Both the position numbers and the translations under genes were made by a program. The notes beneath the pieces were generated by a model. It was not told the origin of the DNA and did not search any database. It was given only the letters and a program-made list of their open reading frames with translations. A stretch of DNA of 41,529 bases. Source: Pseudomonadota bacterium (lineage in GTDB: Archaea; Thermoplasmatota; SW-10-69-26; JACQPN01; JAJPHT01). Location: positions 1 to 41,529 of the forward strand of contig JAJPHT010000023.1 in assembly GCA_021325135.1 (NCBI GenBank), in the 5' to 3' direction. Positions 1-41,529 of this stretch are shown piece by piece (the first letter of the stretch is position 1; every line of letters begins with the position of its first letter).

Positions 1-107
1 CGCTTCGCGATGTCTCGCCAGATGGGCGCTTCGTTCTCCCAGGACTTCTTCTTGAGGTCCTGGATGAGGATCCGAAGGCCCGGATTGGTCTTCGCCATCA
101 GGGGCAT
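1..107 (-). CDS. rpl18e: 50S ribosomal protein L18e (5' part; runs off the window start)
   Basis: Reverse complement reads MPLMAKTNPGLRILIQDLKKKSWENEAPIWRDIAK, the typical archaeal L18e N-terminus (KTNP..L...LKK.S.EN.APIWRDIA). AAGGAG Shine-Dalgarno (SD) upstream. Not in the ORF track. Confidence 0.9.
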   Translation of the reverse strand, partial: MPLMAKTNPGLRILIQDLKKKSWENEAPIWRDIAK

Positions 108-182
108 CGTGGATCTGACTCCTTCGACATCGCCCCGCGAGCCCGGGGGCTCAGGGGGAGGGTGCGCCGATCTCGGTTCCCC

Positions 183-190
183 TTTATAAA
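183..190 (-). promoter_or_regulatory. TATA box (TTTATAAA), probable rpl18e operon promoter
   Basis: Canonical palindromic TATA in GC-rich context about 75 nt upstream of the rpl18e start. Confidence 0.6.
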
Positions 191-247
191 GATTGGCGAG
201 GGCGGGGTCTGCTCTCCTGCTGTGCCCCCTGCCGGCGCTCCACGATG

Positions 248-314
248 CAACCCGAACCCACGAACCACCGGACCACGGTCTTCCTTTGGTCCGGTGGTTC
301 GTGGGTCCGGGTTG
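248..314. repeat. Palindromic element family A, copy 1 (28-bp arms, ~8-nt CGAACCAC periodicity)
   Basis: caacccgaacccacgaaccaccggacca (248-275) / tggtccggtggttcgtgggtccgggttg (287-314), one mismatch. Inverted copy at 36529-36607. Confidence 0.9.
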
Positions 315-405
315 TGGCGGGGGAAAGGGGGCGCAGCCCCCAGCGAGCCCGCGAGAAGGAAGGAAAGAAACGTTGATGGCCGCCCACCCGGTCCCCGCTC
401 CCATC

Positions 406-999
406 ATGCCCTCCCCCCGGCGTGTCGCGCTTCTGGCCCTCGTGCTCGTCGCCACCCCGATGCTCGCCGGCTGCAACTTCCAGCAGTGGGCGCGCCAGGA
501 GGGGACCGTCAACGTGTTCGTGGCGCCCCTCTCGCCCGCCAAGAGCAACGCCAACGACTTCCAGCGCCTCAAGGTGGGCATCATCGGCGTCTCCATCAAG
601 CAGGTGGGCTCCATCGACACCAAGGAGTTCACCTACGGGTCGGACCCCAAGATCATCGACCTGGTGGCGGCGGGGCGCTCGGGAGAGAAGAGCAAGGTGG
701 CCTCGACGGTCATCCCCATCCGCGCCGTGGAGTCGGTGACGGTGCGCATCGAGGTGGAGGACGCGGTGGACGCGGCGGGGAAGACCATCCCCTCCTGCCA
801 CCCGGGCGAGCCCGTGACCAGCAAGCCGTGCATCTCGACGCCCGCCAACGGGGCGTACCGCATCCAGGAGAAGCCCGTCGCCATCCCCCGCGGGGGCGCC
901 GTGGACGCCTACTTCCCCCTGGCGGTGCTCTTCGACTCGGCCTCCAACGAGTACTTCATCCAGGCGGACCCGGCCGCGTTCAGCACCGTCAACGAGTAG
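406..999 (+). CDS. Lipoprotein, DUF4382-like
   Basis: RR plus hydrophobic stretch and lipobox LAGC. GTVNVFV...DF..L.V.I..V...IIDL pattern resembles DUF4382. TATA-like aaacgttgat ~30 nt upstream favours ATG 406 (alternative 376). Confidence 0.7.
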   Translation: MPSPRRVALLALVLVATPMLAGCNFQQWARQEGTVNVFVAPLSPAKSNANDFQRLKVGIIGVSIKQVGSIDTKEFTYGSDPKIIDLVAAGRSGEKSKVASTVIPIRAVESVTVRIEVEDAVDAAGKTIPSCHPGEPVTSKPCISTPANGAYRIQEKPVAIPRGGAVDAYFPLAVLFDSASNEYFIQADPAAFSTVNE

Positions 1000-1015
1000 G
1001 CACGCGCCCACAAAT

Positions 1016-1025
1016 CCTTTAAAGG
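1016..1025 (+). promoter_or_regulatory. TATA box (ccTTTAAAgg) for the endonuclease IV gene
   Basis: Canonical TTTAAA preceded by A-rich caaat, then a ~95-nt structured leader and an AGGTG SD. Confidence 0.6.
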
Positions 1026-1140
1026 GAACGCGCCACAGCACGGACCGGGGCCCCGCCTCCGGCGGGCCGGCACCTTCAAGGGCTGGCCACGGTTCGGTGT
1101 CCCGACCGGGCCTCAAGCCCGGGAGCTAGCAGGTGTCAAG

Positions 1141-2007
1141 ATGATCTACCTCGGGCCGGCCGGCGTTCCCCTCTCGTGCAAGGGCCGCACCACCCTGGAA
1201 GGCGTGCAGCACGTCCAGGAGCTGGGCCTCAACAGCATGGAGATCCAGTTCGTCCGCGGCATCCGCATGGACGAGGAGTACGCCATGGAGGTCGGCGAGC
1301 TGGCCAAGAACCTCGGCGTGAAGCTGGGCGTCCACTCGCCCTACTACACGAACATCTGCTCGGACGACGAGAAGACCATCGAGAAGTCCATGGACAAGAT
1401 CGCCATGTCCGGCTACTTCGCGGACATCATGAAGGCGGACGTCGTCGTGGCGCACACCGGCTTCTACACCAGCATGTCCAAGGAGAAGACGATGGAGAAG
1501 GCCATCGGCTCCGTGACGATGCTGCGCGACTACTTCACGGACAACAAGTTCTCCTGCAAGCTGGGCCTGGAGGTCATGGGCAAGCAGCAGACCATCGGCG
1601 ACCTGGACGAGATCGTGAAGATCTGCAAGGCCGTCCCTGGCGTCGTCCCCATCGTGGACTTCGCGCACATCCACGCGCGCACCAACGGCGGCCTGAAGAC
1701 CAAGGAGGACTTCCACGCGGTCCTCAAGAAGCTCGACGGCCTGAAGCTCAAGCACATCCACTCCTACTTCACCGGCGTCAAGTACCTCAACGGGAACGAG
1801 CTGAACCACGTCCCCATCAAGAAGGGCGACCTGGACTTCACCCCCCTGGTGGAGGTCATCCTGGAGAACGACTACAACATCACCGTGACGTCGGTCTCCC
1901 CCATCGTCGAGCACGACGCCATGTACATGAAGATCCTGCTGGAGCGCGTCTTGGAGAGGCGCCAGCTGGGTCTTGGGGAAGTCTACAAGGTGCCCGAAGA
2001 GGCGTGA
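1141..2007 (+). CDS. nfo: Archaeal endonuclease IV family / AP endonuclease 2 TIM-barrel protein
   Basis: GPAGVP, MEIQFVRG, HSPYY, VAHTG, GLEVMGK, DFAHIHAR motifs; strong housekeeping codon bias. Confidence 0.88.
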   Translation: MIYLGPAGVPLSCKGRTTLEGVQHVQELGLNSMEIQFVRGIRMDEEYAMEVGELAKNLGVKLGVHSPYYTNICSDDEKTIEKSMDKIAMSGYFADIMKADVVVAHTGFYTSMSKEKTMEKAIGSVTMLRDYFTDNKFSCKLGLEVMGKQQTIGDLDEIVKICKAVPGVVPIVDFAHIHARTNGGLKTKEDFHAVLKKLDGLKLKHIHSYFTGVKYLNGNELNHVPIKKGDLDFTPLVEVILENDYNITVTSVSPIVEHDAMYMKILLERVLERRQLGLGEVYKVPEEA

Positions 2008-2052
2008 GGACGTGGCCCCTGGGGCCACTCGCTTTTCTTCCCTCTTTCTTGC

Positions 2053-2157
2053 GGGTCCAAAGAACGCGACGAGCGCCACGAGCGCAAAGGACGCGACGAC
2101 GAGAAAGGAAACTTTGCGACCTTGGCGCTCTTCGCGCTCGTCGCGTTCTTTGGACCC
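2053..2157. repeat. Palindromic element family B (24-bp perfect arms, 9-nt periodic interior)
   Basis: gggtccaaagaacgcgacgagcgc (2053-2076) / gcgctcgtcgcgttctttggaccc (2134-2157). Lies between convergent genes, after a T-rich tract at 2031-2050. Confidence 0.9.
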
Positions 2158-2188
2158 TTGACGGGGAAATGACCAGAGAGCTGGGGAC

Positions 2189-2362
2189 CTACCCCAACAG
2201 CAGCGCCGTCTGCCTTGCGCGCCGACGCGCCGCGTCCATCACGCGCGAGCGCAGGCGCCGCCGCCCTTCCAGCGCGGTGAGGCACGCGTCGGCCTGCGCG
2301 ACGATCCGGTCGAGGCGCTGGCGCACGTCGGCGGCTTCGGCTTCCAGCGCGAGGACGTCCAC
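2189..2362 (-). CDS. Small hypothetical coiled-coil protein (57 aa)
   Basis: GTG...TAG: VDVLALEAEAADVRQRLDRIVAQADACLTALEGRRRLRSRVMDAARRRARQTALLLG. GC3-rich codons, amphipathic helix; below the ORF-track cut-off. Confidence 0.5.
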   Translation of the reverse strand: MDVLALEAEAADVRQRLDRIVAQADACLTALEGRRRLRSRVMDAARRRARQTALLLG

Positions 2363-2491
2363 GCCCCCGCCACGCGGCCCCGCTCCAAAGGCGCGCCCCG
2401 GGGGGCGGCCCGAAGGTGCTCCTCCCGGGTGGCGCCCCCATCGACGCTTCGGCCGGAACGCCCACGCTTCAGCCGCGAGCCCTTGGCTGCG

Positions 2492-2587
2492 ATGAAGACG
2501 CTCCTCGTCCTGCTCGCCATCGGCGCCACCCTCACCTTTCCCCAGGACGGCGGCGCGGCGAGCCCCGGTCCTGCCGCGGCCGCGTGA
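2492..2587 (+). CDS. 31-aa small ORF with hydrophobic, signal-like N-terminus
   Basis: MKTLLVLLAIGATLTFPQDGGAASPGPAAAA*. Promoter-like acgcttcagc ~25 nt upstream; its TGA overlaps an in-frame GTG of the SDR gene (GTGA). Confidence 0.45.
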   Translation: MKTLLVLLAIGATLTFPQDGGAASPGPAAAA

Positions 2588-2589
2588 GC

Positions 2590-3411
2590 ATGCCGCTCAG
2601 GATCGTGGCCCCGTCGCAGCCCGGCCGCGTCGCGCTCAGCGGGCTGGAGGATCGCGTCTTCATCGTCGCAGGGGGCACGTCGGGCATCGGCCGCGCCCTC
2701 GCCGACGTCATCGCCGCCAGCGGCGGCCGCGTCGTCGTGACGAGCCGCGGGGGCGAGCGCACGAGGCGCGCGGCGGAGGAGCTGGCCCAGGCGCACGGCG
2801 TCGAGGCCCTGGGCGTGGCCGCGGACGTGACGAGCCCTCGCGACGCGCGCGATCTCGTGCGCGAGACGCTCCAGTGGGCGGGCGACGTGCACGGCCTCGC
2901 CAACGCCAGCGGCTACGCCTACGACGCGAAGATCCTCAACACGCCCCTCGACCGGCTCGCCATGGAGGACGCGGCGCGGTCCTTCGAGGACGTCTGGCGC
3001 GTCGACCTCCTGGGGAGCGTGAACCTCACGCGCGCCATCCTGCCCACCCTCATCGCGCGGGGCGGCGGCTCCCTGGTGTACACGGCGAACACGCCCGCGC
3101 TGGTGGGGTTCAAGGGGTCGCCCTACACGAGCGCGAAGGCGGCCCTCCTGGGGTTCATGCGCGACGTGGCCAACGTCCACGGCCCCCAGGGCGTCCGCGC
3201 CAACGCCGTCGCGCCCGGCAACATCCTCACCCCCGCGACGTGGGACGAACTGACGCCCGAGGAGCGCGACGCGGCCGCCCTGGAGGCGCCGCTGAGGCGC
3301 TGGGGCACGCCCGTGGAGGCCGCGGGCGCCATGGCCTTCCTCCTGAGCGGGATGTCGAGCTTCATCACGGGCCAGACGCTCGTCGTCGACGGGGGGACGG
3401 TCCGATACTGA
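2590..3411 (+). CDS. SDR family NAD(P)-dependent oxidoreductase (FabG-like)
   Basis: AGGTSGIG Rossmann motif, YTSAK catalytic motif, NAVAPG, FITGQTLVVDGG. Start 2584 (GTG) or 2590 (ATG). Confidence 0.9.
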   Translation: MPLRIVAPSQPGRVALSGLEDRVFIVAGGTSGIGRALADVIAASGGRVVVTSRGGERTRRAAEELAQAHGVEALGVAADVTSPRDARDLVRETLQWAGDVHGLANASGYAYDAKILNTPLDRLAMEDAARSFEDVWRVDLLGSVNLTRAILPTLIARGGGSLVYTANTPALVGFKGSPYTSAKAALLGFMRDVANVHGPQGVRANAVAPGNILTPATWDELTPEERDAAALEAPLRRWGTPVEAAGAMAFLLSGMSSFITGQTLVVDGGTVRY

Positions 3412-3421
3412 GAGTGACATC

Positions 3422-3664
3422 ATGAGCGACCACGTCCCGAACAAGTTCGTCAGCTGGCAATACGAGAACTGCCTCGCGTGCAAGTGGTTCCGGCCCGCGG
3501 ACCCCATCAACGCGGACCTCTTCGAGCGCGGCGCCTGCGTCGAGCCGAGCCTCAAGAAGTTCAACCTCGTCATCAGCGGACGCGACTGGTGCAACAAGTA
3601 CGAGGAGATCGAGCAGAAGCAGATCGACAAGATGCAGGAGAAGGCCATGGCCAAGGAGGGGTGA
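3422..3664 (+). CDS. Small 4-Cys protein with HiPIP-like Fe-S motif
   Basis: CLACKWF...GAC...VISGRDWCNKY; very strong codon bias; no signal peptide. Confidence 0.75.
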   Translation: MSDHVPNKFVSWQYENCLACKWFRPADPINADLFERGACVEPSLKKFNLVISGRDWCNKYEEIEQKQIDKMQEKAMAKEG

Positions 3665-3698
3665 AACCCCCGCGGGCGCCGGCGAGGCTCCCGGTTTG

Positions 3699-4178
3699 CT
3701 ATCGCGGCGCGCGGGACGCGGCCTCGGCGGCGAGCCGGGCCTCCAGGTCCCTGGCGTCGCGGCGGTAGCCCTCCAGGGCGTGGTCCTCGCCGGTGGCGAA
3801 GGCCCAGAGGAGCACGAGCATGTCCTGCGTCTCCAGGGGCTTCTCCAGGTACGCGTCGATGCAGGCCTCGCGAAGCTCCTCGACGCCCACGGGGATCTCG
3901 TTGTAGCCCGTCATGAGCACGCGGCGCCCCTTGGGGTTGCGGCGCTGCGCGGCGAGGAGGAGCTGGAGCCCATTGAGGTGCGGCATCCGGAAGTCGGTGA
4001 TCACGAGGTCGAAGGGCCTCTCCTCGATGGCGCGCAGCGCCTCGCGCGGGTCCGCGAAGGTGGTGAGCGCCAGGGCGGGCGGCTGGAGGCGGCGCGCGAC
4101 GCTGCGGAAGAAGTCCAGGATCTGCGGCACGTCGTCGACGACGAGGACCGACGCGGGGGGCTCGGCCACGGCCTTCAC
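3699..4178 (-). CDS. Response regulator (receiver domain)
   Basis: VLVVDD, DLVITDFRMP, LMTG, YLEKP. GTGA overlap with the upstream gene. Confidence 0.9.
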   Translation of the reverse strand: MKAVAEPPASVLVVDDVPQILDFFRSVARRLQPPALALTTFADPREALRAIEERPFDLVITDFRMPHLNGLQLLLAAQRRNPKGRRVLMTGYNEIPVGVEELREACIDAYLEKPLETQDMLVLLWAFATGEDHALEGYRRDARDLEARLAAEAASRAPR

Positions 4179-4579
4179 CCCGAGGCGCGCTCCTCCAGGA
4201 GGCGGCGGATGGTCGTCTCGAAGCTCTCGCTGATGGCGGGCTTCTGGAAGAAGGCGTGGACCGCGCCCTCGTTCACGGCGCGCGAGGCGACGTCCAGGTC
4301 CGCGTGGCCCGTGAGCAGGACGCGCGCGACGCCGGGGGCCACCTCGTGGGCCCGCGCGAGCATGGTCACGCCGTCCATGCCGGGCATGGAGTAGTCGGCG
4401 ACGAGGACGTCCACGCTGCGCGTGCGCAGCAGGTCCAGCGCGTCCTCGCCCGAGGCGGCCTCCAGGAGCTCCGCGTCGGGGAGCGCGCGATGGAGGCGCT
4501 GGCGCAGGTAGCTGCGGATGCGCGGCTGGTCGTCGACGACGAGGATCGTCCGGGTCTCGTGGCGGGGAGCGGGGGTCAT
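4175..4579 (-). CDS. Response regulator (single receiver domain)
   Basis: C-terminal part of track ORF 4175..6028 from ATG 4579: ILVVDD, DVLVADYSMPGMDG, LLTG, FFQKP. ATGA overlap with the kinase stop. Confidence 0.88.
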   Translation of the reverse strand: MTPAPRHETRTILVVDDQPRIRSYLRQRLHRALPDAELLEAASGEDALDLLRTRSVDVLVADYSMPGMDGVTMLARAHEVAPGVARVLLTGHADLDVASRAVNEGAVHAFFQKPAISESFETTIRRLLEERASG

Positions 4580-6000
4580 GCGATCATCTCCGGGGTTGGG
4601 GCAACGGGCCGGGCAGGAAGGCGCACCGTGAACCGGGCCCCCTGCTGCGTGTCCGTGTCGAGGGTGAGGTCGCCTCCGTGGCTCTTGGCGATGGCGCGGC
4701 TGATGGAGAGGCCCAGCCCCGTGCCTTCGGGCCGCGTCGTGAAGAAGGGGGTGAAGAGCTTGGCGCGGTTCTCGGGGCGGACGCCGGGGCCGTCGTCCTC
4801 GAAGTCGACGCGCACCTCGCCGGCCTCGTCGCGCGTGCGCACGCGGATGGTGCCCGCGGGCCGGCGCGCGAGGGCCTCCACGGCGTTGAGGAGGAGGTTG
4901 AGGAAGACCTGGGAGATCTCGCCCGGGTTCACCATGACGGGCTGGCGCGCCTCCAGGCTCGCCTCCACGACGATGCCGGGCGCCACGCGCGAGCTTGCGG
5001 CCGCGAGCACCTGCGAGACGAGCGCGTTGACGTCCTCGGGGCGGCGCGCGCCGTCGGAGGGCTTCGCGATCTGGCGGAGGCCCTTCGTGATCTGCCGGAG
5101 CCGGTCGATCCCCTCCAAGGCGATGGCGGCGTCCTCGTCGATCTGGCGCGCGGCCTCGTGGGCGGAGGCGGCGGCCGCGTCGGCGAGCACGTCCTTGGCG
5201 CTGAGGCGGATCATCTCCAGGTTGCCCTTGACGTAGGTGAGGGGATTGTTGATCTCGTGCGCGACGCCCGCGACGAGGGTGGCCAGGGCCGTGAGGCGCT
5301 CGCTCTGCGCCTGGAACGCCTCCTGGCGGCGCCGCTGCGTGATGTCGCGCACGCCGCTCACGCGCAGGTCGAGCCCCTGGTGGCGCAGGGGGCGCGTCAC
5401 GATCTCCACCTCGATGCGGGGCCCGCTCTTGGGCTGGAGCGAGCCCTCGGCGAAGACGTGGCCGTTGGGCGCCGGCGGGGCCGCTCCCGGCGCGCGGATC
5501 TTGAAGTCGAGGAGACGCTCGCCCTGCGCGCCGATGAGCTCCTCGCGCGAGTAGCCCGTCATGCGGGCCAGGGCGTCGTTCACGACGAGGAGCGTGCCCT
5601 CGCGGTCCACGGCGACGCCTTCGAAGCTCATCTCGGAGAGGACGCGGAAGCTCACCTCGCTCTCGGCGAGGGCCTCCCGCTCGGAGGCGAGGCGCTCCTG
5701 GAGGGCGAGGAGCCGCGCGAACCCGGCGGCCACCATGAGGCCCAGGAGCCCGATGAAGGCCTCGGTGAACGGCGAGAAGGGCTCGCCAAGCTGGTGGCGC
5801 AGAAGCCCGTTGAGGGGCCACCAGAGGGCCCACGCGACGAGGACGCTGCGGCGGCCCAGGGCCCAGCCGGCGGCGAAGAGGAGGGGGACCGCGAAGCCGG
5901 AGGCGAGGTCGTCCACCGCGCGGTAGGCCGCGGGGTAGACGGCGAGCAGGGCCGCGACGAGGGCCACGAAGGCGAGGAGGCGCGCGGGGGAGCGCTCCAT
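4576..6000 (-). CDS. Membrane-bound PAS sensor histidine kinase (NtrB-like H-box)
   Basis: 3-4 N-terminal TM helices, PAS (VNDALARMTGYSREELIG), H-box VAHEINNPL, NLLLNA, DDGPG, FTPFFTT, GTGLGL. Start ATG 6000 or coupled GTG 6054. Confidence 0.9.
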   Translation of the reverse strand: MERSPARLLAFVALVAALLAVYPAAYRAVDDLASGFAVPLLFAAGWALGRRSVLVAWALWWPLNGLLRHQLGEPFSPFTEAFIGLLGLMVAAGFARLLALQERLASEREALAESEVSFRVLSEMSFEGVAVDREGTLLVVNDALARMTGYSREELIGAQGERLLDFKIRAPGAAPPAPNGHVFAEGSLQPKSGPRIEVEIVTRPLRHQGLDLRVSGVRDITQRRRQEAFQAQSERLTALATLVAGVAHEINNPLTYVKGNLEMIRLSAKDVLADAAAASAHEAARQIDEDAAIALEGIDRLRQITKGLRQIAKPSDGARRPEDVNALVSQVLAAASSRVAPGIVVEASLEARQPVMVNPGEISQVFLNLLLNAVEALARRPAGTIRVRTRDEAGEVRVDFEDDGPGVRPENRAKLFTPFFTTRPEGTGLGLSISRAIAKSHGGDLTLDTDTQQGARFTVRLPARPVAPTPEMIA

Positions 6001-6050
6001 GCCCGGCCCCTCGGAGCGCCCCCTCCAAGCCGTTGACGCATCCCTGGTGC

Positions 6051-6353
6051 TCACCGGTCGTGCGTCGGGGGGGAGTCGGCGGGGCTCGCGACCAGGCCCA
6101 GCTCGCGCAGCGCGCGGTGGAGCGAGCGGTACTTCGCCAGCAGCTCGCGGCCCGCCTCGGTGAGGTCGTAGGGGGGCTCGCGCGTGACGAGTCCCATGGT
6201 CTGCAGCTCGACGAAGAGGTCCTGGAAGCGGTCGTAGGCGAGGTTCGTGCGCATGGCGACGCGCGTGAGGCGGAGGCCGCCGGGCTCCTGCTGCGCGAGG
6301 GCGATGTTCTCCAGGAGCGCGCCCACGAGGGTGATGCGCTCGCGCCGCGTCAC
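6051..6353 (-). CDS. Winged helix-turn-helix protein (archaeal HTH_45/ArnR-like)
   Basis: LTRVAMRTNLAYDRFQDLFVELQTMGLV...YDLTEAGRELL is the typical small archaeal wHTH pattern; GTGA-coupled. Confidence 0.8.
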   Translation of the reverse strand: MTRRERITLVGALLENIALAQQEPGGLRLTRVAMRTNLAYDRFQDLFVELQTMGLVTREPPYDLTEAGRELLAKYRSLHRALRELGLVASPADSPPTHDR

Positions 6354-7462
6354 GCGCCCGCCTCCGGCAGGTCGAGGGTGAACGTCGTGCCGCGGCCGCC
6401 GGTGGCGAACGTGAGCGTGCCCCCGTGGTCGGTGGCGATCTTGTGGCTGACGCTCAGGCCCAGCCCGGTGCCCTCCGCCTTGGTGGTGAAGAAGGGCGTG
6501 AACAGGTGCGGCTGCGCCTCGGGAGGGATGCCGGGCCCGTCGTCCTCCACCTCGGCCACGACGCGCTTCTCGCGGTGGCGCGTGCGGATGGTGACGCGCC
6601 CGCCTCGGGGGAGGGCCTGCACCGCGTTGAGGAGGAGGTTGAGGAAGACCTGGAAGATCTCCGCCTCGTCGCCCAGGACGGGCGGCACGGGCTGGAGGTC
6701 CAGCTTGACGTCCAGGTGGCCCGCGTGCTCGGCGACGACGATCTCCGCCACCTGGGCCGCGACCTCGGAGAGGTCCACGGGGCGGCGCTCGTTGGAGTCG
6801 CCGCGCGTGAGGCGGCGCAGGCTGCGCGAGAGCTTCGAGATGCGGTCGAGCCCTTCCAGGACGGCGCCCTGGAGGCGCGCGGCCTCCTTCGCCTCGTCGA
6901 GGAGGTGCGGCTCAAGCTCCGCGTGCTGCACGATGGCGGCCAGGGAGAGGATGGAGAGCTCCACGTTGCCGCGGATGTAGGTCAAGGGGTTGTTGATCTC
7001 GTGCGCCACGCCCGCGACGATGGTGCCCAGGGCCGCGACGCGCTCCTGCTGGTGGGCGACGCGCGTGGCGTTGGCGAGCCTGCGCTGCGCCTCCTCGCGC
7101 TCGATGGCGTAGCGCACGGCGCGCGGGATGCTCTCGGTGTCGCGCCCCTTCACGAGGTAGTCCTGGGCGCCCAGGCGCAGCGCCTCGATGCCAAGCTGCT
7201 CGTCGCGGTGCCCCGTGAGGACGACGACGGGCACGTCCGCGGCCCGGGCGCGGAACTCGCGCAGCGTCTCCAGGCCCGTGCTGTCGGGCAGGCCCAGGTC
7301 CAGGAGCGTGACGCCGTAGCGGCGCGCCATGGCCTTCTCGATGCCGGAGAGGAGCGCCGTCGCGCGGTCGACGACGAACCCCTCGTGCGCCGGCAGCGCC
7401 TCGTTCACGTCGAAGGCGTCCATGGGGTTGTCCTCGATGAGGAGGACGCTCACCGGGCTCAC
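6350..7462 (-). CDS. Hybrid receiver-histidine kinase (REC-HisKA-HATPase)
   Basis: From GTG 7462: VLLIEDN, LLDLGLPDS, GAQDYLVKG, then VAHEINNPL, NLLLNA, DDGPG, GTGLGL. Confidence 0.9.
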   Translation of the reverse strand: MSPVSVLLIEDNPMDAFDVNEALPAHEGFVVDRATALLSGIEKAMARRYGVTLLDLGLPDSTGLETLREFRARAADVPVVVLTGHRDEQLGIEALRLGAQDYLVKGRDTESIPRAVRYAIEREEAQRRLANATRVAHQQERVAALGTIVAGVAHEINNPLTYIRGNVELSILSLAAIVQHAELEPHLLDEAKEAARLQGAVLEGLDRISKLSRSLRRLTRGDSNERRPVDLSEVAAQVAEIVVAEHAGHLDVKLDLQPVPPVLGDEAEIFQVFLNLLLNAVQALPRGGRVTIRTRHREKRVVAEVEDDGPGIPPEAQPHLFTPFFTTKAEGTGLGLSVSHKIATDHGGTLTFATGGRGTTFTLDLPEAGA

Positions 7463-7902
7463 GCGGAGGGCCCCCGCGCGTCGGGCGGCACGCTCCAGCG
7501 GACCCAGAACTCCTCGACGGCGCGCACGACCTTCGCGTAGTCGTCCGGGTCGACGGGCTTGTGGAGGTACGCGTTGGCGTGGAGGTCGTAGGCCTGGCGG
7601 ATGTCCTGGGGCGCCATGGAGGTCGTGAGCACGATGACGGGCACGCGCCGCAGCTCCTCGTCGGCCTTGAGGTCGCGCAGCAGCTCGCGCCCGTCCTTGC
7701 GGGGCAGGTTGAGGTCGAGGAGCAGCAGGCAGGGCAGCGCGTCGCCGCGGCGCAGGCGCTCGGTGAGGTACGCCAGCGCGGCCTCGCCGTCGCGCGCCAG
7801 CGCGACCTGCACCTGGATGGGGCTCGCGGCGAGGGCCTCCCTCGTGACGCGCGCGTCCCACTCGTTGTCCTCGGCGAGGAGGATGATGGGCGCCTCCGTC
7901 AC
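7459..7902 (-). CDS. Rcp1/CheY-like single-domain response regulator
   Basis: From GTG 7902: ILLAEDN, LLLLDLNLPRKDGRELL, PVIVLTTS...DI..AY.LHANAYLHKPVD...FW, the Rcp1-type signature. Confidence 0.9.
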   Translation of the reverse strand: MTEAPIILLAEDNEWDARVTREALAASPIQVQVALARDGEAALAYLTERLRRGDALPCLLLLDLNLPRKDGRELLRDLKADEELRRVPVIVLTTSMAPQDIRQAYDLHANAYLHKPVDPDDYAKVVRAVEEFWVRWSVPPDARGPSA

Positions 7903-9452
7903 GCGGATCCCTCCGCGAGGCGCAGCGTGAAGGAGAAGGCGGAGCCGCCTCCCGGCGCGGGCTCCACCCAGATGCGGCCGCCGTGCCGCTCGACGATCTT
8001 CTTCGCGATGGCGAGGCCGATGCCCGTGCCCGGCTTGCCGGGGTCGAGGCGTTGGAAGATGACGAAGACGCGCTCCTTGTGCTTCGGGTCGATGCCGATG
8101 CCGTTGTCCACCACGGAGACGACGGCGTGGTCGCCCTCCTTGCGCGCGGAGACGCGGATGCGCGGGGGCTGCGCGCCGCGGAACTTGACGGCGTTGCCCA
8201 GGAGGTTCTGGAAGAGCTGGGCAAGCTGCGACTCGTCGCCCAGGACGCGGGGGAGCGGCTCGCGCTCGACCTGCGCGCCGGACTCCGCGAGGCTCGCCTG
8301 GAGGCCGAGAAGCGCGCGGTCCAGCGCGGCGTCGGCGGAGACGGGCTTGAGCTCCTGACCGCGGCTCCCCACGCGGGAGACGGACAGCAGGTCCTCGATG
8401 AGCTGCTGCATCCGCGCGGTGCCCTCCAGCGCGAAGCGCACGAACTCGCGCCCCTGCTCGTCGAGCTTGTCCTCGTGGCGCCGCGCGAGGCGCGTGACGG
8501 CGCCCGAGACGGTGCGCAGCGGCTCCTGGAGGTCGTGGGAGGCGACGTAGGCGAACTGCTGCAGCTCCGCGTTGGAGCGCTCCAGCTCGGCCGTGCGCTC
8601 CTGCACGCGGCGCTCCAGGTCCTCGTTCATGGCGCGGACGGCCTCCTGGGCCTTCCGGATGGGCGTCACGTCGGCCATGCTCAGGGCGAGGCAGGGCTCG
8701 CCCCCGATGGTGATGGGCTCCACGGCGACCTGCACGATGCGCCGCTCGCCCGTGCGCGCCTGCATCTCGACCTCGGCGCCGTGGACGCGCCCCTGGGCCT
8801 GGAGCTGCCGCTGGAGCGACTCGCGCGACGCCACGTCCACGATGCCCAGGTCCATGGACGTCTTCCCCACGAGGTCCTCGCGGGCGCACCCCACTAGGCT
8901 GGCGAACGCCTCGTTCACCTCCAGGAAGCTCCCGTCCTTCGCGCGGGAGATGGCCAGGGGCATGGCGGTCGCCTCGAAGAAGCCCGAGAAGCGCTCCTGC
9001 GACTCGCGCAGCGCCCGCTCGGCCTTGCGCTGCTCGGTCACGTCGCGGATGGCGGCGACGACGAAGGAGCGCCCCTGGTCCCGCAGGGGGCTGAGGCTGA
9101 TCTCCACGGGGAACTCCGAGCCGTCGCGGCGCCGGGCCCGAAGGTCCAGCCCGGCGCCCATGGGGCGGACGCGCGGGTCGGCGAGAAAACCCTCGCGCTG
9201 CGCGGGGTGCTGGTGGCGGAAGCGCTCCGGGACCAGCGTCTCGACGGGGCGGCCCAGGAGGTCCTCGCGGGCGTGGCCGAAGAGGACCTCCGCCTGGGAG
9301 TTCGCGAGGAGGATCCTCCCCTGCTCGTCCACGATGACGATGGCGTCGGGCGCCGCTTCCAGGGCGCCGCGGAACGTGTCCTCCGTGACCGGCGGCCCCG
9401 GCGGCGGGGGAGGGCGGGGCGCGGGCTCCATGTTGTTACCGTATTCGCTCAC
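7899..9452 (-). CDS. Cytoplasmic PAS-PAS sensor histidine kinase (Cph1-type kinase core)
   Basis: Two PAS/PAC domains, LERSNAELQQFAYVASHDLQEPLR H-box, QNLLGNAVKF, DNGIG, GTGIGLAI. Start GTG 9452 or ATG 9431. Confidence 0.92.
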   Translation of the reverse strand: MSEYGNNMEPAPRPPPPPGPPVTEDTFRGALEAAPDAIVIVDEQGRILLANSQAEVLFGHAREDLLGRPVETLVPERFRHQHPAQREGFLADPRVRPMGAGLDLRARRRDGSEFPVEISLSPLRDQGRSFVVAAIRDVTEQRKAERALRESQERFSGFFEATAMPLAISRAKDGSFLEVNEAFASLVGCAREDLVGKTSMDLGIVDVASRESLQRQLQAQGRVHGAEVEMQARTGERRIVQVAVEPITIGGEPCLALSMADVTPIRKAQEAVRAMNEDLERRVQERTAELERSNAELQQFAYVASHDLQEPLRTVSGAVTRLARRHEDKLDEQGREFVRFALEGTARMQQLIEDLLSVSRVGSRGQELKPVSADAALDRALLGLQASLAESGAQVEREPLPRVLGDESQLAQLFQNLLGNAVKFRGAQPPRIRVSARKEGDHAVVSVVDNGIGIDPKHKERVFVIFQRLDPGKPGTGIGLAIAKKIVERHGGRIWVEPAPGGGSAFSFTLRLAEGSA

Positions 9453-9642
9453 ACCTTTTCAAATGGTGGGAGAACACGCCGGATGGAATTGCAAACACCC
9501 CTCCAGGAAATGCCAGAGGACATTGACATTTTCTAACGCATCGGACGGGGGCGGGGCCCTTGGGAGAAGGCGGCCAGGCGAACGGGGCGCGGCGCAGGCC
9601 GGTTCCCAAGCCTTCATCCGCGGCCCCCCGCCTGCCCGCCCC

Positions 9643-10254
9643 ATGGCCGCCAAGCGGGGCAAACCCCCGCGCCGCGCGCCCTCGCCCGCCGCCAGCGCCT
9701 CCGAGCCCATGGCGCACCGCGAGGCCGCGCACTACATCCTCAACCAGGTCCGTGCCACGGTGGACAACGTGGACGACACCGACGTGCGGCGCTTCCTGGA
9801 CCTCATGCGCGGCGCCAAGAGCGTCATCGTCTTCGGGCGCGGCCGCAGCGGCTTCGTGGGGCGCGGCTTCACGGTGCGCCTCACGCACCTGGGCGTGCCC
9901 GCCTACTTCGTGGGCGAGACGGTGAGCCCCCCCGTCCACGAGGACGACGTGGTCGTGCTCCTCTCGGGCTCGGGCGAGACGTTCTCCGTGGTGGTCACGG
10001 GGCAGGTGGCCAAGAAGCTGGGCAGCCGGATCGTGACCATCACCGGCCAGCCGGACAGCACGCTGGCCAAGCTCGCCGACCTCACCGTCCTCCTGCGCAC
10101 GCCCACGGGCGAGCGGCAGCGCGCGCTGGCCCCCCTGGGCACGCTCTTCGAGAGCGCCGCCGCGGTCTTCCTCGACGGCGTCATCGCCGAGTGGATGCGC
10201 ACGACAGGCGCCACCGAGGAGAGCATGCGCGCGCGGCACGCCACGCTGGAGTGA
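9643..10254 (+). CDS. hxlB: 6-phospho-3-hexuloisomerase (SIS domain)
   Basis: GRGRSG...RL.HLG...VGET..P, SGSGET, APLGTLFE, RHATLE C-terminus. Promoter-like aagccttcat ~25 nt upstream of ATG 9643. Confidence 0.9.
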   Translation: MAAKRGKPPRRAPSPAASASEPMAHREAAHYILNQVRATVDNVDDTDVRRFLDLMRGAKSVIVFGRGRSGFVGRGFTVRLTHLGVPAYFVGETVSPPVHEDDVVVLLSGSGETFSVVVTGQVAKKLGSRIVTITGQPDSTLAKLADLTVLLRTPTGERQRALAPLGTLFESAAAVFLDGVIAEWMRTTGATEESMRARHATLE

Positions 10255-10258
10255 GCGC

Positions 10259-10897
10259 GTGACGCTGGCGGACCTCACCCCCGCGGAGCGCCGCCTCGTC
10301 GCATCGCTGAGGACGCCCGCGCAGGTGCAGCGCTGGCTCGCGTCGCTGGACTACAACCACGAGGCGGGCGCGCCCAGCCTCAAGAGCTTCCGCGGCGTCG
10401 CGCGCCACAAGAGCGCGCACTGCCTGGAGGGCGCGCTGGCGGCCGCCTTCCTCCTGGCGCGGCAGGGGCACCCGCCCCTCCTGCTGGACCTGGAGAGCGA
10501 CGACGGGCTGGACCACGTCGTGGCCCTCTACCGCGTGCGGGGCCTCTGGGGCGCGGTGGGCAAGTCGAAGTACCCGGGCCTCATGGGGCGCGCGCCCGCG
10601 TACCGCACGCTGCGCGCGCTGGCGTGGAGCTACGTCGACCCCTTCGTGGACAGGACCGGCCGCGTCAAGGGGTATGGCGTGCTGGACCTGCGCGAGGCGG
10701 AGGGGCCCGACTGGCGACGCGCGACGGGGAACGTCTGGCGCGTCGAGCGCGACCTCTACGCCATGCCGCACCGGAGGCTCCGGGCCAGCGACGCGCGGCA
10801 CGAGCGGTGGAAACAACGATATCTCGCGTGGAAGAAGGAGAACCCCAAGGGGGAGCCGCCCGTGGGATTCTACCCCGAGGGCGCGCGGATGCGGTAG
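10259..10897 (+). CDS. Hypothetical protein, transglutaminase/papain-like Cys-His family
   Basis: AHCLEGALAAA, DHVVALY, WGAVGKS, SYVDP motifs; starts 4 nt after the hxlB stop. Confidence 0.65.
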   Translation: MTLADLTPAERRLVASLRTPAQVQRWLASLDYNHEAGAPSLKSFRGVARHKSAHCLEGALAAAFLLARQGHPPLLLDLESDDGLDHVVALYRVRGLWGAVGKSKYPGLMGRAPAYRTLRALAWSYVDPFVDRTGRVKGYGVLDLREAEGPDWRRATGNVWRVERDLYAMPHRRLRASDARHERWKQRYLAWKKENPKGEPPVGFYPEGARMR

Positions 10898-10939
10898 GTC
10901 CCTGCGGGCCAACGAAGGCCTCGCCGGGAAAGGGTGTTC

Positions 10940-11161
10940 TTACAGCTCCTGCGTGTCGGGCGGGATGCAGTTCTCGCCGTTCTCGTCGCAGGTCGGGGTC
11001 TTCTGCAGGTCGGGCAGGCCGTTGGACTCCTGCCAGACGCTGGCGCCCGAGTCCGACTGGGCGTCGACGTAGGTGCCGTTGATCCCGATGGTGACGCCGC
11101 TCGCCGACGCGGGGACCGCGAGCAGCGAGATCATTCCGATCGCAACGATCATCTTCAGCAT
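10940..11161 (-). CDS. Small secreted protein (73 aa), WQESNGLxxLQ family
   Basis: GGAGG SD, signal peptide MLKMIVAIGMISLLAVPASA, motif VWQESNGLPDLQ..C......C.PPDT. Paralogue at 39356-39655. Confidence 0.75.
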   Translation of the reverse strand: MLKMIVAIGMISLLAVPASASGVTIGINGTYVDAQSDSGASVWQESNGLPDLQKTPTCDENGENCIPPDTQEL

Positions 11162-11405
11162 GTTTTGCCTCCACTTGGGCAAGCCGCCTGGGGCAGCTCG
11201 CTTGCCGTGCAATCATCTGGCATGGCCCGTTCTTTGCCGTGTCACCAGGGTGGCAACCTCCGGCCCGCGTCGCCCGCCTTGGCCCCCGCCCCGATGCGCC
11301 GCCTGGCGCGGGCCCGCCGGGGCGCGCGCCGCGAGCCGGATCGGCACCCCCTCCGGCGGAGCGTTTCCACAAGGAAATCCGGGGGTCCCGCCCCCACCCA
11401 ATCTA

Positions 11406-11412
11406 TTTATAA
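11406..11412 (+). promoter_or_regulatory. TATA box (TTTATAA) of EF-2
   Basis: Canonical TATA ~75 nt upstream of the ATG; AGGTG SD before the start. Confidence 0.7.
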
Positions 11413-11484
11413 GAGAGCACTGCTGCTGCGCCTGATCCCGGCGCTTGAGGCAAGGCCTCTGCGCGGGCCCGCTCAGGTGTCCAC

Positions 11485-13692
11485 ATGGGCCGAAAGGAAG
11501 ACAACATCGCCAAGGCGCGCACGATCATGCACACGCCGGAGTACATCCGGAACATCGACATCGCGGCGCACATCGACCACGGCAAGACGACCCTCTCGGA
11601 CAACCTGATCGCGGGCGCCGGCATGATGTCCGAGGAGCTCGCCGGCAAGCAGCGCCTCCTCGACTTCGACGAGCAGGAGGCCGCCCGCGGCATCACCATC
11701 AACGCCGCGTCGGCCTCGATGGTGCACGAGTTCGAGGGCAAGGAGTACCTCATCAACCTCATCGACACCCCCGGCCACGTCGACTTCGGCGGCGACGTCA
11801 CGCGCGCCATGCGCGCCGTCGACGGCTGCGTCATCGTCTGCTGCGCCGTCGAAGGCCCCATGCCCCAGACGGAGACCGTGGTGCGCCAGGCGCTCCGCGA
11901 GCGCGTGAAGCCCATCCTCTTCATCAACAAGACGGACCGCCTCATCAACGAGCTGAAGCTCACTCCTGAGCAGATGCAGCAGCGCTTCGTGAAGATCATC
12001 ACGCAGGTCAACGCGCTCATCAGCAAGATGGTCCCCGACCAGTTCCGCGAGGCCTGGGCCGTCCGCCCCGAGAACGGCAGCGTCGTCATGGGCAGCGCCT
12101 ACCACAACTGGGCCATCAGCGTGCCCTACATGCAGAAGCACGGCATCAAGGGCTTCAAGGAGATCTACCAGCTCGTCGAGAGCGGCGCCAACAAGGAGCT
12201 CGCCAAGAAGGCGCCCCTCACCAAGGTGCTCCTGGACGCCTCCATCCGCCACCACCCCGCGCCCCACGTCGCGCAGAAGTACCGCGTCCCCCACATCTGG
12301 AAGGGCGACATCAACAGCGACGTGGGCAAGGCCATGGTCAACTGCGACGAGAAGGGCCCCCTCGCCATGATGATCACGAAGATCATCATCGACCCCCACG
12401 CGGGCGAGATCGCCTTCGGCCGCCTCTTCTCGGGCGCCGTCGAGAAGGGCCAGGAAGTCTACGTCATCGGCCAGCCCGGCAAGGGCCGCACCCAGCAGGT
12501 GGGCCTCATGGTCGGCGCCGACCGCATCCCCATCGACAAGGTCGTCGCGGGCAACATCGCCGCCGTGCAGGGCGTCCGCGACGCCCTCGCGGGCAGCACC
12601 GTGAGCACGCTGGCCGACATGGACCCCTTCGAGTCCATCAAGCACGTCTCCGAGCCCGTCGTCACCATCGCCGTCGAGGCGAAGAACACCAAGGACCTCC
12701 CCAAGCTCGTGGAGGTCCTCCGCACCGTCGCCAAGGCGGACCCCAGCATCGAGGTCCAGATCAACCAGGAGACGGGCGAGAACCTCATGAGCGGCATGGG
12801 CGAGCTCCACCTGGAGATCACCGAGTACCGCATCAAGAATGAGCACGGCGTCGAGATCAAGACCTCGCCCCCCATCGTCGTGTACCGCGAGTGCGTCTCG
12901 GGCAAGAACCAGGTGCCCTTCGAAGGCAAGAGCCCCAACAAGCACAACAAGTTCTACGTCACCGCCGAGCCCCTGAGCGTCGAGATGGTCCAGGCCATCA
13001 AGGACGGCAAGATCATCAACAGCCAGGGCAAGGTCAAGGACGCCAAGGCGCTCACCCCCACCCTCGTCGAGCTGGGCTGGGACCGCGACTTCTCCAAGGG
13101 CCTCTTCGCCGTCGTGGGCACCAACCTCTTCGTGGACGTCACCAAGGGTATCCAGGGCCTCAACGAGACGAAGGAGCTGGTCCTCGACGCGTTCAAGGAG
13201 GCCATGCAGCGCGGCCCCCGCGCCGGCGAGCCGGTGCAGGGCATCCTGTTCACCCTCCACGACGCCAAGCTCCACGAGGACGCCGTCCACCGCGGCCCCG
13301 CCCAGGTCATCCCCGCGGTCCGCAACGCCATCTACGGCGCCATGACCGTCGCGGGCACGACGCTCCTGGAGCCCATGCAGAAGGTCTTCATCAGCGTCCC
13401 CCAGGACGTCATGGGCAGCGCCACCCGCGAGATGCAGCAGCGCCGCAGCGTCATCGAGGACATGAGCAACGAGGGCGACATGGCCATCATCCAGTGCAAG
13501 GCCCCCGTCAGCGCCATGTTCGGCTTCGCCGCCGCCATCCGCTCGGCCGCCTCGGGCCGCGTCCTGTGGTCCACGGAGAACCTCGGCTTCGAGCCCGTCC
13601 CCCGTGAGCTCCTGGACAAGACCACCGCGGAGATCCGCCAGCGCAAGGGCCTCAAGCCCGAGCCCTACCCCGCCGAGTACTACGCGGGCTGA
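11485..13692 (+). CDS. fusA: Translation elongation factor EF-2 (archaeal)
   Basis: [40 protein letters not shown], diphthamide motif [11 protein letters not shown]; 735 aa. Confidence 0.98.
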
Positions 13693-13703
13693 ACAGGCGC
13701 TTG

Positions 13704-13757
13704 GGGGCTTCGGCCCCTGACGTCTTCCTCGTTCCGATCCTTCGGCTCTCTTTTCTT
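13704..13757 (+). terminator. Putative EF-2 terminator: GGGGC-TTCG-GCCCC hairpin plus pyrimidine tract
   Basis: cUUCGg tetraloop stem at 13704-13717 followed by ...ctctcttttctt. Confidence 0.55.
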
Positions 13758-14220
13758 ATGCTTCGGTGGACCAGCGGTAGCTGTGCGTGTCGGGGGGCGC
13801 CGCCACGGGCGTGACCACGGGCTCCGCCACGGGTGCGACGGACCCGTGGTCACGCCCGTGGGCCTGCTTCGCCTCGCGCCGCTCGCGCCGCGTCGCCTCC
13901 CGTCGAATCTGGCGCGCGCTCATCTGCCGCGCCTTGCGGCGCCCCGCCTCGGTCGGATGGATCACGCGGCCGTGGGGCGTCATGCGCTCCGCCAACAGCC
14001 CGACGCTGACGAGGCCCAGGTCCTTCGCGTAGTCCTTGCCGTCCCCGTGGAGGATCGCGTTGAGCCGGCCGCAATCGATCCGCAGCGCCGCCGCGAGCTG
14101 CCGCGGAAACGACTCGCCGAGGCTGACGGCCATCATCAGGCCCCGCCGGCGGAGGCTGGACCGCTCGAGGCAGCGTTCGTAGGCGGCGGGCGAGATCCGA
14201 TTCTCCAAAGGGAGAGCCAT
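13756..14220 (-). CDS. EarA-family (DUF1495-type) winged-helix transcriptional regulator
   Basis: L.RS.LRRR.L...ESFPRQLA.ALRID.GRL.AILHGDG..Y....GLV.VGL.......G....PTE.GR matches the EarA wHTH pattern. The C-tail is derived from a palindromic repeat. Confidence 0.7.
   Translation of the reverse strand: MALPLENRISPAAYERCLERSSLRRRGLMMAVSLGESFPRQLAAALRIDCGRLNAILHGDGKDYAKDLGLVSVGLLAERMTPHGRVIHPTEAGRRKARQMSARQIRREATRRERREAKQAHGRDHGSVAPVAEPVVTPVAAPPDTHSYRWSTEA
13803..13861. repeat. Palindromic element family C, copy 1 (inside the EarA-like CDS)
   Basis: Perfect 19-bp arms ccacgggcgtgaccacggg (13803-13821) / cccgtggtcacgcccgtgg (13843-13861). Confidence 0.9.
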
Positions 14221-14267
14221 GGGGGTCGATGGGCGGGGGAGACTTGGCTCTTATCCGGGAATCGCAC

Positions 14268-14323
14268 CACGGGCGTGACCACGGGTGGGATGGAGTTCCA
14301 TCCCACCCGTGGTCACGCCCGTG
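14268..14323. repeat. Palindromic element family C, copy 2 (intergenic)
   Basis: Perfect 27-bp arms cacgggcgtgaccacgggtgggatgga / tccatcccacccgtggtcacgcccgtg with a 2-nt spacer. Confidence 0.92.
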
Positions 14324-14368
14324 ACGGGCCCCCACGCCCCCGCCCCTCCTCTTGCCTCCCCGCCCCCG

Positions 14369-15175
14369 CTATCGCCCGCCCACGCTTCTCAGGTCGGCCC
14401 GGTCGTCCCCGTCGAAGGCGTCGGGGATGGTGCCGTCCTGGAGGAGCGCCTGGCGCAGCCCCTGGCAGGTGTCGAGGACCCAGTACATGACCGAGCGCGG
14501 GTCGCTGGAGTGGCCGCCCTTGGCGGGGTCGTTGGTCTTGTCCTCGTGGTCCTTCACCATGGGGAGGCCGTTGTCGACGAGGCCCATGGCGTGGCCCGTC
14601 TCGTGGAGGAGCGTGGAGCGCTCCAGGGTCTCCAGCGCCGCGGCGGGCTGGTCCACGGGGAGGCCGACGTTCTGGCCCAGGGGCGTGGCGGGCGTGGGGA
14701 TGCAGGTGCTTCCGCGCAGCTTGTCGAGGAAGATGGTGATGGGGCCCAGCGCGCGGCCGCTGATGGTGACGCCCGCGACGTCGCCGGTGGCGTTGTAGCC
14801 GCCGTTGGGGTAGAGGACGTGCAGGAGCGCGGCGGGCGCCTGGTGCGCGTGGCGCCGCGTGGACGCTTCCAGAGATATCAATTCCTGCGCGGTCCACGAG
14901 TGGCCCGGCGTGGCGTTGAGGGTGGGTTGCTCGTCGAGGATGACGTTGGTCTTGCCGGTGACGTTGCGCAGCGTGTCGATGAGGTGCGTCGTCGCGGCGG
15001 CGCTGGGCTGCTCGCCGGGCGCGTAATCGATCTCCACCACGAGGTCGGTCCACGGCGCGCCGCCGATGACCTCGGCGTAGTAGCGCGGCGCGGCCTGGCG
15101 CTGCATGCCGGGGAGCATGCACCCTGCGGCGAGGGCGAGGAGAAGGAGGGCCCCGAGGACGCGCGCGCCCCTCAT
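14369..15175 (-). CDS. Lipoprotein zinc metalloprotease (metzincin-like)
   Basis: Lipobox AAGC, HETGHAMGLVD zinc motif, distal GHS and Met-turn SVMY. Confidence 0.8.
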   Translation of the reverse strand: MRGARVLGALLLLALAAGCMLPGMQRQAAPRYYAEVIGGAPWTDLVVEIDYAPGEQPSAAATTHLIDTLRNVTGKTNVILDEQPTLNATPGHSWTAQELISLEASTRRHAHQAPAALLHVLYPNGGYNATGDVAGVTISGRALGPITIFLDKLRGSTCIPTPATPLGQNVGLPVDQPAAALETLERSTLLHETGHAMGLVDNGLPMVKDHEDKTNDPAKGGHSSDPRSVMYWVLDTCQGLRQALLQDGTIPDAFDGDDRADLRSVGGR

Positions 15176-15224
15176 GGGTTCTGGGACGGCGGGTCCGGGG
15201 CTTGGAGCTTGCCCTTCTTCCCCG

Positions 15225-16526
15225 CTATCCCACGACCTTCTCCCATTTCTTGAGCTTGAGCACCTTGCTCAGGGAGGAGCCGCGCTCGATCTCGGCGCGC
15301 AGGCGGTCCTCCTGCTCCTTGACCTCGACGGCGCGGTTGGCGATCTCGTGGGCGCGCTCCTTGGGGACCACGCAGACGCCGTTGTCGTCGGCGACGATCC
15401 AGTCGCCGGTGCGGACGCGCTGGCCGCCCGCGAGGATCTCGGTGCCGATCTCGCCGAACCCCTTGGGGTCGCCGGCGTTGGGGCGGAAGACCTTGGCCCA
15501 GCCGGCGAAGCCGATCTTGCGGATCTCGTCCACGTCGCGCATGGCGCCGTCGATGACGACCCCCGCGAGGCCGAGGCGCTTCGCGGTGTGCGAGGCCAGC
15601 TCGCCCCAGACGGCCTTGGTGGTGCCGTCGACCTGGATGACCAGGACGCTGCCGGGCTCGGCCTCGTCGATGGCCTCGACGGGCTTGGCCCAGTCGCCGT
15701 CCATGGCGTGGACGGTGAGGGCGGGGCCGACGGCCTTGAGCCCCTGCTGGAGGGGGAGGATGCCCGTCATGCAGCCCTCGCGGTGCATGGCGTCGCTGAC
15801 GTTGGGCGAGGAGGCGATCTCGAAGGCCTTTCTGATATCAGACGCGCCGAAGCGCTTCATGCCCGCGCTCTCCAGGACCTTCACGCTGTCGATGGCCTCG
15901 CGCAGCCTGCGGGTGGCGGCGGTGGCGTCCTGGGCCTTGGTGATCGCGCCGCCCACGATGAGGATGTCCGCGCCGGCCTCGATAAGGGGGGCCAGCGTCT
16001 CGCTGGTGAGGCCCCCCGCGACGGCGATGGGGAGCGTGGTGGCGGCGCGCACGGCGCGCACGGCCTCCACGGGGCTCCTGCCCTGCATCTGCTCGTCGAT
16101 GCCCACGTGCATGCCGATGTAGTCCGCGCCCATGGCCTCGGCCTCCTTGGCGCGGCGCGGCTTGTCCTTCACCGCGATGAGGTCCACCATGATCTTGCCG
16201 CCGTACTTGCGCGCGGCCTCCACCGCCTCGCGGATGGTGCCATCGTCGCTGGCGCCCAGGATGGTGACGATCGTTGCGCCGGCCTTGATGGCCATCTCGG
16301 CCTCCATGCCGCCGGTGTCCATGACCTTCATGTCGGCCACGATGGGCTTGTCGGGGAACGCCTTGCGCAGGTCGCGCACCGCGTTGAGGCCCTCGCTCTT
16401 GATGAGGGGCGTGCCGGCCTCGACCCAGTCGGCGCCGCCCGCGACGGCCTCGGCGCCCAGCTCGAGCGCGCGATGCATGTTGTAGACGTCCAGCGCGACC
16501 TGGAGGAACCGCCTCTGCGGGGCCAT
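15225..16526 (-). CDS. hxlA: 3-hexulose-6-phosphate synthase fused to RraA/MenG-like domain
   Basis: LQVALD, WVEAGTPLIKSEG, ADMKVMDTG, HVGIDEQ, AVAGG; C-terminal GDWAKPVEAI, AVWGELA, DGAMRDV, ADDNGV. Confidence 0.92.
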   Translation of the reverse strand: MAPQRRFLQVALDVYNMHRALELGAEAVAGGADWVEAGTPLIKSEGLNAVRDLRKAFPDKPIVADMKVMDTGGMEAEMAIKAGATIVTILGASDDGTIREAVEAARKYGGKIMVDLIAVKDKPRRAKEAEAMGADYIGMHVGIDEQMQGRSPVEAVRAVRAATTLPIAVAGGLTSETLAPLIEAGADILIVGGAITKAQDATAATRRLREAIDSVKVLESAGMKRFGASDIRKAFEIASSPNVSDAMHREGCMTGILPLQQGLKAVGPALTVHAMDGDWAKPVEAIDEAEPGSVLVIQVDGTTKAVWGELASHTAKRLGLAGVVIDGAMRDVDEIRKIGFAGWAKVFRPNAGDPKGFGEIGTEILAGGQRVRTGDWIVADDNGVCVVPKERAHEIANRAVEVKEQEDRLRAEIERGSSLSKVLKLKKWEKVVG

Positions 16527-16576
16527 GCGAGGACATGCTCGCGTCGCTTATAAGTGCTTGAGGAGGTGCCGCGCCC

Positions 16577-17056
16577 GTGGCCCTGGAAGCCCAGCTTGTC
16601 GCCGCCCTGCGCGCGGCCCGCATGACCTTCGCCTGCGCCGAGTCGTGCACGGGCGGCCTCGTGGCGGAGCGCGTGACGCGCGTTGAGGGCGCTTCGGCCG
16701 CGTTCGGGGGCGGCGTCGTCGCGTACTCGGACGCGGCGAAGGCGGACCTCCTGGGCGTCGAGCGCGCGCTGCTGCGCGAGAAGGGCGCCGTCTCGCGCGA
16801 GGTCGCCCGCGAGATGGCGATGCGCGCCCGCGCGCTCCTGGCCGCGGACGTGGCGGTCTCGGCCACCGGCCTCGCGGGGCCCGGGCCGGAGGCGGGCCTC
16901 GTCTTCCTGGGCGTCGCGCACTGGGGCGGCGTCGAGGTCCACGAGATGCGCTACGGCGGCGGCCGCGAGGCGGTGCGCCAGGCCGCGGCCGAGGACGCGC
17001 TGCGCTTCGCCCTGGAGGCGATTCCTCGGGCCAAGGCCGCGCTAGGGGAGCCCTGA
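16577..17056 (+). CDS. CinA C-terminal / NMN deamidase (PncC-like)
   Basis: AESCTGG, GAS..F.GGVVAYS..AK..LLGV, GAVS, TGLAGP. Shares a divergent cttataag TATA with hxlA. Confidence 0.88.
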   Translation: MALEAQLVAALRAARMTFACAESCTGGLVAERVTRVEGASAAFGGGVVAYSDAAKADLLGVERALLREKGAVSREVAREMAMRARALLAADVAVSATGLAGPGPEAGLVFLGVAHWGGVEVHEMRYGGGREAVRQAAAEDALRFALEAIPRAKAALGEP

Positions 17057-17728
17057 TAGCAGTTCCCCAAGCGCCGCTCCGGGGTCCTTGGCCTTCATCA
17101 CGGCGCTGGCAAGGAGCACGCCCTCGGCGCCAAGCTCCAGCGCGCGGCGCAGGTCCTCGCCCGTTTTCACGCCCGCGCCGCAGAGCACGCGCGCCTGGGG
17201 GTGCACGGCCTTGGCGGCGCGCACGGAGTGGCGCACGACCTCGGGGTCCGCGGTGGTGACGCTGACGCTGCCGCCGATCAGCTCGGGCGGCTCGATGGCG
17301 AGGAGGTCGGGGCGCAGCGCGGCGGCGGCTCCGGTGGTGCGCGCGTTGTCCGTGCACACGACGCGCGCGAGGCCCGCCGCGGCGAGGCGCGCGCACGCGG
17401 CGTCGAGCTCGGCCAGCGTGAGGCGCCGCTCGGCGTGGTTGAGGAGGCTGCCCACGGCGCCCGCGTCCTGCGCGGCCTCCACGAGCGTGGCCCCCGTGCC
17501 GTTGCCCGGCGCGAGGCTGTCGACGTGCTGCGCGAGCACGGGGACGCGCGTGGCCTGCGAGACGCGCAGGAGGTCCGCCGCCTGGGGCGCCACCGCGAGG
17601 GTCACGCGCTTGCCGGCGGCCGCGCGGAGGAGGGCCTCGGTGAAGGGGACCGCGCGCTTGCCCGTCGCCTCGGCGTAGGTCTTGTAGTTGACGATGACCA
17701 CCGGGATTCCGGCGGGGAACGCGGCCAT
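17042..17728 (-). CDS. tpiA: Triosephosphate isomerase (archaeal type)
   Basis: IVNYKTY, AQHVD, LLNHAE, AIEPPELIG, LCGAGV, GVLLASA; ATG 17728. Confidence 0.95.
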   Translation of the reverse strand: MAAFPAGIPVVIVNYKTYAEATGKRAVPFTEALLRAAAGKRVTLAVAPQAADLLRVSQATRVPVLAQHVDSLAPGNGTGATLVEAAQDAGAVGSLLNHAERRLTLAELDAACARLAAAGLARVVCTDNARTTGAAAALRPDLLAIEPPELIGGSVSVTTADPEVVRHSVRAAKAVHPQARVLCGAGVKTGEDLRRALELGAEGVLLASAVMKAKDPGAALGELLSGLP

Positions 17729-17729
17729 C

Positions 17730-18056
17730 TCAGAGCCCCAGCGTCTTGGCGAAGCGCGCCTTGTACGCGTCCTTGGCGTGAAGGCCCGACACCTGGTCGA
17801 CGCGCCGGCCGTTCTTGAACACCAGCACGGCGGGCAGGCCCATGATGCCGTAGCGCTGCGCGGTCTGCGGGTTCTCCTCGGTGTTGATCTTCGCCACCGC
17901 GACCTGGCCGCCGTACTCCGCCGCCAGGTCGTGCATGATGGGGTCGAGCTTCTTGCACGGCTGGCACCAGGGCGCCCACGCGTCCAGGACGACGTTGGGG
18001 TGCTGCTGGAGGAACTGCGAGAAGGTGGCGTCGGTGACGTCGACCGGCGAGGCCAT
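17730..18056 (-). CDS. Thioredoxin (WCQPC)
   Basis: DAWAPWCQPCK, YGIMGLP, FKNG; tandem paralogue of the upstream thioredoxin. Confidence 0.9.
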   Translation of the reverse strand: MASPVDVTDATFSQFLQQHPNVVLDAWAPWCQPCKKLDPIMHDLAAEYGGQVAVAKINTEENPQTAQRYGIMGLPAVLVFKNGRRVDQVSGLHAKDAYKARFAKTLGL

Positions 18057-18119
18057 GCCCGGGAGCAGGCGCGAGGAAGGGAAAAAGGGCGCGCTATCGC
18101 GGGCCCCACTTCCTCTGGA

Positions 18120-18455
18120 TCAGATGCCGAAGCTCTTGTTGAACCGCGCGCGCAGCGTGTCCTTGGGCTGGACGCCGACGATCTGATCGACGCGCTCGCC
18201 GTTCTTGAACACCAGCAGCGTGGGGATGCTCATGATCCCGTAGCGCATGGCCGTCTGCTGGTTGTCGTCGGTGTTGAGCTTCGCGATGGCGACCTGGCCG
18301 TTGTACTCGATCGCCAGCTCGTCCATGATGGGCGCGATGCGCTTGCACGGCCCGCACCAGGGCGCCCACGCGTCGACGACGACGTTGGGGTGGCTCTTGA
18401 CGAACTGGGCGAAGTCGGCGTCGCTGATGTCCACGGGCTTCGTGGGGGCGCTCAT
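18120..18455 (-). CDS. trxA: Thioredoxin (WCGPC)
   Basis: DAWAPWCGPCK, YGIMSIPTLLVFKNG; ATG 18455. Confidence 0.95.
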   Translation of the reverse strand: MSAPTKPVDISDADFAQFVKSHPNVVVDAWAPWCGPCKRIAPIMDELAIEYNGQVAIAKLNTDDNQQTAMRYGIMSIPTLLVFKNGERVDQIVGVQPKDTLRARFNKSFGI

Positions 18456-18636
18456 CGGGCACCGCTGACCCGCTTCTGCCCCATAAGGATTCGGTGAGCC
18501 CGAGGCCACGGGGCCCCCTCCGGGGCGGCGCCCCCGCGTCGGGCTCCCCCAGGAGGGCCCGTCACGGCGGCGCGATCCCGGGGGGTGATCCGTCTTTTTG
18601 GCAAGCTTCAAAGGTGCCCAGGGCTCATGGGGATGC

Positions 18637-19080
18637 GTGCTCGACGAGAAGGACCGGCTCATCCTGGAGGAGCTTCGCGCCGACTCCAAGAAGACCACCA
18701 AGACCATCGCCGAGAACACGGGCATCCCCAGGACGACGGTCCACGACCGCGTCCACAAGATGGAGCACTCGGGCGTCATCAAGCGCTTCACCATCGTCCC
18801 CAACTACGAGCTCATCGGCGAGCCGACCACCGCCTTCGTCTTCATCAGCTACGCGGGCGGCAGCGGCGCCAACCAGCGCGAGCTCGCCAGCGCCCTCTCC
18901 AGCATGAAGGGCGTCTACGAGGTCCACATGATCAGCGGCGACTGGGACATCCTCGCCAAGGTGCGCGGCGAGAACGTCGAGCGCATCGGCGAGCTGGTCA
19001 CCGAGAAGCTGCGCGAATTGCCCGGAGTGGGCAAGACCGTGACCTGCGCGGTGTTCAAGACCGTCAAGGAAGAGACGTGA
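18637..19080 (+). CDS. Lrp/AsnC family transcriptional regulator
   Basis: LDEKDRLILEELRADS...TVHDRVHKME.SGVIKRFT HTH, VYEVHMISGDWD RAM domain; GTG 18637. Confidence 0.92.
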   Translation: MLDEKDRLILEELRADSKKTTKTIAENTGIPRTTVHDRVHKMEHSGVIKRFTIVPNYELIGEPTTAFVFISYAGGSGANQRELASALSSMKGVYEVHMISGDWDILAKVRGENVERIGELVTEKLRELPGVGKTVTCAVFKTVKEET

Positions 19081-19137
19081 GCCGCGCGATCCAAATCGCA
19101 AGGCTTAGAAGCCGCGCGGCCGGATGATGCGCCCGGG

Positions 19138-19992
19138 ATGCACACGATGAGCGTGCAGGACAAGCTCAGGCTCCACCTCGCCGACAAGACCGTCACCTGG
19201 CGCGAGGACGTGCCCCACGCCCTCGCCGCGCAGACCCCCGAGGGGCTCTTCCTCTCCTTCGGCGGCGCCGTCACCGCCTCCACCGTCATCGACGCGTACA
19301 ACGCCGGCCGCGGCTCCCGCATCACTCTCCTCCACGAAGGTCCCGTGGGCGACGTCGCGCGCCGCAGCGCGGCCCGCTTCGGCGTCACGCTCCTGGACGC
19401 CGCCACGCTCCCCGAGCCCGCCCCCACCACCCTCGCCGAGACGCTGGCCCCCCGCGCCGCGCTCCCCGCCCCGGCGCCTGAACCCCTCCTTCCCGCCCAC
19501 GTCGAGCCCGCGCCCGTGGTCACGCCCGGGGTCGCACCCGTGGCGCCACCCGTGGTCACGCCCGTGGCGGACCCCCCCGCGCTCCCGCCCCTCCCCTGGG
19601 ACGCCTCCGTCCCCCCGGCCGACCCCTTCTCCACGGCGCAGGTCACCCTGGAGGTCACGCCCCACGAGATCCTGGCGATGCCCTGGACGCTCCACCCCGA
19701 CACGCCCGTCGAGGAGCACCTGGAGATCACGGAGACGAAGCGCGGGCCCCGCGGCACCCTCCGCCCGACGACGGACCTCCACCCGGACTCGAAGCACTGG
19801 GGCCTCCCGTGGCCACGCCCGCGGACGCCGGCGGACGGCCTCGCCATCGCGGACCCCAAGATCTGGAGCAACCCCCAGCGCCTGGAGTCGCTGCACGCCT
19901 CGTTCGACGCGCGCGCGGCGAAGCTCGCCGGGCCGGGCCCCGCGCCCGAGGGCGGAAGCTGGCTGAAGCGCCTCCAGTTCGACGGCGCCTGA
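19138..19992 (+). CDS. Hypothetical protein (possible degenerate Mrr-like N-domain, Pro-rich linker)
   Basis: Good codon bias, promoter-like ggcttagaag upstream. V...ARRSAARFGVTLLD resembles the end of Mrr_cat domains. The linker contains repeat family C. Confidence 0.6.
   Translation: MHTMSVQDKLRLHLADKTVTWREDVPHALAAQTPEGLFLSFGGAVTASTVIDAYNAGRGSRITLLHEGPVGDVARRSAARFGVTLLDAATLPEPAPTTLAETLAPRAALPAPAPEPLLPAHVEPAPVVTPGVAPVAPPVVTPVADPPALPPLPWDASVPPADPFSTAQVTLEVTPHEILAMPWTLHPDTPVEEHLEITETKRGPRGTLRPTTDLHPDSKHWGLPWPRPRTPADGLAIADPKIWSNPQRLESLHASFDARAAKLAGPGPAPEGGSWLKRLQFDGA
19513..19572. repeat. Family C repeat, copy 3: five tandem 12-nt units inside a CDS
   Basis: cccgtggtcacg cccggggtcgca cccgtggcgcca cccgtggtcacg cccgtggcggac = PVVT PGVA PVAP PVVT PVAD. 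Confidence 0.85.
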
Positions 19993-21804
19993 TCACTCGG
20001 GGGCCATCCAGCCCATCTCCACCGCGGTCCGGTAGAGGCGCTTGCCCTGGAGGTCCGCGGGCGTGAGGTCCAGCGTGCTGCCGGCGGCGTGGCGCACGCC
20101 CGCGTCGTAGTCCTTGAACCCCTTCTTGACGAGATAGCGGGTGGTCCGCTCGGTGGCGAAGGCCTCCATGGCGGCGGCGGTGCGCGCGGCGGTGAGGTCG
20201 CCGGTGAAGACCTTGGCCTGCCCCCGGGCGAGGATGGCCACCTTGTCCACCACCGAGTCCAGGAACCAGCGGTCGTGGCTCACGACGAGGAGCGTGCCCT
20301 GGTAGGCGTTGAGCGCGCCCACGAGGGCCTTCACGCTGTCGAGGTCCAGGTGGTTGGTGGGCTCGTCGAGGATGAGGAGGTTGGAGGGGGAGAGGATGGT
20401 CTTCAGGAGCGCGAGGCGGCTGCGCTCGCCGCCCGACAGGGAGGCCACCTTGCGGGCGGGGTCGTGGTCGTGGCGGAAGCCGAAGCGGCCCAGGAGGGCG
20501 CGGCCGTCCTCTTCCGCGAGGCCGGGGCGCGCGCCGCGCACCTCGTCCAGCAGGCTCCTGCGCTCGTCCAACCCTTCGTGGCCCTGGGCGTAGTACGCGC
20601 CCTTGACGCCGGGGGCCACCTCGATGGTGCCCACGTCCTTCTTCTCGCGGCCGGTGAGGATGCGCAGGAGCGTCGTCTTGCCCACGCCGTTGGGCCCCGC
20701 GAGCCCCATGCGGTCCCCCTTGACCACGTCGAGGTCGAGGCCGTAGAAGAGGACGCGCTCGCCCAGCTTCTTGCCCAGGCCGCGGACGCGCACGACCTCG
20801 CGGGAGGACTTGAACGTCTCGGGGAAGCCCAGCGCCATGGCGGCGCGCGCGACGAGGGGGTCGGGCGTGCGGTCGATGGCGGCGCGGTACTTCTCCAGGC
20901 GCGTGAGGCGGCTCGCCATCTGGCCGTTGAAGCGCTTCATGTGGCGGAACTGCTCGATGACGGCCTTCTGGCGCTCCAGCTCCTTCTCTTCGCGCTCGCG
21001 CTGGAGGAGGAGCCGCTGCTGGTCCTCGGAGCGCACGCGCTCGAAGTCGCTGTAGTTGCCGGGGTACGATTCGATGGCGCCGTCGTGGAGCCAGAGCACG
21101 CGCGTCGCGAGGTTGTCCAGGAAGGCGCGGTCGTGGCTCACCAGGAGGACGGTGCCCGCGTAGCCGCCGATCCAGTCCTCCAGCCATTCGACGGTCTCCA
21201 CGTCCAGGTGGTTGGTGGGCTCGTCGAGGATGAGGAGGCCGCTGGGCTCGGCGGCGTGGAGCGCCTTGGCGAGGAGGAGGCGCGTGCGCTCGCCACCCGA
21301 CAAGTGCGCGGCCTTCTTGCCGAGGTCGTCCTCGGCGAAGCCCAGGGCTTCGGCGATGGCGCTGCCGGCGGCGTCGGAGCCTGCGGCTTGGGCCTGGGCG
21401 GCTTCGCGTTGCAGCTCGCCGTAGCGGGCGACGACGACGTCCGCTTCGCCCGATTCGTAGAGCGCGGGGTCGGCCATGCGCTCTTCGAGCGAAGCAAGCT
21501 CGGCCGCGATCTCGGGGGGCACCGTCGCGGCCGCGGCGAGGACCTGGCGCGCGGTGGCGTCGGGGCCCACCTTGGCGTGCTGCTCGAAGTAGGCGATGGG
21601 CAGGCGCGGGGCGAGGAGGAGCGTGCCTTCGTCGGGCCGCGCGCGGCCGGCGATCATCTCGATGAGGGTCGTCTTGCCCGCGCCGTTGGGGCCCACGAGG
21701 GCGATGCGCTCGCCCGCCTCGATGGAGAAGGCGGCGCCGTCCAGGATGGCGCGCCCTCCCAGCGCGCGGTGGAGGCTCTCGCCGGTGACCAGGGGGCGCG
21801 GCAC
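19993..21804 (-). CDS. ABC-F family ribosome-associated ATPase
   Basis: Two ABC cassettes (GPNGAGKT / GPNGVGKT, LSGGE, LDEPTNHLD, SHDR), inter-domain linker YPGNYS, no TM segments. Confidence 0.92.
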   Translation of the reverse strand: MPRPLVTGESLHRALGGRAILDGAAFSIEAGERIALVGPNGAGKTTLIEMIAGRARPDEGTLLLAPRLPIAYFEQHAKVGPDATARQVLAAAATVPPEIAAELASLEERMADPALYESGEADVVVARYGELQREAAQAQAAGSDAAGSAIAEALGFAEDDLGKKAAHLSGGERTRLLLAKALHAAEPSGLLILDEPTNHLDVETVEWLEDWIGGYAGTVLLVSHDRAFLDNLATRVLWLHDGAIESYPGNYSDFERVRSEDQQRLLLQREREEKELERQKAVIEQFRHMKRFNGQMASRLTRLEKYRAAIDRTPDPLVARAAMALGFPETFKSSREVVRVRGLGKKLGERVLFYGLDLDVVKGDRMGLAGPNGVGKTTLLRILTGREKKDVGTIEVAPGVKGAYYAQGHEGLDERRSLLDEVRGARPGLAEEDGRALLGRFGFRHDHDPARKVASLSGGERSRLALLKTILSPSNLLILDEPTNHLDLDSVKALVGALNAYQGTLLVVSHDRWFLDSVVDKVAILARGQAKVFTGDLTAARTAAAMEAFATERTTRYLVKKGFKDYDAGVRHAAGSTLDLTPADLQGKRLYRTAVEMGWMAPE

Positions 21805-21823
21805 GCGGGCGCGAGGCGGGGCC

Positions 21824-22576
21824 TCAGCCTTGAACCTGCCGCGCGATCCACGCCTCGATGGCCGCGGAATACGCGGGGTCCAAGAGGAGGTTCGTCCCGT
21901 GGGCGCTGCCGGGGACCACGTCCACGTCGTGGGGGCCCGGGTGGCGCTGCGCGAGGTCGCGGGCGGATTGCGCGGCGTAGGCGTCGCCCTGGGAGGCGAA
22001 GAAGAGGATGGGCCCGCGGAACGCGGCCGCGGCGCCCGTGGCGTCGATGCCTCGGTAATTGTCCCCCGCGGAGAGGAGCACCGCGGCGCGCGCGAGGGGG
22101 TCGGCCGCGGCGTGGCGCAGCGCCTCGTTGGCGCCCACGGAGGCGCCCAGGATCACGCTGGCGTTGGCCAGGGGCTGCATCGCGGCGAGGTCGCGCTCCA
22201 TGGCGAGGAAGTCCGCGTCGCCGAACTGCTGGAGCGTGCGCGTGGAGCCGTCCGTGCGGTGCGTGGAGAGGCCGTGGCCCCGGGAGTCGAACGCCACGAC
22301 GCGCCACCCTTTGGCAGCGAGGTCATGGGCCAGCGTGTCGTAGCTGTGCCGGTCCTCGTTGAGGCCGTGGACCAGGAGGATGCCCGGGGCGGTGGCGTTC
22401 CCGCGGTTCCACGCCGCGCCCTGGAGCACCCAGCCGTCCGCGGTGGTCGCGCAGAGCGCCTCGCCTCCTCCGCGGTCGATGGCGGCCGGCGCGCAGGGGG
22501 CGGGCGCCGCGGGCGCGGGCGAGGCGGCGCACCCCGCGAGGAGCAGCGCCGCCACCAGGAGCAGGGGCCGGAGCAC
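21824..22576 (-). CDS. Alpha/beta-hydrolase lipoprotein
   Basis: Lipobox LAGC, LVHG, FDSRGHG, nucleophile GASVG, GD, terminal AHG. Confidence 0.85.
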   Translation of the reverse strand: MLRPLLLVAALLLAGCAASPAPAAPAPCAPAAIDRGGGEALCATTADGWVLQGAAWNRGNATAPGILLVHGLNEDRHSYDTLAHDLAAKGWRVVAFDSRGHGLSTHRTDGSTRTLQQFGDADFLAMERDLAAMQPLANASVILGASVGANEALRHAAADPLARAAVLLSAGDNYRGIDATGAAAAFRGPILFFASQGDAYAAQSARDLAQRHPGPHDVDVVPGSAHGTNLLLDPAYSAAIEAWIARQVQG

Positions 22577-22606
22577 GAGCCCGCAGCCCGCCCCTGGGCG
22601 AAGAAC

Positions 22607-23584
22607 CTACGGGTCGAGGTGCAGCGTGAGGCTCACGGGCCAGTAGCCCCCCTCGCCGGCGTTCCACGACTCGACGACCTTCACGTCCCGCGCGCCGGTG
22701 AGCAGCGGCAGGACGTCGGCGGGAAGCTCGCCGCGGTAGGGCGGGATGACGCCCGTGCCGGTGGCGTGGACGCCCGCGTCGTTGGCGGCCTGCTGCGCGG
22801 TCCACCACATGGCGCCGTGGATCGTGGGGTCCTGGGGCGAGAAGCCCACGAGCGCGTAGGTGTAGGGGAGCGCGGTGGCCTGCGCGACCTCCACGCCGTC
22901 GACGAGGACGTGGAACGTGGGCGGCGTGGGGTGCGCGGTGTTGAGGTACCAGAACTCGCCGTCCTGGCCGTGGCCGCTGGTGGTCAGCTCCACGATGGCG
23001 CGGCTGGGCGCGGCGGCGGGGAAGGCGACCGTGGCGTCGGCGGCGCTGCCGTCGCAGCAGAGGCCCGCGAACTCGAAGACGGGGAAGGTGGCGGCGTGCG
23101 CGCCCTCGACGGCGGCCGCGGTGGGCTCCTCGTAGAAGTCGAGCCTCACCGAGAGGTACTGCACGCCCACGTAGGTGCCGAAGTTGAGGTCCACGGGCAC
23201 GGTGGAGCCGGGCGCGAGCAGCGCCGCGTAGGACGTGATGTCCTTGGTGAGCGTCATGGGCGCGCGGGCCGTGGTCGCGTGCAGCACCTCGGCGCCCGCG
23301 ACGCCCACCATGGCGAGGCGGTCCCAGGGGTCCGTGCCCGAGTCGTCGTGGAACGTGAGGACGACGCGGTTCCACGCCACCGTGGGGATGGTGACCATCT
23401 GCGTGCGCGTGCCGCCCGCGTAGCTCCACGGGTCGTTGACGAAGGGCGTCAGCGTCGCCACGGGCGCGGTGGCCACGGGCGCGGTGGGCCCCTGCTGCGG
23501 GGTGAGCACCGTGGGGCCGGCGGGGCCCGCCAGGGCGGCCGGAAGGAGGACGAGGAGCGCCAACGCGAGGGCGAGGGGTCGCAT
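22607..23584 (-). CDS. Secreted peptide-N4-asparagine amidase A (PNGase A) N-domain-like protein
   Basis: Signal peptide; WDRL..V.V.G.EV...TT, KDITSYAALL, SGHG..EFWY, V.VDG...A.P.Y patterns of the PNGase A family. Confidence 0.65.
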   Translation of the reverse strand: MRPLALALALLVLLPAALAGPAGPTVLTPQQGPTAPVATAPVATLTPFVNDPWSYAGGTRTQMVTIPTVAWNRVVLTFHDDSGTDPWDRLAMVGVAGAEVLHATTARAPMTLTKDITSYAALLAPGSTVPVDLNFGTYVGVQYLSVRLDFYEEPTAAAVEGAHAATFPVFEFAGLCCDGSAADATVAFPAAAPSRAIVELTTSGHGQDGEFWYLNTAHPTPPTFHVLVDGVEVAQATALPYTYALVGFSPQDPTIHGAMWWTAQQAANDAGVHATGTGVIPPYRGELPADVLPLLTGARDVKVVESWNAGEGGYWPVSLTLHLDP

Positions 23585-23673
23585 CGCCGCACCAGCGCGC
23601 GCCCAGGGCTGAAGGATTCTCCTCAGACCGTAAGCACCACACCTTCATCCCCTCCCTGCCTGCGTCCTCCTGC

Positions 23674-25080
23674 GTGGCTACGCTCACGTTCCGCACCCGC
23701 GTCGCGGCCTCCCCCGAGGCGCTGCGCGCGTGGCACGCCCGCCCCGGCGTCCTCACCCTGCTGACGCCGCCGTGGGAGCGCGTCGAGGTGGAGCGGGAGG
23801 CCGCGCCCCTGGAGCCGGGCTCCCAGGCGTCGCTGCGGATCGCGGTGGGGCCGCTGCGCGTGCGCTGGGTCTCGACCCACGAGCCCACCCCGGAGGGCTT
23901 CCGCGACGTGCAGGTCAAGGGCCCCTTCCGCTCCTGGGTCCACGAGCACCGCTTCCTGCCCGACGGCGAGGGCGGCGCGTGGCTGGAGGACCGGCTCGAC
24001 TACCGGCTGCCGGGCGGCGCGCTGGGCTCCCTGCTGGCCGGCCGCGCCGTGCGCCGCAGGCTCGCGAGGGCGTTCCGCCATCGTCATGCCCTCACCGCCC
24101 ATGCCGTGGCCATGGCCACGCAACGGCAGGGGCTCCCGCGGAGGATCGCGATCACCGGCTCGCACGGCCTCGTGGGCAGCGCCCTCGCGTCGCACCTCGC
24201 CGCCCAGGGCGACCGCGTCGTGCGCCTCGTGCGCGGCGAGCCCCAGGGGCCCGACGAGCGCCGCTGGGACCCCCACGGCGCCTCCCTGGACCCCTTCGCG
24301 CTGGCGGGCGTCGACGCCATCGTCCACCTGGCGGGCGAGAGCATCTCCAGGCGATGGACGAAGGCGCGCCGCGGGGAGATCATGTCCTCCCGCGCCGAGG
24401 GCACGCGCCTCCTGGCGCAGGCCGCCGCGGCCGCTGGCGTAAGGACCTTCGTCTGCGCGAGCGCGGTGGGCTGGTACGGCGACTCCGGCGAGCGCGAGGT
24501 GGACGAGGGCGACCCCCGCGGTCGCGGCTACCTCGCCGACGTGGTCGAGGCGTGGGAGGGGGCCACGCGGCCGGCGGCGGACGCGGGCGTCCGCGTCGTG
24601 AGCGCCCGGTTCGGCATCATCCTCAGCCCCCGCGGCGGCGCGCTGCCTCGCATGCTCCTCCCGGCGAGGCTCGGCGCGGGCGGCCCCATCGCCGGCGGCC
24701 GCCAGTGGTGGAGCTGGGTCGACCTGGACGACGTCGTGGGCGCGCTGGACCACTCCCTGAGCCATGACGACGTGAAGGGCCCGATGCTCGTCGTCTCGCC
24801 CCACCCGGTGAGGAACGACGAGTTCGCCCGCGTCCTGGGCCGCGTCCTGCGGCGCCCATCCTTCGTCCCCCTGCCGGCCTTCGCCGCGCGCCTGGCGCTG
24901 GGCGAGATGGCGGACGAGCTGCTGCTATCAAGCTGCCGCGCGAGGCCCGCGAAGCTCCTCGCCTCCGGCTACCGCTTCGCGCACCCCGACCTGGAGGGCT
25001 CGCTGCGCCACCAGCTGGGCCGGCCCGCGGCGGGGGGCCGCGACGTATCCGGGGATTCAAATACGGCGCGCCGAATCTGA
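23674..25080 (+). CDS. SRPBCC domain fused to TIGR01777 (YfcH-like) NAD-dependent epimerase
   Basis: LTPPW...DVQVKGPFRSWVHEHRF, then ITGSHGLVG, HLAGE, ASAVGWYG, GRQWWSWV, GEMADELLL. Confidence 0.9.
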   Translation: MATLTFRTRVAASPEALRAWHARPGVLTLLTPPWERVEVEREAAPLEPGSQASLRIAVGPLRVRWVSTHEPTPEGFRDVQVKGPFRSWVHEHRFLPDGEGGAWLEDRLDYRLPGGALGSLLAGRAVRRRLARAFRHRHALTAHAVAMATQRQGLPRRIAITGSHGLVGSALASHLAAQGDRVVRLVRGEPQGPDERRWDPHGASLDPFALAGVDAIVHLAGESISRRWTKARRGEIMSSRAEGTRLLAQAAAAAGVRTFVCASAVGWYGDSGEREVDEGDPRGRGYLADVVEAWEGATRPAADAGVRVVSARFGIILSPRGGALPRMLLPARLGAGGPIAGGRQWWSWVDLDDVVGALDHSLSHDDVKGPMLVVSPHPVRNDEFARVLGRVLRRPSFVPLPAFAARLALGEMADELLLSSCRARPAKLLASGYRFAHPDLEGSLRHQLGRPAAGGRDVSGDSNTARRI

Positions 25081-25085
25081 GGGGC

Positions 25086-25706
25086 ATGCGGGTCGTCGTC
25101 AACGCGGCCATGAGCGCGGACGGCAAGATCGCTCTGCGCGGCGGGAACCCCCTCACGCTCTCGGACGACGCGGACATGCGACGCGTCCAGGACATGCGCG
25201 CCAAGAGCGACGCCATCGTCGTGGGCATCGGCACCGTCCTCGCGGACGACCCCAGCCTGCTGGCGAAGACGCCGGGCGTCAAGCAGCCCATCCGCGTCGT
25301 GCTGGACAGCAAGGCGCAGACGCCGCCCAACGCCCGCGTGCTCAACGGCGCGGCGCGCACCGTGGTCTACGTCGCCAAGGGCAACGCGCGCCGCTTCCCC
25401 AACGCGGACTGCGTGGAGGCCGGCGAGGGGCGCGTGGACCTGCGCCTCGTGCTGCGCGACCTCCAGGCCCGCGGCGCGCAGAGCGTCATGGTGGAGGGGG
25501 GCGCCACCGTCATCGGCTCCTTCCTGCGCATGGGGCTCGTGGACGACCTCTACACCTGGCTTGCGCCCGTGGTCGTGGGCGGCGGCGCGCCCAGCCTCGT
25601 GGAGGGCCCCGGCGCCGAGCGCGCGGAGCACGTCCTCAAGCTCAAGCTCGCGGAGGCGACGCTCCTGGGGAAGGGCGTGCTGCTCCACTACGTGCCCGGC
25701 GGCTGA
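25086..25706 (+). CDS. 2,5-diamino-6-(ribosylamino)-4(3H)-pyrimidinone 5'-phosphate reductase (archaeal RibD-C)
   Basis: NAAMSADGKI, DAIVVGIGTVLADDPSL, RVVLDS, MVEGG; no deaminase domain. Confidence 0.88.
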   Translation: MRVVVNAAMSADGKIALRGGNPLTLSDDADMRRVQDMRAKSDAIVVGIGTVLADDPSLLAKTPGVKQPIRVVLDSKAQTPPNARVLNGAARTVVYVAKGNARRFPNADCVEAGEGRVDLRLVLRDLQARGAQSVMVEGGATVIGSFLRMGLVDDLYTWLAPVVVGGGAPSLVEGPGAERAEHVLKLKLAEATLLGKGVLLHYVPGG

Positions 25707-26470
25707 GGCCAGACGCGGGCGCCCAGCCTGGCCCGGATCCACCCGGGGGGGCGGAAGGCCATGATCACGAGAAGGGGCGCCGCCAGGGCGATGAGGGAGT
25801 TCAAGGCCTGGAGGGCGGCGGAGTCCGGGTACTTCTGCTGGAGCTGGAGGATGGAGCTCACCGTCGACCAGCCGAACCACACGAGGAAGGAGCCGGCGAC
25901 GAGGGCGACGCGGAAGCGCTGCTCGCCGCCTTCGGTGCGGAAGAAGAGGGAGCCGTACCCCACCGCCGCCAGGACGACGGGCACCGAGAGGAGGAGCCCC
26001 AGCGCGATGGCGGGCGCGCCCACGAGCTGCCGCGTGTACTGCAGGGTCAGCGAGGGGGAGCTCTCGTCGTACCCCGTGGGCTGCATCCACGCGACGAGGT
26101 ACATGAGCGCGATGCCCAGCGCGACGTAAGCGCCCACGATGGGCCAGTAGGAGCGCGAGCTTCCGGTGTAAAGATAGACCAGGTAGTAGACGAGGGCGCC
26201 GATGGCGACGGCGATGAGGAAGAGGAGGACGTTGAGCAGCGTGATGACCATGGCGAGGTCGCGATAGCCGAACGCGGCGGGGATGCTGTACGCGCCCGCG
26301 AGGAACTCCACGGCTCCGAAGGCGCCCCACCAGAATGCGAAGGCGTGGTTGGCGCGCTGCGCGTCCGCGGAGGTCGGGCGGGCCAGGACGAGCCTTGCCA
26401 CGTAGGCGTAGAGCGCGCCGGTCGCCAGCGCGACGAGCCCCTGGACGGCAAGACGCAGGATGAACGCCAC
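25688..26470 (-). CDS. Polytopic (~7 TM) membrane protein of unknown function
   Basis: About seven hydrophobic helices from GTG 26470; C-terminal AFRPPGWIR. Confidence 0.75.
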   Translation of the reverse strand: MAFILRLAVQGLVALATGALYAYVARLVLARPTSADAQRANHAFAFWWGAFGAVEFLAGAYSIPAAFGYRDLAMVITLLNVLLFLIAVAIGALVYYLVYLYTGSSRSYWPIVGAYVALGIALMYLVAWMQPTGYDESSPSLTLQYTRQLVGAPAIALGLLLSVPVVLAAVGYGSLFFRTEGGEQRFRVALVAGSFLVWFGWSTVSSILQLQQKYPDSAALQALNSLIALAAPLLVIMAFRPPGWIRARLGARVWPQPPGT

Positions 26471-26594
26471 GTGCCTAGCCCACCCCTGGTTGGCTCCCAT
26501 CATGCTTGAACGCCTTGCTTCGGCCTCGGGGAGAGGGCCTCCGGAGCCTCCCGACACCCTCAAGTCCCCGGCCCGGCTTGCCCGCGCGACCAGC

Positions 26595-27959
26595 ATGGTG
26601 GACATCGAGATCCGGCCTGTGGGCGGATACAGCGACTTCGGTCGCAACATGACCTGCGTGCGCGTGGGTCGCGAGGCCGTGATCCTTGACATGGGCATCC
26701 GGCTCGATCGCATCCTGCTCGACGAGGAGAACGTCCTTGACGAGATGCACCCGGCGGACCTCCAGAAGCTGGGCGCGATCCCCGACGACACGGTCCTCAA
26801 GGACCTGGGCGCCAAGGTGGTGGCCATCGTCATCGGCCACGCGCACCTGGACCACGTGGGGGCCGTCTCCAAGCTCGCGGGGCACTTCCCCGACGCGCCC
26901 ATCTACGGCACGCCCTACACGATCCGCTTCATCGAGAACCAGACGACGGAGTTCCAGAAGGGGGGCAAGAAGCGCCGCCTCATCCCCAACCGCCTGGTGG
27001 AGACGGAGACGGGCCGCATCGTCAACCTCACCAAGGGCATCCGCCTGGAGCTCGTCCACGTCACGCACAGCATCGTGCAGAGCGCGTTCCCCGTGCTCCA
27101 CACCGACGCGGGCGCCATCGTGTACGCCGCGGACTACAAGTTCGACAACGCCCCGGTGATCGGCAAGCGCCCCGACTACCGCCGCCTCTCCAGCCTCGCC
27201 AACGAGGGCGTCGCCGCGCTCATCGTGGAGAGCACCAACGCGGGCAAGGAGACGAAGACGCCCAGCGAGACCATCGCCCGCGACATGCTCAAGGACTTCC
27301 TCTTCGGCGTCGAGAACGACCGCGCCGGCATCGTCGTCACCACCTTCAGCAGCCACATCGCGCGCCTCCAGAGCATCTGCGAGTTCGCCGACGAGATGGG
27401 CCGCACGCCGCTCCTCTTGGGCCGCAGCATGGACAAGTACACCAGCATCGCGCGCGACCTCAACCTCATCGACCTGCCCTCCAACGTGGAGATCGCGGGC
27501 CACTCCCGCGCCACGCAGGGCATCCTCAAGCGCATCGCCAAGGACCGCGACCAGTACGTGCTCATCGGCACGGGCCACCAGGGCGAGCCGGGCTCGTTCC
27601 TGCCGCGCCTCGCCAGCGGCGAGTTCCCCTTCGAGATCCAGAAGCACGACGAGGTCATCTTCAGCGCGAACACCATCCCGCACCCGCAGAACGTGGCCAA
27701 CCGCTACGTGCTGGAGACGAAGCTCAAGATGCGCGGCGCGCGCATCATCAAGGGCGCCCACGTCTCGGGCCACGCCAGCAAGGTCGACCACCAGGAATTG
27801 CTGCGCATGCTGGAGCCCTCGCACATCTTCCCCATGCACGGCGGCATCGACCTCCAGAGCGAGTTCGTGGAGCTGGCCACCGGCGAGGGCTACCGCCTCA
27901 ACGAGAGCGCGCACATCCTCCGCAACGGCGACCGGCACCGCCTCGGGGGCCGGGTTTGA
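26595..27959 (+). CDS. rnj: Ribonuclease J (beta-CASP metallo-beta-lactamase)
   Basis: GGYSDFGRNM, DMG, HAHLDHVG, THSI, DYKFD, ESTN, TTFSSHIAR, TGHQGEP, HVSGH, PMHG. Confidence 0.95.
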   Translation: MVDIEIRPVGGYSDFGRNMTCVRVGREAVILDMGIRLDRILLDEENVLDEMHPADLQKLGAIPDDTVLKDLGAKVVAIVIGHAHLDHVGAVSKLAGHFPDAPIYGTPYTIRFIENQTTEFQKGGKKRRLIPNRLVETETGRIVNLTKGIRLELVHVTHSIVQSAFPVLHTDAGAIVYAADYKFDNAPVIGKRPDYRRLSSLANEGVAALIVESTNAGKETKTPSETIARDMLKDFLFGVENDRAGIVVTTFSSHIARLQSICEFADEMGRTPLLLGRSMDKYTSIARDLNLIDLPSNVEIAGHSRATQGILKRIAKDRDQYVLIGTGHQGEPGSFLPRLASGEFPFEIQKHDEVIFSANTIPHPQNVANRYVLETKLKMRGARIIKGAHVSGHASKVDHQELLRMLEPSHIFPMHGGIDLQSEFVELATGEGYRLNESAHILRNGDRHRLGGRV

Positions 27960-28008
27960 GCATCGTCGGCGGCGGCGCCTCAGCGCGCGCCATCGGAGGA
28001 AGGTCCGG

Positions 28009-28983
28009 ATGATCGGGCTGGACTCGTATCGGAAGATCGTCGACCACGCCCTCCCCTCCTGCTTCGAAGGCATCCGCCCCCAGGCGCTCCACGACGCCAC
28101 CATGTGGTACCCCGAGGCGGGCGGCAAGCGGCTGCGCCCCGTCATGGCGCTCCTCGCCTGCGAGGCCTCCGGAGGGAGCGTCGAGGACGCGCTCCCCGTC
28201 GCGCTGGCCGTGGAATTGGTGCACAACTTCAGCCTCGTGCACGACGACATCATGGACCACGACGCGACGCGACGCGGCCGCGCGACCGTCCACACCCGGT
28301 GGGACGAGGCGACGGCCATCCTCGCGGGGGACGTGCTCTTCGCGCGCGCCTTCGAGGTGCTCGCCCGCATCCCCGACCCCGCCGCGCACCAGGAGGCCAG
28401 CCGGCTCCTCAGCGTCGCCATCCGCCGCCTCTGCGAAGGGCAGGCCATGGACGTCGCCTTCGAGAAGCGCAAGGACGTCACCACCGCGGAGTACCTCGAC
28501 ATGATCGGCGGCAAGACCGCCGTCCTCTTCGCCGCCGCGTGCCACGGGGGCGCCCTCAGCGCGAAGCGCACCAACCGCGCGGCCATCGAGGCGCTGGACC
28601 GCTTCGGCGACGCGTTCGGCATGGCGTTCCAGATCGCCGACGACCTGCTGGACGTCACCGCGGACAGCCAGACCATGGGCAAGCCGTGGGGCAGCGACGT
28701 GCGCGCCGGCAAGCAGACCGTCCTCGTGCTGGAGGCGCTCGCGCGCGCGGACGCCGCGCAGCGCCGCGCGCTGGACGCCGCGCTGGGCAACCCCAAGGCG
28801 ACCGACGAGGAGGTGCGCCGCGCGGTGGACGCCATGCGCGCCAGCGGCGCCCTCGCCGCGGCCGAGGCGCTGCGCGACCGCCACGCTCAGGCCGCCGCCG
28901 ACGCCATCGCGCCCCTGGCGGAGACGCCCGCGAAGCGCGCGCTCCTCTCCCTCAACGAGTGGGCCCGGACGCGCTCGTACTGA
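28009..28983 (+). CDS. idsA: Geranylgeranyl diphosphate synthase (archaeal type I polyprenyl synthase)
   Basis: GGKRLRP, FARM FSLVHDDIMD with Phe at -5, RRG, GQAMD, KT, SARM FQIADDLLD; rnj-idsA adjacency is typical of archaea. Confidence 0.92.
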   Translation: MIGLDSYRKIVDHALPSCFEGIRPQALHDATMWYPEAGGKRLRPVMALLACEASGGSVEDALPVALAVELVHNFSLVHDDIMDHDATRRGRATVHTRWDEATAILAGDVLFARAFEVLARIPDPAAHQEASRLLSVAIRRLCEGQAMDVAFEKRKDVTTAEYLDMIGGKTAVLFAAACHGGALSAKRTNRAAIEALDRFGDAFGMAFQIADDLLDVTADSQTMGKPWGSDVRAGKQTVLVLEALARADAAQRRALDAALGNPKATDEEVRRAVDAMRASGALAAAEALRDRHAQAAADAIAPLAETPAKRALLSLNEWARTRSY

Positions 28984-28984
28984 G

Positions 28985-29461
28985 CTAAAGCCGCTGCCCC
29001 TCGATGGTGGCGCCCGCTTCCAGGTAGACCGCGACGAAGGAGCCCGCGGAGCCGGTGGTCCAGCGCACCTGCATCCGGAAGTCGCTGCTGCTCTGCGGCA
29101 CGGCCAGCGGGAAGATGCACTCGGTGCGGGCGGGCGAGGTGGGCTCGCACGCGGCGCTCAGCAGCGTCTTCTTCGTCACCACGTTGTCCAGGAAGAAGCT
29201 CGCGTTGGCGTGCCCCACGATCTCGACGCGCACCCAGTGGGCGTTCTGCCCCGGGCCCTCGACGACGCACGAGTTGAACGTGTCCGTGAAGCAGTCCGTC
29301 GAGCCGGGCTCGGTGTAGAGCACCGAGTAGTAGAGGATGGGATCGAAGTTGAGCTTGCCCTGCTCCGGGCTCTTCCAGGTGAACAGCATCGGCGGCTGCG
29401 CCGAGCCCACGGGCAGCATGGCGACCGCCAGCAGGAGCACCAGGCACGCGCGTCCCATCAT
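28985..29461 (-). CDS. Secreted hypothetical protein (Cys pairs, beta-rich)
   Basis: GGAGGGTG SD, signal peptide ...PVGSA, four Cys in the mature part. Confidence 0.7.
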   Translation of the reverse strand: MMGRACLVLLLAVAMLPVGSAQPPMLFTWKSPEQGKLNFDPILYYSVLYTEPGSTDCFTDTFNSCVVEGPGQNAHWVRVEIVGHANASFFLDNVVTKKTLLSAACEPTSPARTECIFPLAVPQSSSDFRMQVRWTTGSAGSFVAVYLEAGATIEGQRL

Positions 29462-29603
29462 CGACTCACCCCACCCTCCGAGGACGCATTCCCTTTCTCG
29501 TGAGAGCGTGTTTCTTCCTCAGCGGGTCCGTGGCGCCGGAGCGGGGACCACGGAGCGCCTGGGCGAGGTACATTTTCAACGTGCGTTTGCGCCGTGCTGC
29601 TTC

Positions 29604-29801
29604 ATGGCCGGGAACGCCCTTCCCGGTGGGGTGCCAAACGGTCTGGACGTGGGGAGCTTCGTGGCCGGGGTCGCCGCGGGAGCCGCGGGCGGAGGGCTCG
29701 CCAGGGGGCTCCTCCGTCGCGTGCGCGTCCGGCTTCGCCTCGACCTCGCGCTGCGCGAGGCGCCTCGCCCGCGTCAGGTGCGCCGCCGGGGCCCGCGTTG
29801 A
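29604..29801 (+). CDS. Small single-TM protein (65 aa) with Arg-rich tail
   Basis: MAGNALPGGVPNGLDVGSFVAGVAAGAAGGGLARGLLRRVRVRLRLDL...; TATA-like acattttcaa ~25 nt upstream. Confidence 0.45.
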   Translation: MAGNALPGGVPNGLDVGSFVAGVAAGAAGGGLARGLLRRVRVRLRLDLALREAPRPRQVRRRGPR

Positions 29802-29860
29802 CGCAGAGGGCCTTGCTGCTGGCGCAAGCCTGGCGAAGCCTGCTCCGAAAGGCCGCCGCC

Positions 29861-30358
29861 TCAGTCGAACTGCGTCGGGTCCTTGAGGTACGCGATGTTG
29901 TCCAGCGCGACCTCGCACGACTCGCGGACCTCGCGCGCGGGGTCGTCGCGCTTGGCGCGCTCCAGCACGGGGATCACCTTGTCGGTGGCGTCCCACATGT
30001 TGCCCAGCGCCTCGGCGGCCTCGTGGCGCACCATGGGGGAGGGGTCCTCCTGGAGCTGGCGCACGAGGTGGGGGATGGCCTTGCTGCCCTGGAGCTGGCC
30101 CAGCACGTAGGCGGCCTCGTGGCGCACCAGGGCGCTCTCGTCCTCGAACATGGCCCGGGCGATGACGCGGATGGCCTCCTCGCTGCCCTCGTGGCGCAGG
30201 CTGAAGAGGGCGCGATAGCGCTGGAACATGGAGAGGCTCGTGTTGAAGAGGCGCGCCTCCAGCTCGGGCACGGTGGTCTCGGGCGCCAGGGGCGCGGGGT
30301 CCACCGTCTCGAACTCGCTGGAGTGCCCGGGGCTCGCGGGCTGCGGCTGCTGGGACAT
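29861..30358 (-). CDS. Half-size deoxyhypusine hydroxylase (DOHH)-like HEAT-repeat protein
   Basis: VDPAP, FQRYRALFSLR, SALVRHEAAYVLGQLQ, PMVRHEAAEALG, VRESCEVALD are collinear with the C-terminal half of eukaryotic DOHH. Own promoter-like gttgaag ~26 nt upstream. Confidence 0.85.
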   Translation of the reverse strand: MSQQPQPASPGHSSEFETVDPAPLAPETTVPELEARLFNTSLSMFQRYRALFSLRHEGSEEAIRVIARAMFEDESALVRHEAAYVLGQLQGSKAIPHLVRQLQEDPSPMVRHEAAEALGNMWDATDKVIPVLERAKRDDPAREVRESCEVALDNIAYLKDPTQFD

Positions 30359-30440
30359 GGAGCGCGCCACACGGGGGCCCCGTCTTCAACCCATCGGCGG
30401 TCCCATCACGTTGAAGCGCGGGCCCCCGCATCGCGGCGCC

Positions 30441-32276
30441 GTGGCCCCCGCCCGCGTCGTGAGCGCCCCCGCGTCGGGGCACGCGTACATGCGGGACCTG
30501 CTGGCGACGAGCCTGCTGGCGGCCGGGGTGGGCGCGCTCACGGGGCTCGTGGCGGTGGGCGTGCGGCTGGCCATCGCGTTCGTGACGAACCTGGCCTTCC
30601 GCGGGCAGGTCGACCTCGTCTTCCACAGCCCGGCGGAGAACGGCCTGGGCCTCTGGCTCGTCGTCGTGCCCGCCGCGGGCGCGCTCCTGGCGTACCTCGT
30701 CGTGCGCTTCGTCGCGCGGGACCACCGCATCCGCGGCTCCAGCGAGATCGTGCGCAGCGTGGCCGTGCAGCGGGGCGAGGTCTCGCCCGTGCGCCTCGCG
30801 GGGCACGCCACGGCCACCATCGTCTCGGTGGGCGCGGGCGGCAGCGCGGGGCGCGAGGGCGCCATGGTGCAGCTTGGCGCCGCGCTGGGCATGGTGGCCA
30901 GCCGCGTCATCGGCGCCTCCACGCGCCACCGCAAGCTCCTCCTCGCCGCGGGCGGAGGCGCGGCCATCGGCGCGACGTTCAACACGCCCATCGCGGGCGT
31001 CATCTTCGCCATGGAGGTCATCCTCCTGGAGTGGAGCACGCGCGCCTTCATCCCCCTCGTCGTGGCCAGCGCCATGGGCACGCTGGTCGCGACGAGCTTC
31101 CTGGGCAGCGAGCCCGCGTTCCCCATCCCGCGCTACGAGCTGGTCTCGGGCCGCGAGCTGTTCCTCTACATCCTCCTGGGCGTGCTGGCGGGCCTCCTCG
31201 CCATCGCGCTCTCGCGCATCCTGGCCTACAGCGACGCCCTCTTCGCCAGCGTGCCCGGCCCCGAGTGGATCGCCCACGTCTGGGGCGGCCTCCTCCTGGG
31301 CATCATCGGCCTCGCCGCGCCGCGCGTGCTGGGCGTCGGCTACGAGACGGTGGAGCCCGTGCTCAGCGGCGACTTCGTCGTGACGGGCCTGGCGCTTCTC
31401 CTCGTGGCGAAGCTCTTCGCCTACGCCATCACGCGCGGCTCCACCGGCTCCAGCGGCGCGTTCTCGCCCAGCTTCTTCCTGGGCAGCGCGCTGGGCGGCA
31501 TCTTCGGCGCGCTCGCGCACCTCGCCTTCCCCGACTGGACGGGCACGGCGGGCGCCTACGCCCTCGTGGGCATGGCCGCCGTGTACGCCGCCATCACGCG
31601 CGCCTCGCTCACGGCGCTGGTCATGCTCTACGAGATGACGCACACGTTCAGCATCATCATCCCCCTCATGCTGGCCATCGTCGTCGCGGACGCGCTATCA
31701 AAAGCCTACGGCGCGCCGGCGTACTTCCGCGGCGGCAAGGCGGGCGAGCGCAGCCTGGAGGCGGACGCCAGCGCGAACATCCTCGACCTCGTGGCCGTGG
31801 GCGACATCATGTCGAAGCCCGTGGAGACGGTGCGCGACGACGCGCCCGTGCGCAGCGTGGTGGAGAAGCGCTTCGCCACGGGCCACCAGGGCTACCCCGT
31901 CGTGGACGCGGAGGGGCGCCTCGTCGGCATCGTCACCAGCACCGACATGCGCCGCAAGGTCACGGACACCGACCTGGACCGCCCCGTGCGCGAGTTCATG
32001 ACGCCCGACCCCGCGACGGTGCTCCCCGACGCTACCGCGCACGAGGCGTTGACCGAGATGGTGCGCCTCGACGTGGGCCACCTGCCGGTGGTGGAGCGCC
32101 GCGATCCGCGCCGCCTCGTGGGCATGCTCACACGCACGGACCTCGTGGGCGTCGAGCGGCGCCGCCTCGCCGAGGAGGAGCCTGCGGAGCCCCTCATCAC
32201 GCCGCGCACGTTCCGCGAGCGCGTCAAGGAGGCGCGCGACCGCATGCGCCGGGGCCGGGAGCGCGCGGAGGACTAA
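30441..32276 (+). CDS. CLC chloride channel/antiporter with C-terminal CBS pair
   Basis: GGSAGREG, ATFNTPIAGVIFA.E, LVGMAA, YEMT, then two CBS domains. Start GTG 30441 (alternative ATG 30489). Confidence 0.92.
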   Translation: MAPARVVSAPASGHAYMRDLLATSLLAAGVGALTGLVAVGVRLAIAFVTNLAFRGQVDLVFHSPAENGLGLWLVVVPAAGALLAYLVVRFVARDHRIRGSSEIVRSVAVQRGEVSPVRLAGHATATIVSVGAGGSAGREGAMVQLGAALGMVASRVIGASTRHRKLLLAAGGGAAIGATFNTPIAGVIFAMEVILLEWSTRAFIPLVVASAMGTLVATSFLGSEPAFPIPRYELVSGRELFLYILLGVLAGLLAIALSRILAYSDALFASVPGPEWIAHVWGGLLLGIIGLAAPRVLGVGYETVEPVLSGDFVVTGLALLLVAKLFAYAITRGSTGSSGAFSPSFFLGSALGGIFGALAHLAFPDWTGTAGAYALVGMAAVYAAITRASLTALVMLYEMTHTFSIIIPLMLAIVVADALSKAYGAPAYFRGGKAGERSLEADASANILDLVAVGDIMSKPVETVRDDAPVRSVVEKRFATGHQGYPVVDAEGRLVGIVTSTDMRRKVTDTDLDRPVREFMTPDPATVLPDATAHEALTEMVRLDVGHLPVVERRDPRRLVGMLTRTDLVGVERRRLAEEEPAEPLITPRTFRERVKEARDRMRRGRERAED

Positions 32277-32345
32277 CCCCCTCGCCCCGCGGGACGCGAG
32301 ATGTAAGCACGCAAGGCTTTTCGCCCGGTCCGGGGCTCGAAGGCC

Positions 32346-32951
32346 GTGCGGAGGTGGCTTGCCGCGCTCGTCCTGCTGGGCGGCGCGGCCTGGATCGGGC
32401 TGATGGGCTGGGCCGTCGCCCGCGGCGGCGCGTCGTCGGCCTACGCCTTCGTCCCCGGCCTCGCCCTGTGCGTCGTGGGGCTCCTCCACCTTCTTCCGGA
32501 CCGGCGACCCCTCGAGCCGCACGAGGTGCGCGTCGAGCCCCAGCCTCTCGTGAGCCCGCGCCCGCGCGACCCGCCGGAGGGCAAGCCGCCCGTCATCTGG
32601 ACCTACGGCGGCCGCGGCTGGGACCCGACGCACCCCCTGGGCCCCTACCGCATGCTGCCGCCCCGGCCGATGCGCGAGCCTCGCGAGTCCGACACGATCC
32701 GCCTGGACGTGCGGCCCGGCGTCCCCGACGCGCGCGTGGGGCGGGCCGTCCGCGCGGCCTGCCGCGCCGCGCGCAGGCGCCTCCCCCACCGCGGCGGCGT
32801 GCGCGCCCACGTGGAGGTGGCCCCGGACCTCGACGGCGGCCCGCGCGCGCTCCAGGCCAGGCTGGAGATCCACGCCGTCATCCTCCACGCCGAGGACCGC
32901 GAGGCGTGCGTCGAAGGCTTCCGCGCGGAGCTTGCGCGCCGGCTCGCCTAG
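32346..32951 (+). CDS. Hypothetical membrane protein (2 N-terminal TM)
   Basis: Two hydrophobic helices then a Pro/Arg-rich soluble part; promoter-like aaggctttt upstream. Confidence 0.6.
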   Translation: MRRWLAALVLLGGAAWIGLMGWAVARGGASSAYAFVPGLALCVVGLLHLLPDRRPLEPHEVRVEPQPLVSPRPRDPPEGKPPVIWTYGGRGWDPTHPLGPYRMLPPRPMREPRESDTIRLDVRPGVPDARVGRAVRAACRAARRRLPHRGGVRAHVEVAPDLDGGPRALQARLEIHAVILHAEDREACVEGFRAELARRLA

Positions 32952-33032
32952 CGCGGCCTTCGGAATGGGCTGCGCCTCCCGGACCTCCCGCTCAGAGAAG
33001 CCTTTATCGGATGAGCAAGGTAGGCGGCCCCC

Positions 33033-33521
33033 ATGAGCCATTGCACGGCCTGCGGCGGGGCCGTCACGGACGCGATGAACTTCTGCCCCTCCTGCGGCGC
33101 GGCGCTGCAGGTGGGCGCGGCGGCGCGTCCGCGCATCCTCCTGGAGGAGGTGGTGTACCGCTGCGAGTCGTGCGGCAAGGAGGCGCTCTACGGCGAGCTG
33201 GCCAAGTGCCGGACGTGCCACGACAAGACGTGCGCGGCGTGCACGGCGGTCTGCTCGACCTGCCAGGAGGCCACCTGCCCCAAGTGCCTCGTGGACTGCG
33301 AGGCGTGCCGCAAGATCGGGTGCCGGCGCTGCTTCGAGACGTGCGAGACGTGCCGCGTGAGGAGCATGTGCCCGGAGCACATGGACTGGTGCGACGACTG
33401 CCAGTACCCCACGTGCAGCGCGTGCTTCACCACCTGCGCGCGCTGCGAGCTGGACATCTGCACGCACTGCCGCGACGAGGCGCACGACCCCAAGCGGCGC
33501 GGCAAGCACGCGGCCGGGTGA
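33033..33521 (+). CDS. Zinc-ribbon plus tandem CxxC-repeat protein
   Basis: N-terminal CTAC...FCPSCG ribbon; 14 CxxC plus one CxxH in 162 aa; TATA gcctttat ~25 nt upstream. Confidence 0.8.
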   Translation: MSHCTACGGAVTDAMNFCPSCGAALQVGAAARPRILLEEVVYRCESCGKEALYGELAKCRTCHDKTCAACTAVCSTCQEATCPKCLVDCEACRKIGCRRCFETCETCRVRSMCPEHMDWCDDCQYPTCSACFTTCARCELDICTHCRDEAHDPKRRGKHAAG

Positions 33522-33527
33522 TCCCTC

Positions 33528-33866
33528 GTGGCCCCCAAGGGGAGGCGCGCCGCGGCGGCGCTGAGGCAGGACACGACGCCGGGGCGCGTGCTGGCCCTGG
33601 CGCTGGTCGCGAACCTGCCCGTCTTCCTGGCGTTCATCCTCCTGCCCCTCCTCGCCTCGGGCGACCGGCGCGCGGGGCTGTGGCTCTTGCCCTACGTCGT
33701 GTACGGCACGCCGCTGGTGGCCATCGGCAGCCTGGGCGTCTACCTGCGCGCGCCCCAGGAGCGCAAGCGGCACAACGCGTCGCGCCTGGGCCTCATGCTG
33801 GCCCTCGCGGCGCTCCTCCTCTGGCTGCTCGTCGTGCTCTCGCCGGGCCTACGCGGCGGGGCGTGA
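33528..33866 (+). CDS. Small membrane protein (3 TM)
   Basis: Three hydrophobic segments; follows the CxxC gene by 6 nt. Confidence 0.65.
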   Translation: MAPKGRRAAAALRQDTTPGRVLALALVANLPVFLAFILLPLLASGDRRAGLWLLPYVVYGTPLVAIGSLGVYLRAPQERKRHNASRLGLMLALAALLLWLLVVLSPGLRGGA

Positions 33867-34550
33867 GCGCGAGCGGACGCCCACGACCGCGCGCAGCAGC
33901 GCCGCCACGGCCTCCGCGACCAGGGCGCTCAGGAGCGCCACGAGGTAGATGCCGTCCAGCAGGCCGGCTCCCCCCAGGATGATGCGCCCCGCGCCGCCCG
34001 CGTCCGCCAGCGCGCGCAGGTGCATGACGTCCGCGCCCAGGAGCACGCCCACGCCGCCGCCCGCGAAGGCCGCCGCGCCCGCCGCCTCGGGGCGCCGGTG
34101 CAGCAGGCCCGCGGCCACGACGCCCACCACCAGCGCGGGGAGGCGGTACTGGAGCAGGATGCCGCGGTCGGGCACGACGCGGCTCGACGCGAACGCCACG
34201 AGGACACCGATGCCCACGACGACCACCGCCTCGGCCCCCGGGAGGCGCCGGTCCACGAGGACCTTCACGCCCACGGCGACGGGCACGACGCAGCCCGCCA
34301 GGTTGGCCGCCAGCGCGACGTGGGCCGAGACGTGCCCCAGGGGCGCGTCCACGAAGACCAGGAGCGGCGCCAGCGCCGCCACCAGCACGGACTCCAGCCG
34401 CGAGAGGCCCGCCGTCCGCAGCAGCCACGTCCCGACCACCGCCAGGAGCACGAGGGCCACGCCCACCACGGGCCACTCGGCCGGCGCAGGCGCGCCGCCG
34501 TGCCCGGTCGCCAAGGTGGCCAGCCGCGCGGCCCAAGGCAGGCTCGTCAT
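33849..34550 (-). CDS. DUF1614 family membrane protein
   Basis: AANLAGCVVP, GVLLGADVMHL, LGGAGLLDGIYL resemble DUF1614 motifs. Start 34550 or 34583. Confidence 0.75.
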   Translation of the reverse strand: MTSLPWAARLATLATGHGGAPAPAEWPVVGVALVLLAVVGTWLLRTAGLSRLESVLVAALAPLLVFVDAPLGHVSAHVALAANLAGCVVPVAVGVKVLVDRRLPGAEAVVVVGIGVLVAFASSRVVPDRGILLQYRLPALVVGVVAAGLLHRRPEAAGAAAFAGGGVGVLLGADVMHLRALADAGGAGRIILGGAGLLDGIYLVALLSALVAEAVAALLRAVVGVRSRSRPAA

Positions 34551-34658
34551 GCGCCCACCGGGGGCGCGAAGGGCGCTCTCCATTCTGGTACACCGGGCGC
34601 GGCCGGCCTGGAGCAAGGCTCGACGGCTCCGCACGCGGGGGGAACCCCACTCGCTCCT

Positions 34659-34746
34659 GCTGGGGCTCCGCCCCTGGAAACCCCGAATCTCCGAATCTCG
34701 GAATCACCGAGCGGAGACTCGGCGTATCAAGGGGCGGAGCCCCAGC
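34659..34746. repeat. Palindromic element family D (GGGGCTCCGCCCC / GGGGCGGAGCCCC arms)
   Basis: Perfect 17-bp arms 34659-34675 / 34730-34746 enclosing 8-nt periodic ccgaatct units. Related half-site at 325-355. Confidence 0.85.
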
Positions 34747-34762
34747 GACCCGAGAGCAGGGG

Positions 34763-34982
34763 CCCTGCCACCAAGTCGATGGCCCCGCAAGGATCATAGG
34801 GGAGGTGCCAGGATAGGCCGCTTGGCCCGTTGAGGATTCAGTTATCACGGCGAGGTCGGGCACCCACCCAATCAAATACCGCCCGGCCGGATGACCTGTC
34901 TTTTCGAAGCTGAGGGCCTTCTTTGCTTCAGTGGGCACTCCGTCGCACGCGCTTTCGCGCGTGCGGACTTCGTGGCAGAGGG
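34763..34982 (-). ncRNA. Candidate structured non-coding RNA of unknown class (~220 nt)
   Basis: Terminal helix ctgccac-n-aagtc / gactt-n-gtggcag, 8-bp GAAA-tetraloop hairpin (34945-34964 on -), further stems, lower GC, no credible ORF. Confidence 0.5.
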
Positions 34983-35173
34983 GGTGGCCTCCCCCTTGGG
35001 GCTCCACTACAACGGAGGGTCTTTGGTGGAGGGTCGCGAAGGGGGGACCCCTCTTCTGGCGGGTCGCGATGGGGAAGCGCCGCGGGGCGCGGGGGGCGTT
35101 CGTGACGGGTGAGGGGCCCTGGGTGGGGCGCCCCCAAGAATGGTTTATCCCGGAGGGGGGCCTCGCGGCTTCG

Positions 35174-36511
35174 ATGGCCCGCGACGTGGAGGACGCCAGC
35201 TTCGACGACCTGCCCCTCTCGGAGCGGGCGCGGGAGGCCGTGCACCGGCTGGGCTGGCGCGCGCCCACGCCCATCCAGCGCCTCGCGATCCCGCAGCTTG
35301 CCATGGGGCGCGACGTCATCGGGCGCGCGGAGACGGGGAGCGGCAAGACGGCCGCCTTCGGCCTCGTGCTGGCGGACCAGGTGAAGGCGCCCGGGCTCCA
35401 GGCCCTCGTCCTCGCGCCCACCCGCGAGCTGGTCGTCCAGATCGCGCGCGACCTCAACGCGCTGGCGGAAGGGGCCCCCTTCCGCGCCGTGCCCGTCTAC
35501 GGCGGCGTGCCCTACGACGAGCAGCTCAAGGCCCTCGCGGACCCGCAGACGACGTGCGTCGTCGCCACGACGGGGCGGCTGCTGGACCTCCTCGCGCGCA
35601 AGCAGGTGCTCCTCGACCGCGTGCGCTTCGTCGTCCTCGACGAGGCCGACCGCATGCTGGACCTGGGCTTCCTCCCCGAGGTGGAGCGCGTCCTCAAGCT
35701 CATCCCCGGCGGCCGCCAGACGGCGCTCTTCACCGCCACCATGCCCAAGAAGGTCGCCCTGCTGGCGCACCAGTACATGGCCCACCCGCGCGAGATGGAG
35801 GTGGGCCCCCAGACGCCGGAGACGGCCGAGCACTACCGGGTCGACGTGGCGAGCCCGCACAAGCTCCCCGCCCTGGTCGCGCTGCTCCAGAAGGAGCGGC
35901 CCCCGCGCTGCCTCGTCTTCGTGCGCACGCGCGACGGGGCCGCCCGCCTCGCGGCCGACCTCGTGCGGGAGGGCGTCCTCGCGACGCCGCTCCACGGCGA
36001 CCTCACGCAGGCGCAGCGCGAGCGCATCGTGGCCAACCTCCGCGAGGGGCGCGACGCGCTGGTGGTCGCCACCGACGTCGCGGCGCGCGGCCTCGACTTC
36101 CCCGCCATCACCCACGTGGTGAACTACGACGTGCCCGAGGAGGCCGAGCAGTACGTCCACCGCGCGGGGCGCACCGCGCGCGCGGGCCGCGAGGGGCGCG
36201 TCTTCACGCTGGTCACGGAGAACGACGGCGCGCACGCCGAGGCCGCGCAGCGCGCCGCGAAGCGCAAGCTGGAGCCCTACCCGCTGCGCTTCTCCTCGGC
36301 GCAGGGCGACCTCGTCGACACGGCGAAGACGCCCGTCACGCCCGCGAAGGTGGAGCGCGCGGGCGGCAACGCGCGCGGCGCGCGGCGCAAGAACAAGCCC
36401 ACACCCCCCAAGGCCGCCTCGCAGCGCGTCGACCCCGAGGAGGAGGCCGCCGACACCTCTCCCTCGAAGGAGTTCGACCTGCCCCCGTCGCGGCGCGAGC
36501 GGCGGCAATAG
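35174..36511 (+). CDS. DEAD-box RNA helicase
   Basis: Q motif PTPIQ, AETGSGKT, PTREL, GG, DEADRMLD.GF, TAT, LHGD, TDVAARGLD, YVHRAGRTARAG. TATA ggtttat ~27 nt upstream of ATG 35174. Confidence 0.95.
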   Translation: MARDVEDASFDDLPLSERAREAVHRLGWRAPTPIQRLAIPQLAMGRDVIGRAETGSGKTAAFGLVLADQVKAPGLQALVLAPTRELVVQIARDLNALAEGAPFRAVPVYGGVPYDEQLKALADPQTTCVVATTGRLLDLLARKQVLLDRVRFVVLDEADRMLDLGFLPEVERVLKLIPGGRQTALFTATMPKKVALLAHQYMAHPREMEVGPQTPETAEHYRVDVASPHKLPALVALLQKERPPRCLVFVRTRDGAARLAADLVREGVLATPLHGDLTQAQRERIVANLREGRDALVVATDVAARGLDFPAITHVVNYDVPEEAEQYVHRAGRTARAGREGRVFTLVTENDGAHAEAAQRAAKRKLEPYPLRFSSAQGDLVDTAKTPVTPAKVERAGGNARGARRKNKPTPPKAASQRVDPEEEAADTSPSKEFDLPPSRRERRQ

Positions 36512-36528
36512 CATTTTGCTGGCGCTCC

Positions 36529-36607
36529 TCGACACGACCCGAACCCACGAACCACCGAACCACGGGTCTTACGCGGTTCGGTGGTTCGTGGGTTCGGGTT
36601 GCATCGA
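36529..36607. repeat. Palindromic element family A, copy 2 (inverted relative to copy 1)
   Basis: gacccgaacccacgaaccaccgaacc (36536-36561) / ggttcggtggttcgtgggttcgggtt (36575-36600); between convergent genes. Confidence 0.9.
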
Positions 36608-36626
36608 GCAGGCTTGACCAGGCGGC

Positions 36627-38396
36627 CTAGACCTGCGGGCAGAGCCCGGGGCTGCTCAGCGAGGCAAGGCCCACGCCGACGGGAATTCCAGGCGCGAGCG
36701 TGCCGTCGTAGCAGTCCACGTCCTCCAGGAGGAACGAGTCGCCGGGCACCGCGCCCAGGGGCTCGCCGTCGCTGTAGCGAGGCATGCTATCTGCGCCCGC
36801 GTCGTCCCGCCACCACGCGCCGGGATCGCACGCCCAGCCGTTCTCGGAGGGCGCGTCGCGGCCGATGCCCTCCGTGCACGCGACGCCGCCGTAGGTCGCC
36901 GCGCTGGCATCCGGCAGGCGGAGACCCACGAGCTGGAACGTCGCGTAGAAGGTGAACCACGAGGGGCCTTCCGCGGAGAGGTCATCCGCGCGGACCAGCG
37001 CCGGGCGCGTGACGAGGGGCTCCTCCGCGCTCCAGATGGGGCCGCCGTACTGGTTGCGCATGTAGACGAGGCCCAGGTCGCTGGGGAAGTCCTGCGAGTG
37101 GAGCGTGGGGTCGACGTGGCTGTCGATGCCGCGATATCCGTCGTAGAAGGAGAACGCGACGTCGTTGCGCGCCTTGGCGCCGGGCGCGCCGGGCTCCTGC
37201 GTGCCCTCGATGGCGCCGCCCGCGTAGCGCTGCCCCAGCGCGTTGGCGGTGGAGGCGTCGCAATCCCCGCGGGGCCCGTCGGCGGCCATCTCGGCGGCGT
37301 CCCACCACGAGCCGGTGGGGTCCTTCAGCGCGGGGCCGGGCGCGGGGACCCAGAGGGCGTTGCCCTGCGCGTCGTCGGGCAGCGGCCGGTAGACGCCGGG
37401 CGTCGCGGGGTTGCCATCCTCGTCGGCGAAGACGGTCTGCGTGCCCACGACGGGGATGACCTGCGGGCCGGTGAGCGTCTGGTCGGGGGTGGGGTCGGAG
37501 GCCGAGGCTCCCTCCACCGCGCCGTTGGGGTCCTGCGCCGCGATGGCCTTGGGCTGCGAGCAGTCCCACACGGTGAAGGCCGGGTCGCCGGAGCCGCGCT
37601 CCAGGAGGCCCGTCTTGCCGGTGGTGGGGTTCCCGAAGAGGTTCACCGGGAACTGCTGGTCGAGGGCGCGGCCGAAGCTCCCGGAGGGGTCCGTCTCGTC
37701 GACGCGCGAGGCGATGGCGTAGCCGTCCTGGCAGTCGACCTCCCGCAGCAGCGCCCCCGTGCCGGAGGTCGCGCCGCGCGCCAGGGGCGCCACGGGGCAG
37801 TGGACGTTGCCCTGGTCGGGCGTGCCCACGTCGCCCCACACGCGCGCGCTGGGCGCGTAGATCACGCGGCTGTCCTGGAAGAACGCCGGCACCGAGGTCG
37901 TCGTGGGGTCGTAGTTGGTGGTGGCGCAGCTCTCGGCGCGGTACGTCGCGTCGCGGAACTCGCACGGGTCCACCATGCCGATCATGAGCAGCTCGCTCAC
38001 CCACTGGCCATCGTTGTGCGGCCCGCCCACCGGGCACGCGTCGAGGTCCGTCACCAGCGCGGAGGGGTAGTCCTGGAGCGCGCCCTCGTAGCTGCCGACG
38101 TAGCCGTCCCCGTTGCAGTCCGCCCACTCGCCCAGGAACGCGCGGAACGTCGTGGGGCCCGCCGGGAGGAGGCGGCTCCCCAGGATCGCCGAGTTGGGGT
38201 TGAGGGTGAGCTGGTCCACCGTGGGGAACGCGTCGAAGTAGACGCGGCCGCCCGACGTGGGCGCGTCGGGGAACATGCGGCCCCCCTGCGCGTCCTGGGG
38301 CGTGTTGGGCTCGCGGCTGCCCGGGCCGCCGCCCCAGGAGGCGTGGGCCGAGGGGAGGATGGCGAGGAGGGCGACGAGGAGCGCGACGGTCCGCAT
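36627..38396 (-). CDS. Large secreted Asp/Gly/Cys-rich protein of unknown function
   Basis: Signal peptide MRTVALLVALLAILPSAHA from ATG 38396; WADCNGDGYVG and DEDGNP Ca-binding-like loops; multiple Cys. Confidence 0.8.
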   Translation of the reverse strand: MRTVALLVALLAILPSAHASWGGGPGSREPNTPQDAQGGRMFPDAPTSGGRVYFDAFPTVDQLTLNPNSAILGSRLLPAGPTTFRAFLGEWADCNGDGYVGSYEGALQDYPSALVTDLDACPVGGPHNDGQWVSELLMIGMVDPCEFRDATYRAESCATTNYDPTTTSVPAFFQDSRVIYAPSARVWGDVGTPDQGNVHCPVAPLARGATSGTGALLREVDCQDGYAIASRVDETDPSGSFGRALDQQFPVNLFGNPTTGKTGLLERGSGDPAFTVWDCSQPKAIAAQDPNGAVEGASASDPTPDQTLTGPQVIPVVGTQTVFADEDGNPATPGVYRPLPDDAQGNALWVPAPGPALKDPTGSWWDAAEMAADGPRGDCDASTANALGQRYAGGAIEGTQEPGAPGAKARNDVAFSFYDGYRGIDSHVDPTLHSQDFPSDLGLVYMRNQYGGPIWSAEEPLVTRPALVRADDLSAEGPSWFTFYATFQLVGLRLPDASAATYGGVACTEGIGRDAPSENGWACDPGAWWRDDAGADSMPRYSDGEPLGAVPGDSFLLEDVDCYDGTLAPGIPVGVGLASLSSPGLCPQV

Positions 38397-38670
38397 GGTC
38401 GTCGCGGCGCACGAGACGTGGAAGGCATTTGAGCGTGATGGTGAGATCGGCTTCGCGATGGCGGCGGAATGTCCGGAAGCGTGCAGTTCGCGATTCGCCC
38501 TCCGCGGGCAGCCGCGGGCAGCCGCGGGCCGGCGTCGCCCTGCAGCGCGGGAGCCCACGGCCCCGGAGCCCTCGGGGACCGCGGGAACGAAAGCCCCCCG
38601 TCGTTGCGCGCGGACCGATTCCGACAACTCAAGGATGAGTGCCCACTCCATCCATTCGGATGGATGCACC

Positions 38671-38940
38671 ATGATGACGGCACGTTTCGAGAAGCGCGAT
38701 TTCAAGAAAATCTTCCTCTACCTCGACATCCTCGTGATCGCGATCTTCGCCGTGAGCCTCATCGTGCTCGTGCGCGACGCGTACGTGGCGGGGTTCTACG
38801 AGCAGCGCGTCGCGGACCTCTACAGCGTGAACTTCTGGGCGATGCTCCGCGACGCCGTCTTCGTCGTGGGCAGCCTCGCGTGGATGTTCTTCCGCTACTT
38901 CCGCACCCAGGTCGCCGCGTTCCAGGACCCCTGGAGCTGA
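38671..38940 (+). CDS. Small 2-TM membrane protein (89 aa)
   Basis: MMTARFEKRDFKKIFLYLDILVIAIFAVSL...; strong codon bias; C-terminal part of track ORF 38257..38940. Confidence 0.7.
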   Translation: MMTARFEKRDFKKIFLYLDILVIAIFAVSLIVLVRDAYVAGFYEQRVADLYSVNFWAMLRDAVFVVGSLAWMFFRYFRTQVAAFQDPWS

Positions 38941-39082
38941 ACGCGCATCGCAAGCCTCTGCGCCGCCCCACGGTTCGGTCCGCGGGCGGCGAATCCTCCG
39001 AGACTCGTGACCCCGAAGCCCTGAAATAGGGGGTCCGCATTGTTCGCGTCGCCCCTGGGGTCGTCCCCGAGGCCTGAGCACC

Positions 39083-39155
39083 GGGCGCTTAGATCAGTTG
39101 GTAGATCGCGTCCTTCGCAAGGACGAGGCCGGGGGTTCAAATCCCCCAGCGTCCA
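39083..39155 (+). tRNA. tRNA-Ala (CGC)
   Basis: Acceptor GGGCGCT/AGCGTCC with G3:U70, anticodon arm cgtcc-TTCGCAA-ggacg, T-loop GGTTCAAATCC, discriminator A, T-tract after. Confidence 0.95.
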
Positions 39156-39355
39156 CTTTTTCACTCTTCTCCCGGGGGTTTCTCCTCGGCGTCGGGCCCC
39201 TTCTTGGATCGCGTCCACGCGCGCAACGCCGCCGCGCTCGCCCCTGCTGTCTCCCGAAGCGGTTCACCTCCTGGCCCGGGAGCCACTGTGTTCCCACCCG
39301 GGGGGAAGGGAATCTCTTCTTGATGGGACGGCGTTGCGCGGAAGAGAGGCTTCCC

Positions 39356-39655
39356 ATGCGAACGCTCCCCCTCGTCGCGCTGGCCGCGTTGGCCGCGCTC
39401 ACCCTCGTCGCGCCCTCCCAGGCCGCCACGACGCCGCCCTGCTACACCACGTCGGAGCCCACCCAGGTCGTCAAGACGCCGGGCACGCCCACCTCGGACG
39501 CGCAGACGTACTACGTCATCGTGGACTCGATGCACTCCAGCGCGCTGATCTACCAGGAGGACAACGGCCTCAGCGGCCTCCAGCGCCACGACCGCCTCGT
39601 CAACGACGTGGGCCACTGCACCGATGGCACCGTCGCCGACACGCGCGTCTTCTGA
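39356..39655 (+). CDS. Small secreted protein (99 aa), YQExNGLxGLQ family
   Basis: GAGG SD, signal peptide ...APSQA, motif IYQEDNGLSGLQR...C....ADT. Paralogue of 10940-11161. Confidence 0.8.
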   Translation: MRTLPLVALAALAALTLVAPSQAATTPPCYTTSEPTQVVKTPGTPTSDAQTYYVIVDSMHSSALIYQEDNGLSGLQRHDRLVNDVGHCTDGTVADTRVF

Positions 39656-39695
39656 AGAAAAGGCCATAAGGCGGAGCAGGTCTGCCCGACGCGCC

Positions 39696-39769
39696 GGGCG
39701 CGTAGGCTAGTTTGGATAGACTTGGGGCCTCCGGAGCCTCAGACCTGGGTTCGAATCCCAGCGCGCCCG
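39696..39769 (+). tRNA. tRNA-Arg (CCG)
   Basis: Acceptor GGGCGCG/CGCGCCC, anticodon loop CTCCGGA, T-arm ctggg-TTCGAAT-cccag, discriminator G. Confidence 0.95.
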
Positions 39770-39885
39770 CCTCACTCGCGTTCGCTCGTTCGGCGTCCGC
39801 GCTGCCGCTTGCTCCCCTCGCGGTCGCCGGCGCGCCACGCAGCGCCGGCGGCGACCCGTGCCGCATGCTGCGCATGCGACCCGGG

Positions 39886-39909
39886 TCCCAGCGCGCCCGC
39901 CTCACTCGC
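39886..39909 (+). repeat. 24-bp direct repeat of the tRNA-Arg 3' end and trailer
   Basis: tcccagcgcgcccgcctcactcgc at 39756-39779 and 39886-39909. Confidence 0.9.
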
Positions 39910-40027
39910 TTTTCGCCCGTGCTCGCGCGGGCCCCTGCTTTTCCCCTGGAGTCCCCCGCGCCCGGGACAGGGGAACATTGATATTCGAACATCGGGACAC
40001 GAACACAGTTTGCGGAGGCATGAGGTC

Positions 40028-41185
40028 TTGAGGCTCCCCGTCGTCGCCCTCGTGGCGCTCAGCAGCGTCGCGGGGCTCGCTGCGGCCACCGCGCCGCTGG
40101 CGTCCGTCGCGTCCCCGTCGATCCCCCCGCTCCCCCTTCCGCCGATGCCCGGCGTGGGCGAGGCTCCCGCGCTGCCGGACTTGCCCGCGACGTCCGCGCC
40201 CGCGTCGCCGCCTGGCGCGCTGGCGCTCCCGCTCGCCAGCGTGCACCTCGCGCGCGCGTCCACGCCCGCGGAGCCCACGCCCGTCCTCGAAGGCGAGGCG
40301 CCCGCGCTGCTTCTCCCCGACGGGTTCGCCTTCCTCGCGCCCGGCGCGCCCGCGCAGGACGCCCTCCGCCTGGACGCCGCGCCCCTGGCGGCGCCCCGCG
40401 TGGCGGCCCCCGTCCTCGCGGCGCCGCGCCCCGCCGCGCCCGAGACGCTGGGCGTCGCGGCCGCCGCGCCGCAGCGCGCGCCCTCCGCGGCATCTTCCCC
40501 GTCCACCACCTCCGCGAGCGTCGCCGCCGCGCACGCCTTCGTCGCCGCGCCCCGCGTGGACGCGGCCGGAGCCGCCGCCGCGGGCGCCGCGATCGGCGTC
40601 GCCGCGCTCCTGGGCTTCGCCCTCTACCACCGCATCCGGCCGCACGCCACGCTGGAGAACGACACGCGCAAGGCCATCTTCGAGGCCGTCTGCAAGTGCC
40701 CCGGCCTGGGCGTGCACGTCATCGCGGAGCGCGCGGGCGTCAGCTACAGCACCGCGACGTACCACCTGGAGCGCCTCGTGGCCGCGGGCATGATCGTGAT
40801 GACGCCCGACGGCAACAAGCTCTGCTACTACAAGAACGGCGGCGCGTTCACCGAGGCCGAGCGCCGCATCCTGCCGCTGGTCAAGAACGACGAGGCCGCG
40901 AAGCTCCTGGAGGCCATCCTGGACACGCCCGGCACGTACCGCGCCGAGCTGGCCGAGCGCCTGGGAGTCACGGCGACCACCATTAATTGGCACCTCCGCC
41001 GCCTGCGCGAGGCGGGCCTCATCGACGAGATCCGCCAGGGCCGCAACGCCTACCTCACCGTGCGCGTCGCCGCCATCCGCGAGAGCTTCCTCTCGCTGGC
41101 CCTCAAGGTGGAGGGCACCGACGGGCCCGCCGCCGACCGCCTGCGCCGCTTCGCGGGCGCCACCACCGAAGGGCACGCGGCCTAG
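40028..41185 (+). CDS. Membrane-anchored tandem winged-HTH transcriptional regulator
   Basis: TTG 40028 after GGAGG/GAGGT; signal-like N-terminus, long Ala/Pro ectodomain, TM (AAIGVAALLGFALY), then LENDTRKAIF...PG...YHLERL and a second HTH (ELAERLGV...WHLRRL). Confidence 0.8.
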   Translation: MRLPVVALVALSSVAGLAAATAPLASVASPSIPPLPLPPMPGVGEAPALPDLPATSAPASPPGALALPLASVHLARASTPAEPTPVLEGEAPALLLPDGFAFLAPGAPAQDALRLDAAPLAAPRVAAPVLAAPRPAAPETLGVAAAAPQRAPSAASSPSTTSASVAAAHAFVAAPRVDAAGAAAAGAAIGVAALLGFALYHRIRPHATLENDTRKAIFEAVCKCPGLGVHVIAERAGVSYSTATYHLERLVAAGMIVMTPDGNKLCYYKNGGAFTEAERRILPLVKNDEAAKLLEAILDTPGTYRAELAERLGVTATTINWHLRRLREAGLIDEIRQGRNAYLTVRVAAIRESFLSLALKVEGTDGPAADRLRRFAGATTEGHAA

Positions 41186-41257
41186 CCCCCAGGGCAAACC
41201 TATTTCTGCGAAACCCCACCTCGGGGCCCATCCACCCCGCCTGGACGCGGGGCGAAA

Positions 41258-41529
41258 GGCACCGGCTAGGCTGGGGGGCCAGGCCTCCCCTGTCACCTGA
41301 CACGGCCTTCATGCAGGAGCTGACACCCCGGGGCGGCGGCCCCAGGGCGTACGGGTGCCCGGAACCGACAATGAGACTTCGTCCCTCGTGGTCCGGGGCG
41401 CAAAGTCCGCGCAAGCGGAAGCTTGCCGGGCGTGCCTTGCCACGGGCACCGGGTCAGGCGCGGAAGCGAGCAGCCTCACCGTGGACCAAGGACGTTCGTG
41501 GGGTCGCGGGGTCGAGAGAGTTCCGGGGC
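41258..41529 (+). ncRNA. ffs: Signal recognition particle (7S) RNA, 3' end beyond the window
   Basis: Archaeal Alu-domain start GGCTAGGCTGGGGGGCCAGGCCTCCCCTGTCACC and helix-8 motif GGTCAGGcgcGGAAgcgAGCAGCC (41452-41475). 5' end approximate. Confidence 0.92.

What the first reader, a model, noticed from the sequence alone, without database searches (positions are those of the whole stretch)
29861..30358. Stand-alone half-size deoxyhypusine hydroxylase in an archaeon: candidate homodimeric aIF5A hypusination enzyme
Seen: a 165-aa ORF with its own promoter-like box, flanked by unrelated genes, so no N-terminal half lies next to it. It reads VDPAP...FQRYRALFSLR...SALVRHEAAYVLGQLQ...PMVRHEAAEALG...VRESCEVALD. 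Known: eukaryotic DOHH (~300 aa) is a pseudo-symmetric tandem duplicate of HEAT repeats whose four His-Glu motifs, two per half, bind a di-iron centre. As I recall it, its C-half has these motifs in the same order (SVDPAP, LFERYRAMFALR, FRHEVGYVLGQLQ, MVRHECAEALG, VRESCEVALD). Archaea have deoxyhypusine synthase and aIF5A, and hypusine has been reported in some aerobic archaea, but a DOHH orthologue is not generally recognised there. Inference: two copies could dimerise to rebuild the 4-HE di-iron site. That would be a minimal archaeal DOHH and possibly the pre-duplication ancestral form, and it implies O2-dependent chemistry in this organism.
Basis: partly seen in the sequence, partly recalled or inferred. 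Interest (0 to 1): 0.9.

Follow-up and report, generated by a model that had tools for sequence, protein, structure and literature searches.

The report
Half-size archaeal deoxyhypusine hydroxylase homologue
This aerobic, high-GC archaeon of the phylum Thermoplasmatota has a conserved gene for one lobe of the two-lobed iron enzyme that eukaryotes use to finish the hypusine modification of translation factor 5A; the hypusine literature says archaea lack this enzyme, and two copies are predicted to pair and rebuild its two-iron site.

Summary
A 165-aa ORF on the minus strand (29861-30358) carries every motif quoted. It is a specific homologue of deoxyhypusine hydroxylase (DOHH): human DOHH 4d4z scores E 2.8e-54. 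It is not a generic HEAT protein.

It is truly half-size, single-copy and under purifying selection. No N-half is found in the assembled genome (94% complete). Relatives occur in 108 of 401 genomes sampled from its phylum, only in families that have haem-copper oxidase.

The family consensus keeps 48 of 49 positions conserved in either eukaryotic half, including both His-Glu motifs. A homodimer is predicted (ipSAE 0.90, best control 0.01; caveats in the report). The genome encodes deoxyhypusine synthase, aIF5A with the GKHG lysine, and two terminal oxidases.

The menaquinone-gene neighbourhood seen in Marine Group II does not explain the gene. One family has the half in 18/19 genomes and MqnA/D in 0/19.

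Trees give three clades: archaeal halves, eukaryotic N-halves and eukaryotic C-halves. Whether the archaeal form predates the duplication is unresolved.

No paper describing it was found. This scan had already flagged the same family about 60 times on other genomes. Activity is untested.

The parts
29861..30358 (-). CDS of the half-size DOHH homologue (165 aa, stop included; P0001). It has four HEAT repeats plus an N-terminal tail.
   Evidence: ORF and translation. Human DOHH 4d4z matches at E 2.8e-54, C-half 104 bits and N-half 83 bits. AF2 model pLDDT is 91.3 and the top PDB fold hit is 4d4z at 45% identity. GC3 is 0.99. dN/dS is 0.18-0.46.
30116..30121 (-). First His-Glu motif (H80-E81, in RHEAAYVLGQ). 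It aligns with human H56-E57 and H207-E208 (residue numbers recalled, not checked here).
   Evidence: Invariant in 46 family members. Conserved in both eukaryotic halves. H80 lies in the predicted dimer interface.
30020..30025 (-). Second His-Glu motif (H112-E113, in PMVRHEAAEALG). It aligns with human H89-E90 and H240-E241 (residue numbers recalled, not checked here).
   Evidence: M109, V110, R111, H112 and E113 are invariant. M109 and H112 make cross-subunit contacts in the predicted dimer.
30290..30304 (-). N-terminal tail motif VDPAP (residues 19-23). It aligns with the linker between the two lobes of eukaryotic DOHH.
   Evidence: D20 and P21 are invariant. The motif aligns to human 'SVDPAP'. 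D, P, A and P are conserved in eukaryotic C-halves and gapped in N-halves. Residues 12-24 are in the predicted dimer interface.
30382..30390 (-). Promoter-like GTTGAAGAC box about 24-32 nt upstream of the ATG, in the divergent intergenic region shared with the ClC channel gene.
   Evidence: Read directly from the sequence. GTTGAAGA recurs at the same place in L036 and L037, with a variant in L034. Its function is inferred only.

Best explanation
The gene encodes a single-lobe (four HEAT repeats, two His-Glu motifs) orthologue of deoxyhypusine hydroxylase.

Proposed mechanism:
1. Two identical subunits pair head to head about a two-fold axis. Their four His-Glu motifs face one another and bind a di-iron centre. 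This is the arrangement that the N- and C-lobes form within one chain of the eukaryotic enzyme.
2. The N-terminal VDPAP tail of each subunit packs on its partner, as the inter-lobe linker does in eukaryotes.
3. With O2, the di-iron site hydroxylates the deoxyhypusine side chain that deoxyhypusine synthase has built on the GKHG lysine of aIF5A. The product is hypusine.

Shown here: specific homology, half size, single copy, conservation of all DOHH-conserved positions, and the presence of substrate-pathway genes and aerobic respiration genes.
Predicted: the homodimer.
Inferred: iron binding, O2 chemistry and aIF5A as substrate.
For: 1. Specific homology. phmmer gives human DOHH 4d4z at E 2.8e-54, with both halves aligned. 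The next natural, non-designed PDB protein scores E about 1e-3. The nearest named relatives outside the family are eukaryotic DOHHs at 40-53% identity. That is as close as Leishmania DOHH is to human DOHH, 40.6% (PMC3306375). The top fold match is 4d4z.

2. Conserved positions. The family consensus is identical at 20/20 positions conserved in both eukaryotic halves. It also matches 23/24 positions conserved only in C-halves and 5/5 conserved only in N-halves. H80, E81, G87, Q88, M109, V110, R111, H112 and E113 are invariant in 46 members.

3. Half size is real, and there is no partner gene.

4. Homodimer with 2 Fe. The score is 0.90 and the best of 3 controls is 0.01. In the tool's calibration, that mark was reached by 20 of 30 proteins solved as pairs of one chain and by 1 of 23 solved as single chains. 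The runs agree in at least 87% of contacts, and the partner pLDDT is at least 86. The pass may reflect memory of the solved two-lobe human enzyme, so it shows likeness rather than proven binding.

5. Substrate pathway. A canonical DHS is present (270 bits to 8put). aIF5A carries the loop SKPGKHGAAKA.

6. O2 link. The genome has two full COX1 genes. Across 401 genomes of the phylum, the half occurs only in families that have COX1. It is found in none of the 139 genomes of the COX1-free families f7, f8, f18 and f20.

7. Purifying selection.
Against: Crenarchaea that do contain hypusine, such as Sulfolobus, have no DOHH homologue (PMC5178350, PMC6105217). Archaea therefore have at least one other route, and a DOHH-like gene is not required for hypusine.

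Early amino-acid analyses found deoxyhypusine and little or no hypusine in 'thermoplasmales' (PMC5178350). However, several aerobic families of the phylum have COX1 but no half. I could not match the cultured Thermoplasmatales to these unnamed family codes.

In Marine Group II the gene abuts a menaquinone (MqnA/D) gene.

The dimer prediction may be a memory of 4d4z.
Confidence: 0.7

Rival explanations
1. It is a homodimeric di-iron HEAT oxygenase that acts on something other than aIF5A. One example is a quinone or polyprenyl intermediate, as its position in the futalosine (menaquinone) gene cluster of Marine Group II might suggest.
For: In Poseidoniales loci the gene starts at the base after the stop of an MqnA/D-family gene (PF02621). 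A second PF02621 gene and an MqnC/E-like radical-SAM gene lie next to it. In the window, a polyprenyl synthase lies two genes away.
Against: The link is lineage-specific.
- In this genome both PF02621 genes are on another contig.
- The neighbourhood is conserved only within the genus and differs in other lineages.
- Family f30 has the half in 18/19 genomes and PF02621 in 0/19. Family f6 has 2/6 against 0/6. Family f34 has PF02621 in many of its genomes, yet the half was not found in any of them.
- From my own knowledge, the futalosine pathway needs no O2-dependent hydroxylation.
- All 49 positions conserved in eukaryotic DOHH except one are retained, which argues for the same substrate.
Confidence: 0.15
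2. It is a non-catalytic HEAT protein, for example an aIF5A- or DHS-binding factor, or a metal-binding scaffold that no longer performs hydroxylation.
For: Pfam and NCBIfam see only generic HEAT families. NCBI names the relatives 'HEAT repeat domain-containing protein'.
Against: Both His-Glu motifs and the flanking M-V-R and G-Q residues are invariant across orders. The gene occurs only in oxidase-bearing families. The generic naming is there because neither library returned a DOHH-specific model, not because the sequence is divergent.
Confidence: 0.05
3. Evolutionary rival, independent of function: the archaeal half is not a pre-duplication relic. It would be a secondary truncation (linker plus C-lobe) of a full-length DOHH acquired from a stem or early eukaryote, which then reverted to a homodimer.
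For: The family HMM scores C-halves above N-halves in 192 of 194 full-length DOHHs, 159 against 127 bits. The N-terminal VDPAP tail matches the eukaryotic inter-lobe linker. S147 and V150 are C-type. Identity to eukaryotic C-halves is as high as among eukaryotes. The gene is confined to part of one archaeal phylum in what was searched.
Against: The archaeal halves are not nested in eukaryotic C-halves, which form one side of a branch at 95/84. No eukaryotic group stands out as closest. E143 and A120 are N-type, and the archaeal consensus keeps all positions conserved in either half. The archaeal clade is closer to both N and C than N and C are to each other: 2.89 and 3.59 against 4.13. No full-length prokaryotic form was seen; the one candidate checked was eukaryotic.
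Confidence: 0.45

Closest known systems
Eukaryotic deoxyhypusine hydroxylase / monooxygenase (human DOHH, PDB 4D4Z/4D50; yeast Lia1; EC 1.14.99.29)
   Same: HEAT-repeat fold. His-Glu metal motifs in the same sequence context (RHExxYxLGQ, MVRHExxEALG, VRESCEVALD). 45-53% identity to C-lobes. 48 of 49 lobe-conserved positions are retained. The organism also has DHS, an IF5A with the target lysine, and an aerobic lifestyle.
   Different: It has one lobe (165 aa, 4 HEAT repeats, 2 His-Glu motifs) instead of two lobes (about 300 aa, 8 repeats, 4 motifs). The di-iron site would therefore need a homodimer. It is archaeal. Activity is untested.
Generic HEAT_2 / PBS-lyase HEAT-like proteins (E. coli YibA 1OYZ, CpcE/F lyases, NblB, archaeal MTH187; designed alphaRep proteins)
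   Same: The same repeat type. Pfam HEAT_2, HEAT_PBS and HEAT_EZ all match.
   Different: These proteins lack the paired His-Glu motifs and score far lower: YibA E 7e-3, CpcE E 4e-3, NblB 23 bits against a cut-off of 300. The eight generic HEAT segments used as an outgroup contain no HE motif.
Half-size DOHH homologues of Marine Group II/III archaea (Poseidoniales), auto-annotated by JGI as 'deoxyhypusine monooxygenase'
   Same: The same family: 45-54% identity, same length, same invariant residues.
   Different: The window's protein belongs to a separate, high-GC clade that is not assigned to Poseidoniales; it comprises f1-f6, f33 and f47. It has small indel differences. It is not next to menaquinone genes; its own genus-level context is the ClC channel, a 158-aa ORF, polyprenyl synthase and RNase J.

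Membership tests
Deoxyhypusine hydroxylase (DOHH, EC 1.14.99.29) | Closest sequence and fold relatives are bona fide DOHHs, and both lobes of DOHH are recognised | tested here: met
   4d4z matches at E 2.8e-54, with the N-lobe at 83 bits and the C-lobe at 104 bits. Named relatives outside the family are eukaryotic DOHHs. The family HMM hits both halves in 194 of 199 full-length DOHHs. The top Foldseek hit is 4d4z.
Deoxyhypusine hydroxylase (DOHH, EC 1.14.99.29) | Strictly conserved His-Glu motifs and the other lobe-conserved residues | tested here: met
   H80-E81 and H112-E113 are invariant. Positions matched: 20/20 shared, 23/24 C-only and 5/5 N-only.
Deoxyhypusine hydroxylase (DOHH, EC 1.14.99.29) | Eight HEAT repeats and four His-Glu motifs in one chain (symmetrical dyad) | tested here: not met
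   There are only four repeats and two motifs. Frames are closed on both sides in relatives. No second half is found in the genome. The dyad would have to be rebuilt by a homodimer; that is predicted with a score of 0.90 against a best control of 0.01 (full counts in the report).
Deoxyhypusine hydroxylase (DOHH, EC 1.14.99.29) | Di-iron centre and O2-dependent hydroxylation of deoxyhypusine on IF5A | not testable with these tools
   Only circumstantial evidence exists: DHS and aIF5A are present, the genome has COX1, and the half occurs only in COX1-bearing families.
Generic HEAT_2 / PBS-lyase HEAT-like repeat proteins | HEAT-like repeats with no closer affiliation | tested here: not met
   The repeats match these Pfam models, but a far closer affiliation to DOHH exists. 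NCBIfam lyase and NblB models score far below their cut-offs.
Futalosine-pathway (menaquinone) accessory protein | Co-occurrence and linkage with mqn genes | tested here: not met
   The gene is adjacent to mqn genes only in Poseidoniales loci. It is unlinked in this genome. Family f30 has the half in 18/19 genomes and MqnA/D in 0/19.

The most novel reading that the evidence does not exclude
The single-lobe archaeal protein represents the pre-duplication form of DOHH. On this reading, a homodimeric half-size di-iron hydroxylase already hypusinated aIF5A in aerobic Thermoplasmatota-like archaea. The eukaryotic stem lineage then obtained it and made today's two-lobed enzyme by tandem duplication and fusion, with the N-lobe diverging faster. 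This would give hypusine hydroxylation an archaeal origin and a living model of the ancestral enzyme.
Probability: 0.35. Interest if true: 0.85.

Novelty: new variant of a known kind. Interest (0 to 1): 0.78.

Why it matters
Papers on hypusine repeatedly state that no DOHH orthologue exists in archaea (PMC5178350 in 2016, PMC6105217 in 2018, PMC8153317 in 2021). They treat archaeal hydroxylation of deoxyhypusine as unsolved. This gene family is a concrete, testable candidate for that step in a large and ecologically important set of aerobic archaea: Marine Group II/III and the high-GC clade of this window.

It is also a natural minimal version of a pseudo-symmetric di-iron enzyme. That is useful for studying how the HEAT-repeat di-iron site assembles and how the two-lobe enzyme arose.

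It does not solve the Sulfolobus case, where hypusine exists without any DOHH homologue.

Tried and rejected
- Menaquinone-pathway role. I followed this up because Marine Group II loci place the gene directly after an MqnA/D gene. I rejected it as a general explanation on unlinked position in this genome and on co-occurrence counts.
- Truncated or split gene. Rejected: all 30 loci examined end within 0-8 residues of the match. In low-GC genomes the frame closes 5-12 residues upstream.
- Separate N-half. Not found with P0001, the family HMM or a eukaryotic N-half HMM. The genome is 94% complete, so a gap cannot be fully excluded.
- Full-length prokaryotic DOHH. The one metagenomic 291-aa candidate on a long contig that I checked (P0229) sits among HSP90, PTPA and TPT genes, so it is eukaryotic.
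- The free ML tree split the archaeal halves into two groups (98/84). The AU test did not uphold this: the tree constrained to keep them together has a higher likelihood.
- Outgroup rooting with eight generic HEAT-repeat segments was inconclusive. Support was 26, with a long-branch warning.
- PF01287 did not find aIF5A. It also missed Haloferax among the controls, so the model is insensitive here. TIGR00037 found aIF5A.
- No archaeal SSU rRNA is in the assembly. Lineage names therefore come from relatives' record titles.
- Literature searches for DOHH or hypusine with Thermoplasmatota, Asgard or Poseidoniales, and for K06072, found nothing relevant.
No expression or environmental read evidence was obtained, and read laying was not used.
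- Other archaeal phyla (Asgard, Thermoproteota) could not be searched directly. Only the best 80 of 387 GTDB matches were visible, and all 80 carry archaeal, mostly Thermoplasmatota or Poseidoniales, labels.

Full report
**Observation.** The window has 72% G+C. On its minus strand an ORF runs from ATG 30358 to the stop at 29861-29863, giving 165 aa (P0001). An in-frame GTG lies four codons upstream. The phmmer alignment to human DOHH shows that its recollection of the human C-half motifs was right. GC3 of the ORF is 0.99, which fits the genome. dN/dS against four same-genus orthologues is 0.18-0.46. So this is a real gene, native to the genome.

**What it resembles.** Pfam and NCBIfam return only generic HEAT families; neither search returned a DOHH-specific model.
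- Against PDB sequences, the best hit is human deoxyhypusine hydroxylase 4d4z at E 2.8e-54. The query aligns to both lobes: 83 bits to residues 16-138 and 104 bits to residues 147-284.
- Designed consensus alphaRep proteins come next because they have many repeats.
- The first natural non-DOHH protein scores E about 1e-3.
- The AlphaFold model (pLDDT 91.3) has 4d4z as its best fold match, at 45% identity.
- In the 5.8-billion-protein search, about 100 proteins of 153-192 aa are 50-87% identical. NCBI names them 'HEAT repeat domain-containing protein [Thermoplasmatota archaeon]' and JGI names them 'deoxyhypusine monooxygenase'. Next come eukaryotic DOHHs at 40-53% identity.
- For scale, Leishmania and human DOHH are 40.6% identical (PMC3306375).

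**Half size and single copy.** The genome is 3.77 Mb in 51 contigs, 94% complete with 5.6% contamination.
- It holds one DOHH-like ORF by protein search.
- The family HMM finds the same ORF at 2e-82, and the next hit is at 0.059. An HMM built from eukaryotic N-halves finds it at 5e-42 and nothing else.
- In 30 loci from other genomes the open frame ends 0-8 residues after the match.
- In low-GC genomes a stop lies 5-12 residues before the match.
- All named proteins of about 300 aa are eukaryotic. A 291-aa metagenomic candidate on a 26-kb contig lies among HSP90, PTPA and TPT genes, so it is eukaryotic too.

**Distribution.**
- Relatives occur in 108 of 401 genomes sampled from the phylum. Almost always there is one per genome.
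- They are concentrated in a few families: f28 52/58, f30 18/19, f11 22/36, f1 6/8 and f3 3/3.
- Record titles identify the closest relative as 'Thermoplasmata archaeon BP_742' (90% identity). Most of the other 79 listed records are labelled Thermoplasmatota, Poseidoniales, Poseidoniaceae, Thalassarchaeaceae, or generic Methanobacteriota or Euryarchaeota archaeon.
- Haem-copper oxidase subunit I occurs in every family that has the half. It occurs in none of the 139 genomes of families f7, f8, f18 and f20, which also lack the half.
- Some oxidase-bearing families (f23, f24, f25, f34) lack the half.
- This genome has two full COX1 genes.

**Conservation.** In an alignment of 46 family members, H80-E81, G87-Q88, M109-V110-R111-H112-E113, E116, G119, S147-C148 and D20-P21 are invariant. 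I split 30 diverse full-length DOHHs into halves and compared them with the archaeal consensus. The consensus is identical at:
- 20 of 20 positions conserved in both halves;
- 23 of 24 positions conserved in C-halves only;
- 5 of 5 positions conserved in N-halves only.

The few truly discriminating sites are mixed. S147 and V150 are C-type; E143 and A120 are N-type. This pattern is expected if one subunit must play both lobes' roles. It is the strongest in-silico argument that the substrate is the same.

**Dimer.** Two copies with two Fe gave a score of 0.90, and the best of 3 controls was 0.01.
- In the tool's calibration, that mark was reached by 20 of 30 proteins solved as pairs of one chain and by 1 of 23 solved as single chains.
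- The runs agree in at least 87% of contacts, and the partner pLDDT is at least 86.
- The interface is symmetric. It contains H80, M109, H112, E143, S147, the VDPAP tail (residues 12-24) and the C-terminus.
- The solved human enzyme has the same lobe-lobe arrangement within one chain. The pass may therefore come from memory: it shows likeness, not proven binding.

**Substrate pathway.** A canonical DHS is present (270 bits to 8put), together with a divergent DHS paralogue. aIF5A is present with the loop SKPGKHGAAKA.

**Rival from gene context.** In Poseidoniales loci the gene starts at the base after the stop of an MqnA/D-family gene. It is flanked by another MqnA/D gene and an MqnC/E-like radical-SAM gene.
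- In this genome the two MqnA/D genes are on another contig.
- The local order (ClC channel, the half, a 158-aa ORF, polyprenyl synthase, RNase J) is kept only within the genus.
- Family f30 has the half in 18/19 genomes and MqnA/D in 0/19. Family f6 has 2/6 against 0/6. Family f34 has MqnA/D in many of its genomes, yet the half was not found in any of them.
- So the gene is not tied to the futalosine pathway.

**Evolution.** A careful ML tree (81 rows, LG+C20 PMSF) puts eukaryotic N-halves on one side of a branch (99/97) and C-halves on another (95/84). The archaeal halves are nested in neither.
- The free tree split the archaeal halves in two. However, the tree constrained to keep them together has a log-likelihood 4.09 higher, with p-AU 0.557. 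The result is therefore three clades.
- Median path lengths are A-C 2.89, A-N 3.59 and N-C 4.13.
- Rooting with generic HEAT segments was unresolved: support 26, with a long-branch warning.
- The family HMM prefers C-halves in 192 of 194 proteins.
- The N-terminal tail matches the inter-lobe linker.
- A pre-duplication relic and an ancient truncation to linker plus C-lobe both remain possible.

**Literature and earlier notes.** Papers from 2016, 2018 and 2021 state that no archaeal DOHH orthologue is known. Searches combining DOHH or hypusine with Thermoplasmatota, Asgard or Poseidoniales, and a search for K06072, found nothing relevant. This scan had already noted the same family about 60 times in at least 58 other genomes. 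I re-tested its claims here rather than relying on those notes.

**Limits.** Other archaeal phyla were not searched directly. Iron binding, oligomeric state and activity are untested.

**Verdict.** This is a new, half-size and probably homodimeric variant of a known enzyme, in a domain of life where that enzyme is said to be missing.

Noticed in passing
L003 (G000 contig C39:58093-58983, minus strand): There is a second, divergent deoxyhypusine-synthase-like gene. It scores 284 bits to Pfam DS but only 104 bits to the best PDB DHS (7cmc). The canonical DHS lies on contig C33. Its role is unknown; it could be a regulatory subunit or a homospermidine-synthase-like enzyme.
   Followed up: partly
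L107:5119-8468, and equivalent Poseidoniales loci L045 and L048: In Marine Group II the half-DOHH gene starts at the base after the stop of an MqnA/D-family gene. A second MqnA/D gene and an MqnC/E-like radical-SAM gene lie on the opposite strand, and priS is nearby. This synteny is lineage-specific and is not shared by the window's clade.
   Followed up: yes
window 30384-30390 and 30410-30416: A 7-bp inverted repeat, CTTCAAC ... GTTGAAG, has arms 19 nt apart. It lies in the divergent intergenic region between the half-DOHH gene and the ClC channel gene. One arm is the promoter-like GTTGAAGA box. It could arise by chance.
   Followed up: partly
window 28985-29461 (minus strand): A 158-aa ORF lies directly downstream of the half-DOHH on the same strand. 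It has a hydrophobic, signal-like N-terminus and no Pfam family. It is only about 40% identical in the closest genus relative (L034) and was not detected in the other relatives' loci.
   Followed up: partly
G266:C122:4347-4784 and G242:C36:95393-95821: Two Poseidoniales-type genomes carry copies with in-frame stops: one TAG plus one TAA, and one TGA. These may be pseudogenes or assembly errors. G356 holds two full copies on separate contigs.
   Followed up: no
G000 whole genome: No archaeal SSU rRNA gene is present in the 51-contig assembly, even though it is 94% complete.
   Followed up: no
window 26460-28983: An archaeal RNase J-type beta-CASP nuclease is followed by a polyprenyl (GGPP-type) synthase on the plus strand. 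This pair, together with the ClC/CBS channel at 30486-32276, forms the genus-level conserved context of the gene.
   Followed up: partly

Follow-up and report, generated by a model that had tools for sequence, protein, structure and literature searches.

The stretch of DNA analysed here (the window) is a 41,529-nucleotide contig from a genome of the Thermoplasmatota, and the question raised by its intergenic region between a DUF1614 gene and a DEAD-box helicase gene is what kind of RNA is encoded there and on which strand. The preliminary description, made from the letters of the window, proposed a closed structured RNA of about 220 nt on the minus strand. Our analysis points to a box C/D sRNP guide that acts on domain V of the pre-23S rRNA, a reading to which we assign a probability of roughly 0.88. 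The sRNA is predicted to be transcribed independently from the plus strand, between two unrelated dispersed hairpin repeats, in the following arrangement:

33849-34550, minus strand: DUF1614 membrane protein gene (PF07758), with orthologues across the family
34659-34746, unstranded: dispersed hairpin repeat of family B, with 35-nt arms and heptamer units
34765-34777, unstranded: left closing arm of the previously proposed RNA, upstream of where the sRNA promoter is placed and similar to a repeat-like element at C42:72657
34794-34799, plus strand: TATA-like A/T-rich box at -30 to -25 from stem I, of putative promoter function
34824-34918, plus strand: box C/D guide sRNA of about 95 nt, with covariance-model homologues and covariation; ends predicted
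34919-34924, plus strand: pyrimidine/U-rich tract, a possible terminator judging by its sequence
34933-34996, unstranded: dispersed palindromic repeat of family A, which takes in the GAAA/UUUC hairpin, the arm that would close the proposed RNA on the right and one half of its proposed pseudoknot (34930-37)
35174-36511, plus strand: DEAD-box RNA helicase gene (PF00270, PF00271), with a putative start at a probable leaderless ATG (35174) and its own TATA at 35144-49

The genome that contains the window (G000; completeness 94%) was compared with eight other genomes of the same Thermoplasmatota family, f1 (G001-G008). The genus of G000 consists of five genomes (G000-G004), and G006, G007 and G008 belong to other genera of the family. 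Homologues were sought with the DUF1614 gene as the anchor first and with a covariance model next; the model identified the sRNA in seven of the eight other genomes, the one without a homologue being G005 (72% complete). The weakest match is that in G006 (E 8e-4), and G004 encodes two copies (G004a and G004b), the second of which is diverged and located upstream of another DEAD-box gene on contig C94. Outside family f1, there was no covariance-model match at E<0.1 in the genomes searched; pattern scans of metagenomes and of the entire phylum were too loose and returned noise, so the range beyond the family is to be read as 'not found in those searched'. In G002 and G004a, the sRNA gene and its promoter have the opposite orientation to that in G000, G001 and G003.

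The homologues share a common plus-strand layout, namely, a 5-bp stem, a 3-nt bulge, box C, a guide of 11-13 nt whose core is invariant, box D', a hairpin, box C', the second guide and finally box D. In the window, these parts are assigned as follows, all on the plus strand:

34824-34828 with 34914-34918: terminal stem I, 5 bp, 100% paired in all alignment rows
34830-34836: box C (UUGAGGA), following a 3-nt kink-turn bulge
34835-34846: D' guide antisense element, pairing with 23S rRNA 2447-2458 (E. coli numbering)
34850-34853: box D' (GCGA); CUGA or CCGA in G006, G007 and G008
34854-34888: D'-C' hairpin, with an 8-bp stem (34854-61/34881-88) and a 19-nt loop
34863-34871: antisense element of the hairpin loop, with complementarity to the P loop (23S rRNA 2244-2252), a candidate for extra base-pairing
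34889-34894: box C' (GGAUGA); AUGAUGA or GUGAUGA in G001, G004, G007 and G008
34897-34909: D guide, pairing with helix 81 (E. coli 2263-2273), with C34905 as the N+5 base
34910-34913: box D (CUGA), directly abutting the 3' arm of stem I

Compensatory changes were detected at three of the five pairs of stem I and, in the D'-C' hairpin, at five of the eight pairs in the model-fitted alignment or three of eight in the MAFFT alignment. Covariation of both stems was equalled in 0 of 500 shuffles and was much lower in slid controls; these are counts and not probabilities, given that the sequences are kin rather than independent.

Together, box C, close to the 5' end, and box D, at the 3' end, make up a predicted kink-turn on the terminal stem; its geometry is retained in the homologues, with GC in place of the GA of box C in G007 and G004b. 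Box C always begins 3 nt after stem I and reads GUGACGA, GUGAAGA, GUGCUGA or similar in the homologues, and box D is CCGA or ACGA in G001 and G006. The internal D' and C' boxes are present as well: they are degenerate in G000 (GCGA, GGAUGA), with a 1-nt bulge, and across its genus, and canonical in G007 and G008, which have textbook C'/D' kink-turns. A strict scan for the C/D architecture returned only six candidates in the entire G000 genome, this sRNA among them, and the genes for fibrillarin, Nop5 and an L7Ae-family protein are all present. At 95 nt, with a 35-nt hairpin, the RNA departs from the compact format, in which D' and C' are joined by a short K-loop and the whole measures about 50 nt; that size, however, is typical of archaeal box C/D sRNAs rather than a strict requirement (PMC6009581). 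A structural UCAG/CUGA helix suggested by RNAalifold was rejected, because the D-box variants of G001 and G006 break the pairing and complementarity to rRNA explains the sequence. A short hairpin at 34827-34850 (arms 34827-33 and 34845-50), corresponding to the ccgt/acgg stem reported earlier, connects box C and the end of the D' guide; the same hairpin is possible in G002, G003, G004a and G006, and its formation would be in competition with that of the kink-turn.

Across nine homologues, an A/T peak is located 25-30 nt upstream of stem I on the plus strand; in G000, the A/T-rich box directly follows a purine-rich, BRE-like stretch and has the same offset from the sRNA as the helicase TATA (35144-49) has from the ATG at 35174. 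Pyrimidine-rich 3' flanks are found in several homologues, too. A scan for sigma-70 promoters and terminators was empty, as expected for an archaeon.

Assembled rRNA was not found in G000; accordingly, targets were taken from relatives, namely G002 (same genus), G006 and G007, plus a fragment from G008, with E. coli numbers assigned by alignment to the E. coli 23S sequence. The target segments hardly vary within the family, and the G008 23S fragment likewise includes the D' target. Three segments of the sRNA pair with domain V of 23S rRNA, within 220 nt of this one domain. Both the D and the D' guide form at least nine contiguous Watson-Crick pairs, with the N+5 position paired.

The D' guide forms 12 bp, including one G-U, with positions 2491-2502 of the G002 23S rRNA (E. 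coli 2447-2458), the strand that carries A2451 at the peptidyl-transferase centre; this match was equalled by 2 of 300 shuffles. In 15 genomes of the order, the 12-nt guide pattern matched nothing but these sRNAs and the strand opposite 23S rRNA genes, the controls gave no match, and the guide tracks a lineage-specific rRNA sequence at 2453-2456 that differs from those of E. coli and family f6. A search for a tRNA target detected no exact complement of the D' guide in G000 outside the sRNA itself. Measured against the rRNA of the relatives, nine of the pairs are contiguous Watson-Crick pairs and the N+5 position falls on A2448, near the edge of the duplex. The N+5 nucleotide is A2448 in G000, G002 and G004b, A2450 in G001, G003 and G004a, and U2449 in G006, G007 and G008; the pairing core is invariant while this register shifts, which suggests that the pairing itself is under selection.

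The D guide forms nine contiguous Watson-Crick pairs (11 with one G-U) with helix 81 at 2263-2273, and its N+5 base, C34905, lies opposite the same G (E. coli 2265) in G000, G001, G002 and G007. Taken alone, this match is modest (equalled in 34 of 300 shuffles), and it is lost in G003, G004, G006 and G008. A loose genome-wide C/D scan yielded three hits compared to 0-5 with shuffled targets and so failed to separate real from shuffled targets; hence, single 9-bp matches carry little weight alone. Methylation of G2265 directed by the D guide is the firmest prediction.

We favour the guide sRNP because the order and spacing of the boxes fit the archaeal model (PMC6009581) across nine homologues, the stems covary, the guide follows the rRNA, a TATA-like peak is present on the plus strand and the genes for the core proteins are in the genome. 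In the established pathway, binding of L7Ae to kink-turns is followed by assembly with Nop5 and fibrillarin, and methylation takes place at the ribose that is paired five bases upstream of D or D' (PMC6009581, PMC7994747). By this route, L7Ae would bind at the C/D kink-turn, with the degenerate C'/D' motif probably a second site for it, Nop5 and fibrillarin would join the L7Ae-bound sRNA, and the sRNP would pair with domain V of the nascent 23S rRNA. The D guide would direct 2'-O-methylation of the G that closes the helix-81 loop (E. coli 2265); pairing with 2447-2458 would bring the D' guide to the peptidyl-transferase ring, where it may direct methylation of one of the nucleotides 2448-2450; and the hairpin loop may hold the adjacent P loop (2244-2252), helping the D guide to invade helices 80/81.

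The class of RNA is already known; judging from the sequence, it is the size and the hairpin-borne third antisense element that set this putative member apart. It resembles characterized archaeal box C/D sRNAs (Lui et al. 2018, PMC6009581; Dennis et al. 2015, PMC4644070) in the C, D', C' and D boxes and the terminal kink-turn, in having two guides of 12-15 nt that obey the N+5 rule, in the presence of L7Ae, Nop5 and fibrillarin in the genome, and in having two targets that are separated by more than 100 nt of primary sequence. It differs from them in its length (95 instead of ~50 nt), in the 35-nt hairpin in place of a short K-loop, in the third antisense element, in the degenerate C'/D' of the genus and in having no Rfam family match. 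The closest counterparts with respect to the target are Ignicoccus sR414 and Thermoproteus sR140 (PMC4644070, Additional file 1), the guides of which address the same 23S strand at ~2445-2452; sR414 likewise uses GCGA, as its D box. In both of these sRNAs, the pairing extends to the 2443-2446 side and N+5 lies a few bases 5' of that in the present RNA, the second guides are unrelated, and the hairpin insert is absent.

Additional C/D candidates were noted in the course of this work. On contig C31 of G000, near 16614 on the minus strand, a 75-nt candidate with guides to 23S 1555 and 2082 (G002 numbering) adjoins a family B repeat. Loci L237 (G006), L238 (G008) and L239 (G004) represent another family of C/D sRNAs, in which both guides are conserved, the D'-C' linker is rich in C and the D guide matches 23S near 867 over 9 bp. 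In G007, a second C/D sRNA (L229:1648-1718) lies about 60 nt from the homologue, and its D' guide matches the 5' end of 16S rRNA.

We give slightly under even odds to an ordinary dual-guide sRNA in which the P-loop match is a coincidence and the loop merely a structural insertion. The loop and the P loop form nine Watson-Crick pairs in G000, G001, G002 and G003, eight pairs with a G-U in G007 and six in G004a, but the match is weak or absent in G004b, G006 and G008, as coincidence would predict. Moreover, a C-rich loop is here compared with a G-rich target: the local p value by shuffling is 0.05, nine of 616 other rRNA windows are as good (p 0.015-0.05 over these two estimates), and against all rRNA the match was equalled in 57 of 300 shuffles. 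Coincidence does not readily account for a 9-nt element that remains unchanged in four genomes of the genus despite covarying flanking stems and diverging D guides, nor for the location of the P-loop match only 11 nt from the D target. It is also challenged by a second sRNA of G000, the loop of which independently matches rRNA at a distance of about 20 nt from the target of its D guide. That sRNA, L270 (C40:76954-77034, plus strand), is an 81-nt box C/D sRNA with guides to 16S G1137 and G982 (G002 numbering) and a nearly identical copy in G002; its D'-C' loop pairs over 11 nt with 16S 1008-1018, beside the D target (p ~0.001 by shuffling; 8-9 of 616 windows).

Extra base-pairing has been described for yeast and human snoRNAs, for example, snR70, in which a conserved element of 4-11 nt between D' and C' takes part (van Nues et al. 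2011, PMC3116282). The present RNA may share with snoRNAs of this type a stem-loop element that is complementary to rRNA beside a predicted methylation site and is not followed by a D box; it differs in being archaeal and in that the candidate element lies beside the target of the D guide. In a limited literature search, which is weak evidence of absence, we found no report of extra base-pairing in archaea. A broader proposition, which we advance tentatively and with about one part belief to two parts doubt, is that this lineage has enlarged C/D sRNAs with a functional third antisense element and that the present RNA clamps the P loop, helix 81 and 2447-2458 as a chaperone comparable to snR190.

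Somewhat doubtful, in our estimate, is the related view that the same C/D RNP mainly chaperones the folding of the peptidyl-transferase region, with methylation secondary or absent; three strands of domain V would be held apart or together, and the neighbouring DEAD-box helicase might release the RNP. This view refines the guide RNP and does not exclude it. It draws on the invariance of the D' core despite an N+5 register that varies among three positions, on the loss of the D guide from several homologues, on the retention of the P-loop match in G003 though the D-guide match is gone, and on the helicase gene adjoining the sRNA in four of the five genomes of the genus. Precedents are available in archaeal guides with distant targets or with mismatches at N+5, among them long-range dual guides (PMC4644070) and cases of target interaction without methylation (PMC6009581), and in yeast snR190, a non-methylating chaperone snoRNA that acts at the peptidyl-transferase centre and is released by the helicase Dbp7 (PMC8536666). 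The likeness to snR190 and Dbp7 consists in a box C/D RNA that pairs with large-subunit rRNA near the peptidyl-transferase centre and has a potential helicase partner; no sequence homology is claimed, and the helicase link here is one of gene adjacency at the level of the genus. However, target shifts of a few bases by indels are common in archaeal guide families (PMC4644070), G006, G007 and G008 have canonical D' boxes that all address U2449, and no helicase gene was seen within 1.5 kb of the sRNA in the genera of G006-G008 or in G002. Under the guide sRNP reading, help in folding may be as important as methylation.

Very improbable is a cis-acting leader, in which an L7Ae-bound kink-turn would regulate the helicase or DUF1614 mRNA. 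The sRNA is upstream of the helicase gene and co-oriented with it in G000, G001, G003 and G004b, and L7Ae-regulated kink-turn leaders are known (PMC6298567); yet the orientation flips toward DUF1614 in G002 and G004a, which makes a cis-regulatory role, also proposed in the preliminary description, unlikely. In addition, the helicase gene has its own TATA and leaderless start, and the guides complementary to rRNA would be left unexplained.

The 220-nt minus-strand RNA or riboswitch closed by 34765-77/34966-78 is the least probable alternative and is already largely refuted: the pairings listed for it are present, but the segment is a mosaic rather than a single unit. Its closing arms do exist (13 nt, 92% paired), and such a 12/13 inverted repeat was equalled in merely 13 of 500 shuffles of the 236-nt segment (49 of 300 for the whole gap); a 9-bp hairpin with a GAAA tetraloop is found at 34944-65; and the minus strand of 34755-34990 folds at z=-2.5 relative to shuffles, compared to z=-1.8 for the plus strand. 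Against this, the core taken by itself shows no advantage over shuffles when folded as the minus strand (z=+0.7), the orthologous loci of G001-G004, G007 and G008 retain the core at ~34824-34918 only, without the repeat and the closing helix, and the boxes, guides and promoter can be read on the plus strand only. The closing helix, the GNRA hairpin, the pseudoknot or switch and the minus-strand TATA are all dispersed repeat or chance. Indeed, the GNRA hairpin and the right closing arm belong to the family A repeat, as does one half of the alternative pairing that was taken for a switch (34930-37), and the minus-strand TATA (35004-12) lies inside a hairpin beyond the repeat and is without a counterpart in the relatives. 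The flanking genes were correctly identified, DUF1614 on the minus strand and the helicase on the plus strand, and the gap does contain an unannotated RNA, which is conserved and covarying; that RNA, however, is of about 95 nt, belongs to a known class and is co-oriented with the helicase rather than divergent from it.

Only the middle of the interval, ~34824-34918, is single-copy and common to the relatives. Family A is represented in G000 by five near-identical copies, the one in the window and four others, and at none of these four is the partner (left) arm found within 500 nt; the left closing arm is probably a chance match or a decayed repeat end. Relatives of family A are present in G001, G004 and G007; in G007 and G004, they have a symmetric 3x3 GGA/GGA internal loop on one strand and a variable inner hairpin, and often follow directly after stop codons or tRNAs. 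One copy in G000 adjoins the 3' end of a tRNA-Gly on contig C33. A Y1 transposase (PF01797), the cognate enzyme of repeats of the REP/IS200-605 type, was not found in G000 (94% complete). Family B, with 36 matches at ~24 places in the G000 genome, is unrelated to family A; repeat copies are located on C33, C34, C42 and elsewhere. An additional repeat-related stretch occupies 35049-35116 in the window. Three tRNAs called by ARAGORN in G000 (C8:25591, C15:46271 and C29:38498), including a 'tRNA-SeC', look like palindromic repeats.

The Rfam covariance-model search that the preliminary description had proposed produced no match at the gathering score in the interval; at E<=10, there were weak off-target matches only, all on the left repeat, and the candidate RNA matched no riboswitch, ribozyme, RNase P, SRP or other Rfam family. 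Several other identities were considered and abandoned: a divergent RNase P RNA (the genome has its own on contig C34), a small ORF in the core (in G003, its frame is interrupted) and resemblances to a dif site, a replication origin, glmS and c-di-AMP elements (there is no palindrome or conserved core and no Rfam match). Elsewhere in the window are an SRP RNA of archaeal type, truncated by the contig end (41259-41529), which marks the genome as archaeal, tRNA-Ala(CGC) at 39083-39155 and tRNA-Arg(CCG) at 39696-39769.

This locus illustrates that a small RNA can be mistaken for a larger structured one when a dispersed hairpin repeat lies next to it. As a plain guide, the RNA would add to the archaeal C/D sRNAs that have escaped annotation; it would be of use in annotating genomes and in predicting which positions of the catalytic centre are modified in an uncultured lineage. 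If the loop pairing is real, archaeal extra base-pairing would become testable in the simple three-protein archaeal system, and such a case would suggest that guide enlargement arises repeatedly. Should the broader proposition of enlarged C/D sRNAs with a functional third antisense element be true, extra base-pairing of the eukaryotic style would exist in an archaeon far from Asgard.
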